Assembly (NCBI GenBank): GCA_964291295.2
Contig: OZ219754.1
Coordinates: 2,176,001 to 2,240,000, forward strand
DNA length: 64,000 nucleotides
Reading direction: 5' to 3'
Source of the DNA: an uncultured Candidatus Binatia bacterium
GTDB lineage: Bacteria; Desulfobacterota; Binatia; UBA9968; JAJDTQ01
Under the pieces are notes generated by a model. It saw only the letters and a program-made list of their open reading frames with translations. It searched no databases and had not been told where the DNA came from. Both the position numbers and the translations under genes were made by a program. Below, piece after piece: positions 1-64,000 of this stretch (the first letter of the stretch is position 1; the number at the start of each line of letters is the position of its first letter).

Positions 1-2801
1 AGTGGGAGCGCGAGGGGATTCACGACAAGATGGTGGAGGCCCGCCGGGGTGCTCCCGGGTTCATCCTGCACGACGGTCCGCCCTACGCCAACGAGCGCAT
101 TCACATCGGCCACGCCCTCAACAAGATCCTCAAGGACATCATCGTCAAGTACAAGAGCATGCGGGGCTACCGCACGCCCTACATCCCGGGCTGGGACTGT
201 CACGGGCTCCCCATCGAGCTCCAGGTGGAGAAGAGCCTGGGCCGGGACAGGAAGAACCGGCTCAGCAAGGTGGAGGTGCGCAGGCTGTGCCGCGCCCACG
301 CGGAGAAGTTCATCGGCGTGCAGCGGGAGGAGTTCAAGCGGCTGGGGGTGCTGGGGCGCTGGGCGGAGCCCTACCGGACCATCGACTTCGAGTACGAGGC
401 CACCGAGATCCGGGAACTTGGCAAGTTCATGGCCCGCGGCGCCATGTACCGCAGCAGGAAGCCGGTCTACTGGTGCGCCTCCTGCGCCACCGCGCTGGCC
501 GAGGCCGAGGTGGAGTACGACAACCAGCGGACGCCGGCGGTCTACGTCAAGTTTCCCATCAAGGACGCAAAGGGGAAGCTGCCGGACGACCCGGACGGCG
601 CCTTCGCCATCTGGACCACCACCCCCTGGACACTCCCGGCCAACCAGGCCATCGCCCTGCACCCGCAGATGCGCTACCGGCGGGTCCGCACCCGCGCCGG
701 CGTGCTGGTGGCGGCGGAGGAGCTGCTGCCGTCGCTGATGGAAGCCTTGGGACATGAGGCCGGCGCCTTTGAGGTGCTGGAGGGTTCCTGGTCCGGAGCC
801 GCGCTGGAGGGCATCGTGTGTGCGCACGCGTGGCTGGAGCGGGATGTCCGGGTCATTCTCGGAGAGTTCGTGACCGCGGAGCAGGGCACGGGCTGCGTCC
901 ACGTGGCGCCGGGACACGGGCATGAGGACTTCGAGGCGGGCCGGCGCTACGGTCTGGACGCGTACGCGCCGGTGGACGGCAACGGCCGGTTCACCGCCGA
1001 GGTCGGGGAGTTCGAGGGCGAGATGGTGTTCGACGCCAATCCGCGCATCGTCGCCAGGCTGGCGGAAGCGGAGCGGCTGCTCGGGTCCGAGGACATCGAC
1101 CACAGCTATCCCCACTGCTGGCGTTGCAAGCAGCCCGTTCTGTTCCGTGCCACCGACCAGTGGTTCATCTCCATGGCTCACGCAGGTCTGCGGCAGGGCT
1201 CCCTCGACGCCATCGATCAGGTGAAGTGGATTCCTCCCTGGGGGCGGGACCGCATCACCGGGATGATGGCCAACCGCCCGGACTGGTGCATCTCCCGGCA
1301 GCGTTGCTGGGGTGTGCCGATCCCGGTGCTGTACTGCCGGGACTGCGGCGGCGCGAACCTGAGCGAGGAGCTGTGCGAGCATGTCGCCGGACTGTTCGAG
1401 AAGGAAGGATCGGACGCGTGGTTTCTGAGGTCTCCGGAAGAGCTGGCGCCACCGGGGTTCCGTTGCCGGAGCTGCGGCTCTGCCCGCTTCTCCAGGGAGG
1501 AGGATATCCTGGATGTCTGGTTCGACTCCGGCGTGAGCCACGCCTCGGTGGTGGAACGCCGCCCGGAACTGGGCGGCAGGGCAGACCTCTATCTCGAAGG
1601 CAGCGACCAGCACCGGGGCTGGTTCCACACCTCGCTCCTCACGTCGGTGGCGAACCGGGGCCGCGCACCCTACGACGCCGTCCTGACCCACGGCTTCGTG
1701 CTCGACGGCAAGGGACACAAGATGTCCAAGTCCCTGGGCAACGTCACGGCGCCCCAGGAGATCATCAGGAAGTTCGGCGCCGACATCATCCGGCTCTGGG
1801 TGGCCGCCGAGGATTACCGCGACGACGTGCGCATTTCCGATGAGATCCTGAGCCGGCTGGTGGAGTCGTACCGGCGGCTGCGCAACACCGCCCGTTTCCT
1901 CATCGGCAACTTGCACGACTTCGATCCCGCCACCGACGCGGTGAGCGCCGGCGCGCTGGAGCCTCTGGACCGCTGGGTCCTCGACCGCACCCAGCGGCTG
2001 CTGGGACGCTGCCTCGAGGCCCTGGACCGGTTCGAGTTCCATACCGTCTACCATGCGCTGAACAATTACTGCAGCGTGGACCTGAGCTCCCTCTACCTGG
2101 ACATCGTCAAGGACCGACTCTATTGCGAGGGGCGCCGTTCGCCCGCCCGGCGGTCCGCCCAGACCGCGATCCACCATGTCCTGCAGACCCTGGTCCATCT
2201 GATGGCGCCCATCCTCTCCTTCACCGCCGAGGAGATCTGGGAGCATGTGGGCGGCCCGGACAGCATCCTGCTTTCGCCCATGCCGGAACCGGACGAGAGC
2301 CTGTCGGCCACCCCGGCGTTTGCCGCCGACTGGGAGCGGCGCCTCGACTTGCGCGGCGAAGTGCTGAAGGCGCTGGAGGTGGCGCGCCAGTGCGGTGCCA
2401 TCGGCCATTCCCTGGATGCGCGGGTGATGTTGTATCCCGACGCCTACGGCCGGGTGCCGGCCATACAGGCGCTGTTGCGCGGCGGCGCGCCGATGCCCTG
2501 GGAGGACATGTTCATCGTCTCGCAGGTGTCGGTGGCCGCGGGAGAGCCGCCGGCCGCCCTTGTCTATCCGGAGCCCGCGGCAGGGGACGGGAGCGTGGAC
2601 GCCGCCGCCGGCCCGGGGACCGGTTATCGGAGCGCCTTTCTGGGCGGGGCCATCGCCGTCTACCCGGCGCAGGGCGAGAAATGCCAGCGGTGCTGGAAGT
2701 ACCACGCCGCGGTGGGAGCGGATGCCGCCCATCCGCAGGTCTGTCCCCGTTGCGCGGAGGTGTTACGATCTTTACCGCAGGCCGAAAGCGCACACGCATA
2801 G
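1..2801 (+). CDS. ileS: Isoleucine--tRNA ligase (type 1), 5' end outside window
   Basis: HDGPPYAN..HIGH, GWDCHGLPIE, DWCISRQR, EGSDQHRGWF and KMSKS motifs, C-terminal CxxC..CxxC zinc finger; frame is open back to the window start. Confidence 0.98.
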   Translation, partial: WEREGIHDKMVEARRGAPGFILHDGPPYANERIHIGHALNKILKDIIVKYKSMRGYRTPYIPGWDCHGLPIELQVEKSLGRDRKNRLSKVEVRRLCRAHAEKFIGVQREEFKRLGVLGRWAEPYRTIDFEYEATEIRELGKFMARGAMYRSRKPVYWCASCATALAEAEVEYDNQRTPAVYVKFPIKDAKGKLPDDPDGAFAIWTTTPWTLPANQAIALHPQMRYRRVRTRAGVLVAAEELLPSLMEALGHEAGAFEVLEGSWSGAALEGIVCAHAWLERDVRVILGEFVTAEQGTGCVHVAPGHGHEDFEAGRRYGLDAYAPVDGNGRFTAEVGEFEGEMVFDANPRIVARLAEAERLLGSEDIDHSYPHCWRCKQPVLFRATDQWFISMAHAGLRQGSLDAIDQVKWIPPWGRDRITGMMANRPDWCISRQRCWGVPIPVLYCRDCGGANLSEELCEHVAGLFEKEGSDAWFLRSPEELAPPGFRCRSCGSARFSREEDILDVWFDSGVSHASVVERRPELGGRADLYLEGSDQHRGWFHTSLLTSVANRGRAPYDAVLTHGFVLDGKGHKMSKSLGNVTAPQEIIRKFGADIIRLWVAAEDYRDDVRISDEILSRLVESYRRLRNTARFLIGNLHDFDPATDAVSAGALEPLDRWVLDRTQRLLGRCLEALDRFEFHTVYHALNNYCSVDLSSLYLDIVKDRLYCEGRRSPARRSAQTAIHHVLQTLVHLMAPILSFTAEEIWEHVGGPDSILLSPMPEPDESLSATPAFAADWERRLDLRGEVLKALEVARQCGAIGHSLDARVMLYPDAYGRVPAIQALLRGGAPMPWEDMFIVSQVSVAAGEPPAALVYPEPAAGDGSVDAAAGPGTGYRSAFLGGAIAVYPAQGEKCQRCWKYHAAVGADAAHPQVCPRCAEVLRSLPQAESAHA

Positions 2802-3289
2802 TCGCCCTGCTGGCGGCCATCGTGTTGCTCGATCAGGGCACCAAGCTGCTCGTGCATCAGGCGATTCCGCTGCATCACTCGATTCCTGTGGTGGCAGGCT
2901 GGGTGGACCTGACCCACGTCCGCAACACCGGGGCCGCCTTCGGTCTGCTTGCGGGCGGCCGCCGGGCGCTGGCTTCCTACTTCCTGATCGCCTTTTCGCT
3001 GGTGGCCGTCGGTTTCCTGATCCATCTTCTTCGCCGCCTTTCGGACACGGACACCGGGCTCATCCTGTCGTTGACGTTCATTCTGGCGGGGGCTTTGGGG
3101 AACCTGGTGGACCGCCTGTTCCACGGCGAGGTGATCGATTTCGTCGACGTTTACTGGAATGCCTGGCATTGGCCGGCGTTCAACGTGGCGGACAGCTTCA
3201 TCACCGTCGGCGCCGTGCTGTGCGCCTGTTGCCTCCTGCGGACCCGGGGCCGGGATCCGTTCGCTCCGCCGCCGCGGAGCGGCACCTGA
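2768..3289 (+). CDS. lspA: Lipoprotein signal peptidase II (start uncertain)
   Basis: DQGTK, NTGAAFG, GALGNLVDR, VIDF and WPAFNVADS motifs; classic ileS-lspA order. No nearby in-frame ATG; ATC at 2768 follows GGAGG (alternative TTG at 2750). Confidence 0.93.
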   Translation: MFTAGRKRTRIVALLAAIVLLDQGTKLLVHQAIPLHHSIPVVAGWVDLTHVRNTGAAFGLLAGGRRALASYFLIAFSLVAVGFLIHLLRRLSDTDTGLILSLTFILAGALGNLVDRLFHGEVIDFVDVYWNAWHWPAFNVADSFITVGAVLCACCLLRTRGRDPFAPPPRSGT

Positions 3290-3294
3290 GGCCC

Positions 3295-4065
3295 ATGCTC
3301 ATGGAACAGCAGGTTACGTTCGGCAACGGCAGGGGCGAGCGGCTGGCGGGGGTGCTCCATCCGCCGCGGGGAACCGCCACCGGTTTCGGCGTGATCCTGT
3401 GCCACGGCATGGAGTCGAGCAAGGAAAGTCTCAAGCTCCTGCAACTGAGCGCGTCCCTGAGCGGCGCCGGCCACGCGGTGCTGCGCTTCGATTTCACCGG
3501 CGCCGGTGAGTCCTCCGGCGACTTCGAGTCCATCACCTGTACGCGGCAGGTGGACGACCTCGCGGCCGCCCACGAACGGTTGAAGGAACGCGGGACCGCC
3601 GAGGTGGGGATCGTCGGCTCCAGCATGGGCGGCACCACGGCGCTGCTCTACGCGGCGGCCGCGGACGGCGTGGCGGCGCTGGTGACCCTGGCGGCTCCGT
3701 TCGATCCGCGGGCGCTGCTGGAACGGGACTTTCCCCCCGGCGCGGTGGCGCGTTGGCGCGCCCGGGGATTCATCGAGTTCGGCGACCGTCGCCTCAAGAC
3801 GGACTTCCTCGAAGAGGCGCTCACCCTGGACGTCGCCGCGGCGGTGGCGCGGATCACCTGTCCGGTGCGGGTGATCCACGGCGGCGCCGACGCCACCGTG
3901 CCGGTGGAACAGGCCCGGGCGCTCCACGCCGCGCTTCCCGGTGAGAAGGCGTTGCACATCTTCCCGGATGCCGATCACCGCTTTACCGCACCGGACCATC
4001 GCGAAGCGGCCTTGGGCCTGGCGGAAGAGTGGCTTGGCCGGCACCTGAGGAGGGCCGCGGGGTGA
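3295..4065 (+). CDS. Alpha/beta hydrolase
   Basis: CHG..RFDFTGAGESSG, GSSMGG nucleophile elbow, HGGAD and DH catalytic residues. Confidence 0.9.
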   Translation: MLMEQQVTFGNGRGERLAGVLHPPRGTATGFGVILCHGMESSKESLKLLQLSASLSGAGHAVLRFDFTGAGESSGDFESITCTRQVDDLAAAHERLKERGTAEVGIVGSSMGGTTALLYAAAADGVAALVTLAAPFDPRALLERDFPPGAVARWRARGFIEFGDRRLKTDFLEEALTLDVAAAVARITCPVRVIHGGADATVPVEQARALHAALPGEKALHIFPDADHRFTAPDHREAALGLAEEWLGRHLRRAAG

Positions 4066-4460
4066 CCCGGCTCGGCGCCCTGTGCGTGGCGGGCCTGCTG
4101 GCCTTGGCCGGCTGCGGGAGCGAAGGCGATGCCACGGCCCGGGGAGCGGCGGAGGCTTTCCTGGACTGGCACTACGTGGAGATCGACCTGCTCCGGTCCA
4201 GGGAGTACACGGTGGGGTTGGCCCGGAGCAAGGTGGACAAGCAGATCCGGCTGACCTCCGGCCATGCCATCGACGCCGGCACCCGCAAGCCCCGGGTCTA
4301 CTACAATCTGCTGGAACAGAGGGACGCCGGCCGGCGCACGGCCTTCGTCTATCGGCTCACCATTCGGCCGGACGACGCCGGCGAGTTCTCCCGCAGGCTG
4401 CTCATCCGGGTGCGCCAGGAGTCGGCGGGCTGGCGGGTGACCAACTACATGGAATACTGA
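4062..4460 (+). CDS. Hypothetical lipoprotein
   Basis: GTG start overlapping upstream stop; hydrophobic signal with LAGC lipobox. Confidence 0.75.
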   Translation: MTRLGALCVAGLLALAGCGSEGDATARGAAEAFLDWHYVEIDLLRSREYTVGLARSKVDKQIRLTSGHAIDAGTRKPRVYYNLLEQRDAGRRTAFVYRLTIRPDDAGEFSRRLLIRVRQESAGWRVTNYMEY

Positions 4461-4488
4461 CGTGCCTCCTGGTATGAGAACAGGTGCG

Positions 4489-5745
4489 ATGAATCTGAGT
4501 GAACAAGGGGCGCTGGCTCCCTACCGGGTTCTGGATCTGACCGACGAGCTCGGTTTCCTCTGCGGCAAGACGCTGGGTGATCTCGGCGCCGACGTCATCA
4601 AGGTGGAACGCCCGGGAGGGGACGCCGCCCGGCACATGGGGCCGTATCTCGACGGCGGCCGCGACCCGGAGAAGAGCCTCTACTGGTTCGCTTTCAACAA
4701 CAACAAGCGCGGGATAACGCTCAATCTGGAGGCGCCGGCGGGGCGGGAGCTGCTTCAGCGCCTGGTCGCCACCGCGGACTTCGTGCTGGAGACGTTCCGG
4801 CCGGGCTACCTGGACGGGATCGGCCTCGGCCACGAGGTTATCCGGGCCGCCAACCCGAACACGGTGCTGGTGTCCATCACCCCCTTCGGCCTCACCGGCC
4901 CCTACAGCCGGTACCGGGCCACCGACATCGAGATCATGGCCATGAGCGGCTGCATGTCGCTTACCGGCGATCCGGACAAGCCGCCGCTGCGGGTGACCTT
5001 CCCCCAGTCCTATCAGTGGACCGGCTCCTATGCCGCCATGGCGGCGCTGGTGGCCCACACCCAGCGGCGGCGCACCGGCCGGGGCGAGCACGTGGACGTG
5101 TCGGCCCAGGCATGCATGCTCTGGGGCTTTTCCCACGCCCATACCTTCTGGGACCTCAACCGGTCGGTGGAGAAGCGGGCCGGCTCGTTCATGACCGGGC
5201 GCACCATTACCGGTGCCAGGATGCGGGTGTTCTGGCCCTGCAGGGACGGCTACCTGAACTTCATCATCTACGGCGGCGAGGCCGGACGCAAGACCAACCA
5301 GGCGCTGGTGGAGTGGATGGCCGAAAAGGGGGCGGCACCCGCGTTCCTGCGGGAGAAGGACTGGCGCGCCTTCAACATCGAACAGGTGACACAGGACGAG
5401 ATCGACGTCATGGAGGAGCCCATCGCCGGATTCTTCGCCGGGGTGACCAAGCAGGAGTTCTTCGAGGCGGTGACCGCCCGGGGCATGCTGGGCTATCCGG
5501 TGTCCACGGCCCAGGAACTCCTCGCCGACCCGCAACTCAAGGCCCGGGATTTCTGGCAGGAGGTCGAACATCCGGAGCTGAACCGCTCCATCACCTACCC
5601 CGGAGGATTCGCCCGCTTCTCCGAATTCCCCTGCCGGATCAACCGCCGGGCGCCGCTCATCGGCGAGCACAATCGGGAAGTCTACGGGGAGATGGGACTG
5701 GACGACGGGGAACTGGCCCGGCTTGAGGCCCAGGGCCTGGTGTGA
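4489..5745 (+). CDS. Class III CoA-transferase (CaiB/BaiF family), probable non-catalytic subunit
   Basis: RVLDLT..LGDLGADVIKVERPGGD, NNNKRGITLNL, ITPFGLTGPY and APLIGEHN motifs. Confidence 0.9.
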   Translation: MNLSEQGALAPYRVLDLTDELGFLCGKTLGDLGADVIKVERPGGDAARHMGPYLDGGRDPEKSLYWFAFNNNKRGITLNLEAPAGRELLQRLVATADFVLETFRPGYLDGIGLGHEVIRAANPNTVLVSITPFGLTGPYSRYRATDIEIMAMSGCMSLTGDPDKPPLRVTFPQSYQWTGSYAAMAALVAHTQRRRTGRGEHVDVSAQACMLWGFSHAHTFWDLNRSVEKRAGSFMTGRTITGARMRVFWPCRDGYLNFIIYGGEAGRKTNQALVEWMAEKGAAPAFLREKDWRAFNIEQVTQDEIDVMEEPIAGFFAGVTKQEFFEAVTARGMLGYPVSTAQELLADPQLKARDFWQEVEHPELNRSITYPGGFARFSEFPCRINRRAPLIGEHNREVYGEMGLDDGELARLEAQGLV

Positions 5746-5794
5746 CCCGATGGGGCACGGCAAGGTTCCGGAGAATCGCGGGAGTGGAAAGGGC

Positions 5795-7009
5795 ATGAAG
5801 GCACTGGAAGGTCTGAAGGTGGTGGAGGCCGCCGCCTACGCGGCCGGGCCGGTGGTGGGCAAGCATCTGGTGGACCAGGGGGCCACGGTGGTGCACATTG
5901 AATCGCGGACGCGTCCCGACGGCTTCCGCACCCACTATCCGCCCTACAAGGACAACATCCACGGACTCAACCGCTCGGGTCTGTTCGCGCTCTGCAACAG
6001 CGAGAAGCTTGGCATCACCCTGAATCTGAAGAAGGGGCCGGAGGCCGTGGCGCTGGCCAAGCGCATCGTGAAGTGGGCGGATGTCCTGGTGGAGAACTTC
6101 AGCCCCGGCACCGTGGCGCGGTTGGGCCTGGGGTATGAAACCTTGCGGGAGGTCAACCCGCGTCTCATCATGCTGAGCAGTTCGAACCTCGGACAGACCG
6201 GACCCCACGCGCGCCATCCCGGTTTCGGTTCCCAGCTTTCCTCCCTCGCGGGCTTCACCAATCTGACCGGATACCGGGACGGTTCCCCCCAGATCCTGTA
6301 CGGCCCCTACATCGACTACATCGCCGTGGGCTACGGCGTGGTGGCCGTGCTGGCGGCGCTGGAATATCGGGAGGCCACCGGCCGCGGGCAGTACATCGAC
6401 CTTGCGCAGTACGAGACCGGGCTCCAATACCTCGCACCGTTGCTGCTGGACTACACCGTCAACGGCCACATCGCCATGCGCGACGGCAACCGCCATCCCG
6501 AGGCCTCGCCGCACGGTGCCTTCCCGTGCGCCGGCGACGACAACTGGTGTGTCCTCAGCGTCGCGTCGGACGACCAGTGGCAGGCGTTGTGCCAGGCCAT
6601 GGAGCGCCCGGAGTGGGGTGGACGGGACGAGTACGCCACCGCCGAGCGGCGACGGAAGCGGGCAGACCAACTGGAAGCCCGCATCGGCGAGTGGACCCGC
6701 CGGTTCGAGGCTCGCGAGCTGGTGCAGAAGCTTCAGGCCGCCGGCGTCCCGTCGGGCGTGGTGAACGGAATGGACCAGGTCCATGACGACCCCCAGCTCG
6801 TGCACCGGGGCCAATGGAACCGCCTCGACCATCCGGAAATCGGTCCCATGTCCTATCAGCGGGCACCCTACATCCTGTCCGGGAGCGACGGCGGCCCGGA
6901 CCGCCCGGACCCCTTGCTGGGCCAGCACAACGGTTACTTCTACCGCGAGTTGCTGGGGCTCTCGGACGAGGAGTTCGATGCCCTCGCGAAGCAGGGGGTT
7001 ATCGACTAG
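5795..7009 (+). CDS. Class III CoA-transferase (CaiB/BaiF family), probable catalytic subunit
   Basis: LEGLKVVE, ADVLVENFSPG, GQTGP, PYIDY (catalytic Asp region) and PLLGQHN motifs. Confidence 0.9.
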   Translation: MKALEGLKVVEAAAYAAGPVVGKHLVDQGATVVHIESRTRPDGFRTHYPPYKDNIHGLNRSGLFALCNSEKLGITLNLKKGPEAVALAKRIVKWADVLVENFSPGTVARLGLGYETLREVNPRLIMLSSSNLGQTGPHARHPGFGSQLSSLAGFTNLTGYRDGSPQILYGPYIDYIAVGYGVVAVLAALEYREATGRGQYIDLAQYETGLQYLAPLLLDYTVNGHIAMRDGNRHPEASPHGAFPCAGDDNWCVLSVASDDQWQALCQAMERPEWGGRDEYATAERRRKRADQLEARIGEWTRRFEARELVQKLQAAGVPSGVVNGMDQVHDDPQLVHRGQWNRLDHPEIGPMSYQRAPYILSGSDGGPDRPDPLLGQHNGYFYRELLGLSDEEFDALAKQGVID

Positions 7010-7183
7010 GAGCCTGTGCCGCAGGACGCTTCGGGATGTGACCGGTGGGATAGCATGACCAGATTTTCGTCCAAAATGCCAGAAACGCGTAGCCTTGTCC
7101 CATTATTGGACATTAATCGGGCGCCAAGTGGGATTCTGGTGGATCTCTGTCCCACGAAAATTTTCTGCGGCGCAGACTCCTAG
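7006..7183. mobile_element. Putative MITE (IS5/IS4-type ends)
   Basis: CTAGGAGCCTGTGCCGCAGGA at 7006 and TTCTGCGGCGCAGACTCCTAG ending 7183 form an 18/21 inverted repeat; CTAG at both ends; non-coding, more AT-rich interior. Confidence 0.65.
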
Positions 7184-7225
7184 GAAACCCTCGGTGCCAG
7201 TGCCGCAGCTTGCGGATTCCGGCCC

Positions 7226-7699
7226 ATGAAGAGACCTGAGCCGTTCGAGTTAAGCGAAGCCGCCTTCGCGGCGGTTCGCGCGCATGCAGCGGAGAGCTAT
7301 CCCGAGGAGTGCTGCGGGGTGATCCTCGCCGGCGGCGAGGTCCATCGGCTCGTCAATATCCAGAACACGCTTCACGCCAACGATCCCGAGACGTTTCCCA
7401 GGGACGCCCGGACTGCCTACACCATGGACCCGAAGGAGTTGGAGAGGGTTCTCGAGGCGGCCGGGGACAGGGGTCTGGCCTTCAGGGCACTCTATCATTC
7501 CCATCCCGACCACGATGCCTATTTCTCCGCCGAGGACAGGGCCTGCGCCACGCCTTTCGGAGAACCCACCTATCCGGACACCGCGCAGATCGTGATATCG
7601 GTGGTGAGCGGCCACGTCGGCCGGGTCGCGGTCCATGTCTGGGACCCTGAGGTCGGGGACTACGTCGAGACCACACTCAAGAGAATCCCGGCCCGTTGA
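7226..7699 (+). CDS. JAB/MPN (M67) metallopeptidase, Mec+-like
   Basis: YPEECCG and YHSHPD...FSAED JAMM motif. Confidence 0.9.
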   Translation: MKRPEPFELSEAAFAAVRAHAAESYPEECCGVILAGGEVHRLVNIQNTLHANDPETFPRDARTAYTMDPKELERVLEAAGDRGLAFRALYHSHPDHDAYFSAEDRACATPFGEPTYPDTAQIVISVVSGHVGRVAVHVWDPEVGDYVETTLKRIPAR

Positions 7700-7797
7700 C
7701 GCCGCCGCCGGCGGTGTTCTCCGGATGGTCGCCCCGAACCATTCAGGTTTGAAATGCCCGCACGATGTTGCTACCGTGCGGGCCAGGGAGAGCGATC

Positions 7798-8082
7798 GTG
7801 CGGCACGACGTGAGACTGTTCCTGCGGGCGGGAGACGAGGTCAAACACCACCGCAACCTCCAGTGGGGCGTGGGCATCGTGGAGGAGGTGATGACCTCCA
7901 GCGTCCCCGGCGGAACCTGTCTCGCCCGCATCCGCTTCCAGGATGGCCGTCTCCGCGTCTTCCACAACGATCTCGACAATCAGAGCTGCTGCTACTATTT
8001 CGGCATCCGTCACTACGACGACCCCGGCCCCGGCGGCATCCGCCGCCAACTCCTGGCCTGCTTCGATCCCGAGGACTGCTGA
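7798..8082 (+). CDS. Small hypothetical protein (SH3/DUF3553-like beta-barrel)
   Basis: GDEVKH...WGVGIV pattern; GGGAG RBS before GTG. Confidence 0.6.
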   Translation: MRHDVRLFLRAGDEVKHHRNLQWGVGIVEEVMTSSVPGGTCLARIRFQDGRLRVFHNDLDNQSCCYYFGIRHYDDPGPGGIRRQLLACFDPEDC

Positions 8083-8151
8083 GGCCGTGGAACGGGGCGA
8101 CCGAAGCGGCTGCCCCCGGACCGGCACGAGACGCCGCGTGGCGGCGACCCT

Positions 8152-8880
8152 TCAGCCTGCAAGGTGGATTCTGTAGAAATTCACGGTTCGTCGCCACGCG
8201 TCGGCCGCGGCCTCGGGGTGGTAGCGGTCGGCGTTGGTGTTGTTGTTGAAGGCATGCCTGGCGCCATGGCCGTAGCTCTTGAGATCGATGGTCTTGCCGT
8301 TCCTTGCCAGCGCCTCCTTCAAGGGCTCGATGCCGGGAATGATGTTGGGATCGTCGTCGGCGTAGTTGCCCATGAGAGGGCAGGTGATTCTGGCCACCGC
8401 CTCCAGCGGGTCCGGGTTGCGCCCGTAGTACACCACGGCCGCATGGAGCCGATTGCACCGGGTGGCGAAATTGAGGGACTGGCCGCCGCCCCAGCAGTAG
8501 CCGACCACACCCACCTTGCCGTTGGTGAAGCCTTGGCCCTTGAGATACTCGAGGGTGCTTGTCAGGTCTTCCACGCAACCTTCGGGATCCAGGCTCCGGA
8601 TGGCGGCGATGGCCTCCTGCGACGTGGCGTACTGCCCGGTGCCGCCGGTGCGCTGGAGCAGGTCCGGCGCAAGGGCGGCGAAGCCCTCCTTGGCGAAGTG
8701 CCGCGCCACGTCCTTGATGTGGTCGACGAGGCCGACGTTTTCATGAATCACGATTACCGAACCCAGGTCGGTGCCGCCCCTGGGCCGCGACATGTAGCCC
8801 GTACAGCTTCCGTACCGGACCGTTCCCGATTCCAGCTCGGGGTCGTTCTCGTCGACGAGACGGGACAGGGTTTCTGCCAT
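8152..8880 (-). CDS. Dienelactone hydrolase family protein
   Basis: VIHENVGL, ALAPDL, GYCWGG and HAF motifs; AAAGGAG RBS. Confidence 0.92.
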   Translation of the reverse strand: MAETLSRLVDENDPELESGTVRYGSCTGYMSRPRGGTDLGSVIVIHENVGLVDHIKDVARHFAKEGFAALAPDLLQRTGGTGQYATSQEAIAAIRSLDPEGCVEDLTSTLEYLKGQGFTNGKVGVVGYCWGGGQSLNFATRCNRLHAAVVYYGRNPDPLEAVARITCPLMGNYADDDPNIIPGIEPLKEALARNGKTIDLKSYGHGARHAFNNNTNADRYHPEAAADAWRRTVNFYRIHLAG

Positions 8881-9325
8881 AGGTGGATATCTCCTTTCAC
8901 ATGGGGTGCAGATTCCAGGGCGGTCTCCGGACGACGAAGACGGATGTCCTGATGCTGACGGCAAGGGCCGCTGTGCACCCGTTGAGTGAGCCTTCCGATG
9001 GGTCTCCCCGAGGGGGGCCGTGTGTCGGCAAGCCCTTGTACCAGACGGCCCGACCCGGCACAAGGTGCCCGCCGGTCCAGGACACGTTGCCGTCGCTTCG
9101 CCGGACAGCAGGGATCCGTGGCCGCCTCTGCCGGGGCCGGCTGCAACGTCCTGTCCGCACGGAGCCGGGATCGATCCCGTGCGCGGACCGATGCGTACCT
9201 GCCGGTGGAGCAAGGATGGTCCCGGTGCGCGGCGCACGGTTCCGTCAGGGTTCGCGGCGTCGATCTCGCCGGACACCCTGCCGTGCGAAATTCGTGAAGG
9301 TGGACAGACCGGCGGAGTGCCGGCG

Positions 9326-10810
9326 CTACGCTGTCGGCGACCATCCGGGCGTCCTTGCGATATCCAGCAGGCCCTCCATATCGACGGCCGCCTCCAGGCA
9401 GTCGGCGAGTTGTTCGAGCGTGTGCTCGATCTCCGCACCATACCGGAAGCGGGCGTCGACAGGCGCACCCGCCCGGGCCAGCCAGGCGCGGCGAAAGCCG
9501 TCGCTGGAAAACAGGCCGTGCAGATAGGTACCTTCCACCAAGCCGTTGGCGCCGCGCGCGCCGTCGGGTGCCCCATCCACCCATGCGAAAGGCCGGCGGC
9601 TGTCCGGTCCGGTGCTCCGTCCCATGTGGATTTCATAGCCGCTGATGGATTCGCCCGTGAGGGCACAGGCGGCGGTGACCGGGGAGACCTGTTTTTCCGC
9701 GCTCATCACGGTCCGGACATTCAGCAGGCCGAGCCCCGCCGCCTCCCCGGGCGCGCCGTCGACGCCGTCGGGGTCGGCGATATGGGTGCCCAGCAGCTGA
9801 TACCCGCCGCACACGCCGAGTACCCGTCCGTCCGCCCGCGCATGGGCGATGATGTCATGGTCCCAGCCTTGTGCACGCAGGAATGCAAGGTCGCCGAGCG
9901 CCGATTTCGTGCCGAACAGGATGATGACGTCCGTGTCTCGCGGAATGGGCCGGCCCGGTGAAACCCACTGGAAATCGACACCGCGTTCCAGCCTGAGCGG
10001 ATCGGCATCGTCGAAATTGGCGATGCGGGAAAGCAGCGGCGCGGCAATTTTCAGTACGCCGCCGTGCCTTGGCTGCGGCGGTTCCAGGACGACGGCATCC
10101 TCGGCCGGCAGTCGTGTGGCGGCGGACAGCCAAGGGATGACGCCAAGGCAGGGCCAGCCCGTGCGCGCCTTGATGGCGGCAACGCCGTCCTCGAAGAGTC
10201 GGGGATCGCCCCGGAACTTGTTGATGAGGAAGCCCTGGATCATGGCCGCATCGTCCGGGGCGAGCACGGCTCTCGTCCCCACCACGCTGGCGATGACACC
10301 GCCCCTGTCGATGTCTCCGATCAGGCAGACGGGAACGCCCGCCTTGCGGGCAAAGCCCATGTTGGCGATGTCCCGGGCGCGCAGATTGATCTCTGCCGGA
10401 CTGCCCGCGCCTTCGACGAGCACAAGGTCGTGTTGTGCTGCCAGACGCGCGAAACTCTCGATGACGGCTTGCATCAGCCGGTCACGGCTCGCCATGTAGT
10501 CGGCGGCTTCCATCGCTTCCAGCGCACGTCCCTGGACCACCACCTGGGCGGTCCGGTCGGTCTGGGGCTTCAGCAGCACCGGGTTCATGTCCGCGTGCGG
10601 CTCAAGGCCGGCCGCAAGCGCCTGCAATGCCTGGGCGCGGCCGATCTCGCCGCCGCCCGGGCAGGCGGCGGCGTTGTTGGACATGTTCTGCGGCTTGAAC
10701 GGGGCCACGCGAAAGCCTTGGCGCTTCGCCATCCGGCACAGGACGGTGGTGAGCACGGATTTGCCGACATCCGATCCCGTGCCTTGCAGCATGAGTGCCC
10801 GTGCCGTCAT
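9326..10810 (-). CDS. cobQ: Cobyric acid synthase
   Basis: QGTGSDVGKS, PFKPQNMSNNA, EGAGSPAEINL, GVCGGYQLLG and GTYLHGLF motifs. Confidence 0.96.
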   Translation of the reverse strand: MTARALMLQGTGSDVGKSVLTTVLCRMAKRQGFRVAPFKPQNMSNNAAACPGGGEIGRAQALQALAAGLEPHADMNPVLLKPQTDRTAQVVVQGRALEAMEAADYMASRDRLMQAVIESFARLAAQHDLVLVEGAGSPAEINLRARDIANMGFARKAGVPVCLIGDIDRGGVIASVVGTRAVLAPDDAAMIQGFLINKFRGDPRLFEDGVAAIKARTGWPCLGVIPWLSAATRLPAEDAVVLEPPQPRHGGVLKIAAPLLSRIANFDDADPLRLERGVDFQWVSPGRPIPRDTDVIILFGTKSALGDLAFLRAQGWDHDIIAHARADGRVLGVCGGYQLLGTHIADPDGVDGAPGEAAGLGLLNVRTVMSAEKQVSPVTAACALTGESISGYEIHMGRSTGPDSRRPFAWVDGAPDGARGANGLVEGTYLHGLFSSDGFRRAWLARAGAPVDARFRYGAEIEHTLEQLADCLEAAVDMEGLLDIARTPGWSPTA

Positions 10811-11568
10811 GGAATTCCCAGCATGTCGACCCGTCCGTCCTCGACGCGGGCCCGCACGCCGTAGATGGATTGCAGCCGCGCCGCGGTCAAGGTCTCCGCC
10901 GGAGGGCCGTCGGCGAGGAGGCGCCCCGCTTTCATCCACATGAAGCGCGACGCATACTTCGCCGCGAACGGCACGTCGTGGAGCACCACCAGCGCGCCGC
11001 CGCCGGCTTCCACGAACGCCCGGATCAAGTCCATGATGCGGAACTGGTGGCTCGGGTCGAGCCCGGCCACGGGCTCATCGGCCACCAGCAGCGGCGCTTC
11101 GGCGGCGAAGGCGCGCGCGCAATGCACTCGGGCGAGTTCCCCGCCCGACAGCGTATCGGTTCGGCGGTGGGCGAGATGGGAGAGGTCGCAGGCGGCCACC
11201 GCCCGCTCCACGGCTTCGGCGTCCGGCTCCTTGAGGCGTCCGAGCGCCGCGCCATGACTGAAGCGGCCGAGGGCGACTACATCCCGTACCGAGCTCGGCC
11301 AGGCAAGTGGCCGTTCCTGGGGCAGATAGGCGACCGCGCGTGCGCGTCTCGCGGCACCAAGGCGCCGCGTGTCCATCCCACCGAGTGTGGCGCCACCGCT
11401 GGTGGGCTTTTCAAGACCGAGGCTCGCGCGAATGAGGCTGGTCTTGCCGGCACCATTGGGTCCGAGCAGGGCCACCAACTCACCCGGGGCGAGACGGAAG
11501 CTGGCGGCGTCCACGAGCGTCGCCGCTCCGGTCTTGACGGCAAGGTCGGTGACCACGAGCTCCGTCAT
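10807..11568 (-). CDS. btuD: Cobalamin/iron-chelate ABC transporter ATP-binding protein
   Basis: GPNGAGKT, LSGGE, ADEP and VLHD motifs; coupled to permease and cobQ. Confidence 0.85.
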   Translation of the reverse strand: MTELVVTDLAVKTGAATLVDAASFRLAPGELVALLGPNGAGKTSLIRASLGLEKPTSGGATLGGMDTRRLGAARRARAVAYLPQERPLAWPSSVRDVVALGRFSHGAALGRLKEPDAEAVERAVAACDLSHLAHRRTDTLSGGELARVHCARAFAAEAPLLVADEPVAGLDPSHQFRIMDLIRAFVEAGGGALVVLHDVPFAAKYASRFMWMKAGRLLADGPPAETLTAARLQSIYGVRARVEDGRVDMLGIP

Positions 11569-12557
11569 GAACGGACCCCCTGCCGCCGCATCGCGATCCA
11601 TACGAAGGCGGGCGCGCCCATCAGGGCCGCCACCACGCCCAGCTTGAGTTCATTGCTGGTTGGCAGGAGACGTACCCCGATATCGGCGATCACCAGGATC
11701 AGGCCGCCGAGCACGGCCGACGGGACCAGTGCCCGGCCCGGGTCGTGCCCCACCAGTGGCCGGACCACATGCGGTGCCACGATGCCGACAAAACCGATGG
11801 CGCCGGCAAGTGCCACGGAGGCGCCCGTGGCGAGCCCGGCGCCGAGCACGGTCACGATGCGTTGGCGGTGCAGATTCAGACCGACGCCACAGGCCGCTTC
11901 CTCGCCAAGCGTCAGCGCGGAAAGGCCGCGCCCGGTGGCGAGCAGGGCCGCGGCGCCCGCGATCAGGAAGGGCAGCGCCAGTGCGATGTCGTCGAAACTG
12001 CGATTGGCGACGGACCCCAGCATCCAGTTGATCATGTCCGCCAGAGAGAACGGATGCGGCGCAAGGTTCAGCAGCAGGGTCATGGCCGCACCGGCAAAGC
12101 TGGAGAGGCCCACGCCGATCAGGATCAAGGTCACGACCGAGCGGGTGCGGACGGCGGTCAGCGCCAGCAGCCCGGTCACCGCCATCGCCCCGAGAATCGC
12201 CGCGACGGGGAGGATCCAGGGGCTCAGCGCCACCAGGCCGTAGTAGATCGCGAAGGTCGCCGCCAGTGAAGCGGATGCCGAAACGCCCAGTACGCCGGGT
12301 TCGGCCAGCGGGTTCCGGAGCAGGCCCTGCAGCGCCGCGCCGCTGACTCCAAGCGCCGCGCCCACGAGGAAGGCCGCCAGTGCGCGGGGCAGGCGGATCG
12401 CCCAGACCACCAGCCGGTCGCCGGCATCCGCACCGCCGAAAAAGGCCGCCAGGACGCGCTCCGGCGCCAGCGGCGTCGATCCGAGCAGGCAGGCGGCGGC
12501 AAGGGCCGCGACGCTGGCGGTCACGAGGCACGGCAGCAGCCAGCGCGCCGCGCTCAT
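11565..12557 (-). CDS. btuC: FecCD/BtuC-family ABC permease
   Basis: IRLPR, LQGLLRNPLAEPGVLG and GAIGFVGIVAPH motifs. Confidence 0.88.
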   Translation of the reverse strand: MSAARWLLPCLVTASVAALAAACLLGSTPLAPERVLAAFFGGADAGDRLVVWAIRLPRALAAFLVGAALGVSGAALQGLLRNPLAEPGVLGVSASASLAATFAIYYGLVALSPWILPVAAILGAMAVTGLLALTAVRTRSVVTLILIGVGLSSFAGAAMTLLLNLAPHPFSLADMINWMLGSVANRSFDDIALALPFLIAGAAALLATGRGLSALTLGEEAACGVGLNLHRQRIVTVLGAGLATGASVALAGAIGFVGIVAPHVVRPLVGHDPGRALVPSAVLGGLILVIADIGVRLLPTSNELKLGVVAALMGAPAFVWIAMRRQGVRS

Positions 12558-13393
12558 CGCCCCGGACCCTGGGCCAGCGCCTCGATGGCGTCCAGGATGA
12601 ACCAGCCGCCGCACGCCGTCCACGCACCCCGCAAGGGCACGACACCCGGGCCGGTCCGTTGTGCCCGGGCGACGGGATGCCTTGAAGCACTCCAGGAACG
12701 AGGCGGATTCGCAAGGGTTTCAAAAAAAGCGGCGGCGACGAGGTCCGGCCGTGCATAGGCCAGTCGCTCAAGGGGCAGGGAGCGCCAGCCGGGCTCTTTC
12801 TGGAAGTTTTCGAGTCCGGCGGCGTGCAGCATTTCGTGGATCAGCGAACCGGGCCCGGTGGTCACGCCCCCCGGCGTCATGTAGAGCGCCGTCTCATCAC
12901 CGGCGCGCACCTTGACGGCGGCAAGGCGTGTACGGAACTCCTTGACCAGCGCCTTGCCGCGTGCCCGCTGGCCCAGTCCATCGGCCACCTGATGGATCAG
13001 TCCCGGGATGGAACCGCCGCTCTCGCCATCGATGGTCAAGACCGGGCCGAGCTGCAGCACCGGCACGCCCGCGCGCTCGAAGAAGGCGGCCACGTTCGGA
13101 CCGCCGCCATAAGAGCGGACGACCAGGTCCGGCTTGAGGATGAGGATGTCTTCCGCGACCGGGCGCACCGCCGGCATGCCGCCGGCGGCACCGCGCATGT
13201 GGGAGAACGCCTTTGTCCCGTCGGGGGAGATGGCAAGAATCTGCTCCGGGTCGGCCAGCTTGAGAACGTACTGGTCGGCGCAGTAGTCGAGGCTGACGAT
13301 CCGCCCGGGGCGCTGGCTGGTGGTGGGCGTGGCGGGTTCGGGGACGCTCCCCGCCAGACCGATCAGACCGAGAAGGACCGCCAGCGTCTCCAT
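12554..13393 (-). CDS. btuF: BtuF-like substrate-binding protein
   Basis: RIVSLDYCADQ, EDILILKPDLV; signal peptide; in operon with btuCD-cobQ. Confidence 0.82.
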   Translation of the reverse strand: METLAVLLGLIGLAGSVPEPATPTTSQRPGRIVSLDYCADQYVLKLADPEQILAISPDGTKAFSHMRGAAGGMPAVRPVAEDILILKPDLVVRSYGGGPNVAAFFERAGVPVLQLGPVLTIDGESGGSIPGLIHQVADGLGQRARGKALVKEFRTRLAAVKVRAGDETALYMTPGGVTTGPGSLIHEMLHAAGLENFQKEPGWRSLPLERLAYARPDLVAAAFFETLANPPRSWSASRHPVARAQRTGPGVVPLRGAWTACGGWFILDAIEALAQGPGR

Positions 13394-13594
13394 GGCCGGT
13401 TCCCTCCGTTGCGCGCGTGGGCGAAGACCAGGCCGGGGCCGTGCCCCCTCGCCCCGGAGGCCTTGTTCCTCTGTTCGATCCCGGGTTTTCGCATCGCGGC
13501 TCCGGACCCCTCCGCGTCGTACGCTCCGAGGGTACGCGGACACGCCGGACGCAGCCCTTGCGCCGTTTGCCGGCGTGGACTGGACAGGGTCACG

Positions 13595-15778
13595 CTACGC
13601 CGTCGCCAGCCGGAACCTTCGCCGCCGCGTCTGCAGGAGATAAAGCCCTGCGAACAGGATCCAGGCGCCGAACTGTACGGTCATGCGCAGGGAGTCGGTG
13701 TTGCCCGCCAGCAGGTCGGGGCGGAAGGCGGCGATGCAGATCACCGCCAGGAGAGCGCGTTCGGGCCAGCCGCAGCGGTCGGCAAAGAAGCCCTGCATGG
13801 CCGCGGCAAAGGCCATCATGGCCACCAGACCGTTCAGGATGACCCAGACGATGCGGAACATGTCGTCGAGCCAGATGATCGAGCCGTCGGGTCCCACTCC
13901 GGCGATCAGCAGGATCTCCAGATTGAAGATGAACACGAACGGCAGGATGGCGGTGCGCAGGTCGTAGGTAAAGCCCTGGATGCCGGTCTTGATGGGTTCG
14001 GAGCCGGCGATGGCTGAGGCCGCGAAGGCCGCCAGACCCACCGGCGGCGTGTCGTCGGCGAGTATGCCGAAGTAGAATACGAACAGATGGGCCGCCAGCA
14101 CCGGAATGACCAGGCCCGCCTGCCCGCCCAGGCCGACGATCACCGGCGCGGTCAGGGTGGCCATGACGATGTAGTTGGCGGTGGTGGGCAGGCCCATGCC
14201 CAGGATCAGGCTGGTGAGGGCGGTCAGGATCAGCATGAGGGCGACGTTGCCCAGGGAGATGATTTCGATGGCCTCGATGAAGCGGCTGCTGAGACCGGTC
14301 AGGGTCACCGTGCCCACGATGATGCCGGCGGCCGCGGTGGCCACCGCGATGGGAGCCATGTTGCGGGCCCCGGACACGCAGCCCTGAAGGATCTCGCGAA
14401 TACTGAGCACCAGACCCTGGAACAGGGCCTCGCCGAGGGAGCCGGCGGCCGGGTTGCCGGGCGACGGCCGAAGGACGGCGGCGCCACTCTGCACCACCCG
14501 CTGAATGACCATGATGGCCAGCGTCAGCAGGATCGCGTTGAATGCCGCCGAGACCGCGGAGAATCGGAGAATCACCAGCGTGTAGATCAGCGCCAGTATG
14601 GGGATCAGGAAGTGGACGCCGCGGAGGAACGTGGGCCAGAACTTCGGCAACTCCTCTTCCGGCAGCGCGATCAGGTCCAGCTTGAGCGCCTCCAGGTGAA
14701 CCACGTACAGCAACGCGATGTAGGACAGGATCGCCGGGATGGCGGCGGCGGTGACGATGTCGATGTAGGGCAACCCGAGAAACTCGGCCATGATGAACGC
14801 CGCGGCTCCCATGACCGGCGGCAGGAGTTGTCCGTTGGTGCTTGCGCCCACCTCCACGGCTCCGGCCTTGTAGGCCGGCAGTCCCACCCGTTTCATGAGC
14901 GGTATGGTGAACGTCCCGGTGGTGGCGACATTGGCGATGGACGATCCCGACACCATGCCGGTCAGGCCCGAGGCCAGCACCGCGGCCTTGGCCGGTCCGC
15001 CGCGGAAGCGGCCCAGCATGGCGAAAGCCACCTGTACGAAGTACTCCGCGGCGCCCGCCCGGTCCAGCAGCGCGCCGAACAGCACGAACAGGAACACGAA
15101 GTCGGTGGATACCCCCAGCGGCACGCCCCAGATGCCGCTGTCCGAGAGATACATGTGGTCCACCACGAAATCGAGGGGGATACCCGGGTGCGCAAGGAAC
15201 CTGGGCAGGTACGGGCCGATGAAGCAGTAAAGCAGGAAGAGAACGGCCAGGGCCGGCAGCGCCAGCCCCAGGGACCGCCGCGCCGACTCCAGCAGCAGCA
15301 GGATGAACGCCGTGCCGATGTAGACGTCCCGCGGCAGCGGCAGACCGGAGCGTTCGATGATCCCCACGTAATCCCAGGCCAGATAGGCGGTGCCGCAACC
15401 GGCCAGGGCCGCGATCCCGAAGTCGTACCAGGGTATCTTGACCGGATCCCGCTTGCGCCTTCCCGGAAACAACTGCCGCATCAGCGCATGAAACCGCTCC
15501 AGCGTCGCCGCCCGCCGGATGGCCGGGAAGGAAAGATAGACCAGCAGCACCGCGAAGGTCAGATGAATGCTGCGGGCGATGATGGAATTGATGGGGTGGT
15601 AGGCGATGTTGAGCTGGAAGAGGGACCAGCAGAGCGCCAGGAGCCAGAGGAAGCCTCCCACCGGGCCGCCGGGAGAGCGGGTCTTCCCTTCGCCCTCTCC
15701 CAGTTCGGCCAACGCTTCGAGGTCGACGGCCTCCCTCGAAGTCTGGCCCGGAGTCTCGCCGCGTTCCGGGGAATTCAC
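13595..15778 (-). CDS. TRAP transporter fused 4TM/12TM permease
   Basis: GGPAKAAV, GSSIANV, PPVMGAAAFIMAEF, GMGLPTTANY and DDTPPVGLA motifs. Confidence 0.95.
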   Translation of the reverse strand: MNSPERGETPGQTSREAVDLEALAELGEGEGKTRSPGGPVGGFLWLLALCWSLFQLNIAYHPINSIIARSIHLTFAVLLVYLSFPAIRRAATLERFHALMRQLFPGRRKRDPVKIPWYDFGIAALAGCGTAYLAWDYVGIIERSGLPLPRDVYIGTAFILLLLESARRSLGLALPALAVLFLLYCFIGPYLPRFLAHPGIPLDFVVDHMYLSDSGIWGVPLGVSTDFVFLFVLFGALLDRAGAAEYFVQVAFAMLGRFRGGPAKAAVLASGLTGMVSGSSIANVATTGTFTIPLMKRVGLPAYKAGAVEVGASTNGQLLPPVMGAAAFIMAEFLGLPYIDIVTAAAIPAILSYIALLYVVHLEALKLDLIALPEEELPKFWPTFLRGVHFLIPILALIYTLVILRFSAVSAAFNAILLTLAIMVIQRVVQSGAAVLRPSPGNPAAGSLGEALFQGLVLSIREILQGCVSGARNMAPIAVATAAAGIIVGTVTLTGLSSRFIEAIEIISLGNVALMLILTALTSLILGMGLPTTANYIVMATLTAPVIVGLGGQAGLVIPVLAAHLFVFYFGILADDTPPVGLAAFAASAIAGSEPIKTGIQGFTYDLRTAILPFVFIFNLEILLIAGVGPDGSIIWLDDMFRIVWVILNGLVAMMAFAAAMQGFFADRCGWPERALLAVICIAAFRPDLLAGNTDSLRMTVQFGAWILFAGLYLLQTRRRRFRLATA

Positions 15779-15898
15779 GGAGCTTCCTGGCTGCTGCCCG
15801 GTTTCATTCCAGTTTCTTCCGTCCGGAGGGTCGGCCCGGGGCCGGCGTCGCTCTGCCGGCCCCGGGCCGATGGTCGGTTCCCCCGGGGGGAACGATGG

Positions 15899-16870
15899 TT
15901 ACAGCCAACCCTTCTCCTTGTAGTACTTGACCGCGCCCGGATGCATCGGAGCCGAAAGCCCCTTCAACATGTCCTTCGGAGTCAGGATCTTGAACGCCGG
16001 GTGCAGACCGCGCAGCGTGTCGAGATTCTCGAACACGGCCTTGACCACCTGATAAACCTGGTCGGCCGGTTCCTTGTCGCCGGTGACGAAGGTCGCCTTC
16101 ACCGCGTAGGTCGGGACGTCCTTGTCCACGCCCTTGTAGATGCCGCCGGGGATGGCGGTCATGACGTAGTAGGAGTTGTCCTTGACGAGCTTCTGGATCG
16201 GTGCCGTGTTCAACGGAACCATCCGGATGGCGGTGCTGTTGGCGATCTCCAGGCCGCCGCCCCAGGGGTTGCCGACGGTGTAGAAGAAAGCGTCGATCTT
16301 CTTGTCCACCAGCGCCCGGCTGGCCTCCTGCTGCTGCAACCCTTCAGCCTTGATGTCCTTGTCCTTGTCGATGCCCGAGAGTCGCAGCACGTCCAGCGCA
16401 TTGCCCCGCTGACCCGATCCGGGGTTGCCGATGTTCACGCGCCTGCCCTTGAGGTCCGCGATGGACTTGATGCCCGTGTCCGCGCGGGTGACGAGCATGA
16501 CCGTCTCGGGATGGGCGCTGAAGACCGTGCGAAGATTCGTCTGGGGTTTGCCTTTCCAGTCGGCGGTGCCGTTGGTCGCCTGCCAGACACGGTCGGACTG
16601 GGCCACGCCGTAGTTCAGCAGCCCCCGCTTGATGGCGTTGATGTTGAAGACCGATCCGAGAGCCGCGCGGCCGATGCAGTTGTATCCCTGGCTGCGGAGC
16701 TTGTCGTTGACAATCTTGCAGACGTTCAGAGCCACCTGGTAGTAGACGCCGGTCGTGGAGCCGCCCCCGACGACCAGAAAGGTCTGTGCGGCGGCGTCCC
16801 TTGCCGTCATGGCGACGCCACCGCACAGCGCCACGGCCAATGACAGTACGAGCAGATACCGATGCCTCAT
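15899..16870 (-). CDS. TAXI-family TRAP solute-binding protein
   Basis: GSTTGVYY, GSVFNI, DLKGRRVNIGNPGSGQR and HPGAVKYYKE motifs; signal peptide. Confidence 0.95.
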   Translation of the reverse strand: MRHRYLLVLSLAVALCGGVAMTARDAAAQTFLVVGGGSTTGVYYQVALNVCKIVNDKLRSQGYNCIGRAALGSVFNINAIKRGLLNYGVAQSDRVWQATNGTADWKGKPQTNLRTVFSAHPETVMLVTRADTGIKSIADLKGRRVNIGNPGSGQRGNALDVLRLSGIDKDKDIKAEGLQQQEASRALVDKKIDAFFYTVGNPWGGGLEIANSTAIRMVPLNTAPIQKLVKDNSYYVMTAIPGGIYKGVDKDVPTYAVKATFVTGDKEPADQVYQVVKAVFENLDTLRGLHPAFKILTPKDMLKGLSAPMHPGAVKYYKEKGWL

Positions 16871-17317
16871 GGGATCCTCCTTTGGTTAAGGTCGCTGGAC
16901 CGTTCTTTGTGGACTCGACAGCCGTGTGAATGCCACAACGAATGCGGCAATGCAACCACCAAGGCCGATGTGAATCGGCTCGGCGGGGTCACTGCCGATA
17001 TCGCCGCAGGCGAGGTCGAGGAACGCCAGGCGGGGTTCACGCAAGGCCCGCGGTGGTGTTCACACACTCGACGCCGGAGAAGCCCCGGTGTGCAAGGTCG
17101 TCACCTGTCCAGGTCCGCTACTCGGCCTGTTCCTCCGCCTCGGCCTTCTGCGGTTCCGGGTGGATATTTGCGGCGTCCTGATATAGGAATCCGGAAGGCC
17201 CGAGGGGCCGGGTGGCCGGTTTGGCGATGCCGGGTCATCCTTGAGGTCATCTCCGGTTCGTCTCCGGTTCATCTTTGCGGATGTCGTGCGGCAGCGGCGT
17301 CCAGGAATAACACCGCC

Positions 17318-18064
17318 ATGAACGTTCGGCGGAAAGGAAGCGTCATCTCGAACGGATCCCGCAAAAGTCCTCCCCTGGTCGGGGTCACCACCTACGGCCG
17401 CGGTCCTCACAACCGGTTCACGCTTCCCGCCCAGTACGTGGACGCCGTGCGCCGTGCCGGAGGCATTCCCCTGCTGCTGCCCCCGGGGGAAGACCACGTG
17501 GATGCCATCCTGCCGCTGCTGGGGGCCGTGGTGTTCACGGGCGGCGGTGACATCGATCCCGGCCTCTACGGCGGCGGTCACCACGACGCCGTCTACCTGG
17601 TGGAGCCGGAACGGGACCGCACGGAGATGGCCTGGGCCGAGCGCGTGTTCGATCTGGAGGTCCCTGCGCTGGCCATCTGCCGCGGGGCGCAGCTTCTGAA
17701 CGTTTCCAGGGGCGGGACCCTCATCGAGCATCTGCCGGACGTCGTGGGAGAGACGGTGGTCCATCGCGCGCCGCCCCGGGAGCCCGTCGCCCACCCGGTG
17801 TGCGTGCTGCCGGGAACCCGGCTGGCGGGCGTGCTGGGCGCCACCGACTTCTCGTGCCTGTCCTGGCACCATCAGGGCGTCCGCCGGGTCGCGCCCGGTT
17901 TCGAGGTCGCCGCCCGTGCTCCGGACGGCACCGTCGAGGCCCTGGAGATGCCGGCCCATCCGTGGCTTTTCGCGGTGCAGTGGCACCCGGAGTTGACGGC
18001 GGCGGCGGACCCCATACAACAGCGTCTGTTCGATGCGCTCGTGGAGGCGGCGGGCCCGCGGTGA
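17318..18064 (+). CDS. Gamma-glutamyl-gamma-aminobutyrate hydrolase family (peptidase C26, PuuD-like)
   Basis: TGGGDIDP, AICRGAQLLNV, HHQ and VQWHPE motifs. Confidence 0.9.
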   Translation: MNVRRKGSVISNGSRKSPPLVGVTTYGRGPHNRFTLPAQYVDAVRRAGGIPLLLPPGEDHVDAILPLLGAVVFTGGGDIDPGLYGGGHHDAVYLVEPERDRTEMAWAERVFDLEVPALAICRGAQLLNVSRGGTLIEHLPDVVGETVVHRAPPREPVAHPVCVLPGTRLAGVLGATDFSCLSWHHQGVRRVAPGFEVAARAPDGTVEALEMPAHPWLFAVQWHPELTAAADPIQQRLFDALVEAAGPR

Positions 18065-18188
18065 GGCGGCGACGCGGTGAGGCGGCGATAATGCACGCTC
18101 GCGCTCCTGTCCGATTCAATGCGCCGCGCCCGGGGCGGTCACGCCCGGAACCGGCCCGGAGCGCGCAAGGGAAGGGGTGAGAAGGAAT

Positions 18189-21100
18189 ATGCCGCCGAAG
18201 ACGCTGGAAGACCTTCTGGCGCACCGGATCCTGCTGTTCGATGGCGCCATGGGCACGCGCATCCAGGCTCTCGGTCTCGGCGAGGCGGACTTTCGCGGCT
18301 CCCGTTTCGCCGCGCACCCGAAGCCGCTGAAGGGGTGCAATGACGTCCTGTGCCTGACGCAACCCGGGGCCATCGAGGCGATCCACGAGGAATATCTGGA
18401 GGCCGGGGCCGACATCGTCGAGACCAACACCTTCAACGCCAACGCCATATCGCTGCTGGACTACGGTCTCGAGGACCTCGCCTACGATATCAACCGGGCT
18501 GCCGGCGCGGCGGCGCGGAAGGCGGTGGACCGGTTCAACGCGGCGCACGGCGCTTCCCGGCTGGTGGCAGGCTCCCTGGGGCCCACCAACCGCACGGCGT
18601 CCATGTCCCCCGAAGTCCACGACCCGGGGTTCCGGGCCGTGGACTTCGATCAACTGGTGGCGGCGTACGACCACCAGGCCCGGGGCTTGGTGGATGGCGG
18701 CGTCGATCTGCTGTTGCCGGAAACCACCTTCGACACCCTGAACCTGAAGGCCTGCCTGCTCGCCATCGCGCAACTTCTGGAGGAGCGGGGCGCGCGGCTG
18801 CCGGTGCTCGCCTCGGTGACCATCACGGACCAGAGCGGCCGCACGCTTTCGGGCCAGACCCTGGAGGCGTTTCTCACTTCCATCGGTCACGCCGACCTGG
18901 CGGGTGTGGGCATCAACTGCGCCTTCGGTCCGCACCAGATGACTCCCTTCGTGGAGGAGTTGTCACGGCTTTCGGAGTTGCCGGTCTTCGCCTATCCCAA
19001 CGCCGGCCTGCCCAACGAGTTCGGCGGGTACGACATGGGGCCGGACGAGTTGGCGGAGGCGCTGGAGGAGTGGGCTCGAGAGGGCTGGCTGAACCTGGTG
19101 GGCGGCTGCTGCGGCACCACCCCGGAGCATATCGCGGCGCTCGGGGCGCGGGTGAAGGGGCTTCGGCCGAGGCGCACTCCCGAAGCCGACCGCTTCACGC
19201 ATCTGAGCGGGCTGGAGCGGCTGGTGATCCGCCCCGACACGAACTTCATCATGGTGGGCGAACGCACCAACGTGGCCGGCTCCCGGAGGTTCGCCAGGCT
19301 GATCCGTGAAGGCGCGTACGAGGAGGCGGTGGCCATCGCCCGGGAGCAGGTGCAGGGCGGTGCCAACATCCTCGACATCAACATGGACGAAGGCATGCTC
19401 GATTCGGCCGCGGCCATGTCGGTGTTCCTCAACCACGTGGCGGCGGAACCCGAGGTGGTCCGGGTGCCGCTGATGCTGGACAGCTCCGACTTCTCGGTGA
19501 TCGAGGCCGGGCTCAAGTGCGTACAGGGCAAGGCCGTGGTCAACTCCATCTCGCTCAAGGAGGGCGAGGAGGCGTTCCGCAAGTGCGCCCGCGTGGTGAA
19601 ACGCTACGGCGCCGCGGTCATCGTCATGGCTTTCGACGAGGAGAAGCAGGCCACGACGGTGGAAGAGCGGGTGGCGGTATGCCGGCGGGCTCACCGGATC
19701 CTGACCGAAGAGGTGGGCTTCGACGAGGCGGACATCATTTTCGACACCAACATCCTCACCGTGGCCACGGGCATCGAGGAGCACGCGGAGTACGCCATCA
19801 ACTTCATCGAGGCCGCCCGGCGCCTCAAGGCGCTCTTTCCCCGCTGCCACCTCTCGGGCGGGGTCAGCAACATCTCGTTCTCCTTCCGCGGCAACGACCG
19901 CATTCGCGAGGCCATGCACGCGGTGTTCCTCTACCACGCGATCCAGGCGGGCATGGACATGGGCATCGTCAACGCCGGTCAACTGGCGGTGTACCAGGAG
20001 ATACCGGACGACTTGCGCGACCGGGTGGAGGACGTGCTGTTCAACCGCCGCCCCGACGCCACCGAACGGCTGGTGGCCTTGGCCGGGCAGGTGGGGGAGG
20101 CCGGCGCCGCCGCGGTGGAGGCGCAGGCCTGGCGGGACGGACCGGTGGAGAGCCGGCTCTCGCACGCGCTGGTGAAGGGTATCGCCGACTACATCGACGA
20201 GGATGTCGACGAGGCCCTGGAGCGTTACGACCGCCCCCTTCACATCATCGAGGGACCGCTCATGGATGGCATGGGCGTTGTCGGGAACCTGTTCGGAGCC
20301 GGCAAGATGTTCCTGCCCCAGGTGGTCAGGAGCGCCCGGGTGATGAAGAAGGCGGTGGCCCGCCTGACACCCCTCATGGAGGCCGAGAGCGCGGAGCGGG
20401 GCGACGGCATGAAGCGCGCCCGGCTCGTGTTCGCCACCGTCAAGGGCGACGTCCATGACATCGGCAAGAACATCGTGGGCGTGGTGCTGCGCTGCAACAA
20501 CTACGACGTCGTCGATCTCGGCGTCATGGTGCCGGCGGACCGGATCATCGACACGGCCGTCACCGAGAAAGCCGACGCCGTGGGGTTGAGCGGTCTCATC
20601 ACCCCGTCTCTGGACGAGATGGTGCATGTCGCCGGCGAGATGGAACGGCGCGGTCTCAGGCTGCCGCTGCTCATCGGCGGCGCCACCACCAGCAAGCGCC
20701 ACACCGCGGTGAAGATCGCTCCGGCCTACGGCGGGGAAACCGTCCATGTGCTGGATGCGTCACAGGCAGTGCCGGTGGTGCAGAGCCTCATGGACCCGGT
20801 GGCCCGGGCCGAACTGGCGGCTGCCAACAGGAGCGGACAGCAACGCATGCGGCAGGAGTACGAGAGCCGGGTCGGCACGCGGCTCCTGAGCTATGCCGAG
20901 GCGCGGAAGCGGCGCTGCCGCATCGACTGGCAGACCTGCGACATGGATGTTCCCGACTTCACCGGCCGCCGGGTACTGCGGGACTATCCACTGGCCGAAC
21001 TGGTCCCCTGCATCGACTGGTCGCCCTTCTTCCACACCTGGGAGATCCCCGGACGTTATCCGGACCTGCTGGACGACCCGGTGCGCGGCCCCGCGGCCCG

Positions 21101-21869
21101 GGAGCTTTTCGCCAACGCCCGTGAGCTGCTGGACCGGATCGTGGCACAGGGACTGCTGGTGGCCCATGGCGTCTACGGCTTCCATCCGGCCAACAGCGAA
21201 GGCGACGACATCGTGCTCTTTGCCGACGATACCCGCACGGTGGAACTCACCCGGTTCCACACCCTGCGCCAGCAGAAGGAAGCGCGCCAGGGCAAACCGC
21301 AATATGCCCTGGCCGACTTCGTGGCGCCGCGGGATTCAGGCCGGGAGGATTTTCTGGGAGCGTTCGCGGTGACCGCCGGACACGGCTCGGACGACCTCGC
21401 CCGGCGGTTCGAGTCCGAGCACGACGAGTACAACGCCATCATGGCCAAGGCCCTGGCCGACCGTCTGGCCGAGGCGTTCGCGGAGCACCTCCATGCCCGC
21501 GCCCGGCGCGACTGGGGCTACGGCAGAGGCGAGGAGCTGAGCAACCAGGATCTGATCCGGGAGCGGTACCGCGGCATCCGGCCGGCGCCGGGCTACCCCG
21601 CCATCCCGGACCACACCGAGAAGCCGGCGCTGTTCGAGTTGCTTGACGCACGCCGAGCCACCGGCATCGAATTGACGGAGAATTTCGCCATGTGGCCGGC
21701 GGCTTCGATCTGCGGCCTCTACCTTGCCAATGCGGCGGCGCGCTACTTCGCGGTGAGCGCCTTGGGCCGGGACCAGGTGGGGGCCTACGCGGAACGAAAG
21801 GGCATGACGGTGGCGGAGGTGGAGCGGTGGCTGGGGCCGGTGCTGGGCTACGATCCCGCCGGAAGTTGA
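18189..21869 (+). CDS. metH: B12-dependent methionine synthase
   Basis: [31 protein letters not shown] and GIRPAPGYP motifs; about 1226 aa. Confidence 0.98.
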
Positions 21870-21953
21870 CCGTGCCGCCGGCGGACCGCGCCACCGGCGC
21901 TTACCGGAATCCCGTGGGTGGGGAAGCGGAGGCGGTAAACCGGCTCGTTCCGG

Positions 21954-22772
21954 TCAACTCTTCAGGAAACCCGTCACCAGCGCGGCCGTGGCCTCCGGCT
22001 GCTCCGCCTGGGGGCTGTGGCCGGCACCCTTCACGAGTTTCACGCCGCCGGCATTCGGGATGCCGGCGGCGTAGGCTTCGCCGTGGGCCAGGGGCACCAT
22101 GTGGTCGGCCTCGCCCCACACCACGCGCGTCGGTGCCGCGATGCGGTGCAGCCGGCTCCGCAGCGAGCGGTTGTAGAAGTAGGGCGGATTGAAGCCGAAG
22201 CGGTTGGTGAAGCGCAGCATCTGGTAGCGCCGCAGTTCGTCCTCGATGTTCTCGGCCCGGCCGTCGGGAAACAGCGCGTGTCCCGCGGGCGTCCGGTGGT
22301 TCTCGAACAGCATGGTGCGCAATTCGGAGTAGTCGGTGCCGCGCACCGGGTGGGACATCATGAAGATGTCGCCGGTGGGCGCTCCGGGCACGAACAGGCC
22401 GGATGCGTCGATGAGCACCAGCCGCCGGACCTTCTCGGGATGGCGCACCGCGAGTTCGGCCGCCACCCAGCCGCCGACGCAGGTGCCCACCAGGTCGAAC
22501 CGCTGGAGCCCCAGTGCGTCGATGACCTCCAGGTAGTGGAACACCAGATCCTCGGCCGACTCCAGGTACTCGATCTCGTCGGACGCGGCACACCCCGGGT
22601 GGGCCGGGGCGGTCAGACGGCAGGATTCAAGAAGCTTCCGGTGGAACCGCATCCAGCCTTCCGCGACCGCGTGAATGTCGGCGAAGCCGTGCAGGTAGAG
22701 GGTCGGCTGGCCGGAGCCGTCCTCCAGCACCCAGGTCTTCCGCCCGCGGATGTCGAGGGTGCGGCCGCTCAT
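21954..22772 (-). CDS. Alpha/beta fold hydrolase with Cys at the nucleophile elbow
   Basis: LYLHG, VGTCVGG, WGEAD and GH motifs; overlaps the LLM gene stop. Confidence 0.85.
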   Translation of the reverse strand: MSGRTLDIRGRKTWVLEDGSGQPTLYLHGFADIHAVAEGWMRFHRKLLESCRLTAPAHPGCAASDEIEYLESAEDLVFHYLEVIDALGLQRFDLVGTCVGGWVAAELAVRHPEKVRRLVLIDASGLFVPGAPTGDIFMMSHPVRGTDYSELRTMLFENHRTPAGHALFPDGRAENIEDELRRYQMLRFTNRFGFNPPYFYNRSLRSRLHRIAAPTRVVWGEADHMVPLAHGEAYAAGIPNAGGVKLVKGAGHSPQAEQPEATAALVTGFLKS

Positions 22773-24013
22773 GTGCCCGCTCCGGCTGCGAGGGTTTCTT
22801 CCATCCCCGGATAGGCCTTGGCGAAGACTCTCGCGGAGTCCTCCCGCAGGGCCGGGGCCACCCGGGTGGCGAACAGGCGCTGGCTCTCGCGAGCCAGCTC
22901 TCCGGGCATGTTGCCGAGATGAAACTGGATCAGCAGGTTGCCGGCCTGCGACTTCTCGATGATGTCCAGAATCTTCCGGTGCACGGTTTCCGGACTGCCC
23001 ACCACGATGGACTGGGCCTTGTCCAGTTCGTCCCAGTCGGCGGCGTCACCGAGCATGGAACGCTCCGGGTCGGAATGCTTCAGGAACTCCTTCCAGGCGG
23101 GGGCGGGAATGTAGGGAACGCCGGCGCCGAAGGTGAGCTGGCGACCTTCCTTGCGGAGGTGTCCCTTGAGACAGTTGCGCAGGAAGTACCAGACGCCCTC
23201 TTCGCATTCCTCCCGGGCCTGGGCGTCGGTCTCGCTCACGTAGGCCGACATCAGGATGCCCATGCGGTACGGATGGTAGCGGTCGCCGTGCTCTTCCAGC
23301 ACCCTGGAGAACTGCTCGCGGGCCTTCCAGGTTTCGCCGCCATGGCTCCGGGACGAAAGGAAGTAGCCGTAGCCGCGCCGGGCCACCTCCGTCAGCGTGG
23401 AGGCGCTCCGGGAGCCCGGCACCCATATGGGAGGATGAGGCTTCTGAGTCGGCCTGGGCCAGGGATTCACGTAACGCAACGGATAGTAGCGGCCCTCGTG
23501 GTTGAAGGGACCGTCTTCGGTCCAGGCGCGCACCACCAGGTCCACGGCCTCCCAGAAGCGTTCCCGGGACGTCACCGACGGGATGTTGTAGTTGTAATTC
23601 TCCGGTCCGCCGCCGGGCGCGAAACCGGCGATGATGCGTCCGTTGCTCATGTTGTCGAGCATGGCGTACTCTTCGGCCACCCGGAGCGGATTGATGTGAA
23701 GCGGCAACAGGTTGCCCAGCACGACGATCCTGGCCTTGCTGGAGCGCTGCGTGAGCGCCGCCGCGACGAGGTTGGGCGAGGGCATCAGGCCATAGATGTT
23801 CTGGTGATGCTCGTTCAGCACCAGGCCGTCGAACCCCAGTTCGTCGGCGCAGGCAAGCTGGTCGATGTACTCCTGGAACAGGCCGCGGGACTTGTCCGAA
23901 TCCCACAGACGGTTCGGAACCGTGACCCAGCCCGTGTCGTACTTCTCGTCGAAGTCCCGGGGCAGATGGGGATAAGCCATGAAATGCCAGCAGAAGAGCT
24001 GTACCGGGTGCAT
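22769..24013 (-). CDS. LLM-class flavin-dependent oxidoreductase
   Basis: ADELGFDGLVLNEHHQ, PLRVAEEYAMLD, QKPHPPIW and VGSPETV motifs. Confidence 0.92.
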   Translation of the reverse strand: MHPVQLFCWHFMAYPHLPRDFDEKYDTGWVTVPNRLWDSDKSRGLFQEYIDQLACADELGFDGLVLNEHHQNIYGLMPSPNLVAAALTQRSSKARIVVLGNLLPLHINPLRVAEEYAMLDNMSNGRIIAGFAPGGGPENYNYNIPSVTSRERFWEAVDLVVRAWTEDGPFNHEGRYYPLRYVNPWPRPTQKPHPPIWVPGSRSASTLTEVARRGYGYFLSSRSHGGETWKAREQFSRVLEEHGDRYHPYRMGILMSAYVSETDAQAREECEEGVWYFLRNCLKGHLRKEGRQLTFGAGVPYIPAPAWKEFLKHSDPERSMLGDAADWDELDKAQSIVVGSPETVHRKILDIIEKSQAGNLLIQFHLGNMPGELARESQRLFATRVAPALREDSARVFAKAYPGMEETLAAGAGT

Positions 24014-24054
24014 GTTTCCTCCGGGCGTGGGGCGGTGGCGACGGACCGCCTCCC

Positions 24055-24648
24055 TCAGGTGAAGCTTCGGAAGCGGGCCTTCCTCCACAGCCGGACCCGT
24101 GTCCATCCCATCAGCCAGCCGATGAACAGAACCCCCGCGCCGGTCACGAACCACCACAGCCGCATGTCCCGCTGGATGGTGTTGCTTTCCTGCTGGAGTT
24201 GCCGGAGGCGTTGCCGGTCGCTCAGGTGGTCCTCGGTGAGCTTGTCGTGGGTGGCCATGAGGCGCTGGTTCTCGCCGCGAAGCTGCTCGAGCTCCGTCGC
24301 CTGGGTTTCGACCTTGGCGTTCAGTTCTTCCACCTGCCGCTGGAGCGGCGGCTCCCGGGTCAGGAAGCTCCTCAGCACGTAGCCCTGCCGCCCGTCCGGC
24401 AGCGACACCTGGTCGTAGTCGCCTTCCTGTCCCAGGGTCTGCATCGGGTTCCCGGTCTTCAGCACCGCGATGATCCGGTGCCTCACGGTCGGCCCCGTGC
24501 GCACCATGACCTCGCGGTAGCCGCTGACGTAGACCGTCTCCGGGTGGGCGAGGCCGGCGGACAGGAACATTCCCAGGCTCATGAGCCAGCCTGCGCGGGC
24601 CAGGCCGCGGATGCGCCCGGGTTCACGGTGGTCACCATTCACCGGCAT
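24055..24648 (-). CDS. SH3-domain membrane protein (YgiM/TIGR04211-like); start uncertain
   Basis: ETVYVS..VRTGP SH3 domain, coiled coil, C-terminal TM (WFVTGAGVLFIG). Confidence 0.8.
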   Translation of the reverse strand: MPVNGDHREPGRIRGLARAGWLMSLGMFLSAGLAHPETVYVSGYREVMVRTGPTVRHRIIAVLKTGNPMQTLGQEGDYDQVSLPDGRQGYVLRSFLTREPPLQRQVEELNAKVETQATELEQLRGENQRLMATHDKLTEDHLSDRQRLRQLQQESNTIQRDMRLWWFVTGAGVLFIGWLMGWTRVRLWRKARFRSFT

Positions 24649-24701
24649 GGGATTCACGAGCATGGGCATGGAGGCGCGGGGCGACGCGGTGATACCCGCG
24701 G

Positions 24702-25604
24702 CTACGCGCCGGGTTCCGGCCGGGCCGCCGGGGGAGTGTCTTCCAGGCAACCCATCTGTGACAACACGGTGCACGACATCAGGCTGCCGCGTTCACCCAA
24801 TTGACTCGAAACCGAAAAGTGGTGGGTTCCGGGGACTTCCAGATAGCGGCAGTCGACGCCCCGCTCCCGGCAGAGGGCGAAGAAGTCCCTGGACATGCCG
24901 ATCCACCCGCGGGTTTCCGCTCCGCCCACCGCCACCACCAGCGGCGTCCGGTCCCGGGGCGGGTGGCGCATGGCACTGATCTCCCGGGCGGTATCGGGCG
25001 TCAGGCGGATATCCTCGTTGGTCGAGATGTGGAAGACCGGGTCCGCATCGTAAACGCCGGTGATCGCCACCGCGCCCTTGAGGATGTCTTCGGGCAGGCC
25101 GTCCTCCTCCCAGGGGTGGCTCAGGGCCCGGGCCGTCAGATGTCCGCCGGCGGAGGACCCCGACAGGTAGAGTCGTTGCGGATTGCCGCCGTACTCCGCG
25201 ATGTGGCGATAGACCCAAGCGATGCCCTGCCGGGTCTCGCGCATGATGTCGGGCACGGTGACCTGCGGGCAGAGGTCGTATTCCAGCAGCACCAGGGTGG
25301 CCCCCGCCTCGACGAACGGTTCGGCAAGGAAGCTGCAGGCGTCCTTGCTGCCGCCGCGCCAGTAGCCGCCGTGGATGTAAATCTGCACCGGGGCCCCGGA
25401 CTGCCGGGCCGGGAAGATGTCCAGTCGCATCCCGGGTCCGTCGCCGTAGCGCACGTCTCGAAAGTGCCGGAGTTTCGCCCGGGTGGTCTCGCTGGCCTGC
25501 TCCCGTTCCACCGCCAGTTGCGCATGGTCGGTGACGGTGACCCGTGGATTGAACTGGTACTCCATTTCCTCCCGTCTGAAGTCCTTGTAGACCGTTTCCG
25601 CCAT
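24702..25604 (-). CDS. Alpha/beta hydrolase (arylformamidase/esterase-like)
   Basis: LDIFP, IHGGYW, SGSSAGGHL and HHF motifs. Confidence 0.88.
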   Translation of the reverse strand: MAETVYKDFRREEMEYQFNPRVTVTDHAQLAVEREQASETTRAKLRHFRDVRYGDGPGMRLDIFPARQSGAPVQIYIHGGYWRGGSKDACSFLAEPFVEAGATLVLLEYDLCPQVTVPDIMRETRQGIAWVYRHIAEYGGNPQRLYLSGSSAGGHLTARALSHPWEEDGLPEDILKGAVAITGVYDADPVFHISTNEDIRLTPDTAREISAMRHPPRDRTPLVVAVGGAETRGWIGMSRDFFALCRERGVDCRYLEVPGTHHFSVSSQLGERGSLMSCTVLSQMGCLEDTPPAARPEPGA

Positions 25605-25878
25605 GGGAACTCCCCCGTCGATGCTCCTCGACCGCGCCCGCGCTGCCGGGATCCCGAGTACGCGTGACCAGTCCTGCATAGCAGATTCGTTGGCGTGGCG
25701 CGAGGTTTTCCGTCCGGCGCGGTGCGGGATCGCGTGTGGTTCCGGAGGTTCTGCCGGTGGTGGCGTTCCGGCGGCACTCCTCCGTCAACCGTCGGCTTCA
25801 CGGATCGACAGGACCGTTGCACCGCGCGAGCGGGCAGGGTGGCTTGCCAACCGGCGGAGCATGCCGTAAGCAGACGCC

Positions 25879-27207
25879 ATGAGCGTCACGAGTTGCGCGG
25901 AGCGGCGCGGAGTGTTCTCGGAGCGGATGGGGGAGGGCGTGGCGATTATCGCGGCCGCCCCCCAGGCCACCCGATCGAACGATGTGGAATACCGGTACCG
26001 GCAGGACAGCGACCTCCTGTATCTGACCGGATTCCCGGAACCCGACTGCCTGTGCGTGTTGTCGCCGCGGCACGAGCGGGAGCGTTTCATCCTGTTCGTG
26101 CAGCCCCGGGACCCGGCCAAGGAGACCTGGACCGGAAAGCGGTATGGCGTCGACGGCGCCCGCGGCGTGTTCGGCGCGGATGGCGCCTATACCATCGAAC
26201 GGGTTCGGGAGATCCTGCCGGCACACCTGGCGCAGACCGATACGGTCTACTTTGCACCGGGCCGGGACGAGCGCATGAATGCGCTGATCCGGGAGCTGAT
26301 CGACGGCAGCAGGCTGGCGCGGGCACGTACCGGGCGGGGGGTGGTGTCGGTGGTGGACCCGGCGTCGATCCTGCACGAGATGCGGCTCCGCAAGTCGGCG
26401 GAGGAACTGGCCCTCATGCGCAAGGCCGCGGCCGCCTCCGCCCGCGCCCATGTGGCGGCCATGAAAGCGGTTCGGGACGGAACCTTCGAGTACGAGCTGG
26501 AGGCGCTGGTGGATTATCACTTCCGCTCGGCGGGCGGTTCGGGCGCGGCCTATCCGTCCATCGTGGCCTCCGGCGCCAACGCGACCATCCTCCACTACAC
26601 CCGGAACGACCGCCGCATGCGTGACGGGGAACTCGTGCTCATCGACGCCGGTGCGGAATTCGACGGCTACTGTTCGGACGTCACGCGTACTTTTCCGGTG
26701 GGCGCGGCCTATTCCCCGCCTCAGCGGCGGGTCTACGAGATCGTCCTGCGGGCACAGAAGGAAGGCATCGCCGCGGTTCGGCCCGGGGCGTCCATGGAGG
26801 ACATCCACCGCAGGGCCACCGAGGTGCTGGTGGAGGGCCTGCTGCGCATCGGGTTGCTGTCGGGAGATGCCGGAAGTCTCATCGAGAAGGGCGAGCATGC
26901 CCGCTTCTACATGCACCGGACCGGACACTGGCTGGGCCTGGACGTGCACGATGTGGGCCGGTACCGGGTGGACGGCGCCTCACGGCCGCTGGAGCCGGGA
27001 ATGGTCCTGACCGTCGAGCCGGGTCTCTATATCGGCGAAGACCTGGAGGACGTGAGCGGCGGCTACCGCGGCATCGGCGTCCGCATCGAGGACGACGTGC
27101 TGGTCACCGAGGGGGGACACGAGGTGCTGTCAGGCGCCATCCCCAAGGACGTCGAGGCCATCGAGGCCATCCGGCGCGAGGCGCTGGCCACCCGGCGCTC
27201 CTGCTGA
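25879..27207 (+). CDS. pepP: Xaa-Pro aminopeptidase
   Basis: YRQDSD..YLTGF, ILHY, DAGAE..SDVTRTFP, HWLGLDVHD, TVEPGLY and GVRIEDD motifs. Confidence 0.95.
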   Translation: MSVTSCAERRGVFSERMGEGVAIIAAAPQATRSNDVEYRYRQDSDLLYLTGFPEPDCLCVLSPRHERERFILFVQPRDPAKETWTGKRYGVDGARGVFGADGAYTIERVREILPAHLAQTDTVYFAPGRDERMNALIRELIDGSRLARARTGRGVVSVVDPASILHEMRLRKSAEELALMRKAAAASARAHVAAMKAVRDGTFEYELEALVDYHFRSAGGSGAAYPSIVASGANATILHYTRNDRRMRDGELVLIDAGAEFDGYCSDVTRTFPVGAAYSPPQRRVYEIVLRAQKEGIAAVRPGASMEDIHRRATEVLVEGLLRIGLLSGDAGSLIEKGEHARFYMHRTGHWLGLDVHDVGRYRVDGASRPLEPGMVLTVEPGLYIGEDLEDVSGGYRGIGVRIEDDVLVTEGGHEVLSGAIPKDVEAIEAIRREALATRRSC

Positions 27208-27268
27208 TGCGGGCGGAGGCCGCCGGCGCGCCGTCGACCTCCACCCCTTGACCTCCAACCCCTCCCGC

Positions 27269-27454
27269 TCACTCGCAGCCGAGGCAGCGGATGGTCTCGA
27301 AGAGAACCTTCTCGTCGCCGGCGGTGCGTGCGTGGTCCAGCACGACTCGAAGGGCCTTTGACGGATCGGGAAGCTGATACTTTCCGGCCATGGCTTCCAG
27401 CCAGTCCAGTTGTCCCTGCTCGATCTCCAGGCTCGCGTTGATCCTGTTCTTCAT
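27269..27454 (-). CDS. Small hypothetical protein (RHH-like pattern, C-terminal CxxC)
   Basis: 61 aa, AAAGGGG RBS, typical codon usage, ends RCLGCE. Confidence 0.65.
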   Translation of the reverse strand: MKNRINASLEIEQGQLDWLEAMAGKYQLPDPSKALRVVLDHARTAGDEKVLFETIRCLGCE

Positions 27455-27491
27455 TTGAAACCCCTTTCGGTTCCTTTCCGGACGGTCGCCT

Positions 27492-29681
27492 TCACGGACG
27501 CCCCGCCCACCTGTCCAGCTCTTCCAGCAAGGTCATGCCCGGCTCGTCACGCCAGTCGCGGCAGAGACCGGCCAGGGAGTGCTTGAGCGCGGGCAGCGGA
27601 TCGGCCGCCGGAGTCAGGAACGCCGTTTCGGCGCGAAGCCAGTCCAGAAGCGGATCCAGGCCGGCGAACCTTCCGCCCCGCAAGGCATCATGAAGGCGCG
27701 GTACCGTCTCTCCGGCAAAACGTTGCTTGTGGTCCAGGTCGATGATGTCCGGGAGCCGCAGTGCGGCGTCGTCGAGCGAGACGCCGATATGCGACAGCAA
27801 CTCGTTGTAGATTGCCCGCGCCACCCGGTTCGCCTTGCTTCGCACCTCTTCAAGCAGGTCCGTTCCGGCGGCGTCAAGGGGTTCGTCGTCCGGCAGCAGT
27901 TGACAGTACAGCTTCAGCTTGGGCTCCGTGCCCGACGGCCGGACGGTGATGACGAAATGGTCGGTACGGGCCTGCAGCAGGTTCCGCGGCAACCGATCGG
28001 TGTCACTGGCGAAAGCGCCGAAGCGTCCCGGGTCCCAGTAGTCGACGAAACTCCGAACCGCATGTCCCGCGAGCTCCCGGGGGGGCGCTTCCCTGAGGGC
28101 GGCCATGATGCGCTCCTTCCGGCGCGCCCCTTCCGCTCCCGCCAGGGTGATGCCGCGGTTGACGTTGTCGTAGCACCCCAGTTCCCGGAGCATGCCGGCG
28201 TAGTAGTCCAGCAGGGTCCGGTCCTCGTCCAGCAGGCGCTGGTAGAGTCCCGCCAGCACCATGCACGCGGGGGTGGCGTCCTTGTCCCGGATCCCCGGGG
28301 CCATGACCACGCCGTGGCTCTCCTCGGCCGCGATCACGAGGTCCTCGGGCGCGCAGGCGACGTCCCGGTAGCGGCCGGACCGCTCCAGGATCTTGAGCAC
28401 GTGGGCCACATGTTTGAACCCCACCAGCAGGTCGTCGATGAGCCACGAATCCCCCGCCTCGGCCGCGATCCTTCCCAGCAGCCGGGTGGTCACCAGGGTC
28501 TCCATCACCAGCCCCCGGCGTTGCGGTCCCCGGGGGTCGAGCATGAGATGGTGGCAGAGGATGGCGGCGATCTGGTTGCCGTCGAAGTGGTACCAGGAGC
28601 CGTCGGCAAGGCGGGCCTCCAGGCCGACGCGGTCGGCGTCGGGATCGCTGGAAAGGACGATGCCTGCGCCTTGCCGGTCGGCGAATTCCCGGGCCGGCAG
28701 GGTGGCGTGGGGCACCTCCGGGTTGGGCGCCTTGAAGGGAATGGCCGAGAAGCTGCCGTCCAGGCCCTGGTCCGGAGGGATCCGCAGCGTGAAGCCGAGC
28801 CGTTCCAGCACCTCCTTGACCGTGTTCACGCCGCAGCCGCACAAGGGGGTGTAGACCACCGGCGCATCCGCCCTGGGCGGATGGAGGCCGCCGTAGAGGC
28901 GGACGTAGGTGTCGACGTAGGCGGTTCGGAGGCCCTCCGGCAACGGGCGGATCATCCCCGACCGGAGCCCCTCCCCGAAGGGGACGGTGCGCACCTCGGC
29001 GGCCTGTTCCATGGCCTCCACCAGCTGCTGGTCCTCTGGGGCGACGGGCTGGCCGCCCCAGGCGTCGTAGACCTTGATGCCGTTGTCGTCCGGAGGGTTG
29101 TGGGACGCCGACACGTTGACGCCGCCGTCGCTGCCCAACTGGACGATGAAGAAGGACAGCTCCGGGGTGCTGGTTACCGCGTGATCGTCTTCAGGCCTCG
29201 CCAGGTGGGCGACGATGTCGTTGGCGGCGTAGATGCCGCACGCCAGCCGAGCCAGGGAGCGGGAGGAGACCCCCCGCAGGGGATGGTCCGGACCCAGGAA
29301 CCGGTACACGCCGGCGTTGTCGGCAAAGACGCGGACATCGTTGGCCACCACCACGCTCAGCGGCCGGCCGGGAAAGTTGTCCTTGAGGTAGTCGGAATGG
29401 CCCTGGGCGGTCATGGCGACGGTCGCCGGATTCATCCGGTTGGGGCCGTAGCCCATGGGACCGCGCCGCCCGCCGGTACCGAAGGGCAGCACCTGACGAA
29501 AGGCGTCGAACACGAGCGCCGGACTGCCGGCTTCCAGGTGCCGGTGGATGATCTCCGGTGCGGCGTAGGGGATCGCGCCGCTCGTCCAGAGCCGCAACTG
29601 AGCGGCCGCCTCGTGGCCGGCCGCTCCGTAGCGGTCCGCCAGCAGCGCGGACATTCGCTCGAGCCGCGCGGGGTCGGTCAT
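27492..29681 (-). CDS. Phospho-sugar mutase (PGM/PMM family) with C-terminal extension
   Basis: FGTGGRRG, SASHNP, DPDADR, EESHG and RPSGTEPKLKLY motifs. Confidence 0.9.
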   Translation of the reverse strand: MTDPARLERMSALLADRYGAAGHEAAAQLRLWTSGAIPYAAPEIIHRHLEAGSPALVFDAFRQVLPFGTGGRRGPMGYGPNRMNPATVAMTAQGHSDYLKDNFPGRPLSVVVANDVRVFADNAGVYRFLGPDHPLRGVSSRSLARLACGIYAANDIVAHLARPEDDHAVTSTPELSFFIVQLGSDGGVNVSASHNPPDDNGIKVYDAWGGQPVAPEDQQLVEAMEQAAEVRTVPFGEGLRSGMIRPLPEGLRTAYVDTYVRLYGGLHPPRADAPVVYTPLCGCGVNTVKEVLERLGFTLRIPPDQGLDGSFSAIPFKAPNPEVPHATLPAREFADRQGAGIVLSSDPDADRVGLEARLADGSWYHFDGNQIAAILCHHLMLDPRGPQRRGLVMETLVTTRLLGRIAAEAGDSWLIDDLLVGFKHVAHVLKILERSGRYRDVACAPEDLVIAAEESHGVVMAPGIRDKDATPACMVLAGLYQRLLDEDRTLLDYYAGMLRELGCYDNVNRGITLAGAEGARRKERIMAALREAPPRELAGHAVRSFVDYWDPGRFGAFASDTDRLPRNLLQARTDHFVITVRPSGTEPKLKLYCQLLPDDEPLDAAGTDLLEEVRSKANRVARAIYNELLSHIGVSLDDAALRLPDIIDLDHKQRFAGETVPRLHDALRGGRFAGLDPLLDWLRAETAFLTPAADPLPALKHSLAGLCRDWRDEPGMTLLEELDRWAGRP

Positions 29682-29763
29682 CTCGTGGGGTCCATGGAAC
29701 GGATTCCGGGTCTGCTTGTCCGCACCGCACGCCGGGCTTCGGGCGAGCGGCGCGGACAAGGTC

Positions 29764-29803
29764 CAGCGAAAAAAGGCGGCCCCGGAAGGCCGCCTTTTCG
29801 CTG
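29764..29803 (-). terminator. Rho-independent terminator (possibly bidirectional) downstream of the UbiD gene
   Basis: AAAAAAGGCGGCC-ccggaa-GGCCGCCTTTT hairpin with A and T tails. Confidence 0.85.
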
Positions 29804-29813
29804 CCGGCAAGTG

Positions 29814-31388
29814 TTACCGGCCGGTGCGGGCCAGCGAGTGGACCCAGCCGTGCATGCGGGACTTGGCGTTGGCGATGTCCTTGTCGCTGAAGAAGTGCTT
29901 GAGGTCCACCTTCTCCACCGCATAGACCGGGCGCAGGAAGTCGCTCTCGTAACCGAACGGCACCGTGGCGTCGATGCCCATGCCGCCCTCGAACACGGTG
30001 TTGGAAGCGGTCCACTGGCGGTCGCCGGCGGTCATGCGCTCAGCCGGCATGAAGGTCTGGCCGCGCCCGCCCGGAATCGGATTGAGGATGTCGGTCTTGG
30101 GATTCACCCGGGTGGTCAGGCACCACATGATGTCGTCCATGTCGTAGATGTCCGTGTCCTCGCTGGCCGCCACCACCAGGCGGGAGCCCTGGGAGGTGGA
30201 CAGGATGGCGGACATGAAGTTTCGCTGCCAGCCTTCCTCGATGCGGTTGCGCTTCTTGACCTGGATGATGGCACCGCCCCAGTCCGTCATGCAATAGGGA
30301 ATGTTCACGTCCTGGATGATGCCGGGCTGCATGCGCTCGCAAAGCAGGTACATGCAGGCCTCGCGCACGGTGGTGTCGATGTTGTGGTCGTCCAGGGTAT
30401 GGACCCCCAGCGGGAAGATGATGGGCTTGCCTTCGCGCTTGCGGGTGGTGACCGCGGTCACATGGAAGGTGGGCGCCTTGTAGGCCTTGCCCATGTAGCC
30501 GGCCCATTCCGGATGGAAGTGGAAGCGGCCCTGGATGTCCGCCTGCTCCGATTCGGCGGTCTCGTAGCGGCGGTCCCGCGGGTTCACGTAGCCTTCCAGC
30601 ACCACTTCGCAGTCGGCCAGGGCCAGGGCGTCGACGGTTCTGGCCTTGACCACGCGCACCGGCGAACCCTGTACCGCACCGGCCACACCCAGTTCGTCAC
30701 AGCCCTGGGGCAGCACCACGTAGTCGAAGCCGGCCCCCGCCAGCAGCGTGCAGGAGGGCGGCACCCCGAAGCACATGGTGATGGGAACGGGCTTGTCCGC
30801 CTTGTAGTATTTGGACACCACCTGCCACATGTGTGATCCGGGCGAGATCTGGAAGGTCGCCACGTTGCCCCAGCGGAAGTTCATGCGATTGTAGCCGAGG
30901 TCGGTGCCGCCATCGAAGTGCTCGCCGGAGATGAGCCGGTTGCCCGAGCCCACCGTGAGTTCCGGCTCGTACTCGGTGTGGCGGATGGGCAGCATGTACT
31001 CGTTGACTTCCTTGGGGTCCTTGATGATCTCCTCGTGCACCGGCGCCTGTTCGGAGCTCACCTCCATCGGCGGCAGCGGGTTCTTGATGGCGTCCGCGAG
31101 CTTGCGCGTGCGGTCGGTGTGGCTCTCCCAGCCGAACATCTTGTTGATGACGCCCATGTCGCCGAACAGGTTCGTGACCGCCCGGTGATACGGCTTGTCC
31201 TTGACGTTGTTGAACAGGATCGGACAGCCGCCGTCGAGGTTTTTCTGAATCGCGGTGATCTCCAGGTCGGGATCGACCTCCCTGTCGGTCTCGATCAGGT
31301 CGCCCTCGGCCTTGAGCCACTCCAGCGCGTTGCGCAGATCCTGTATCTGCTCAGCCGCGGCTCCGACTTTCCTTGCTGCTTTGGCCAT
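29814..31388 (-). CDS. UbiD-family (prFMN) decarboxylase, phthaloyl-CoA decarboxylase-like
   Basis: EVDPDLEI, LFNNVK, EVVLEGYV, PEWAGY, EDTDIYD..WCLTTRVNP and GIDAT motifs; AGAGGAG RBS. Confidence 0.9.
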   Translation of the reverse strand: MAKAARKVGAAAEQIQDLRNALEWLKAEGDLIETDREVDPDLEITAIQKNLDGGCPILFNNVKDKPYHRAVTNLFGDMGVINKMFGWESHTDRTRKLADAIKNPLPPMEVSSEQAPVHEEIIKDPKEVNEYMLPIRHTEYEPELTVGSGNRLISGEHFDGGTDLGYNRMNFRWGNVATFQISPGSHMWQVVSKYYKADKPVPITMCFGVPPSCTLLAGAGFDYVVLPQGCDELGVAGAVQGSPVRVVKARTVDALALADCEVVLEGYVNPRDRRYETAESEQADIQGRFHFHPEWAGYMGKAYKAPTFHVTAVTTRKREGKPIIFPLGVHTLDDHNIDTTVREACMYLLCERMQPGIIQDVNIPYCMTDWGGAIIQVKKRNRIEEGWQRNFMSAILSTSQGSRLVVAASEDTDIYDMDDIMWCLTTRVNPKTDILNPIPGGRGQTFMPAERMTAGDRQWTASNTVFEGGMGIDATVPFGYESDFLRPVYAVEKVDLKHFFSDKDIANAKSRMHGWVHSLARTGR

Positions 31389-31578
31389 TTCCAACTCCTC
31401 TTGTGTGATTTGCGATGGATTCGTTCCGCGTCCCGGCCCCGTGCGTGTGAGTGACTCCCTGACCGCCACCGGCGGCCTGCCGGTGGCGAACGCTTCCTCA
31501 ACACTGCAAAGGACACTGCAAAGGAACTCGTCGGGGAACCCTGCACTCGCGGGATGCACTCGCGAGCGGAGTCTGCCC

Positions 31579-31607
31579 ACACTAGCCAAAGGCCAGTACG
31601 CTGTCAA
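31579..31607 (-). promoter_or_regulatory. Sigma70-type promoter for the UbiD gene
   Basis: TTGACA-N17-TAGTGT on the minus strand. Confidence 0.65.
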
Positions 31608-31630
31608 CCTTCGGTTTGAGCCAGCGGCCT

Positions 31631-32896
31631 TCACGCGGGGGCGGGGTGGGAGCGCCGCTTCCATGCCATGCACGCGTGGATGCTCAGATAGGCCACGGTG
31701 AAGGATGCCAGCCCCAGAATCCAGGCGTACCGGTAGGACCCGGTGACGTCAAAGACGTAGCCGCCGAACCACGATCCGGCCGCCACGCCGATGCCGAAGG
31801 TGATCTCCAGCCATCCGAAGATGGTGGCGACGTTCCTGCCGCCGAAGATGTCGGCGATGGTGGAGCCGAAGGTCGGATTGCCGGAGCTGTGGCCGACGCC
31901 GTAGAGGACGGCGAAGGCCGCGAACCACCCGGCGGGGGCGCCGTCGTGCAGCGCCATGAGCACACCGACTCCGGCCAGAGTGAAAAGGGTGCCGAGGAGG
32001 TAGGCGCGGTCACGCCCGAGGCGGTCCGAGACGAATCCCCAGATGGCCGTGCTCGGAATCCGCGCCACCCCCACCAGGCTGAAGACGTTGGCGGCCAGCT
32101 GCTTCGACAGTCCCGCGTGGACCAGATGAGCCACCGCGTGGGTGTACATGAGCGCCAGGCCGGTGCCGATTCCCAAGTGGCCCACGGCGATGGCCCAGAA
32201 CGGAAACGAGGAGAGCGCCTGCGCGAGCGTCCATTCCCGCTTGGGCACCAGGCTCTCCGGCGGCCCCGCCGGCGTGTCCCCGGCCGCCGCCGAGTCGCCG
32301 TCCGGAAGTTGCCCGATGTCCTCGGGGCGGGGTCTCTGGAACAGGGCGTTCACCGGCACGATGGTGGCCAGCACGGCGACTCCCAGCAGCAGCATGGCCG
32401 CGCGCCAGCCGTGGCGGGTGATCACCGCCTGCATCACCGGGACAAGCAGGGTGCCGAAGCCCAGTCCCATGGTGGCCACGCCGATGGCCGCGCCGCGCCT
32501 GCGCCGGAACCAGTGGGAGAGCAGGGCCGTATTGCTGACAAAGCCGATGCAGCCGATGCCGAGGCCCACCAGCAGGCCATAGCCGACATGGAAGTGCCAC
32601 AGGGTCCGGCTGGCGCTCGACACCAGCAGGCCGACGCCGATGAGAACGCCGCCGACGGGCATGAGGATACGCGGCCCGAGACGGTCGTAGGCCCAGCCCA
32701 CCAGCGGCGACGAAAAGCTGTAGATGACGCCATTCACCGAAGCGATGGCGCCCGTGGAGGCCCGGGACCACCGGAACGCCTCCACCAGCGCGATGTTGAA
32801 GACGCTGAAGGAGGCCAGGATCCCCCGCATCAGCACCATGTTGAACAGGCAGATGGCGACGATGACGTAGCCGTAGAAGAGGGGGCGCCGCGCCAT
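31631..32896 (-). CDS. MFS transporter (OFA/MCT-like)
   Basis: FYGYVIV start, DRLGPR motif A, WFRRRRGAAIG, multiple TM segments. Confidence 0.9.
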   Translation of the reverse strand: MARRPLFYGYVIVAICLFNMVLMRGILASFSVFNIALVEAFRWSRASTGAIASVNGVIYSFSSPLVGWAYDRLGPRILMPVGGVLIGVGLLVSSASRTLWHFHVGYGLLVGLGIGCIGFVSNTALLSHWFRRRRGAAIGVATMGLGFGTLLVPVMQAVITRHGWRAAMLLLGVAVLATIVPVNALFQRPRPEDIGQLPDGDSAAAGDTPAGPPESLVPKREWTLAQALSSFPFWAIAVGHLGIGTGLALMYTHAVAHLVHAGLSKQLAANVFSLVGVARIPSTAIWGFVSDRLGRDRAYLLGTLFTLAGVGVLMALHDGAPAGWFAAFAVLYGVGHSSGNPTFGSTIADIFGGRNVATIFGWLEITFGIGVAAGSWFGGYVFDVTGSYRYAWILGLASFTVAYLSIHACMAWKRRSHPAPA

Positions 32897-32901
32897 GGGA
32901 C

Positions 32902-33840
32902 TCAGGACCGCGTCCGGATATGCGGCAGCGCCTCCTCGGCGAACCGCTGCATCTGCTCCAGACGGTCGGGCCAGCGCGGCACCATGAACTGGAGCGCCAG
33001 GTGCTCCACCCCCGCCAAACGGTAGCGGCCGATGGCTTCCACGAGCTGGTCGGGAGTTCCCGCCAGCCGGTCCGGCTCCTGCGCCACCGGCTCCCGGGTT
33101 ACCTCGACGGGAAGGCAGCAGTGGAGCCGCAGGCTCTCCGGTGAACGTCCGGCTTCTTCGGCACAGCGCCGGGCGTGGTCGAAGCGCGCGGCCAGCGCAT
33201 CGGGCCGGATGCGCACGAAATAAGGGAACCACGCGTCGCCGTAGCGTCCCGCACGCCGCCGGGCCCGGCGTCCCTCGCCGCCGATCCAGACGGGGATGCC
33301 CCGGGGGCCCTGGGGCTTGGGCAGGAAGGCGATGTCCCGGAACTCGTGGAACTCGCCGGAAAAGCTCGCATGATCCGTGCTCCAGATCTCCTTCAGGACT
33401 TCGAGTTGCTCGTCGGTGCGGCGGCCCCGCTCCTCGAACGGCACCTGCAGCGCCGTGAACTCCTCTTCCATCCATCCCGCCCCGACGCCCAGGATGAACC
33501 GGCCGCCGGAAAGGTGGTCCAGGGTAACGGCGATCTTGGCCCAGACCAGGGGTTGGCGGTAGGGCAGCACCAGAACGCTGATGCCCAGCTCCACGCGGCT
33601 GGTGCAGGCGGCAAGAAAGGTGAGGCAGGTCAGGGAATCGAGGAACGGGCGGTCCGGCGGTACGATGAAGGCCCCGTCCCCGCCGTAGGGATAGGGCGTG
33701 TCGATGCGCCAGGGGATGATGATCCGGTCCGCCGCCCAGATGGAGTCGAAGCCCCAGGCTTCGGCGCTCCGGGCCGCCTGGCGCAAGGTCTCGGGACCGG
33801 CGGCGCGCCCTGAAATGGGCAGGAAAACTCCGATTTTCGT
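32902..33840 (-). CDS. LLM-class (F420-type) oxidoreductase; apparent ACG start
   Basis: (T)KIGVFLP..AEAWGFDSIWAAD, LDHLSGGRFILGVGAGW and PVWIGG motifs; no in-frame ATG upstream. Confidence 0.85.
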   Translation of the reverse strand, partial: TKIGVFLPISGRAAGPETLRQAARSAEAWGFDSIWAADRIIIPWRIDTPYPYGGDGAFIVPPDRPFLDSLTCLTFLAACTSRVELGISVLVLPYRQPLVWAKIAVTLDHLSGGRFILGVGAGWMEEEFTALQVPFEERGRRTDEQLEVLKEIWSTDHASFSGEFHEFRDIAFLPKPQGPRGIPVWIGGEGRRARRRAGRYGDAWFPYFVRIRPDALAARFDHARRCAEEAGRSPESLRLHCCLPVEVTREPVAQEPDRLAGTPDQLVEAIGRYRLAGVEHLALQFMVPRWPDRLEQMQRFAEEALPHIRTRS

Positions 33841-33880
33841 GATGTGGCTCCGTTCGAAGGGGATCGGTCCGTCCGTGACA

Positions 33881-33910
33881 CGGATAGCCGAACGCGGCCG
33901 GCAGTGTCAA
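33881..33910 (-). promoter_or_regulatory. Putative sigma70 promoter for the LLM-MFS operon
   Basis: TTGACA-N18-TATCCG on the minus strand. Confidence 0.45.
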
Positions 33911-34334
33911 ACCGCGTCCGTCCAGGACGGTCGCGCGCAGTGCGCGCACGGCGGCGGTTTCGTTGTTCGCATCGTTGAACGCGAGATTTGCGAGCGGGGC
34001 TGCGTGGTCCACGCGGCTTCCTGGTGCGATGGGCGCCGCGAATGCGCTTCCCGTCCACCGCGATGGTGCGGCCAACGTTCACTCTGGACACTTCGGGTTG
34101 ACTGTTCCGGCTTGACTGTTCTCCACGATTGGATTATGAGTCCGGAAAAATTCACCTGCGTCTCGCTGGACGGATCAGAATCGCGACTCGGAGCCGGCGG
34201 GATTGCAACGAGGCAGGGTCGCGTGGTCCATGCTGTGATCCCTACATTCTCAACGCGCATGCAGTGCCCTCCGGCCGGAGCCCCCGGCCAGTTCCTGTGC
34301 TTCGGTCCGTGCCCCTCCCGGCACCCTTTCACAT

Positions 34335-34348
34335 CCCCCCCCCCCCCC
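34335..34348. repeat. C14 homopolymer tract
   Basis: 14 consecutive C in the intergenic region upstream of the lipoprotein gene. Confidence 0.9.
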
Positions 34349-34652
34349 GACACACACAAGGGGGGCAAACCTGCAGACGCGGGCCACACGCCGGCCTGAG
34401 CATCTCGCCACCCCATAAACCTCCTCCCGTTTCAACTTCGTTTTCCTCCACTACTGCTTCGTTCTTCCCTGTTACCGCTTCGCTCCCATCCGCTCTGCGG
34501 CACCCTCCGTGCGGGGCGCCGCCATGGCTCGGACGGCCAATCTCCCTTCATCCGCCATAATTCCTCGTCGTCCATCAGGCACCCGTATCTGGACTGTCCC
34601 GGAACCTCCTGTACTCTCCTTCCGGGACCATCACCTGAAGGAGCTTTTTGTC

Positions 34653-35717
34653 ATGACTCGTACATTCACAATCCCTCGCAAGCTAGTCGTTGCCTGCTCC
34701 ATCCTGGCCCTCTCCACCGCCCTCTACGGCTGCTCGTCCAGTAGTGGTGGCGATGGCCTTGACGACGACGACGATGAACTCGTGACCGTAGACCTGCTGC
34801 CCTTTGCCACCCATACCGGCCCCCGGGCGGACGGCCTGGTCAAGGCGATGGTCACCGCGACGCCGGACAACGTCATAGCCGTCACGACCAACTCCGAAGA
34901 CAGCGATTCGGCCACCAAAGTCCATATCGTGCAAATCGATGCGAACGAGCAAGGCATACCGACCATCGACGCCGGCAACCGTCCGGTTGCCCAGCAACTC
35001 AAGGATGTCGGGGAAGCGCCGGCGGCCAGCGGCTTGACCGGACGTGTGTTCAGGCGCCCACTACCGCAGGGCGGAACGCAGGAGCTCGTTGTGTACACGG
35101 ATCGGAAGGCAACTCCCAGCGGAGGCCAGGCCGACGACACTTACTCCGTGCTGGGCTGGTGGACGAACGAGCCTCAGGCTGTTGACGGCACCTGGTACAC
35201 GAGCCCATTCTTTGTCTTTGGGGACGCTTACGTGGATGAAGGCTTGAGTGAGGTAACCGGAACCGCCACTTATGCCGGCCACGCAGTCGGGCGGTTCGGT
35301 TTGCGCCCCGTCAGCGAAACAGGAATTTCGATACGGTCAGGGCCATTTACTGCCACGGCAAACCTGACGGCGAACTTCGATACCGGAGAGCTTGGAGGTT
35401 CCATCACCAACTTCCGAGACCAGGAGGGATCTGCCATCCCAGGATGGATGTTGAGACTGAATCCGATGAACCTCGAAGAAGGCTGGCCATACAGAGGTGA
35501 TATCAGTGGTACCGGTCCTGCTGCTGGTGTTAGCTGGAGGGGCATCTGGTCAGCCTTGTTCACCGACGGAGTCACCACCAGTCCTTTCGTACCCAGTGGC
35601 CATCAACCCGAGCTGTTGATGGGCTTTCTCAATGCCCGATACGGTAAGAGAGAAGTCACCGACTCTACCTACGTAGTTCTCATCGGCGCGTATACAGCCG
35701 AAAGGCAGACACGGTAG
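34653..35717 (+). CDS. Surface lipoprotein with TbpB/HupA-like C-terminal beta-barrel
   Basis: LYGC lipobox followed by Ser/Gly/Asp linker; TGTATYAG..FTATANLTANF..GSITNF; AAGGAG RBS. Confidence 0.75.
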   Translation: MTRTFTIPRKLVVACSILALSTALYGCSSSSGGDGLDDDDDELVTVDLLPFATHTGPRADGLVKAMVTATPDNVIAVTTNSEDSDSATKVHIVQIDANEQGIPTIDAGNRPVAQQLKDVGEAPAASGLTGRVFRRPLPQGGTQELVVYTDRKATPSGGQADDTYSVLGWWTNEPQAVDGTWYTSPFFVFGDAYVDEGLSEVTGTATYAGHAVGRFGLRPVSETGISIRSGPFTATANLTANFDTGELGGSITNFRDQEGSAIPGWMLRLNPMNLEEGWPYRGDISGTGPAAGVSWRGIWSALFTDGVTTSPFVPSGHQPELLMGFLNARYGKREVTDSTYVVLIGAYTAERQTR

Positions 35718-36057
35718 AAACCCCGCCCGCCGTGTGTGGAGCTTCCAGGCTCTTCCCGCGGTCGCCGGGCAACGAAGCCTCCCCGCCCGGCCGGGGAGGC
35801 CTTCGCCCGGGCGGTAGCGGGCGCCGAGCCGCAGGTTCCGCCCGACCGACTCCGCCCTGCTGAGCCCGGCAGACGACGTGAGCACCGCCATGGGCCAGGG
35901 CCGCGTCGTTCTGGCGTCCGGTTGACCTGGACCATGCAAAGGGGCTATGGCCTGCTACATCGTGCGCAGGCGCGGATGGGTGCGGAGGCGGTTGGCGGCG
36001 CGGTCCGTCCTGCCAAGGCACGCGAACACCAGGACATACCGAGGGGAGAGCACCACC

Positions 36058-37827
36058 ATGGCGAAGGACGGCAGGGCGGAGAAGAAGCGGGCGGAGTACG
36101 GCTCGGACGTGGTCGTCGACATGCTCAAGGCTTTCGACATCGAGTATACGGCGTTCAATCCCGGAGCGAGCTTCCGCGGCATCCACGACTCCATCGTGAA
36201 CTACGGCGGCAACCACCATCCGGAGGTGATCTTCTGTTGCCACGAAGAGATCTCGGTGGCCATCTCCCACGGCTACGCCAAGGCCACGGGCAAGCCCATG
36301 GTGGCGATCCTGCACGACGTGGTGGGCCTTCAGCACGGCAGCATGGGGATCTTCAACGCCTGGTGCGACCGGGTTCCGGTGATCTGCCTGGGCGGCACCG
36401 GCCCGGTGGACACGACCATCCGCCGCCCCTGGATCGACTGGATCCACACCGCCCTGACCCAGGGCAACCAGGTGCGGGACTACACCAAGTGGGACGACCA
36501 GCCGGCCACGCTGGAGAGCGTTCCGGAGTCCTTCATTCGCGGTTACCGGCTGGCCGTGACCGAACCCACGGCGCCGGTCTACATCAACTACGACGCCGGC
36601 CTGCAGGAGATGGCGGTGGCGAAGCAGGTGGAGATACCCGACGTGAGCCGGTTCGCGCCCCAGGCCCCGGTGCAGGGAAATCCGGATGCCATGCGCCAGG
36701 CCGCGGAGTTGCTGGTGGGCGCCAGGGCGCCGCTCATCATCGCGGACTTCATGGGACGCAAGCCCGCGGCGGTGGCGGCGCTGGCCGAACTGGCGGAGCT
36801 GCTGGCCATCCCGGTCATCGACAAGGGCAACCGCCACAACATCGCCAACACCCATCCGCTGGATGTCACCAACGTCGCCGGCGAGTTCCTGAAGAAGGCC
36901 GACGTGGTGCTGGCGCTGGATGTCCAGGACCTCTACGGCTCGCTGACCCATGTGGACCGCACCACCCGGGAGATGGGCTATGTCATCCAGCCCGGCGCCC
37001 GGATCATCCATATCAACCTGAACGACATGCTGGTCCACAGCTGGGCCACGGACGTCCAGCCGCTGCAGCCCGTGGACGTTCCCATCAGCGCCGATACGGC
37101 CATCGCCCTGCCCGAACTCACCCGCCTGTGCCGCGAGCGGATGGGCCCCGACAGGTCGGCTGTGGAGGCCCGGGCCAGGGAGGTGAAGGCGGTGCACGAC
37201 GCCGCCCGCGCCCGCTGGCAGGAGGAGGCGCGGCAGACCCTCACCCGGAACGACATCTCCACCGCCTGTCTGGCCTATACGCTGGGCGAGGCGGTCAAGC
37301 GGGAGAACTGGGTGCTGGCCAACGGCAGCGCCAACGGCTGGGCGCGCAAGCTGTGGGACTGGACCCGGCCGGGCCAGTATCTGGGGCGCAGCGGCGGCGC
37401 CGGCGTGGGCTACGGCATGAGCGCGGCCATCGGGGTGGCGCTGGGCCACATGGGAACGGACAAGTTCTGCGTTGACATCCAGTCCGACGGCGACCTGCTG
37501 ATGACTTCCAGCGCCCTGTGGACCGCGGCCCACCACAGGATTCCGCTGCTCATCGTCATCCACAACAATCAGTCCTTCTACAACTCGGAAGAGCACGGCA
37601 TCAAGCTGGCGGAGTTTCGCAACCGCCCGGTGGAGAACGCCGGCATCGGCACCCACGTGAGCGATCCTCTGGTGGACTACGCCAAGATGGCCGAGTGCTT
37701 CGGCGTGTGGGGCGAGGGCCCCATCACCCGGCCGTCGGACCTGGGACCGGCGCTGGAACGGGCCTGCAAGGTGGTCAGGGAACAGCGCCTTCCCGCCTTG
37801 GTGGACGTGGTCTCGGAGCCGCGCTGA
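36058..37827 (+). CDS. Thiamine pyrophosphate-binding enzyme (acetolactate synthase-like superfamily)
   Basis: NPGASFRGIHDS, HEE..HGYAK and DGDLLM..NN ThDP motif. Confidence 0.92.
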   Translation: MAKDGRAEKKRAEYGSDVVVDMLKAFDIEYTAFNPGASFRGIHDSIVNYGGNHHPEVIFCCHEEISVAISHGYAKATGKPMVAILHDVVGLQHGSMGIFNAWCDRVPVICLGGTGPVDTTIRRPWIDWIHTALTQGNQVRDYTKWDDQPATLESVPESFIRGYRLAVTEPTAPVYINYDAGLQEMAVAKQVEIPDVSRFAPQAPVQGNPDAMRQAAELLVGARAPLIIADFMGRKPAAVAALAELAELLAIPVIDKGNRHNIANTHPLDVTNVAGEFLKKADVVLALDVQDLYGSLTHVDRTTREMGYVIQPGARIIHINLNDMLVHSWATDVQPLQPVDVPISADTAIALPELTRLCRERMGPDRSAVEARAREVKAVHDAARARWQEEARQTLTRNDISTACLAYTLGEAVKRENWVLANGSANGWARKLWDWTRPGQYLGRSGGAGVGYGMSAAIGVALGHMGTDKFCVDIQSDGDLLMTSSALWTAAHHRIPLLIVIHNNQSFYNSEEHGIKLAEFRNRPVENAGIGTHVSDPLVDYAKMAECFGVWGEGPITRPSDLGPALERACKVVREQRLPALVDVVSEPR

Positions 37828-38239
37828 CGAACCCCGCGCGGGCCGCGCCGGTGCCGCGGTCCCGTTTCCGGGGCGGACAGGGGCGAGTGCGCGGTGCCGA
37901 GTCGGACTCGGGGCCGGACACGGACCTGGAAGGTCGCGCGGGAGCCCCGGGGAAGGTCTGACCAAGGTGATGGCGCGGCATTGAGCCGCACGCACCCTGT
38001 TGATCTTGTTGGTCCAGCCCCGGCGCACTCGGGGTTGTTCAGACCCTCACTGGCGGATTTTCGAGAGGTTTCCGGGGTTGGCGCCGGAGTCGCGCCGGGC
38101 GGGAGCCGGTCAGGGCGATTCGGAAGCGATCTTCGGAACGGCGGCAGTCCTGGGGACGGAAGCGGTTTTCGGAAGCCGTCGCGGACGCTTCACCAGGCAT
38201 GGCCTGGGTTCGACTCCGACCGCACCTCCCCGCCCCCTT

Positions 38240-40264
38240 TTACTGGAAGGCCCGGACGTAGGCCCGCTGCAGCCGTTCCACCCGGCTCGTGTAGAGCAGG
38301 CCGATGCGTGCGAACGCCTCCAGCGCGGCACCGTCCCCCTGGTCCATGGGGAAGTGGACGACCTTGCGGAATCGCTTGACTTCCTTCTGGGACGCCTCGG
38401 TCAGGTGCTCCACCGCCTGCTGCAGTTCCTCGCGCCCTTTCAGCACCTTGTTGAGGATGGGAAGCACCAGCACGTCGGCCTTGTCCTGAATGCGTGACAG
38501 GGCGGCGCTGGCCACCGGTACGACGTCGATGCCCAGGTCGGACAGGAAGTGGCTCAGACGCTGGCCCACCTGGTCCTTCAGGAACGCCTCGGGCATGGCC
38601 ACGGCGTGGCGCAGCCGCCGCCCCATCCAGCGCCAGCGGGTGGCGCCGGGGTAGACCTCGCGCCGCAGCTTCCTCAGATATTCCTTGCTCAACTCGCCCC
38701 AGCTCCGGGCCGCATCGGTGGTCTCCACGAAAGGTTCGGCAGCCACGGTCTCCGGGTCGCCGTGGGTGTGGTTGACATAGTCGTGGAAGTGCTTCTCGGA
38801 GATCATGTAGCTGATGGCGTAATCCAGCTTCTCGAAGTTGGGGCGGGGCCACATGACCTGGCGCAGGGTCCTGAGGAAGAACCGGCGCCGGGCGCGGTCG
38901 GTGGTGAAGATGTAGTACCGGACCGTTTTGGCCAGGATGCCGAGGATTTCGCGGCTCACGTGGCCGCGGCCCCGGCGGGTGTATTCGGGGCGGAACGCCG
39001 ACACCCCGGTGGCCAGCCGGGCGCCGTAGTTTTCGTACTTGTAGAGGCTCCGGATCAGCCAGTTGTAGCCTTGTTGCATCTCCTCGATGGACATCCGCTT
39101 GGGAACGAAGTTCAGGTCCGCCGAGCCGTGCCCCATCATCTGCGCGGAGTCGTAGGGAATCAGCCGGCCTTCCCTTTCCATGCGCTCGTAGAGGGGCGTC
39201 TTCTCGATGGCCGTCAGCACGCCGCTGGTGGTGAAGGCGATACCGGCCTCCTGCAGAAACTCGAACTGTTCCCGGAAGATGTCCTTGTCGTCGTTGTCGA
39301 AGCCGACGATCATGCCCGCCAGGATCGCCATGTTGTGGGACTGGATCCTGCGGATGCTCTCCATCAGCGGGCGATGGGTATTCTGCCGCTTCTGCGTCTC
39401 GGTGAGGCTGGCCACCCGGGGCGACTCGATGCCCAGGAACATGCTGGTGAAGTTGGCGTCGTGCAGCAACTGGAGCAGCCTGGGCTTCTCCGCCACGTTG
39501 ATGGTCATCTCCCCGGAGAAGTTGATGGGATAGTTCCGGGCGCGGCCGAAGTCCGCCACCGCGGTGAGCAGCTCTTCGGCATAGCGCATGTTGCCGATGA
39601 GGTTGGCGTCGGAGAAGCTGATGTGGATTCCGCCCACGGACTCCACCGCCTTGATCTCGCTGATGACGTGGTCCACGCTCTTGGTCCGCGGCACCCGTCC
39701 GTCGGTGATGATGATGTCGCAGAACTCGCACTTGAAGGGGCAGCCCCGGGTGGTCTGCAGGAAGTAGTACAGGTAGTCGTCCCGGGACGCCAGATCCACC
39801 CGCGGCACCGGCGACAGCGTGATGTCGACGTTGCCCTCCTGCTTGTAGAGGGCCTGATGACGGCCCGTCCGGAGGTCGTCGCAGAACTGCGGCCAGGTGA
39901 TCTCCACCTCGCCGTTGAAGACCACGTCGAACAGTCCGTCGGTGAAGCGCTCGGGACACAGGGAGGGATAGGGGCCTCCTGTCACCACCATCTTGCCCCG
40001 CTTTCGGAACGCCTGGGCGATATGCCGCGCCCGTTCGTACTGGATGTTCCAGCAGGCGATGGCGACCACGTCGGCATCGGTGTCGAATTGCAGCGGCCGG
40101 ACGTTCTCGTCCTGAAGTGCGACATCGAAGTCCGGCGGCGTCAGGGCCGCCACCGTCAGGAGCCCCAGCGGCGTCTGCGCGCAACGCTGCGGCAGGATGT
40201 CGGTAATGCCGGTCAGGCGCCACAGCGAGTTCGGAAAGCGCGGATTGACGAACAGGATCTTCAT
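38240..40264 (-). CDS. B12-binding radical SAM protein (HpnP/DUF4070-like) with extra C-terminal region
   Basis: PLGLLTVAAL, GGPYPS, RGCPFKCEFC, GIES and IVGFDND motifs. Confidence 0.9.
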   Translation of the reverse strand: MKILFVNPRFPNSLWRLTGITDILPQRCAQTPLGLLTVAALTPPDFDVALQDENVRPLQFDTDADVVAIACWNIQYERARHIAQAFRKRGKMVVTGGPYPSLCPERFTDGLFDVVFNGEVEITWPQFCDDLRTGRHQALYKQEGNVDITLSPVPRVDLASRDDYLYYFLQTTRGCPFKCEFCDIIITDGRVPRTKSVDHVISEIKAVESVGGIHISFSDANLIGNMRYAEELLTAVADFGRARNYPINFSGEMTINVAEKPRLLQLLHDANFTSMFLGIESPRVASLTETQKRQNTHRPLMESIRRIQSHNMAILAGMIVGFDNDDKDIFREQFEFLQEAGIAFTTSGVLTAIEKTPLYERMEREGRLIPYDSAQMMGHGSADLNFVPKRMSIEEMQQGYNWLIRSLYKYENYGARLATGVSAFRPEYTRRGRGHVSREILGILAKTVRYYIFTTDRARRRFFLRTLRQVMWPRPNFEKLDYAISYMISEKHFHDYVNHTHGDPETVAAEPFVETTDAARSWGELSKEYLRKLRREVYPGATRWRWMGRRLRHAVAMPEAFLKDQVGQRLSHFLSDLGIDVVPVASAALSRIQDKADVLVLPILNKVLKGREELQQAVEHLTEASQKEVKRFRKVVHFPMDQGDGAALEAFARIGLLYTSRVERLQRAYVRAFQ

Positions 40265-40390
40265 GGTGTGAGACTCCTCATCGGGTCGATGTCCCTGATG
40301 TGCTCCGTGTTTCCTCTTTGTCCCGGGATGGATTGGTGATAATCTGCGCCGAGAAAGGCCGCCCGTGCCGTCAGCAGACGCACCAACGCC

Positions 40391-40420
40391 ACGTTAACAG
40401 CCGTCCGGCGGCGGTGTCAA
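40391..40420 (-). promoter_or_regulatory. Putative sigma70 promoter for the radical SAM gene
   Basis: TTGACA-N18-TAACGT with TG extension on the minus strand. Confidence 0.5.
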
Positions 40421-40509
40421 GATGATTATCCCGAATTGACTCTTCCGCATTGACTTTTCCGAACGGACTTTCCCGAACCGAGTCTCCCGAATCTCGCGGA
40501 ACGCCGTCG

Positions 40510-41202
40510 ATGTCCATGATCCAGCTCCACAAGGTCTCCAGGGTGTACCCGCCGGATCATGCCGGGGTCAGGGAGATCACGTTCCAGGTGGAGCCGGGAG
40601 AGTTCCTGTTCCTGTGCGGGCCCAGCGGGGCCGGCAAGACCACGTTGTTGCGGCTTCTCTTCCGGGCGGAGCAGCCCACCGACGGCCAGGTCGTCGTGAG
40701 CGGGCGCAATATCTCGCGCCTGGCGGGCCGACCCCTGGCGGCGTTCCGGCGCAGCCTGGGCCTGGTCTTCCAGGACTTCAAGCTGATCCCGCACATGACC
40801 GCGCTGGAGAACGTCGCGCTGGCCGCGGACGTCACCGGCGTCCCTTGGCGCGCGAGCCGGCGAAAGGCCTTCCGGCTGTTGGCCGAGCTCGGGCTGCGGG
40901 AGAAATACGCCGTGCCGGCGCCGGCCCTGTCCGGCGGGGAACAGCAACGGGTGGCCATCGCCCGAGCCCTCGTCAACGATCCGGAGTTGGTGTTGGCGGA
41001 CGAGCCCACCGGCAACCTGGATCCGGAAATGGCCGAGGAGACCATGCGCCTGTTCGCGCGGATCCACCGGCAGGGCGCCACGGTGCTCGTGGCCACCCAC
41101 GATCACCGCTTCCCGCGGCGTTTTGGCGGGCGCGTCCTGATGATGCGCCAGGGGCGTCTGGCCGGCGTGGACGAACCGGCGCGGGCGGCTCCGGCGCCAT
41201 GA
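40510..41202 (+). CDS. ftsE: Cell division ATP-binding protein
   Basis: [39 protein letters not shown]; upstream of ftsX. Confidence 0.93.
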
Positions 41203-42097
41203 GATGGGCCGGCGTCCTGTTCGTGGCGGGCCGGGTCGCCAGGAGCCTGCGGCAGCTCTTCTGGACCCACCTGCTGACCGCCGGAATCGTGGCCATGACG
41301 CTGTCGGTGTTCGGCGGCTTCCTGATCTTGCAGGGGAACATCGGCCGGCTGGTGAAGGGCTGGATCGACGAGGTTCAGGTGTTGCCTATCTGAAGGACAG
41401 CGTCGACCCGGCGGCTGCGAACGTCATGCGGGCCAGGGTGGCGGCCTTTCCCGAAGTGGAGGCCGTGAGCTACGTTTCCAGGAAGCAGGCCTGGAATGCC
41501 TTCCGGAAGACCTTGGGGTCCCAGGCCGGGATTCTGGAAGGCCTGAATCCCGGCGTGCTTCCCGCCTCCCTGGACATCGAGTTGCGGCCCGCCTACGGGT
41601 CGCGCGACGCGGTGGTGCGCCGGGTTGCGGCCCTCGACGGTGTCCAGGACGTGGAGTATCCTGAAACCTGGCTCGACAAGGTGCGGCTCCTGATGGCCGG
41701 AATCGAATGGCTGAAATGGGCCCTCGGGGGTTTTCTCTTTCTGGTGGCCTTCCTGATCGTGGGAAGCGCCATCAAGCTCTCCGCCGCGGCCCGGCAGGAC
41801 GAGATCGAGATCATGCAACTGGTGGGGGCGTCGGATGGGTTGATCAAGGCCCCTTTCGTCATCGAGGGCATGATCCAGGGGCTGGTGGGGGCGGCCCTGG
41901 CGGTGGCGCTGCTCCAGGCGTCATTCTCGCTCCTCGCCGCGGACCTGCTGGCTCCGTTCGGGTCTCTCGTGGGCACCGGGGATCTGGTCTTCCTCGACGC
42001 CTGGCAGTGCGCGCTGTTGTTCCTGACGGGATGGCTGCCGGGAGTCGCCGGCAGCATGCTGTCGGTGAAAAGACTCCTGACCTGGCGCCATGCATGC
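41199..42097 (+). CDS. ftsX: Cell division permease; frameshift near 41380, stop codon not found (end approximate)
   Basis: N-terminal TM in one frame, then VAYLKD..LPAS..EIEIMQLVGAS..PFVIEG in another frame. Confidence 0.82.
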
Positions 42098-43263
42098 CTT
42101 GCGAACCAGGGGCTGCGGAATCAGGCGCCACGTCCTGGCCGCCGCCGTTCTTTGCCTGACGCTCACCGGCATGGGGCGGCCCGGGGCCGTGCTGGCCGAC
42201 GACCTTGCGGATCTCCGGCAGGGAAGGGCCGCGCTCGACAGCTTGCGGCGTGGAGAGTCGTCGGTATTGCAGGTGCTGGACGAAATCGACGCCTCGCTGG
42301 AACGCGGGCGGCGACAACTGGATACGCTGAACTCGCGGCTGCAACGGCGCGAACGCGATCTGGAGCGGGCGCAACGGGCGGCGCGTTCGGCCGCGGCGGC
42401 CCTGGACAACAGCCGGACCGCCTTCGCCCGCCGGGTGCGGGTGCTCTACAAGTGGCAGCGGGCCGGAACACCGTTCGTGCTGCTCAACGGCGGGTTTTCG
42501 GCGGCGGAGCTGATGCGGCGGAAGCGGCGCCTGAACACGGTGCTGGCCCGGGACCGCAATCTCGTTGCCGGGCTTTCGCGGCGCGTCCGCCGGAGCCGGG
42601 AGCTTCGCAGCGCGGCGGAAGCCCGGCGCCGGGAGCTGACCGGGGAGCGCGACGCGGTTGCGGCGTTGCGGGACGAGTTGAGGGAGGAGCGCGCGCAGGC
42701 ACGAGGCCCTCCGGGGCTTGCGCCGGGAGCGTGCCCTGCGGGAGCGGGCGCTGCGGGAGCTGGAGCAGGCCGCCCGCCGTCTCCAGGATGTCATCACCGG
42801 TTCCGAAGAGGACCGCGAGCCGGTCCGGGAGGGGGAGCCGGGCTTTGCCGCGGCCAGCGGCAGCCTGGACCCGCCGGTGGCCGGCAGGATCGTGAGCGGG
42901 TTCGGAGTCCACAGGCATCCGGACCTGGACGTCGAGGTGCACCGTCCGGGGATCGACATCGCCGCTCCGCCCGGCGCCGAGGTCCGGGCCGTGGCGAGCG
43001 GCACGGTGCTGTATGCCGATGGGTTGTCGGGCTATGGGAAGCTGCTCATCAGCGACCATGGCCAGCGCTATTTCACGGTATACGGCCATCTGTCGAAGCT
43101 TGAGAAGGCGGTGGGCGACCGGGTAGGGCGAGGCGAGCGGATCGCATGGATCGGCGACCGCGCATGGTCCGGACCGTCGCGTCTCTACTTCGAGATCAGA
43201 AAAGAGGGCAAGCCCGTCGACCCGGCTCCCTGGTTCCGCCGCCTGGCGGTGCGAAGAAGGTAG
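42090..43263 (+). CDS. envC: Murein hydrolase activator EnvC-like (coiled coil + M23), frameshift near 42690
   Basis: Signal peptide and coiled coil in the frame of 42090; GIDI..GYGKLLI..YGHL..LYFEIR in the frame of 42718. Confidence 0.82.
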
Positions 43264-43319
43264 CCGCGGTTTGCGATGGTGTTGCCCGAGCACTAGAATC
43301 AACCCGAGGAGAGCCTGCG

Positions 43320-44612
43320 ATGAGACGACTGTGGAATGGAGAGTACCGACTGCCCGGGTGGTTTCTCGCCTTGGGCTGGATACTGTTGCTCGCGGGTCTG
43401 CTGGTGCCCCGGGTCGCCGCCGTGGGTTCCGGCGGGTATCGGAGCCTGGAGACTTTTGCGAACGTGGTCGCCATCGTCCGGCAGAACTACGTCAGGGAAG
43501 TGACGACCGAAACGCTCGTCAGCGGTGCCATCGAGGGGATGCTGAGTTCGCTGGATCCCTACAGCGCCTATCTGGCCGAGGAAGCGTACCGGGAGCTTCA
43601 GACCGAGACGGAAGGGCGTTTCGGCGGATTGGGACTGGAAGTCACCGTGCGCAACGGCTTCCTGACGGTGATATCGCCCATAGAGGACACCCCCGCGGCG
43701 CGGGCCGGCGTGCAGCCGGGCGATCAGATCATCGAGATCGACGATCAATCCACCGAAGACATCGGGCTTGCCGACGCCGTCACGCGGCTCCGGGGGCCCC
43801 GGGGTTCCAGCGTCACCATCTCGATCCGCAGGGTGGATCATGACAAGCCGCTGCGGTTCACCATCGTGCGGGATGTGATCGAGATCAACAGCGTGCGCGC
43901 GCACGTCCTGGAGAGTGGGTTCCTTTACGTGCGCATCGCCCAGTTCCAGGATCGCACGAGCGAGAACCTGAAGGCGGCCCTGGCGCGGGAGCTGCCCGAC
44001 GGCGAAGCCGTCAGAGGCCTCGTTCTCGATCTGCGGAACAATCCGGGCGGGCTTCTGGGCCAGGCCGTGGAAGTCTCCGACCTGTTCCTCGAATCGGGTC
44101 TGATCGTGTACACGGACGGGCGTCCGGGCCAGCAGAAGCAGAAGTTCTCCGCGAGCCCGCAAGGCTCCCGGACCGATTTTCCGATGGTGGTGCTGGTGAA
44201 CGGCGGCAGCGCCAGTGCCTCGGAGATCGTCGCCGGGGCTCTCCAGGATCACAAGCGGGCGCTGATTCTGGGTACCCGGACCTTCGGCAAGGGATCGGTG
44301 CAGACCATTCTCCCGCTGGACGGCCGTTCGGCGCTGCGGCTGACCACCGCGGAATACTTCACGCCCGACGGCCGTTCGATACATGAGACCGGAATCCGGC
44401 CCGATATCGTCATGGACCGGAAGGCGCGGCCGTCCGACCGGGCGGAAGCGTCCGGCGGGAGTTCCGAGACCGGCGGCCCGGAACCGGGAGCCATGCGCGG
44501 GGAGGGCATCGTGGAGCGGACAAGGAACGATCCGCAGGTGGGACGGGCGCTGGAGTTGCTCAAGGGTTGGGATCTGTTTCGCGGGCTCGCGGGCCCGGAC
44601 AAGGCCACCTGA
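43320..44612 (+). CDS. ctpA: C-terminal processing protease (S41)
   Basis: LDPYS, PDZ (GGLGLEV), DLRNNPGG, SASASEIVAGALQD and FGKGSVQ motifs. Confidence 0.95.
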   Translation: MRRLWNGEYRLPGWFLALGWILLLAGLLVPRVAAVGSGGYRSLETFANVVAIVRQNYVREVTTETLVSGAIEGMLSSLDPYSAYLAEEAYRELQTETEGRFGGLGLEVTVRNGFLTVISPIEDTPAARAGVQPGDQIIEIDDQSTEDIGLADAVTRLRGPRGSSVTISIRRVDHDKPLRFTIVRDVIEINSVRAHVLESGFLYVRIAQFQDRTSENLKAALARELPDGEAVRGLVLDLRNNPGGLLGQAVEVSDLFLESGLIVYTDGRPGQQKQKFSASPQGSRTDFPMVVLVNGGSASASEIVAGALQDHKRALILGTRTFGKGSVQTILPLDGRSALRLTTAEYFTPDGRSIHETGIRPDIVMDRKARPSDRAEASGGSSETGGPEPGAMRGEGIVERTRNDPQVGRALELLKGWDLFRGLAGPDKAT

Positions 44613-45853
44613 TGCGGCCCGGTGCCAGTTCCCTTCCATTCTCCCGGCAACCCGCCGCCCGCCCGCCCGCGCCCCTCACGGTCAGCGAGCTCAACGAGAT
44701 CATCAGGAACCGTCTGGAAACGGGAATCGACGCCCTGTGGGTGGCTGGCGAGCTCTCCAACGTGCGGTTCCCCCCGTCCGGACACGTTTACTTCACCCTC
44801 AAGGACCACGAATCCCAGATCTCGGCGGTGCTGTTCCGCCGCCACGCCGAAAGCCTGCGCTTCCGCATGGAGGACGGCATGGAGGTGGTGTGTTCGGGGC
44901 GCGTGAGCCTGTACACGGTGCGCGGTGCGCTGCAGTTCTACGCGGCCGAGGTCGAGGCCCGCGGCAGGGGAGCGCTGGCCGTTGCCTTCGAGCAGTTGAA
45001 GACGCGGCTGTCCCGGGAAGGTCTGTTCGACCCCGATCGCAAGAAGCCGCTGCCGTTCCTGCCGCGCGCCATCGGCATCGTCACGTCGCTTCACGGGGCG
45101 GCCGTGCGTGACATGTTGAGCATCCTCGGCGAACGGTTCCCTGACCGCCGGGTGGTGATCCGGCCGGTGCGGGTGCAGGGCGAGGGCGCCGCCGACGAGA
45201 TCGCCCGGGGCATTGGCGAGCTCGACGCCGCCGGTGTGGTGGACGTCATGATCGTGGGCCGGGGCGGCGGCTCGCTGGAGGACCTCTGGGCCTTCAACGA
45301 GGAGGTGGTGGCTCGGGCCATCGCCTCGGCCCGGGTTCCCGTCGTGTCCGCGGTGGGCCACGAGATCGACGTGACCATCGCCGACTTCGTGGCCGACCAG
45401 CGCGCCGCCACCCCTACGGCCGCGGCTGAGATGGTGGTCCCTCTGCGGCCCGAACTGGCGCGCCAGGTGGCCGTGCTCGCGCGCCGGCTGCGCCGCAGCA
45501 CGGCGAGCCGCATGGAGCGGCGGCGCGAGAACCTGCGGCACTGGGTCCGCCGTCTCGCCGATCCCGGCCAGCGTCTCCGCCAGGGGCAGTTGCGCCTCGA
45601 CGAGATGGCGATGCGCCTGTGGCGCCGTCAGGAGGACCGGCTGGCGCGGTTGAGGGAGCGGCTGGGCCATCTCGCCGAGCGGCTGGGCGGTGTCGATCCG
45701 CGGGCGGTCTTGAGGCGCGGCTACAGCATCGTGTACCGGGCCGCGGATGGCGGCATCGTGAAGGAGGCCGCGTCGCTCCGGAAGGGTGATCGCCTGCGGG
45801 TGGATTTCGCGGCCGGGCGGGCGACATGCCGGGTCGAGGAGGTGGAAGAATAG
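44612..45853 (+). CDS. xseA: Exodeoxyribonuclease VII large subunit
   Basis: GELSN..SGHVYFTLKD, GRGGGSLEDLWAFN, SAVGHEID and TPTAAAE motifs. Confidence 0.96.
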   Translation: MRPGASSLPFSRQPAARPPAPLTVSELNEIIRNRLETGIDALWVAGELSNVRFPPSGHVYFTLKDHESQISAVLFRRHAESLRFRMEDGMEVVCSGRVSLYTVRGALQFYAAEVEARGRGALAVAFEQLKTRLSREGLFDPDRKKPLPFLPRAIGIVTSLHGAAVRDMLSILGERFPDRRVVIRPVRVQGEGAADEIARGIGELDAAGVVDVMIVGRGGGSLEDLWAFNEEVVARAIASARVPVVSAVGHEIDVTIADFVADQRAATPTAAAEMVVPLRPELARQVAVLARRLRRSTASRMERRRENLRHWVRRLADPGQRLRQGQLRLDEMAMRLWRRQEDRLARLRERLGHLAERLGGVDPRAVLRRGYSIVYRAADGGIVKEAASLRKGDRLRVDFAAGRATCRVEEVEE

Positions 45854-45922
45854 GCTGGCGCCACCGGGCCGGGGAAACGCGCAGCCAAGGGGGAGCCAGG
45901 ATCGCAGCCGGGGGGAGTCAGG

Positions 45923-46180
45923 ATGTCTCAGGAGGCAAAGGCGCAGGAGGAGAGGAGCTTCGAGGATTGTCTCGAGGCCCTCGAGAAGGTCGTGGAGCGC
46001 ATCGAGGGCGGCGAGTTGAATCTCGAGGAGTCGTTGGCGGCCTTCGAGGAAGGCGTGCGGCTGGTCCAGTCGTGCGACCGGAAGCTCGGTGACGTCGAGC
46101 GGCGCGTCGAGGTGCTCACGAAGGACGCGGAAGGCCGCGCCCGGCTGGAGGCGCTGGTGGGCGAGGAGGCGTCGGATTGA
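45923..46180 (+). CDS. xseB: Exodeoxyribonuclease VII small subunit
   Basis: FEDCLEALEKVV..LEESLAAFEEG. Confidence 0.95.
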   Translation: MSQEAKAQEERSFEDCLEALEKVVERIEGGELNLEESLAAFEEGVRLVQSCDRKLGDVERRVEVLTKDAEGRARLEALVGEEASD

Positions 46181-46208
46181 CGCCGTCCGCCGCGGGAGCG
46201 CGAGAGCG

Positions 46209-46991
46209 GTGACGCGCGCCACGTCGGGCAGGGAACGGCTGGACCGGGTACTGCTGGAGTCGTCGTTGGCCAGGAGCCGCGAGGAGGCCCGGCGGTATAT
46301 TCTGGCCGGCGCGGTGCTGGTGGATGACCAGCCCGTAACCAAGGCCGGGGCGCTGGTCCGGCGCGGGTCGCGGGTGCGGGTCAAGGCCGCGTCCCGCTAC
46401 GTCAGCCGCGGGGGAGAGAAGCTTGACGCCGCCCTGGAACATTTCGGGTTGAGACCCGGGGGGCGGGTGGCGCTCGACGTGGGGGCGTCCACGGGGGGGT
46501 TCACCGACTGCCTGCTGGCCCATGGCGCCGCCCGGGTCTATGCGGTGGACGTGGGTTACGGGCAGTTCGACTGGCGGCTCCGGCAGGACCCCCGCGTTGT
46601 CCTGCGGGAGCGCACCAACATCCGCCGCCTGGAGCCCGATGCGCTCCCGGAGCGGCCGTCCCTGGCGGTGGTGGACGTTTCGTTCATCTCGCTTCGGCTG
46701 GTCCTGCCGCGGGTCTGCCTGCTCCTGTCACGGACTTTCGAGATCATGGCTCTCATCAAGCCGCAGTTCGAGGTGGGCAAGGGCAAGGTGGGCAAGGGCG
46801 GCGTGGTGCGTTCGGAGGAGGAGCACCGTCGGGTCATCGGCGAGATCGAGAGGGCGGTGGACGCCTTGGGGTTGGCGCACCGTCCGGTTTTCCAGTCGCC
46901 GCTGACCGGGCCCAAGGGGAACCGGGAGTTCTTCATCCACTGCGTTGCGGGGCCTTTCGGGGAGCGCTCCGAAAGCGGTTTCCGGGGTTGA
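46209..46991 (+). CDS. tlyA: TlyA-family rRNA methyltransferase
   Basis: S4 domain, YVSRGGEKL, DVGASTGGFTD, DVSFISL, KPQFE and GNREF motifs. Confidence 0.95.
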   Translation: MTRATSGRERLDRVLLESSLARSREEARRYILAGAVLVDDQPVTKAGALVRRGSRVRVKAASRYVSRGGEKLDAALEHFGLRPGGRVALDVGASTGGFTDCLLAHGAARVYAVDVGYGQFDWRLRQDPRVVLRERTNIRRLEPDALPERPSLAVVDVSFISLRLVLPRVCLLLSRTFEIMALIKPQFEVGKGKVGKGGVVRSEEEHRRVIGEIERAVDALGLAHRPVFQSPLTGPKGNREFFIHCVAGPFGERSESGFRG

Positions 46992-47015
46992 CTTGGATAA
47001 CGGATTGGCTATAGT
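46988..47015 (+). promoter_or_regulatory. Sigma70 promoter of the rpsU-dnaG-rpoD operon
   Basis: TTGACT-N16-TATAGT followed by AAAGGAG RBS. Confidence 0.65.
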
Positions 47016-47044
47016 TCGACTGACTAAAGGAGAGACCACATCGT

Positions 47045-47245
47045 ATGACAGGGGTTCGAATCAAGGACAACGAGTCCATCGAGAGCGCCATCCGGCGTTT
47101 CAAGAAGCAGTGCGAGAAAGCCGGGATTCTGGCGGAATTGCGCAAGCGGGAACACTATGAAAAGCCCAGCGTCAAGCGGAAGAGGAAGGCCATCGCAGCC
47201 AAGAAGCGTGCCATGAAGCGTGCCCGCAGTCATCAGTGGTACTAG
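47045..47245 (+). CDS. rpsU: 30S ribosomal protein S21
   Basis: [28 protein letters not shown]. Confidence 0.97.
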
Positions 47246-47381
47246 GCGGCCCGCGTGGCAACCCGGGACAACACGATGGCGGTGACCTGTCGAGTTTGAT
47301 CGGAGAGGGGCCTGGAGGATTTGCCGTGTGTCCTCTGTCCCGAAGAACGAGGTCTCCGAACGGCGACTCCCATAGGCCGTT

Positions 47382-47915
47382 GTGAACACCGTCGACGCAG
47401 CGCTGGCAGCAGTCCTGTGCGTATTTGCCGCGAGGGGGTACGTCAAAGGACTGTTCCGGGAAGTATTCGCTCTGCTGGGCCTTGCGGCCGGCTTCATCGT
47501 ATCCGTTCAGTACCATCAGCAGGTTTCCTTCTGGTTCGACTTCTGGCCCTACTCTCCGCTCGTCCTTCAGGGCATAGTCCTGGTTCTTCTTTTCCTCCTG
47601 GTTTACATCGCAACCAAATGGGTGGGGCATGTGCTCCACAGGTCGACGGTTCCCATGGCTCTCAGCGGCTACAACCGTTTCGGGGGGCTGCTGGCGGGAG
47701 GTTCCAGGGGCGCCCTGTTCCTGGGCGTGGGCTTGTTCTTCGTGGCATCCCAGTCCTGGGTTCCGCAGAGCATCCAGCCGCATTTCGACAGGGCGACCCT
47801 GGTCGCTCCCCTCTCCGGCTTCGGCGCATGGGTGGTGGCACGGGGTTCGGCTGTCGAGTGGCCCGGTGCGTCCGAACCGGATTCGACCGCGGACGATCCG
47901 CAACGTGAGGCATGA
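47382..47915 (+). CDS. cvpA: CvpA family membrane protein
   Basis: NTVD..GYVKGLFREVF..NRFGG; four TM segments; position between rpsU and dnaG. Confidence 0.85.
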   Translation: MNTVDAALAAVLCVFAARGYVKGLFREVFALLGLAAGFIVSVQYHQQVSFWFDFWPYSPLVLQGIVLVLLFLLVYIATKWVGHVLHRSTVPMALSGYNRFGGLLAGGSRGALFLGVGLFFVASQSWVPQSIQPHFDRATLVAPLSGFGAWVVARGSAVEWPGASEPDSTADDPQREA

Positions 47916-49672
47916 TCTCGAATCGGACCACTCAAGAGGTTCGCACGCGGGCCTCCATCGTGGAGGTCGTCTCCGACTACGTTACCCTCAAGAAGGCCGG
48001 TCAGAACTACTCGGGACTGTGTCCCTTCCATTCCGAGAAGACGCCGTCGTTCACCGTCAACGAGGAGAAGGGCGTTTTCTACTGCTTCGGTTGCCAGGCC
48101 GGAGGCGACGTCTTCAAGTTCCTCATGCTCTACGACGGGCTCACCTTTCCCGAGTCCATCGAGCGGCTGGCGGAGCGCTACGGCATCCCCGTCGCGGCTT
48201 CCGAATCCGCCGGCGGCAGCCGGCGCCGCGACCTGTTCCGGCTGAACGAGACGGCGGCGGAGTTGTATCATGCATTGCTGGCGGAACCCTCCGGGGGGAC
48301 GCGCGCGCGCGCCTATCTGAAAAGACGCGGCGTGGATGAATCCCTGTGGCCGCGCTTCCGGCTCGGCTTCGCACCCCGGGGCGATGTGCTGACCGGCCGC
48401 TTCCGGCGCGAGGGAGTGGCGCCGGGGGATGCGCTGGAGGCGGGGCTGGTGGCGCAGCCGGTGCCGGGCACCTACCGCGACCGCTTCTTCGACCGGATCA
48501 TCTTTCCCATCACGGAACCGGGCGGCAAGGTCGTCGGCTTCGGCGGCCGGGTCATGGGCGGCGGTACCCCCAAGTATCTCAACTCGCCGGAGACGCCGCT
48601 CTTCCGCAAGAGTGCGCAGGTCTACGGCCTGAGGGAAGCGCGTGACGGCATACGGGCCAATGACCGTGTCGTGGTGGTGGAGGGCTATCTGGACGTGCTG
48701 GCGCTGGCGCAGTTCGGACGGACCGACGCCGTGGCCACCCTGGGGACCGCGCTGACGGCCGATCATCTGCGGCTCCTGGGCCGTTACACCCGTAACGTGA
48801 CGGCGCTCTTCGACGGTGATGCCGCGGGACGCAACGCCGCGGCCCGCAGTTTCGAGGTGTTCCAGCAGGCGGGCCTATGGGGCCATGCGGCGTTCCTCCC
48901 CGAAGGCTCGGACCCGGACACGTTCGTCAGGAGCCAGGGAAAGGATGCGCTGGACCGCGTGCTGGAACGCGCCGTGCCGGTGGTGGACTTCTATCTGAAC
49001 TGGCTGCGGGAGCGCCATGGCGGTGACCTCGGCGGCAGGAGCCGTCTGGCCAACGAGGTCAGCCGGATGCTCGCGAAAGTCACCAACCCGCTGGATCGCG
49101 AGTTGCTGGCGCGGCGGTCGGCGGATCTGCTGGGCATTCGCGAGGAGTCCTTGCGCCGGCATGCCGGCGCGGAAGCCGCGGCCCGCCCGGAAGGCCGTGG
49201 CCGGCGGCCGGAGCACCGGGCCCTGGGGGAAGACCGCGCGGAGGCTGTGCTGGTGGCCCTGATGCTGCGGTTTCCGTCGGTGGTGCGGGCGTTGCGGGAA
49301 GAACCCCTGGACAAGCTGGTGACCGACAGGTGGCGCGAGGTGATGCGGCGGATCCTTGAGACTTCCGGGACCGGCGGCGCGCCGGCGGCGGGCGCGCTCA
49401 CCGAGGGCCTGCAACCGGAGTTGGCGGCCGAGATCAGTGCGTTGGTGCTCTGGGGTCAGGAGATCGACGAGAAAGAGCGGGATCGAATGACCGCGGACTG
49501 TCTGTTTCACTTGCAGCGGCGCTATTTGAGCCGGCTCGATCAGGAACTGTGCAGAGCGATTCGTGTGGCGGAAGAGACCCGTGACGACAAGGCCAAGAAA
49601 GAGAGGATGCGGCAATGGCAGGAGGTCATGCAAAGGAAACTCCGCTTGGAACGCGCGAGGCCGGGTCTGTAG
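47912..49672 (+). CDS. dnaG: DNA primase
   Basis: [42 protein letters not shown] and DPD motifs. Confidence 0.97.
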
Positions 49673-51468
49673 ACGGCAGGCCGGTCAGAACCGCCCCGGG
49701 GGGCGCATCCCGAACCCGCCAGACGAAGCGGGAGCAGGACGTCAGGCGGCTGATCGATCTCGGCAAGGAGAAGGGCTATCTGACCTACGATCAGGTGAAC
49801 GACATGCTGTCCCCGGAGGCGGTGACGCCGGAGCAGCTTGATGACGTCATGTCCATTTTCGACGAGATGGATATCGAGGTTGTGGACACCAACCAGCGGG
49901 TGGCGTTGAGTGCGCGGGCGGAGGACGGAGCCGCCGGTGCGCTGGCGGAGGCGGAGGTCGAACTCGACGCGGAGGCCGAGGCCGCCGACAAGACCGGCGA
50001 CCCGGTGCGCATGTACCTGCGGGAGATGGGCAACGTGTCGCTGCTCACCCGTGACGGCGAAGTGGAGATCGCCAAGAAGATCGAGGAGGGCGAAGGGGTC
50101 GTGGCCGACTGCGCGCTGTCGTGCTCGGTGGCGGTCCAGCATGTGCTCGATCTGGCCGGGAGGATCGAACGCGGTGAGGTTCGCGTCCACGAGGTGATCA
50201 AGGACGTGGACGTGGAGGGAGGCTGCGTGGAGGAAGAGGTGCACGAGCGCCGTCTCCTGGACCGCATCGACAAGCTGCGGCGTGCGGTGCGGGAGAGCGA
50301 GGGGCTGCGGCAGAAGGTTCGCAAGCGCAACACCGCGGCCGTCAGATCGGGATTCGAGCGCCAACTGAAGCGGTGTCGCACGAAGATGCTCCGGTACCTG
50401 AAGGACCTGCGCCTCAACCGGCATCAGATCGACGCCGTGGTGAACAGGCTGAAGGGCGACCTGCGCCGCATCGAATCGGCGAAATCCAGGGTCGAGGGTT
50501 ACGAAAGACAGACGGGCAGGTCCGCCCGGGAGATCCTCGACATGGCGCCCGGGAACGGCGGCAAGGAGACATGGCAAAGGACCGTCGGTACCTTTCGAAT
50601 GAGCCTGAAGGCTTTCCGGGAAATGCAGGAGAACATCCGCAGGGCCCGGGAAGATGTGCGTGGGACCGAGCAGCGGCTGGAGATGTCGGGCGAGGAGATC
50701 CGGCAGCGGGTCCGGTCCATTCAAGAGGGCGAGGTCCGGGCCGACCTCGCCAAGCAGCAGTTGATCGAGGCCAATCTGCGTCTGGTGGTGAGCATCGCCA
50801 AGAAGTACACCAACCGGGGCCTGCAGTTTCTCGACCTGATCCAGGAAGGCAACATCGGCCTGATGAAGGCGGTGGAAAAGTTCGAGTACCAGCGCGGCTA
50901 CAAGTTCTCCACCTACGCCACCTGGTGGATCCGTCAATCCATCACCCGGGCCATCGCCGACCAGGCGCGCACCATTCGCATTCCGGTGCACATGATCGAA
51001 ACCATCAACAAGCTGATCCGCACCTCGCGCCATCTCGTGCAGGAGATCGGCCGCGAGCCCTCTCCCGAGGAGATCGCAGCCAGGATGGAGATCCCGCTGG
51101 ACAAGGTTCTGAAGGTCCTGAAGATCGCCAAGGAACCCATCTCCCTGGAAACGCCGGTGGGCGAGGACGAAGACAGCCACCTGTGCGATTTTATCGAGGA
51201 CAAGCGGGTGGCGCCGCCCTCCGACGCGGTTGTCAATCTCAACCTCGAGGAACAGACCCGCAAGGCGCTGGCCACCCTGACGCCGCGCGAGGAGCACGTT
51301 CTGCGGCTGCGGTTCGGCATCGGCGAGAAGTCGGACCACACCTTGGAGGAGGTGGGTCAGAAATTCCTCGTCACCCGTGAACGCATTCGCCAGATCGAGG
51401 CCAAGGCCTTGCGCAAGCTGCGCAATCCTAGTAGAAGCAGAAGACTCAAGAGTTTCATGGAAGGCTAG
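49615..51468 (+). CDS. rpoD: RNA polymerase primary sigma factor
   Basis: [41 protein letters not shown] and TRERIRQIE motifs. Confidence 0.98.
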
Positions 51469-51540
51469 GACGCCGCGCCTTCCGGCTCCGAGCCTTCCTG
51501 CCCCGCGCGGGTTCCCCTCGCCGGCCGCACGAACTCCTCC

Positions 51541-51614
51541 GGGCCCATAGCTCAGTTGGTTAGAGCCACCGGCTCATAACCGGAAGGTCCCTGGTTCGAG
51601 TCCAGGTGGGCCCA
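51541..51614 (+). tRNA. tRNA with CAT anticodon, likely tRNA-Ile2 (lysidine); CCA not encoded
   Basis: GGGCCCA/TGGGCCC acceptor stem, TAGCTCAGTTGGTTAGAGC D arm, CTCATAA loop, GGTTCGAGTCC T arm; lacks initiator hallmarks; ileX-like position after rpoD. Confidence 0.93.
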
Positions 51615-51794
51615 CTCATTCCTCTCTCGTCCATTCTCTCCCGTCCATCCGTTGGTTCGGACAGGCCTCCGGCACCCTGTGACCACCCGTGCCGTCACGC
51701 ATCAGCGAGGGAGAGGCCTGCCGCCTCGCCCGTGAACGCACCCGCACCGCCGGCGGGGCATTGCCCTGCGGTCTCCCGGCGGGCGGGCGGCGAC

Positions 51795-52997
51795 TCAGGG
51801 CCGCGCGGTCGCCGGGACCGGGACGTTGTCCGAGCGGATGACGATATAGATGAGCGCGGCCGACGCCAGCAGGATCAGGCTCATGATCCGCAGGAAGCCG
51901 TCGTAGTCGCCGTACATGTCGAAGTAGACGCTCGCCAGTATCGGTCCTCCGGCGGAACCCACCTGGTGCACGATGAAGCTCAGGCCCAGGATGAGTCCCG
52001 CGAGCCGCGGCCCCACCATCTCGAAGAACATGACGTTCTGAACCCCGATGGTGCCGAAGGTCGGTCCCATGGCCAGCGCCACCACGGCGTAGAAGACCAG
52101 CGGGTTGGCCATGTCGAGAGACAGGGCCAGGGTGCCGACGCCGCGGAAGACATAGGTGAGGGCCAGTGCCGGCGCGCGGCCGCAACGGTCGGAGAGCCAG
52201 CCGAAGGTCACCGCGGAGACGGCGGCGGCGATCCCGAAGACGCTGACGGCGATGGCTCCGGTGGCGTGGTCGAAGTCCTTGCTGAGCGCGATCCCCACCA
52301 GGTGCACGCTCTGGAACAGGGCCATGCCGCAGGAGAACCGCGCCGCGAACAGCAGCAGCATGTTGCGGTCCCGCAGGTAGGGGAGGCAGCTTCCCCAGTT
52401 CGCGGCCTCCCGCCGGCCGCCGGAAGAGGGGGCCGGATCGCGCGCGCCGATCCAGCCGAACGGGAAGGCCACCACCAGCAGCAGCACGCCGCACGCCATG
52501 GCCGCCACCCGCCAGTCGTGGCGCTCGATGAGGAAATACAGCAGCGGTGCCAGGAAGAAGGGACTCAACGGCGACGCCGTCTGGACGACGCTCACCGCCA
52601 GCCCCCGGCTGCCGGCGTCATAGTGCTTCGCCACCAGCAGCGAGAGGATCACCAGCCCGCAGGCCCCCTTGGCCATGCCGGTCATGATCCCGAAGGTGAG
52701 GGAAAGTTGCCAGAGGTTCTGTGACAGGCCCATGCCCAGGAAGCCGGCGGCCATGAGCAGCACACCGCCCAGGATCACCGGGCGGGTGCCGAGGTCATCG
52801 GCCTTCTTGCCGAACAGCACGCCGCCGACGCCCCAGCCCACCATCGCGAACACGTAGGGGATCGTCGCGGTGGTGCGTGACCAGCCGAACGCCGTCTCGA
52901 TGGGAGTCAGGAACAGGCTGAAGGCGTTCATGCTGATGGACGTGATGACCACGACCACGGCGGACATGATAACGATGGCGATGCGGGGGAGTTTCAT
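51795..52997 (-). CDS. MFS transporter
   Basis: FGWSR, ADDLGTR and SDRCGR motifs; multiple TM segments. Confidence 0.88.
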   Translation of the reverse strand: MKLPRIAIVIMSAVVVVITSISMNAFSLFLTPIETAFGWSRTTATIPYVFAMVGWGVGGVLFGKKADDLGTRPVILGGVLLMAAGFLGMGLSQNLWQLSLTFGIMTGMAKGACGLVILSLLVAKHYDAGSRGLAVSVVQTASPLSPFFLAPLLYFLIERHDWRVAAMACGVLLLVVAFPFGWIGARDPAPSSGGRREAANWGSCLPYLRDRNMLLLFAARFSCGMALFQSVHLVGIALSKDFDHATGAIAVSVFGIAAAVSAVTFGWLSDRCGRAPALALTYVFRGVGTLALSLDMANPLVFYAVVALAMGPTFGTIGVQNVMFFEMVGPRLAGLILGLSFIVHQVGSAGGPILASVYFDMYGDYDGFLRIMSLILLASAALIYIVIRSDNVPVPATARP

Positions 52998-53254
52998 GCT
53001 TTTCTCACGGGCGTGAGCGGATGCCGGGCGACAGGGCCGGCCTGGCGGGTCATGCGCGGCAGCCGCGTTTCCGGCGGAATCGCCTGGCCGCGGGGTGCCG
53101 TCGCGGGGCGCCGCGTCGTGGTAGGCGGAGAGCCGCGGGGTTCGAAGGGTCGGGATTCGGCAAGGGCGGACGCTCAAAGGGCGGACGGGGCCGACCCCTG
53201 TGCGGATCGCGAGTCTGTCCCACGCGCTGCCCGCGTTCCCCTGGATGCCCGCGC

Positions 53255-54343
53255 CTACAGGCCGTAGAGCGCCTTGGGATTGTGATACAGGATGTTGTCC
53301 TTCCGTTCCTGGCTGATGGCGTCCATCTTCTTCAGGTCGAGGATGGCGTCCATTTCGCTGGACGGATCCGTGTGGCCGTAGTCGGTGCCGATGACCAGGC
53401 CCCCCTCGCCCGTGAACTTGAGGACGTAGGGGATGTCGTCGTTGGTCTGGCAGGTGACGTAGATGCCGTACCGGGCGAACAGATCCCGGGGAAATTCCCG
53501 CCCGGCCGCCTGGTAGCGGTTCTCGGCCTCCAGGTAGATCCAGGGGACCCACTGGGAGGAGGCTTCGATGAAGCCCCACCGGAGGTCCGGAAAGACCTGG
53601 GGAATCTCGCTTATGATGAGGCCCAGGCATGCGGTGACCGTGGGCGCCCGGAACATGGCGAATCGGCCCGCCGCGGTCGGGCGGTAGGTGTCGCAGTTGG
53701 CAGGATTGCCATTGGCGATGTGCACGGCGATGGACATGTCCAGGTCGCTTGCCGCCTGGTAGACGGGATAGAAGTACGGGTCGGTCATGTCCCGCTCTCC
53801 CTCCAGAGGACGCATGCACACCGCCACCGCGCCATCCTCCCTGGCCTGCCTGATCTGGGACACCGCCTCGTCCAGGGCCAGCACCGGCACCACGCAGGAC
53901 CAGCGCAGCCGGCCCTGGCTCTGCCGGTAGATGTCCCCGAGCCAGCGGTTCCAGCTCCGGCACAGGGCGACTTCCTTGTCCGGCCGGGTGGTGATCTGTT
54001 CGATCCAGAAGGTGTTGTGGAGCACCTGTACGTCCACCCCCAGCCGGTTCATATGGTCGAGCCTGAGCTGGACGTCGTCCAGTTCCCGGGCGGCCCGGGA
54101 CGATTCGACGTTTCTTCCGAACTGGTCCGACAGGTCCCTCAGTTGCTGCTCGCTGTAGGTGGGGAAGCGGAATCCGCGGATCTTCTCGTCGATGACCCAG
54201 TACTGGAGCGTGGGCTCCTGAGGTGACGCGAAAAGCACGGGGCGGTATTTCTCCTCTGACGGCTCCAGATAGTCCCATGTGTGCTCGGTTTCGATCACAT
54301 GGGCATCCGCATCGATGACAGGGACCTGTTCCTGGCTGGACAT
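53255..54343 (-). CDS. Amidohydrolase_2 family protein
   Basis: IDADAHVIE, AVHIA, FIEA..WVP, IGTDYGH and NPKALYGL motifs. Confidence 0.92.
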   Translation of the reverse strand: MSSQEQVPVIDADAHVIETEHTWDYLEPSEEKYRPVLFASPQEPTLQYWVIDEKIRGFRFPTYSEQQLRDLSDQFGRNVESSRAARELDDVQLRLDHMNRLGVDVQVLHNTFWIEQITTRPDKEVALCRSWNRWLGDIYRQSQGRLRWSCVVPVLALDEAVSQIRQAREDGAVAVCMRPLEGERDMTDPYFYPVYQAASDLDMSIAVHIANGNPANCDTYRPTAAGRFAMFRAPTVTACLGLIISEIPQVFPDLRWGFIEASSQWVPWIYLEAENRYQAAGREFPRDLFARYGIYVTCQTNDDIPYVLKFTGEGGLVIGTDYGHTDPSSEMDAILDLKKMDAISQERKDNILYHNPKALYGL

Positions 54344-54570
54344 GGCGCGACTCCTTGATACGCGGCCGGGCATCCCGGATCGCAAGTGCTGTTCCCGGCA
54401 CCCTGTGGCCCGCCGGCGGGCGTGTCACCGTCAAGTTCGACCAACGGCCATCGTTTGTCAACCGTCCAGAGGGTCCCGACCAGGACTATCCCACGCTGAG
54501 TGTTTGTGCGAGGGGGGCGGGTTTGTGTCAGGCACCGGCGTTCTTGCGCTGGGGCAGTCCTACCTGGGGG

Positions 54571-54880
54571 ATGTTGGAACGCATCAGCAAGGGGGCGAGC
54601 GCGATCCATGGTGAGGCACCGGAAGGGTATTCGCTGTCGGAGGTGGAGGTACGTCTGGTGAAGCCGGAGGAGCGTCCGGACTGGGACGTGCTGATGGACA
54701 GGTATCATTATCTGGGCTTTCGCCGTCTGGCAGGCCGCGGCCTTCGTGATGTGGCGACCTTCAGATGCCGTTGGCTGGGCTTGGCGGCGTGGCAGAACGG
54801 CGCCTTCAAGTGCCGATCGCGGGACCGTTGGACGGGCTGGCGGTCGAAGCAGCAGTTCCAGCGTCCGGGTCTGATCGCGA
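54571..54880 (+). pseudogene. Truncated DUF4338-type N-terminus of a transposase-associated ORF
   Basis: WDVLMDRYHYLG..G..LR..WLGLAAW...RDRWTGW..Q..LIA, then homology stops; no DDE domain follows. Confidence 0.75.
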
Positions 54881-54921
54881 AGCAGCCAAGCTATCGCCGC
54901 CGTTACCCGGCCCTGACCGGC

Positions 54922-54975
54922 GACCGCAGTCGGAGGGTCCCGGCCCCAGACCGCCGTCGGAGGATCCCGGCCCCA
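54922..54975. repeat. Tandem 27-bp repeat, two copies
   Basis: GACCGCAGTCGGAGGGTCCCGGCCCCA / GACCGCCGTCGGAGGATCCCGGCCCCA. Confidence 0.85.
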
Positions 54976-54986
54976 ACCACGCCCGC

Positions 54987-55140
54987 AGGCTACCCGACCG
55001 TCCAAACCCATCCCCCGCTCACCCCGCAGGCGATCATCCCTCCACATTACCCCTACACCGACAACCACCAGGAAGGCGCCCAACACCCTTCCGCCCCGCC
55101 CTCATCTCAACACAACCTCCCCGGCATGGGAAAGTCCTGC
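54987..55140 (+). repeat. 154-bp direct repeat copy 1 (internal IS right end, TIR at 55124-55139)
   Basis: 146/154 identical to 59081-59234 by manual alignment. Confidence 0.92.
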
Positions 55141-55389
55141 CGGGGAACCCGGGGTGGGTTGACGAAGGCCGCGCCAGGTAATATGTGACACGCATGGTGA
55201 CAGGCGTTCGCGGAAGTCCGGATTGCAGAGGTTCAAGACCGGGACGTTGCCGGGATGGTGGCCCGTTTCGCCGATGGCGAGGGAATCGCCGACACTGCCT
55301 GTGCGAGGCTGTCCGGGGCGCTGGGGCAGACGGTTGGAGCGATAGCGGTTTATCGACGATGTACGAGCAATAATGGAACCGGAGAGGCC

Positions 55390-56406
55390 ATGAGCCCCGA
55401 ATTCGAATACCTGGATCGTGAAGTACCACGAGGAACTTTCTTTGATGTCATATTTGCGGTGATCCTTTTTCTGGTTTCCGGGTTCAGCGCATACACGACC
55501 TATCTCGGCTTCTCGAAGGATCTGCCGCTCTACATGAGCCTCCCGATCGCGGCAATCATTGGCTTGGGACTTTTGGGGATCAACTTCAAGATCCGGGAGG
55601 CAAGAATCGCCGATAACCCTCTCGGTTGGTCGTTCCTCGTATTCTCTATCGTCTTCGTGTTCAGTTTCATCAGCAATACCAACGCGTTTTACTCGCGACT
55701 CATCGAGGACGATATCGTGCGGGAAGCGCAGGAAGAAGCGTGGTCTATGTTCGACAGAGAGAGTATGAAGGCGCTCTCGTTGATCGACGATAATCCGCAA
55801 TACCAGAGCGAGCTTGCAACTATCGCGGAGGTAGAAAACGAACTCACCAAGCTCAGGGAACAGATTACCGACCCGCGCAACCTGGGACTCGGGCCGCGTG
55901 CCCAAGCGCACTTGAGACGGATCGAAGAGCTTCTGGAAACCAAATCTACCGATACGGTGCCCCCTTCGCCGGAGCGGCCTGAACGGGAGCACGAGCAATA
56001 CGCAGAGAAGCTTGAGAGACACATTCGAGAGCTTGTCGACGAACGCCAGCGTCGAGGGGACGTCCACAAACATGTGTCCCTCCACGACGATGTCTCACGG
56101 AAAAGGAATGCTCACCAAAAGCGTGTGGATGAGAAAGACTGGCACAGAGGCCATACGGATGAAATGCACCGCGATCTGAAATCCATCGAGAATCAGGTTA
56201 ACCGGCACTTGTCTCCGGTTCCGAAACTGGAGCTCGATGACATCAACGACAAAGCGGACGAAGTTGGAAAATTCAAATACACTTGGCGAAATTTCGTGCA
56301 AGCGGTAAGCCCGGTTGCGATCGCCCTTTCCGTTATATTGGGTGCCCTGCTCGATATCCTGGCCCCGATGATGTCCATCGCATTTTACCGTCCTCAATAC
56401 GATTAG
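55390..56406 (+). CDS. Membrane protein: 3 N-terminal TM, coiled coil, C-terminal TM (DUF4407-like layout)
   Basis: Hydrophobic segments at both ends, charged helical middle with DPRNLGLGPRA turn; GGAGAGG RBS. Confidence 0.85.
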   Translation: MSPEFEYLDREVPRGTFFDVIFAVILFLVSGFSAYTTYLGFSKDLPLYMSLPIAAIIGLGLLGINFKIREARIADNPLGWSFLVFSIVFVFSFISNTNAFYSRLIEDDIVREAQEEAWSMFDRESMKALSLIDDNPQYQSELATIAEVENELTKLREQITDPRNLGLGPRAQAHLRRIEELLETKSTDTVPPSPERPEREHEQYAEKLERHIRELVDERQRRGDVHKHVSLHDDVSRKRNAHQKRVDEKDWHRGHTDEMHRDLKSIENQVNRHLSPVPKLELDDINDKADEVGKFKYTWRNFVQAVSPVAIALSVILGALLDILAPMMSIAFYRPQYD

Positions 56407-56418
56407 GAGGTTCATTGG

Positions 56419-57408
56419 ATGCCCGAGACGAATCCTCAGAATGAGCCGATGCCTGTCCCCATCCGGCCGATACGTGTCGACGAAAATGACAGGTTGAACC
56501 CGAATCGTATCGTACCACCTCTCCCGCAGGGCGGGTACTGCCTGTTTACTGCTGGCGTCGTTGGATCTGGAAAGTCCACGCTCCAACACGCTCTGGTTCA
56601 CCGGCTCTACACGGACGAGCGCGTCGATCTCACGTTCAAGAATGAAGACGGAGAAACAAGCCCCAATGGCGAACTCCTGGATTGGATCAACAGATTCGAC
56701 CGTGGCGAATTTCCCGAGCGCACCCCCAAAGGTACACTCCAGACCTTCTTCATCGAATTCGGCCAGAGCGGCCAGAGCCGCCGACCGGTCAAGCTTAGCT
56801 TCGTCGAGATCCCGGGCGAAGACTTTTCGGCCATTCTGCCGCAGAAGGGCCGACCTGATTACGAACCGCGCCTGTCTTCGGAGCTGGAGCACCTTCTGAC
56901 AGCAAAGGATATCAATAAGCTGTTTATCCTGGTAGCTGATACGACTCGGCACGATCCCGCGACGGCCTTGAAGAAGTCGTCGGACGAGCGGGACCAACGT
57001 CTCTACGAAGACATGGTGTTCAGCGAATTGATCACCTATATGCGGGAACTAGGCCTGAATCGAATCAAGCTTCTTTTCGTTGCCGCGAAATGGGATGCTG
57101 CTCCGAACCGTAACCTCGATCCAAAGCGGTTCTTCGGACAGCATTTTCCTCAGGCCAGGTCCGCTCTTCGTCGCTTCGAAAAAGCTCAGGTTCAATACAT
57201 TCGATTCACAGTAGGAAATGTCCGGATCAGTGGAGACGAAACGGAGGGTTTCGCGCGAACCCCAATCGTGGAGAAGCACGATTTCCTACCCATCAGCCGC
57301 GTGATCCAGTGGATCCACACACACGCGACCGAGCGATCCTTGCCGGGCTACCCAACGGTTCGCTTGACGCTTTGGCAAAAGATCAAGCGATGGGCAGCAA
57401 CGACTTGA
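56419..57408 (+). CDS. TRAFAC-class GTPase (double-GTPase/DO-GTPase-like)
   Basis: G1 GVVGSGKST, G2 PERT, G3-like FVEIPGE, G4-like AAKWD; AGGAGG RBS. Confidence 0.85.
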   Translation: MPETNPQNEPMPVPIRPIRVDENDRLNPNRIVPPLPQGGYCLFTAGVVGSGKSTLQHALVHRLYTDERVDLTFKNEDGETSPNGELLDWINRFDRGEFPERTPKGTLQTFFIEFGQSGQSRRPVKLSFVEIPGEDFSAILPQKGRPDYEPRLSSELEHLLTAKDINKLFILVADTTRHDPATALKKSSDERDQRLYEDMVFSELITYMRELGLNRIKLLFVAAKWDAAPNRNLDPKRFFGQHFPQARSALRRFEKAQVQYIRFTVGNVRISGDETEGFARTPIVEKHDFLPISRVIQWIHTHATERSLPGYPTVRLTLWQKIKRWAATT

Positions 57409-58286
57409 AGTCTCCGGCCCTTTTTGTCTGCGGCACGCCTAGCGATCGATACGGATTCGAGTGCAGAACGCTCGACGGACCGCAGGTTCCAGATGGGTTT
57501 GCCAGATACTTGGACGACATCCCGGCTGAGAAATTTCCCAAGCGAGGAGATGCGACGCATTTCTTCTTTCGCGACAAGGATGAGGGCTGGGCGATGTACG
57601 CCGAGTATCGCTCAATCCATCCCAACGACGCAGATCACAACCGTGGCGCATTCATCGCCGTGGGCTGCTGGTCGAATGCGGCACTCACGCCCGATCAGGC
57701 GATGGAAGCCCTGTTCCGTATCGAGGACGTCCACCGCGATCTTGCGGAGAGGCGCGACCCGGACACCGATTCGTTCTCCCCCGACTTTCAATTGCCTGAA
57801 TACGCGGCACCCAACCTTGTAGTGCTGGATCGTGACCAGGTCGATCGGTCCCGGTTGGCTGATCTGTTTTGTCAGGCCGCAGCGGGCCGAGGGACATACA
57901 GCGGCCAATCCGGATCGGTGACCCTTACGTCCAAAGAGGTTGGCCAAGGCTTGCTCGCGCAGTTCTGCGCGCCGCCACCGGAGGCGGAACCTGCTCCTCC
58001 CGACCCGGGAAGCTGGCAAACGCGCTTGGATGAGGTGATACGGTACGGTATGGACGAATCACTGCAGACACGCCAAGCGCTCCGGAAACTGTCGAAGCTG
58101 GAAGACCAGCGTGCGAAGGTGCTCAAGTCCTTGACCCGGAGTTCGCGACGCGCTTCCGGGGCCGGAACGCGCCGGGGCGCCAGTACTGGGCCGCACATGA
58201 CGATCCGGGAGATTATCTTTTTCTCCCTCTGCGCGACGATTTGGACAGCAGTTGCAGTTGTATTGACAGTGATCTTCGCCACATGA
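57390..58286 (+). CDS. Hypothetical protein, GAP1-N-like N-terminus and C-terminal TM anchor
   Basis: Overlaps the GTPase stop; Y..I.P.D...RGAFIAVG motif, Pro-rich linker, helical segment, terminal hydrophobic helix. Confidence 0.75.
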   Translation: MGSNDLKSPALFVCGTPSDRYGFECRTLDGPQVPDGFARYLDDIPAEKFPKRGDATHFFFRDKDEGWAMYAEYRSIHPNDADHNRGAFIAVGCWSNAALTPDQAMEALFRIEDVHRDLAERRDPDTDSFSPDFQLPEYAAPNLVVLDRDQVDRSRLADLFCQAAAGRGTYSGQSGSVTLTSKEVGQGLLAQFCAPPPEAEPAPPDPGSWQTRLDEVIRYGMDESLQTRQALRKLSKLEDQRAKVLKSLTRSSRRASGAGTRRGASTGPHMTIREIIFFSLCATIWTAVAVVLTVIFAT

Positions 58287-58632
58287 TTGTCAAGTGGCGC
58301 CGGAAAATCGGGCAGATTTCCAACTCGACTTTGTGCATTACGAGGCGAAGAAAAGCGCGTAATGCATACGCCTTGAGCGGGAAATCGAGCCGTCGCGGGG
58401 CAGGGCACCCGAACCGCCAGCCCGCGGCAAGCCCATGGAGATGGACATGGGGCTCTGATTATGGCGCGATCCGTCTTCCGATATCTGCGCAACATCGCCC
58501 GGCATTCCTGGTAGCGGCTGCCACTGGAGCCAAGTGATGATGCCAGGAGCAGTTCCGGACGATACATCCCTGCCGCGGCGTGCGGCCATGAATGCCGGGA
58601 ATGCGCGATGCTGGAACTGCCGTTGAAGATGA

Positions 58633-59075
58633 TTACTGAAACAGCCAGGAGCCGATCGCACACCACGACATGGCAGTCAACACGAAGGCCGCCCAGTTCG
58701 AGAACAGGTCTGCACCCCTTCGAACAAGCCGGAAATCATTCCAGTTGATCTTCTCCCGTTGATCTTCAAGTATGAAACCCGGGCTCCGTGCACTTTAAGC
58801 TCCTCCTCCATCTTCCCATCGTCCTGCAGGTGAAAGTATCTCAGGACGTACCAATCGACATGGGCGAGAACCACCGTTACGCCGAGAACGATCATGCCCC
58901 ATTCATCCGACGGTCTTATGCCGAAGATCTCGAGATTCTTCGGATCGGCGCTTGCCGCTGCGGCTACGACCACAACACCCGCAAGCGCCAGAGTGTTGCA
59001 CCGGCTGGCTCTCCCAGCTTCTCGGTGGTATTGACCGCGCACTTCCGATCCTGCGGTGGGTACACGTACTCCAGG
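58633..59075 (-). pseudogene. Degraded small membrane-protein gene
   Basis: TM-like segments in shifted frames (NTLALAGVVVV.., GMIVLGVTVVLAH.., ADLFSNWAAFVLTAMSW..Q-stop); 5' end abuts repeat copy 2. Confidence 0.5.
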
Positions 59076-59080
59076 CCGAG

Positions 59081-59234
59081 AGGCTACCCGACCGCCCAAA
59101 CCCATCCCCCGCTCGCCCCGCCGGCGATCATCCCTCCACATTACCCCTACACCGACAACCACCAGGAAGGCGCCCAACACCCTTCCGCCCCGCCTTCATC
59201 TCAACACAACATTCCCGGCATGGAATAGTCCTGC
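59081..59234 (+). repeat. 154-bp direct repeat copy 2 (outer IS right end)
   Basis: 146/154 identical to 54987-55140. Confidence 0.92.
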
Positions 59235-59339
59235 GGTCCCGACCTTCCGCGGCCTTGCCACCCGCCGCGGTCCCCCCGTCCGTCCCGGAAACCGCCGCGC
59301 GGTCCGGCGCGTTCGCTCTTTCCACCCCGGCACCCCCGC

Positions 59340-60218
59340 TCAGGCCAAGGCCGCGACCCAACACAGCGCCACCACCGCGGCCGCCGCCAGACCGGTCCGG
59401 GTCTGGACGCGGATGCTCTCCGGGCGGTCCATGGTCCGTGCCAGCAGGGCACCGGAGACGCCGCCGGCGGCGAATCCCCAGAGATGGGCCCAGATGTCCA
59501 CCCGCGGTCCTCCGGTGCCGAACATGGCGAGGACCGCCAGGCCGGCCGCCACCGGCACCCAGGCCAGCTTGCCCCGCAGGCCGCGCCGCTGCCGCCGGAC
59601 CACTCCCGTGCCGCCGAGAACGCCCAGGGCGCCGAAGACCGCGGTGGACGCGCCGATGGAAACATGGTCGAAGCCGTGAAACCAGGCGTTGCACAGATTT
59701 CCCAGTGCGCCCGCGCCCAGCACCAGGGCCGTGCCGACTCCGGGCCCTTCGGCCCGGCAGACCGCGGTGAGAAAGAACAGCAGGGCGACGGCATTGGCGC
59801 CCACGTGGGCCAGGTCGGCGTGCAGGGTGAGGGCGGTGACCGTGCGCCACAGCTCGCCGCCAAGGATCAGGTCGGCGGATGCGCTGCCGCGCTCGATCCA
59901 GGGCACCGACCCTTGGGTCCATGCGGCAAGGGAGAAAAAGGCCAGCAGCCCCGCGGCCACTGCCGCACCGGTGTAGAGGGGTGCCTGGCCGGGCCAGGGC
60001 TGTTCCTGCGGTATCGGGGTCCGGCTCTCGTTTTCGTAGTCCCAGAGTTCGGTGACCGCCTGTTCCAGGTGTCGGGAAGGGACCGACAGGACCCAGCCGC
60101 TGGAGGTGTGCGCCAGACGCGGAGCCAGCCCTTCCGCCTCAAGCACCAGCGCCCATTCCTCGATCTGGCGCAGGTCCGACGTCCTGCGTACGATGATTTC
60201 CCGTTGTGACTGTATCAT
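59340..60218 (-). CDS. Rhomboid intramembrane serine protease
   Basis: ELWRTVTALTLHAD..H..N, IGASTAVFG and WAHLWG motifs. Confidence 0.92.
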   Translation of the reverse strand: MIQSQREIIVRRTSDLRQIEEWALVLEAEGLAPRLAHTSSGWVLSVPSRHLEQAVTELWDYENESRTPIPQEQPWPGQAPLYTGAAVAAGLLAFFSLAAWTQGSVPWIERGSASADLILGGELWRTVTALTLHADLAHVGANAVALLFFLTAVCRAEGPGVGTALVLGAGALGNLCNAWFHGFDHVSIGASTAVFGALGVLGGTGVVRRQRRGLRGKLAWVPVAAGLAVLAMFGTGGPRVDIWAHLWGFAAGGVSGALLARTMDRPESIRVQTRTGLAAAAVVALCWVAALA

Positions 60219-60278
60219 GGCGGCTGCGCGTCTCCGTTTCAAATATCGAACACGGGCGGCGGCTTCAACCGGGGAGCC

Positions 60279-61151
60279 CTACCGGAACGTGATGAGGGCG
60301 ACGCCGGTGACGATCAGCGCCGCTCCGGCCGCCACCCGGGCGTTGAGGGTCTCGAGGTCGCGCAGGAAGATCGCGCTGAAGAGCACGATGAACAGCGGGT
60401 TGGTATTGATGAGCGGGACCACCACCGACACATCGCCCTGGCTCAGGGCGATGTAACCCAGCAGTTGGGCGGTGGCGGACACCACCGCGGCGGCGCCGTA
60501 GAAGGGCAGGCACTTCCGGTCGCCCCGGAATGTGGGGCGCAGTTGCCCGGTGGCCACCAGGCTGAGCGAGAACACCACGAGAGAGGTGGTGATGGTGATG
60601 GCGGTGGCGACGAAAGGGTTGGGCATGATCCGCAGCCCGGTCTTGCGGAAGTTCTGCGAAATCGCCGTGAGCAGGGCCGCGCTCAGCGGATACGCCAGGT
60701 GAACGGCTTTCCACTCGCTCTCTCCCTCCCGCCGGGCCGCGGTGAGCCAGACCCCCAGGACGCTCAGCAGCGCTCCCGGATAGACCGCGAGGGCGGGTCG
60801 CTCGCCGAGAAAGGTGAAGGCCAGGGCGATGGCGAACAGCGGGGTCACGCTGCGCACCGGGCCGGCGCGGGAAGCGCCCAGCCGGACGATGCCGGTATAG
60901 TGGAGAAAGCGCACGGCGGCGGGCTGGATCAGCCCGCTGATGACGAAGTACCGGGTGGCGCCGGTGTACAGCAGGCCCGGGGGGAAGAGGCGCCAGATGG
61001 CGATCCAGATCGCCGCCGTGCTCAGCGCGAACCCCATGAGCGCGGCCAGCGCCACGCTGGCGTAACGCGAGCCCCGGCGCACCAGGATCGCCTCGGAGCC
61101 CCAGGCCATGGACGACGTCAGGGCAAGAAACTCCGGGCCCGGGACGATCAT
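60279..61151 (-). CDS. DMT/EamA family transporter
   Basis: Two EamA repeats, PLFAIALA..LGER and PLFIVLFSAIFL. Confidence 0.88.
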   Translation of the reverse strand: MIVPGPEFLALTSSMAWGSEAILVRRGSRYASVALAALMGFALSTAAIWIAIWRLFPPGLLYTGATRYFVISGLIQPAAVRFLHYTGIVRLGASRAGPVRSVTPLFAIALAFTFLGERPALAVYPGALLSVLGVWLTAARREGESEWKAVHLAYPLSAALLTAISQNFRKTGLRIMPNPFVATAITITTSLVVFSLSLVATGQLRPTFRGDRKCLPFYGAAAVVSATAQLLGYIALSQGDVSVVVPLINTNPLFIVLFSAIFLRDLETLNARVAAGAALIVTGVALITFR

Positions 61152-61167
61152 GGGCGAAGCGTGGGGT

Positions 61168-62016
61168 TCAATCCAGGACGAGCGGCGTGTCGTCGCGGTT
61201 GGCCCACTCGCCCATGGAGCCATCGTAGTTGCGCGCCCGCTCGTAACCCAGCAGCTTCAGGACGAAGACTCCGTGCGCCGCACGGATGCCGCCCTGTCAA
61301 TAGGTGACCACTTCCCGGTCAGGTGGCACCCCCGCCCGTTCCAGCAGGCTCCGCAGCTCCCCGGCCTCCTTCAGGGTCTTGTAGGGGTTTTCCTGGAGAA
61401 AGTTGAGCCATTCCAGGTGCACCGCTCCCGGCAGGTGGCCCGCCCGCCGGTTGCCGCGGTCGTTGGCCCCGGTCCACTCGCCGTCCGACCGCACGTCCAG
61501 GTAGACCAGGTCCGGATTGCCGAGGTTGGCCTTGCCGTAGTCCAGCGTGCACACCAGATCGGGGTTCGTCCTGGGGTTGAAGAGCGCGCCCCGGGGTTCG
61601 GGCACGTCCAGGGTCGTGGGCCGCCCTTCATGGAACCACTTGCGCCAGCCGCCGTTGAGCACGGTCACGTCGGTGTGGCCGTAGTAGTTCAGCACCCACC
61701 ACAGGCGGGCGGCCCACAGGGAGCCGTTGCTGTCGTAGGCCACCACCCGCGTGCCCGCGCCGATGCCCAGACTCTCCATCACCTCCCTGGCGGTGTCCGG
61801 GGGCGCCACCCGCGGATACCGGTGGGGGTCTCGGGCGAATTCCGGCTGCTTGATGTAGTGGTGCACGCGCATGCCCACGGCGCCCTTGATGTGGGCGCGT
61901 CGGTAGGCGTCGAAGGGGTCGCAGTCGACGATCCGAAGGCCGGGGTCGTCGAGGTGCCGTTCCAGCCAGTCCGTCTCCGCCAGCAGTTCCGGGCGTGCGT
62001 AGCCTTCCTGTGTCAT
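61168..62016 (-). CDS. Tandem-domain rhodanese/3-mercaptopyruvate sulfurtransferase, probable selenoprotein (TGA at codon 240)
   Basis: ETDWL..RIVD..HIKGA, LWWVL..G..LNGG, GHLPGA; VVTY-TGA-QGGIRAA, then the frame continues to NYDGSMGEW..PLVLD-stop. Confidence 0.85.
61267..61290 (-). promoter_or_regulatory. Putative bacterial SECIS hairpin
   Basis: GGC-A-TCCGTGC-GGC-GCACGGA-GTC; 7-bp upper stem starts 11 nt after the in-frame TGA, G-rich apical loop. Confidence 0.65.
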
Positions 62017-62198
62017 CCGTATTCCTCCCGGTGGCGCCGGTCCGGCGCATGGCGCTCCCCCGACGGGAGGGCCGCAGGGAACCGGGCCAGCGTGTCGCAT
62101 CTGTACCAGATGACGCGACGGCGCGCGAGGACGAGGGCATTCGGGTTGAACTGTCGCGCATCCTGGGCGAGAATGGCATCCGTTCGTATTTCGGGGGT

Positions 62199-63275
62199 AT
62201 GCCGATGTCCATGTTCATTGATGCCGACGCTCACGTGATCGAGACCGAGCAGACTTGGGAGTTCATGGAGGAAGGGGACCGGCGGTTCGCGCCGGACCTG
62301 CTGGTCTCCCGGCGCAGCGGCCTGCAGTACTGGCGCATCGACGAGCGGGTGGTGCCCAACACCAACATCGGCCTCAACACCACCGCCGGGTCGCGTGAGC
62401 TCGCCGACGTGCGGGCGCGGATCGCGCACATGGACGCGTTGTCGGTGGACGTCCAGGTCATCTATCCGACGCTGTTCCTGCGCCCCCTGACGGCCCGGGC
62501 CGACGTGGAACGGGCACTCTGCCGGGGTTACAACCGCTGGCTTGCGGAGATCTGGAAGCAGGGGGGCGGGCGCATCCGCTGGGTGGTGCTGGCGCCGGCG
62601 CGGTCCATGGACCGCGCCATCGAGGAGATCCGTTTCGGCAAGGCCCACGGCGCCTGCGGCGTCTTCATGCACGGCTTCGAGGGGGACCGGCTGCTCTCGG
62701 ACGACACCTTCTTCCCCCTCTACCAGGAGGCCAGTGATCTCGACATGCCCATCTGCATCCACGCCGGCGGCGGCAACCTGGATCACTACGACCTGTTCGC
62801 CCAGGACGTGTTCTCGCGCTTCAAGCTCCCGGCGGTGGGAGCGTTCAACAATCTCATCTACAAGGGCGTCCCCGACATGTTCCCGGAGCTTCGCTGGTGC
62901 TTCGTGGAGACCACGTCCCAGTGGGTTCCCTATGCGTTGAACGACCTTCGGATCCGCACGACCGCCGAACTGGCCTTTCGCCGGAAGCACGCCGGCAGCA
63001 GCCTGGCCGGGGTGCGCGGTGCCCCCCGGGAGCTTGCCGACGGGAACCTGCTGAGGGACAACCGCATCTACGTGGCCTGTCAGACCACCGATGACCTGCC
63101 CTATGTGATCGAGCACGCCGGCGAGGACAACATCATCGTGGGAACCGACTACGGGCACGCCGACTACTCCAACGACATGGAGGCCATCGCCAGGCTGGCC
63201 GGCGAGGGCATGCTTCCCGAAGGCTTGGGAACCAGGATCCTGAGTGACAACCCCCGGCGTCTCTACGGCCTGTAG
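62199..63275 (+). CDS. Amidohydrolase_2 family protein
   Basis: IDADAHVIE, CIHAG, FVET..WVP, VGTDYGH and NPRRLYGL motifs. Confidence 0.92.
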   Translation: MPMSMFIDADAHVIETEQTWEFMEEGDRRFAPDLLVSRRSGLQYWRIDERVVPNTNIGLNTTAGSRELADVRARIAHMDALSVDVQVIYPTLFLRPLTARADVERALCRGYNRWLAEIWKQGGGRIRWVVLAPARSMDRAIEEIRFGKAHGACGVFMHGFEGDRLLSDDTFFPLYQEASDLDMPICIHAGGGNLDHYDLFAQDVFSRFKLPAVGAFNNLIYKGVPDMFPELRWCFVETTSQWVPYALNDLRIRTTAELAFRRKHAGSSLAGVRGAPRELADGNLLRDNRIYVACQTTDDLPYVIEHAGEDNIIVGTDYGHADYSNDMEAIARLAGEGMLPEGLGTRILSDNPRRLYGL

Positions 63276-63402
63276 GAGACTGCGTCACAGGACGCTCCGG
63301 GAGGTGGCCGGTGGGAGGGGATGCCCGGATTCGCGTCCAGCATGCCGGAAACGTGCCGCGCCCCGGGCGGGCGACCGCTGACCGCAGTCCGGGAGGAGTA
63401 CC

Positions 63403-64000
63403 ATGTCGAAGATCATTGCCCGCGCGCTTGCGCAGGAGCGGGACGGCGTACCGGGCTTCATCGCCTCGCCGGAGAGGTCGGGTCCGGGCCCGGCCCTGCT
63501 CATCATCCATCACCACTATGGCGTGACCGGCCACCTCAAGCACATGGCCTGCGAGTTCGCCGAGGCCGGGTACAGCGCCATGGTGCCCGCTCTCTACGAC
63601 CTGCTGGGCTTCCCCGACCACCACGGCGTCCAGCAGCAGATCTCCGACGGGCGCTTCGTGGAGATTCTGGACCAGGGCTGGCGATACCTCTGCGGGCGCG
63701 GCGACGTGGACGAGAACCGCGTGGCGGTCATGGGTCTGTGCATGGGCGGGCGCATCGGTATCCACTTCGTCGCGGCCACGCCCCGGGTCGCCGCGTTCCT
63801 GGGCTACTATCCTTCGGTGCGGGACGAGGGGCCGAGCGAGCTCCGGCCGCGGCATCCCGATGAATCCGCCCGGGAGATCCACTGCCCGTCGCTGATCCTG
63901 TTCGGGGGCCGGGACCGGGTCGCTCCGGTGCCGGTCCAGGAACGGCTGCGGGCCGCCTTCCTGGAAGGCACGCCCGACGTGGAGTGGCACTTCTTCCCGC
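63403..64000 (+). CDS. Dienelactone hydrolase family protein, 3' end outside window (absent from ORF track)
   Basis: ATG after GGAGGAG; LIIHHHYG, MGLCMGG and LFGGRD motifs; frame open to window end. Confidence 0.88.
   Translation, partial: MSKIIARALAQERDGVPGFIASPERSGPGPALLIIHHHYGVTGHLKHMACEFAEAGYSAMVPALYDLLGFPDHHGVQQQISDGRFVEILDQGWRYLCGRGDVDENRVAVMGLCMGGRIGIHFVAATPRVAAFLGYYPSVRDEGPSELRPRHPDESAREIHCPSLILFGGRDRVAPVPVQERLRAAFLEGTPDVEWHFFP

Follow-up and report, generated by a model that had tools for sequence, protein, structure and literature searches.

How does a single target-site duplication come to surround an insertion sequence (IS) with one left end and two right ends, the second of them lying beyond 3.9 kb of other DNA? 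The question is raised by a 4.75-kb unit (positions 54471..59243) in a window of 64,000 nt, the whole stretch analysed, from a Candidatus Binatia genome (assembly GCA_964291295.2, contig OZ219754.1:2,176,001-2,240,000; genome label G000), where it sits between an amidohydrolase gene and a rhomboid gene in the order L-IS-R1-cargo-R2. The left terminal inverted repeat L (54481..54498, + strand; CAGGACTATCCCACGCTG) begins with CAGG and opens an internally deleted mini-IS of 659 bp (54481..55139, +), which is 80-89% identical to other copies of the family; its positions 1-404 correspond to the left part, and 459-659 to the right part, of the 1.6-kb family copies. The inner right end R1 (54987..55139, +; terminal repeat ...CATGGGAAAGTCCTG) is followed by the cargo (55140..59080, +; GC 0.52-0.63) and by the outer right end R2, a 153-nt fragment (59081..59233, +; ending ...CATGGAATAGTCCTG); no recognisable end or duplication was found at the joint between cargo and R2. 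R1 and R2 share 94.8% identity over 153 nt by blastn (54987-55139 against 59081-59233), and 93% over 164 nt in an ungapped comparison. By reading, L matches each right end at 15 of 18 inverted-repeat positions, and the repeat listing gives an L/R2 inverted repeat of 16 nt, 88% complementary. An earlier note on this DNA had placed the left end at 54481, the right ends at 55139 and 59233 and the similarity of the right-end copies at about 95%, and this anatomy stands. So does its truncated DUF4338 ORF: the frame 54355-55185 matches Pfam DruA/DUF4338 (PF14236, E 5.6e-7), the transposase-gene remnant (54619..54894, +) covers the N-terminal DUF4338/DruA (GNAT-like) domain only, and a Pfam search of the truncated frame found no DDE domain.

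The parent of the mini-IS could be traced through its relatives. ISAs1-family elements are usually ~1.2-1.5 kb long with a single ORF, and as a general rule (ISfinder) their ends begin CAGG(G). In the sister species G005 there is an intact relative of 2.14 kb, with a 603-aa ORF (L022:1466-3274), the ends CAGGGCAATCCCACGCT... and ...AGCGTGGGATAGTCCTG, and a perfect 10-bp duplication; its transposase matches the ISAs1 profile NF033564 (2e-39, 135.6 bits, cut-off 70), as well as DruA and DDE_Tnp_1_assoc. A second relative, in the MAG record L026, has a 9-bp duplication. The intact relatives measure 2.13-2.14 kb with a single ORF, and fall outside the usual length because of the N-terminal DUF4338 extension. 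The ends of the window unit are near-identical to those of the intact G005 relative, the L terminus recurs at ~10 other left ends in G000 and in the G005 element, and the remnant corresponds to residues 16-107 of the G005 transposase, with 54% identity there. The duplications in the family (10 bp in G005, 9 bp in L026 and 9-10 bp across the five G000 units) fit the 8-10 bp of ISAs1. The membership of the window element in the ISAs1 family, which the earlier note had recognised, rests on this DNA and protein homology to the G005 relative.

The autonomous element predicted with these ends was therefore found in a sister species; in G000 itself no intact family transposase was detected (tblastn with the G005 query, all three contigs). 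The 1.6-kb family copies of G000 lack residues ~260-423 and are frameshifted, and every family copy here is decayed, so that the window cassette is a fossil, now immobile. No further copy of the 659-bp deletion derivative was found in G000 by blastn; this, and the decay of all family copies, suggests that the deletion in the transposase gene may post-date the insertion of the window unit, so that the movement in trans proposed by the earlier note is no more than a possibility. Among plasmid records matching the G005 transposase (n=643), two cover at least 80% of it.

The outer flanks of the unit, GGGTCCCGAC (54471..54480) and CGGTCCCGAC (59234..59243), agree at nine of ten positions, sharing the 9-mer GGTCCCGAC (54472-54480 and 59235-59243), whereas the 10 nt after the inner end R1, CCGGGGAACC, agree with the left flank at two of ten only. 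Because the duplication surrounds the outer ends alone, we read L...R2 as having been inserted in one piece, in keeping with the single cassette of the earlier note. IS fragments abound in G000, among them left and right ends standing alone, and the duplication has one mismatch; on these grounds the region might be taken for no more than assorted IS remains next to foreign DNA, its flank match a product of chance or of assembly. We find this hardly credible: agreement of 9/10 at the fixed offset occurred in only 182 of 2,000,000 random 10-mer pairs drawn from G000, the same 9/10 is seen at all five units of the genome, with exact empty sites for two (see below), and Logan contigs from two public runs cover all four junctions (flank-L, R1-cargo, cargo-R2 and R2-flank), which makes an assembly artefact unlikely, even if the best holder of these contigs may be the window's own source sample. 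As to the loss of cargo by recombination between the two right ends, which the earlier note thought possible, the contigs of these runs include none that spans a cargo-deleted joint, although contigs cannot show absence.

The flanking genes, annotated by Pfam as Amidohydro_2 (53255-54382, - strand) and Rhomboid (59340-60239, -), both have matches in every one of the 18 relatives searched within the genus; in the ~15 with positions compared, 0.8-5.5 kb of other DNA separates them (an SDR gene in G010), and at the ten relatives' loci checked homology ends ~15 nt before L and restarts ~106 nt after R2. The empty site that the earlier note suggested looking for between the two genes was not found among the 18 relatives, nor did the 22-nt left flank have a match in the metagenome collection. 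As the window unit is single-copy, the case for its having moved whole consists of a single 9/10 duplication and of analogy with the sibling units.

A genome-wide search for the ends, suggested by the earlier note as a way to cassettes with different cargo, uncovered four further units in G000 that pair a left end with a boundary farther out than the right end of the IS itself, each with flanks matching at 9/10; for two of the four this boundary is a truncated copy of the right end, and for the other two it is cryptic host sequence resembling a right end. Units E2 (C1:1816588-1825384) and E3 (3073368-3064738) both have the order L-IS-R1-7 kb FN3 cargo-R2, and share the same truncated 360-nt R2 and cargo joint, at two sites and with different duplications; agreement of the flanks at the inner end is 3/10 (E2) and 1/10 (E3). 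Two sister species have an empty E3 site, where the 9-mer stands a single time; the E2 flanks are not kept up to the ends at the eight relatives' loci checked. Unit E1 (3342029-3350515) has the IS and cargo of E2 and E3, extends 118 nt past them into host-like sequence, and ends ...CAGAAGGGCCTG between the flanks AAAGTCCGTT and AAAGTCCGTA; four sister species have its exact empty site, carrying AAAG(T/C)CCGT once, a single 9-mer being what the empty sites carry in place of the duplication. The fifth unit (2771663 to ~2769602; ending at GGGGAAGCTCTG) has flanks agreeing at 9/10, which lie 58 nt apart at a near-empty locus in G010. A duplication around L...R1 was absent in all four pairs tested (0-3/10), and by reading of their flanks two mini derivatives show none; all five G000 copies with a detectable duplication are read-through units, with no simple IS among them. 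The earlier note had made its reading depend on a transposase-encoding relative and an empty site, and both have come to light, as the G005 element and as the empty sites of two siblings.

These siblings bear on two further explanations. In the first, the window unit would be a classical composite transposon (the textbook route; PMC3281130) of two complete ISs that decayed in place, one losing its interior and the other all but its last 153 nt. In-place decay is certainly occurring, every family copy in G000 being decayed, yet E2 and E3 have the truncated R2 with the same cargo joint at both sites, so in these two truncation came before movement; E1 and the fifth unit require no second IS, and the second copy in the window is a 153-nt end rather than an IS copy. 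We therefore judge this route unlikely. In the second, the mini-IS would have come first, making the duplication, and the cargo later, circular or plasmid-borne together with a right-end copy, by homologous recombination in the right end. The same final anatomy would result, including a duplication at the outer ends only; the 5-7% difference between R1 and R2 would be expected from different source copies, and mini derivatives of the family are present in G000. Against this, the 659-bp derivative itself has no other copy in the genome, an entire L...R2 unit, its R2 already truncated, did move in the case of E2 and E3 (two sites, two duplications), E1 and the fifth unit bypass their own end without any second IS end, and the crossover would have had only 153 nt of homology; we regard such a sequence of events as very unlikely.

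We consider it likely that the window stretch is a decayed ISAs1-family transposition unit, moved whole by means of L and the distal R2. A transposase would have joined the left end of the IS (54481) to the right-end copy past the cargo (59233), bypassing the IS's own end at 55139; the entire L-IS-R1-cargo-R2 block would then have entered between the amidohydrolase and rhomboid genes, duplicating 9-10 bp of target, and a foreign three-gene GTPase module would thereby have been brought into the chromosome. Such action would be like that of an IS1380-family transposable module, an ISEcp1 unit, or a composite transposon with no more than an end for its second IS. We infer the use of L and R2 as ends, as well as the timing of the transposase deletion, the placement of R2 and the role of the cargo. 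Since the design recurs four more times, twice with cryptic right ends not derived from an IS, the evidence points to bypass of the right end by a single IS, a habit of this IS that goes beyond capture between two IS ends.

The three-gene cargo is, judged by its composition and distribution, foreign and horizontally acquired: its GC content is 0.52-0.63 against 0.65-0.77 in the flanks, its GTPase turned up in a single genome, G000, out of 301 searched in the class, and its core (55405-58016) is 75-82% identical in nucleotides to loci in two unrelated MAGs, of Poriferihabitaceae and Alphaproteobacteria. Within G000 the cargo occurs once, except for a stretch of 139 nt that precedes ORF1 (55157..55295, +), which has a second copy at C1:1540593-1540719 (78%) and no match in an Rfam search. 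In both cargo types, GTPase and FN3, the genes are co-directional with the IS and start ~250 nt past its right end. As a separate observation, one of the two MAGs holding the module has an IS of the same kind 1.6 kb upstream of it, in the same orientation.

ORF1 (55390..56406, +; 338 aa) has four hydrophobic segments, three N-terminal and one C-terminal, enclosing a long polar stretch; it has no Pfam, NCBIfam or PADLOC match, and its Atlas feature matches at 0.96 to clusters auto-named DUF4407 are a lead only. ORF2 (56419..57408, +; 329 aa) is a P-loop GTPase with the Walker A motif GVVGSGKS and matches the DO-GTPase1 family (PF19975; E 7.4e-10, 39 bits, cut-off 27). ORF3 (57390..58286, +; 298 aa) overlaps the end of ORF2 and has one C-terminal hydrophobic segment; it has no NCBIfam or PADLOC match and none in Pfam even at E 10, and its position, the usual one for GAP1, goes with weak Atlas leads to GAP1-N2 clusters (0.77-0.81). 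Ratios of dN/dS of 0.10-0.14 (ORF1), 0.15-0.17 (ORF2) and 0.42-0.46 (the faster evolving ORF3), with no stops, indicate that all three genes are under purifying selection. The cargo tail of ~0.8 kb (58287..59080) contains no convincing gene; no relatives of it were found, and its minus-strand ORFs have no Pfam match. Searches of Pfam, NCBIfam and PADLOC recognised no effector domain in ORF1, ORF3 or the tail, and PADLOC gave no matches for four cargo proteins.

Kaur, Burroughs, Iyer and Aravind (2020, PMC7159879) describe the DO-GTPase family as central to predicted conflict systems, in which membrane components are frequent. The window module resembles these in its DO-GTPase1 match (ORF2), its membrane components and the gene that follows the GTPase where GAP1 usually sits, and differs in having a single GTPase, no zinc ribbon and no PADLOC model match, and in that no recognisable GAP1 (the defining partner), GASH or effector domain was found. 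Judged by this one Pfam family, the cargo, which encodes a DO-GTPase1 together with a membrane protein and a tail-anchored protein, probably serves as a conflict or defence system that is associated with the membrane and switched by GTP.

The window unit clearly exemplifies an established mode of gene capture in a family where it had not been noted: our searches found no literature combining ISAs1 with DUF4338, and texts on the "ISAs1 family" and "passenger", in the portions available, describe no such units. Footprints of bypass are now seen in an ISAs1-family element, with the exact sites of two sibling units found empty in sister species, and a little-studied predicted conflict module (a DO-GTPase1 and two membrane proteins), otherwise absent from the class among the genomes searched, is given a concrete route of entry into G000. 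In annotation, L...R2 units can easily be mistaken for unconnected pieces of IS next to genes that have nothing to do with them. It is possible, if doubtful, that this ISAs1 lineage with its DUF4338 fusion skips its own right end as a rule and not by accident, making it a habitual gene-capture vehicle comparable to ISEcp1, which takes up host genes (the giant FN3 protein) and carries the DO-GTPase module between distant lineages.

Gene capture by an overshooting IS is best known in IS1380-family elements, where it spreads resistance genes; in ISEcp1 transposition units, one IS mobilises adjacent DNA by using an alternative right end. The elements studied here share with the ISAs1 family, ISArsp11 included, the CAGG(G) ends, 9-10 bp duplications and a DDE transposase of the ISAs1 profile, and differ in length, the intact relatives being 2.1 kb rather than ~1.3 kb owing to the N-terminal DUF4338; ISArsp11 has 1,306 bp, ends CAGGGCTG..., a 10-bp duplication and no passenger genes in Table 3 of PMC6305408. 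As in composite transposons with a truncated IS, direct-orientation end copies lie on either side of unrelated genes and it is the outer ones that serve as ends, whereas here the second IS is merely a 153-nt end (360 nt in E2 and E3) and there are siblings without a second IS. The transposable modules (TMos) of the IS1380 family (ISPme1, IS1247a; PMC3281130) likewise have a single IS at one end that mobilises adjacent downstream DNA, a left end paired beyond its own right end with the duplication flanking the whole unit, and units of unequal length from one donor, as in E1 versus E2/E3. They differ in family (IS1380, against ISAs1 with a DUF4338-fused transposase) and in using a cryptic look-alike end where the window unit has a true right-end copy. 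Compared with both TMos and ISEcp1, the window IS has lost its transposase, and movement is read from footprints only, namely duplications and the empty sites of siblings. A mobile insertion cassette (MIC) has a single left end and a single right end. The window unit resembles MICs, described for IS231 in Bacillus cereus (PMC3281130), and transporter IS (tIS) in having IS-type ends and cargo without a transposase, so that movement would need one in trans, but it still has a further right end in its interior and part of a transposase gene, and looks like a decayed autonomous unit rather than a dedicated MIC.

Direct reading of window positions 54300-59500, together with a repeat search, bore out the anatomy described in the earlier note: a left terminus starts at 54481 (CAGGACTATCCCACGCTG), an inner right terminus (R1) ends at 55139 (...CATGGGAAAGTCCTG) and a second right terminus (R2) ends at 59233 (...CATGGAATAGTCCTG), the two right ends, which had been put at 95%, being 94.8% identical over 153 nt (93% over 164 nt without gaps). 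As had also been claimed, the flank match surrounds the outer ends only; the 10 nt outside the left end and outside R2 (GGGTCCCGAC and CGGTCCCGAC) agree at 9/10 positions, whereas the 10 nt following R1 agree with the left flank at 2/10. A 9/10 match was found in 182 of 2,000,000 random 10-mer pairs drawn from the same Candidatus Binatia genome (G000), in which the window occupies C1:2176001-2240000. The 659-bp mini-IS between the left end and R1 is missing 1.45 kb, the whole DDE domain included, and has no second copy in G000. The unit lies between two minus-strand genes, one for Amidohydro_2 and one for a rhomboid protein, and assembled contigs of two public runs, both from one study, span each of its four junctions.

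The predicted empty site, a single GGTCCCGAC separating the amidohydrolase gene from the rhomboid gene, was sought in the genus relatives without success: both neighbouring genes are present there, separated by 0.8-5.5 kb of other DNA, and sequence similarity gives out before the insertion point is reached. The gap in one relative, G010 (locus L015, 2700-3511), holds what by eye is a short-chain dehydrogenase (SDR)-like gene; that of G000 comprises, besides the unit, about 122 nt. The 22-nt left flank has no match in metagenome_contigs, and no joint across the cargo or the whole unit was seen in the contigs of the two runs from one study, contigs being unable to show absence.

Mapping of all left and right ends in G000 revealed two further units with the order left end, IS, R1, cargo and R2, at C1:1816588-1825384 (E2) and C1:3073368-3064738 (E3); these are cassettes with a different cargo, of the kind that the earlier note had suggested looking for genome-wide. 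The 7-kb cargo, 97% identical between the two, encodes a 1,842-aa fibronectin-III (FN3) protein and has its source in a multi-copy host gene family. Both units close with the same truncated right end of 360 nt, whose joint with the cargo does not differ between them, and each has its own 9/10 flank match, against 3/10 and 1/10 at the inner right ends; since the same truncated R2 is found at two sites within two different duplications, the unit moved with a mere end fragment at its far side. The exact empty site of E3 is present in G002 and G010, where both flanks overlap by a 9-mer present once. That of E2 was not found in the loci of eight relatives, in which the flanks are unconserved near the ends and homology runs out some 290 nt before the end. 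E1 (described next), E2 and E3 all carry a giant-protein gene from a large family, whose numerous paralogues, complete or partial and in places forming long arrays, show 66-95% identity; on contig C1 these are found at 580235-586113, 1801166-1805068, 2905170-2910099, 2350743-2378604 and 3620451-3640213.

Two more units bypass the right end of the IS to reach cryptic ends. E1 (C1:3342029-3350515) has the IS and the IS-cargo joint of E2 and E3 without an R2; it extends 118 nt further through host-like sequence, common to the paralogue at 2905052, and stops at ...CAGAAGGGCCTG, with AAAGTCCGTT and AAAGTCCGTA as flanks. Its empty site is found in four sister species (G006, G007, G035 and G037), in which the flanks are joined and AAAG(T/C)CCGT occurs once. 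The fifth unit runs from a left end at 2771663 to about 2769602; its terminus GGGGAAGCTCTG is as in the usual right end at 9/12 positions (counted by eye), its flanks are TCCGGGTCTC and TTCGGGTCTC, and in G010 the two flanks lie 58 nt apart. No duplication surrounds the left end and R1 in any of the four pairs tested, nor was one seen in the flanks of two minis (295070 and 3602580); every family copy in G000 with a recognisable duplication therefore overshoots the right end of its own IS.

The target of E1, GGAAAGTCCGT (C1:3342000-3342028; empty sites L031, L033, L035 and L036), resembles the IS right end GGGAAAGTCCTG, a possible sign that end-like targets are preferred. A solo left end (C1:163352-164817) may be paired with ...ATCCTCCTG, 1.47 kb downstream, after which comes GGCCGCCGG, identical to the 9-mer of its left flank; this 9-mer is GC-rich and common, and the match may be due to chance. 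In the two minis (C1:295070-296985 and 3602580-3597800) the right end is followed by 1.25-1.6 kb of DNA common to both at 98-100% identity; we rejected them as transposition units, the common segment ending without an IS end or a duplication, and consider the shared DNA a segmental duplication. Three right-end fragments (R2 of E2/E3, a solo fragment at 2630907 and the mini at 3602380) have left boundaries that lie within about 40 nt of one another, at E3 IS positions ~1250-1290, and adjoin an internal, right-end-like GAGGGACTG; as the boundaries differ by about 40 nt, a common hot spot is unconvincing.

The window unit is best read alongside these siblings. The main rival, in which the mini-IS inserted first and the cargo was later recombined into its right end, would leave a single-copy element looking just the same; we give it less weight, since the siblings can be shown to have moved as whole units. 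The preferred reading is a transposable-module-like unit, in which the left end would have been paired with R2 beyond the cargo. The earlier note had the cassette moved in trans as one: the whole-unit movement of the siblings and the duplication around the outer ends favour the single move. Loss of the transposase may have come before the move, which would make it one in trans, or after it; the 659-bp derivative is single-copy. What that note observed is confirmed, and its interpretation holds for the most part.

The ORF remnant in the mini-IS matches Pfam DruA/DUF4338. Among 28 genomes of the genus, DNA of the mini-IS is present in G000 and G005 only, with seven copies in the latter at about 70% identity; one of these is an intact 2.14-kb element with ends CAGGGCAATCCCACGCT... 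and ...AGCGTGGGATAGTCCTG, a perfect 10-bp duplication on its flanks and a 603-aa ORF carrying DruA and DDE_Tnp_1_assoc (NCBIfam ISAs1 match at 2e-39). An intact element with these ends, a candidate for the autonomous one that the earlier note had proposed to seek, thus exists in a relative and encodes an ISAs1 transposase. Elements of the ISAs1 family have ends that start with CAGG and make duplications of 8-10 bp. One published member is described with CAGGGCTG... ends and a 10-bp duplication (PMC6305408), and DUF4338 has been interpreted as a GNAT-like domain (PMC10853773). A tblastn search with the G005 protein found no intact transposase of the DUF4338-ISAs1 family in G000: in the four copies of 1.6 kb, frameshifts accompany the loss of residues ~260-423, and two others end after residues 193 and 255. 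The 1.6-kb copies are too decayed for direct typing, since eight frames or pieces of the one in E1 gave no Pfam family. The DUF4338-ISAs1 family is extinct in G000, and the window element is now immobile.

G000 also holds a 2.46-kb IS that is present four times with identities of at least 98.5% (C1:1536940-1539397, 697287-699744, 2793248-2795704 and 3518615-3521074), whose open frame of 786-791 aa has DUF4338/DruA followed by a long C-terminal region, taken by eye as a putative IS4/Tn5-like transposase. Other ISAs1 fusions with DUF4338 are found at C1:349570-355232, and the DUF4338 N-terminal domain appears to have been joined to at least two transposase lineages within this genome.

The cargo of the window unit (GC 0.52-0.63, against 0.65-0.77 outside) contains three genes that share one orientation. 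The ORF1 product includes four hydrophobic segments; ORF2 is a DO-GTPase1 (PF19975, E 7.4e-10) with the Walker A motif GVVGSGKS; ORF3 is hydrophobic in a single C-terminal segment, and its Atlas leads are weak. DO-GTPases have been defined as the core of predicted conflict systems, in which the GTPase gene is usually followed by a GAP1 gene and often has membrane partners (PMC7159879); ORF3 occupies the GAP1 position, yet has no Pfam match even at E 10. Judged from one family match and the gene order, the module is a putative membrane-bound, GTP-switched conflict system; the four cargo proteins run against PADLOC matched none of its models. The GTPase was found in 1/301 genomes of the class, G000 alone. 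Positions 55405-58016 have counterparts at 75-82% identity in two MAGs, one of the Poriferihabitaceae and one of the Alphaproteobacteria, and no relatives were found in plasmids or metagenome_contigs; compared with these MAGs, ORF1 and ORF2 have dN/dS values of 0.10-0.17 and ORF3 of 0.42-0.46. The cargo leader gave no Rfam match at E up to 1 and one promoter site, no excess over shuffles, and minus-strand ORFs in the 0.8-kb cargo tail were rejected as genes for want of family matches and convincing sequences. A 139-nt stretch at the inner edge of the cargo, upstream of ORF1 (window 55157-55295), has one other place in G000, C1:1540593-1540719 (78% identity), about 1.2 kb beyond an IS4-type element and without an Rfam match. 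The public runs X1 and X2 hold a second version of the module (window 55404-57700), 90-95% alike and of higher summed depth; because its similarity begins at the first codons of ORF1 (loose end 55404), a relative of the module lives elsewhere in that community, in a different member and outside the present IS context.

In the alphaproteobacterial MAG (locus L026), the GTPase module is preceded, at a distance of 1.64 kb and in the same orientation, by a DUF4338-ISAs1 element of 2.13 kb. This element contains frameshifted DruA, DDE_Tnp_1_assoc and DDE_Tnp_1 pieces, with its own diverged ends and its own 9-bp duplication, CGGCCGGTC. There is no third IS end beyond the module in this MAG, and the window-type left-end motif is absent from both MAG loci at up to three mismatches; the proximity of IS and module, seen at one locus of two, may be due to chance. 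AT-richer repeats bracket the GTPase module here (L026 3463-4000 and 8460-8870; 118 nt in direct orientation at 81% identity, and a further, inverted pair separated by 375 nt) and look like copies of a different miniature element.

The window element is of an ordinary kind, a gene-capture unit driven by an IS and now dead; it is well documented in this genome and extends this behaviour to an ISAs1 lineage with an unusual, DUF4338-bearing transposase. No prior description of such units was found in the literature on ISAs1 with DUF4338 or on the ISAs1 family with passengers, ISfinder and TnCentral lying outside the scope of the search. In the transposable modules described for IS1380-family elements a single IS mobilises adjacent DNA, and these are contrasted with composite transposons and with transposase-less mobile insertion cassettes (PMC3281130). 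Like those modules, the G000 units consist of one IS carrying adjacent DNA past its own right end; the window unit has a far end that is a true right-end copy and an IS from which 1.45 kb, with the whole DDE domain, is gone.
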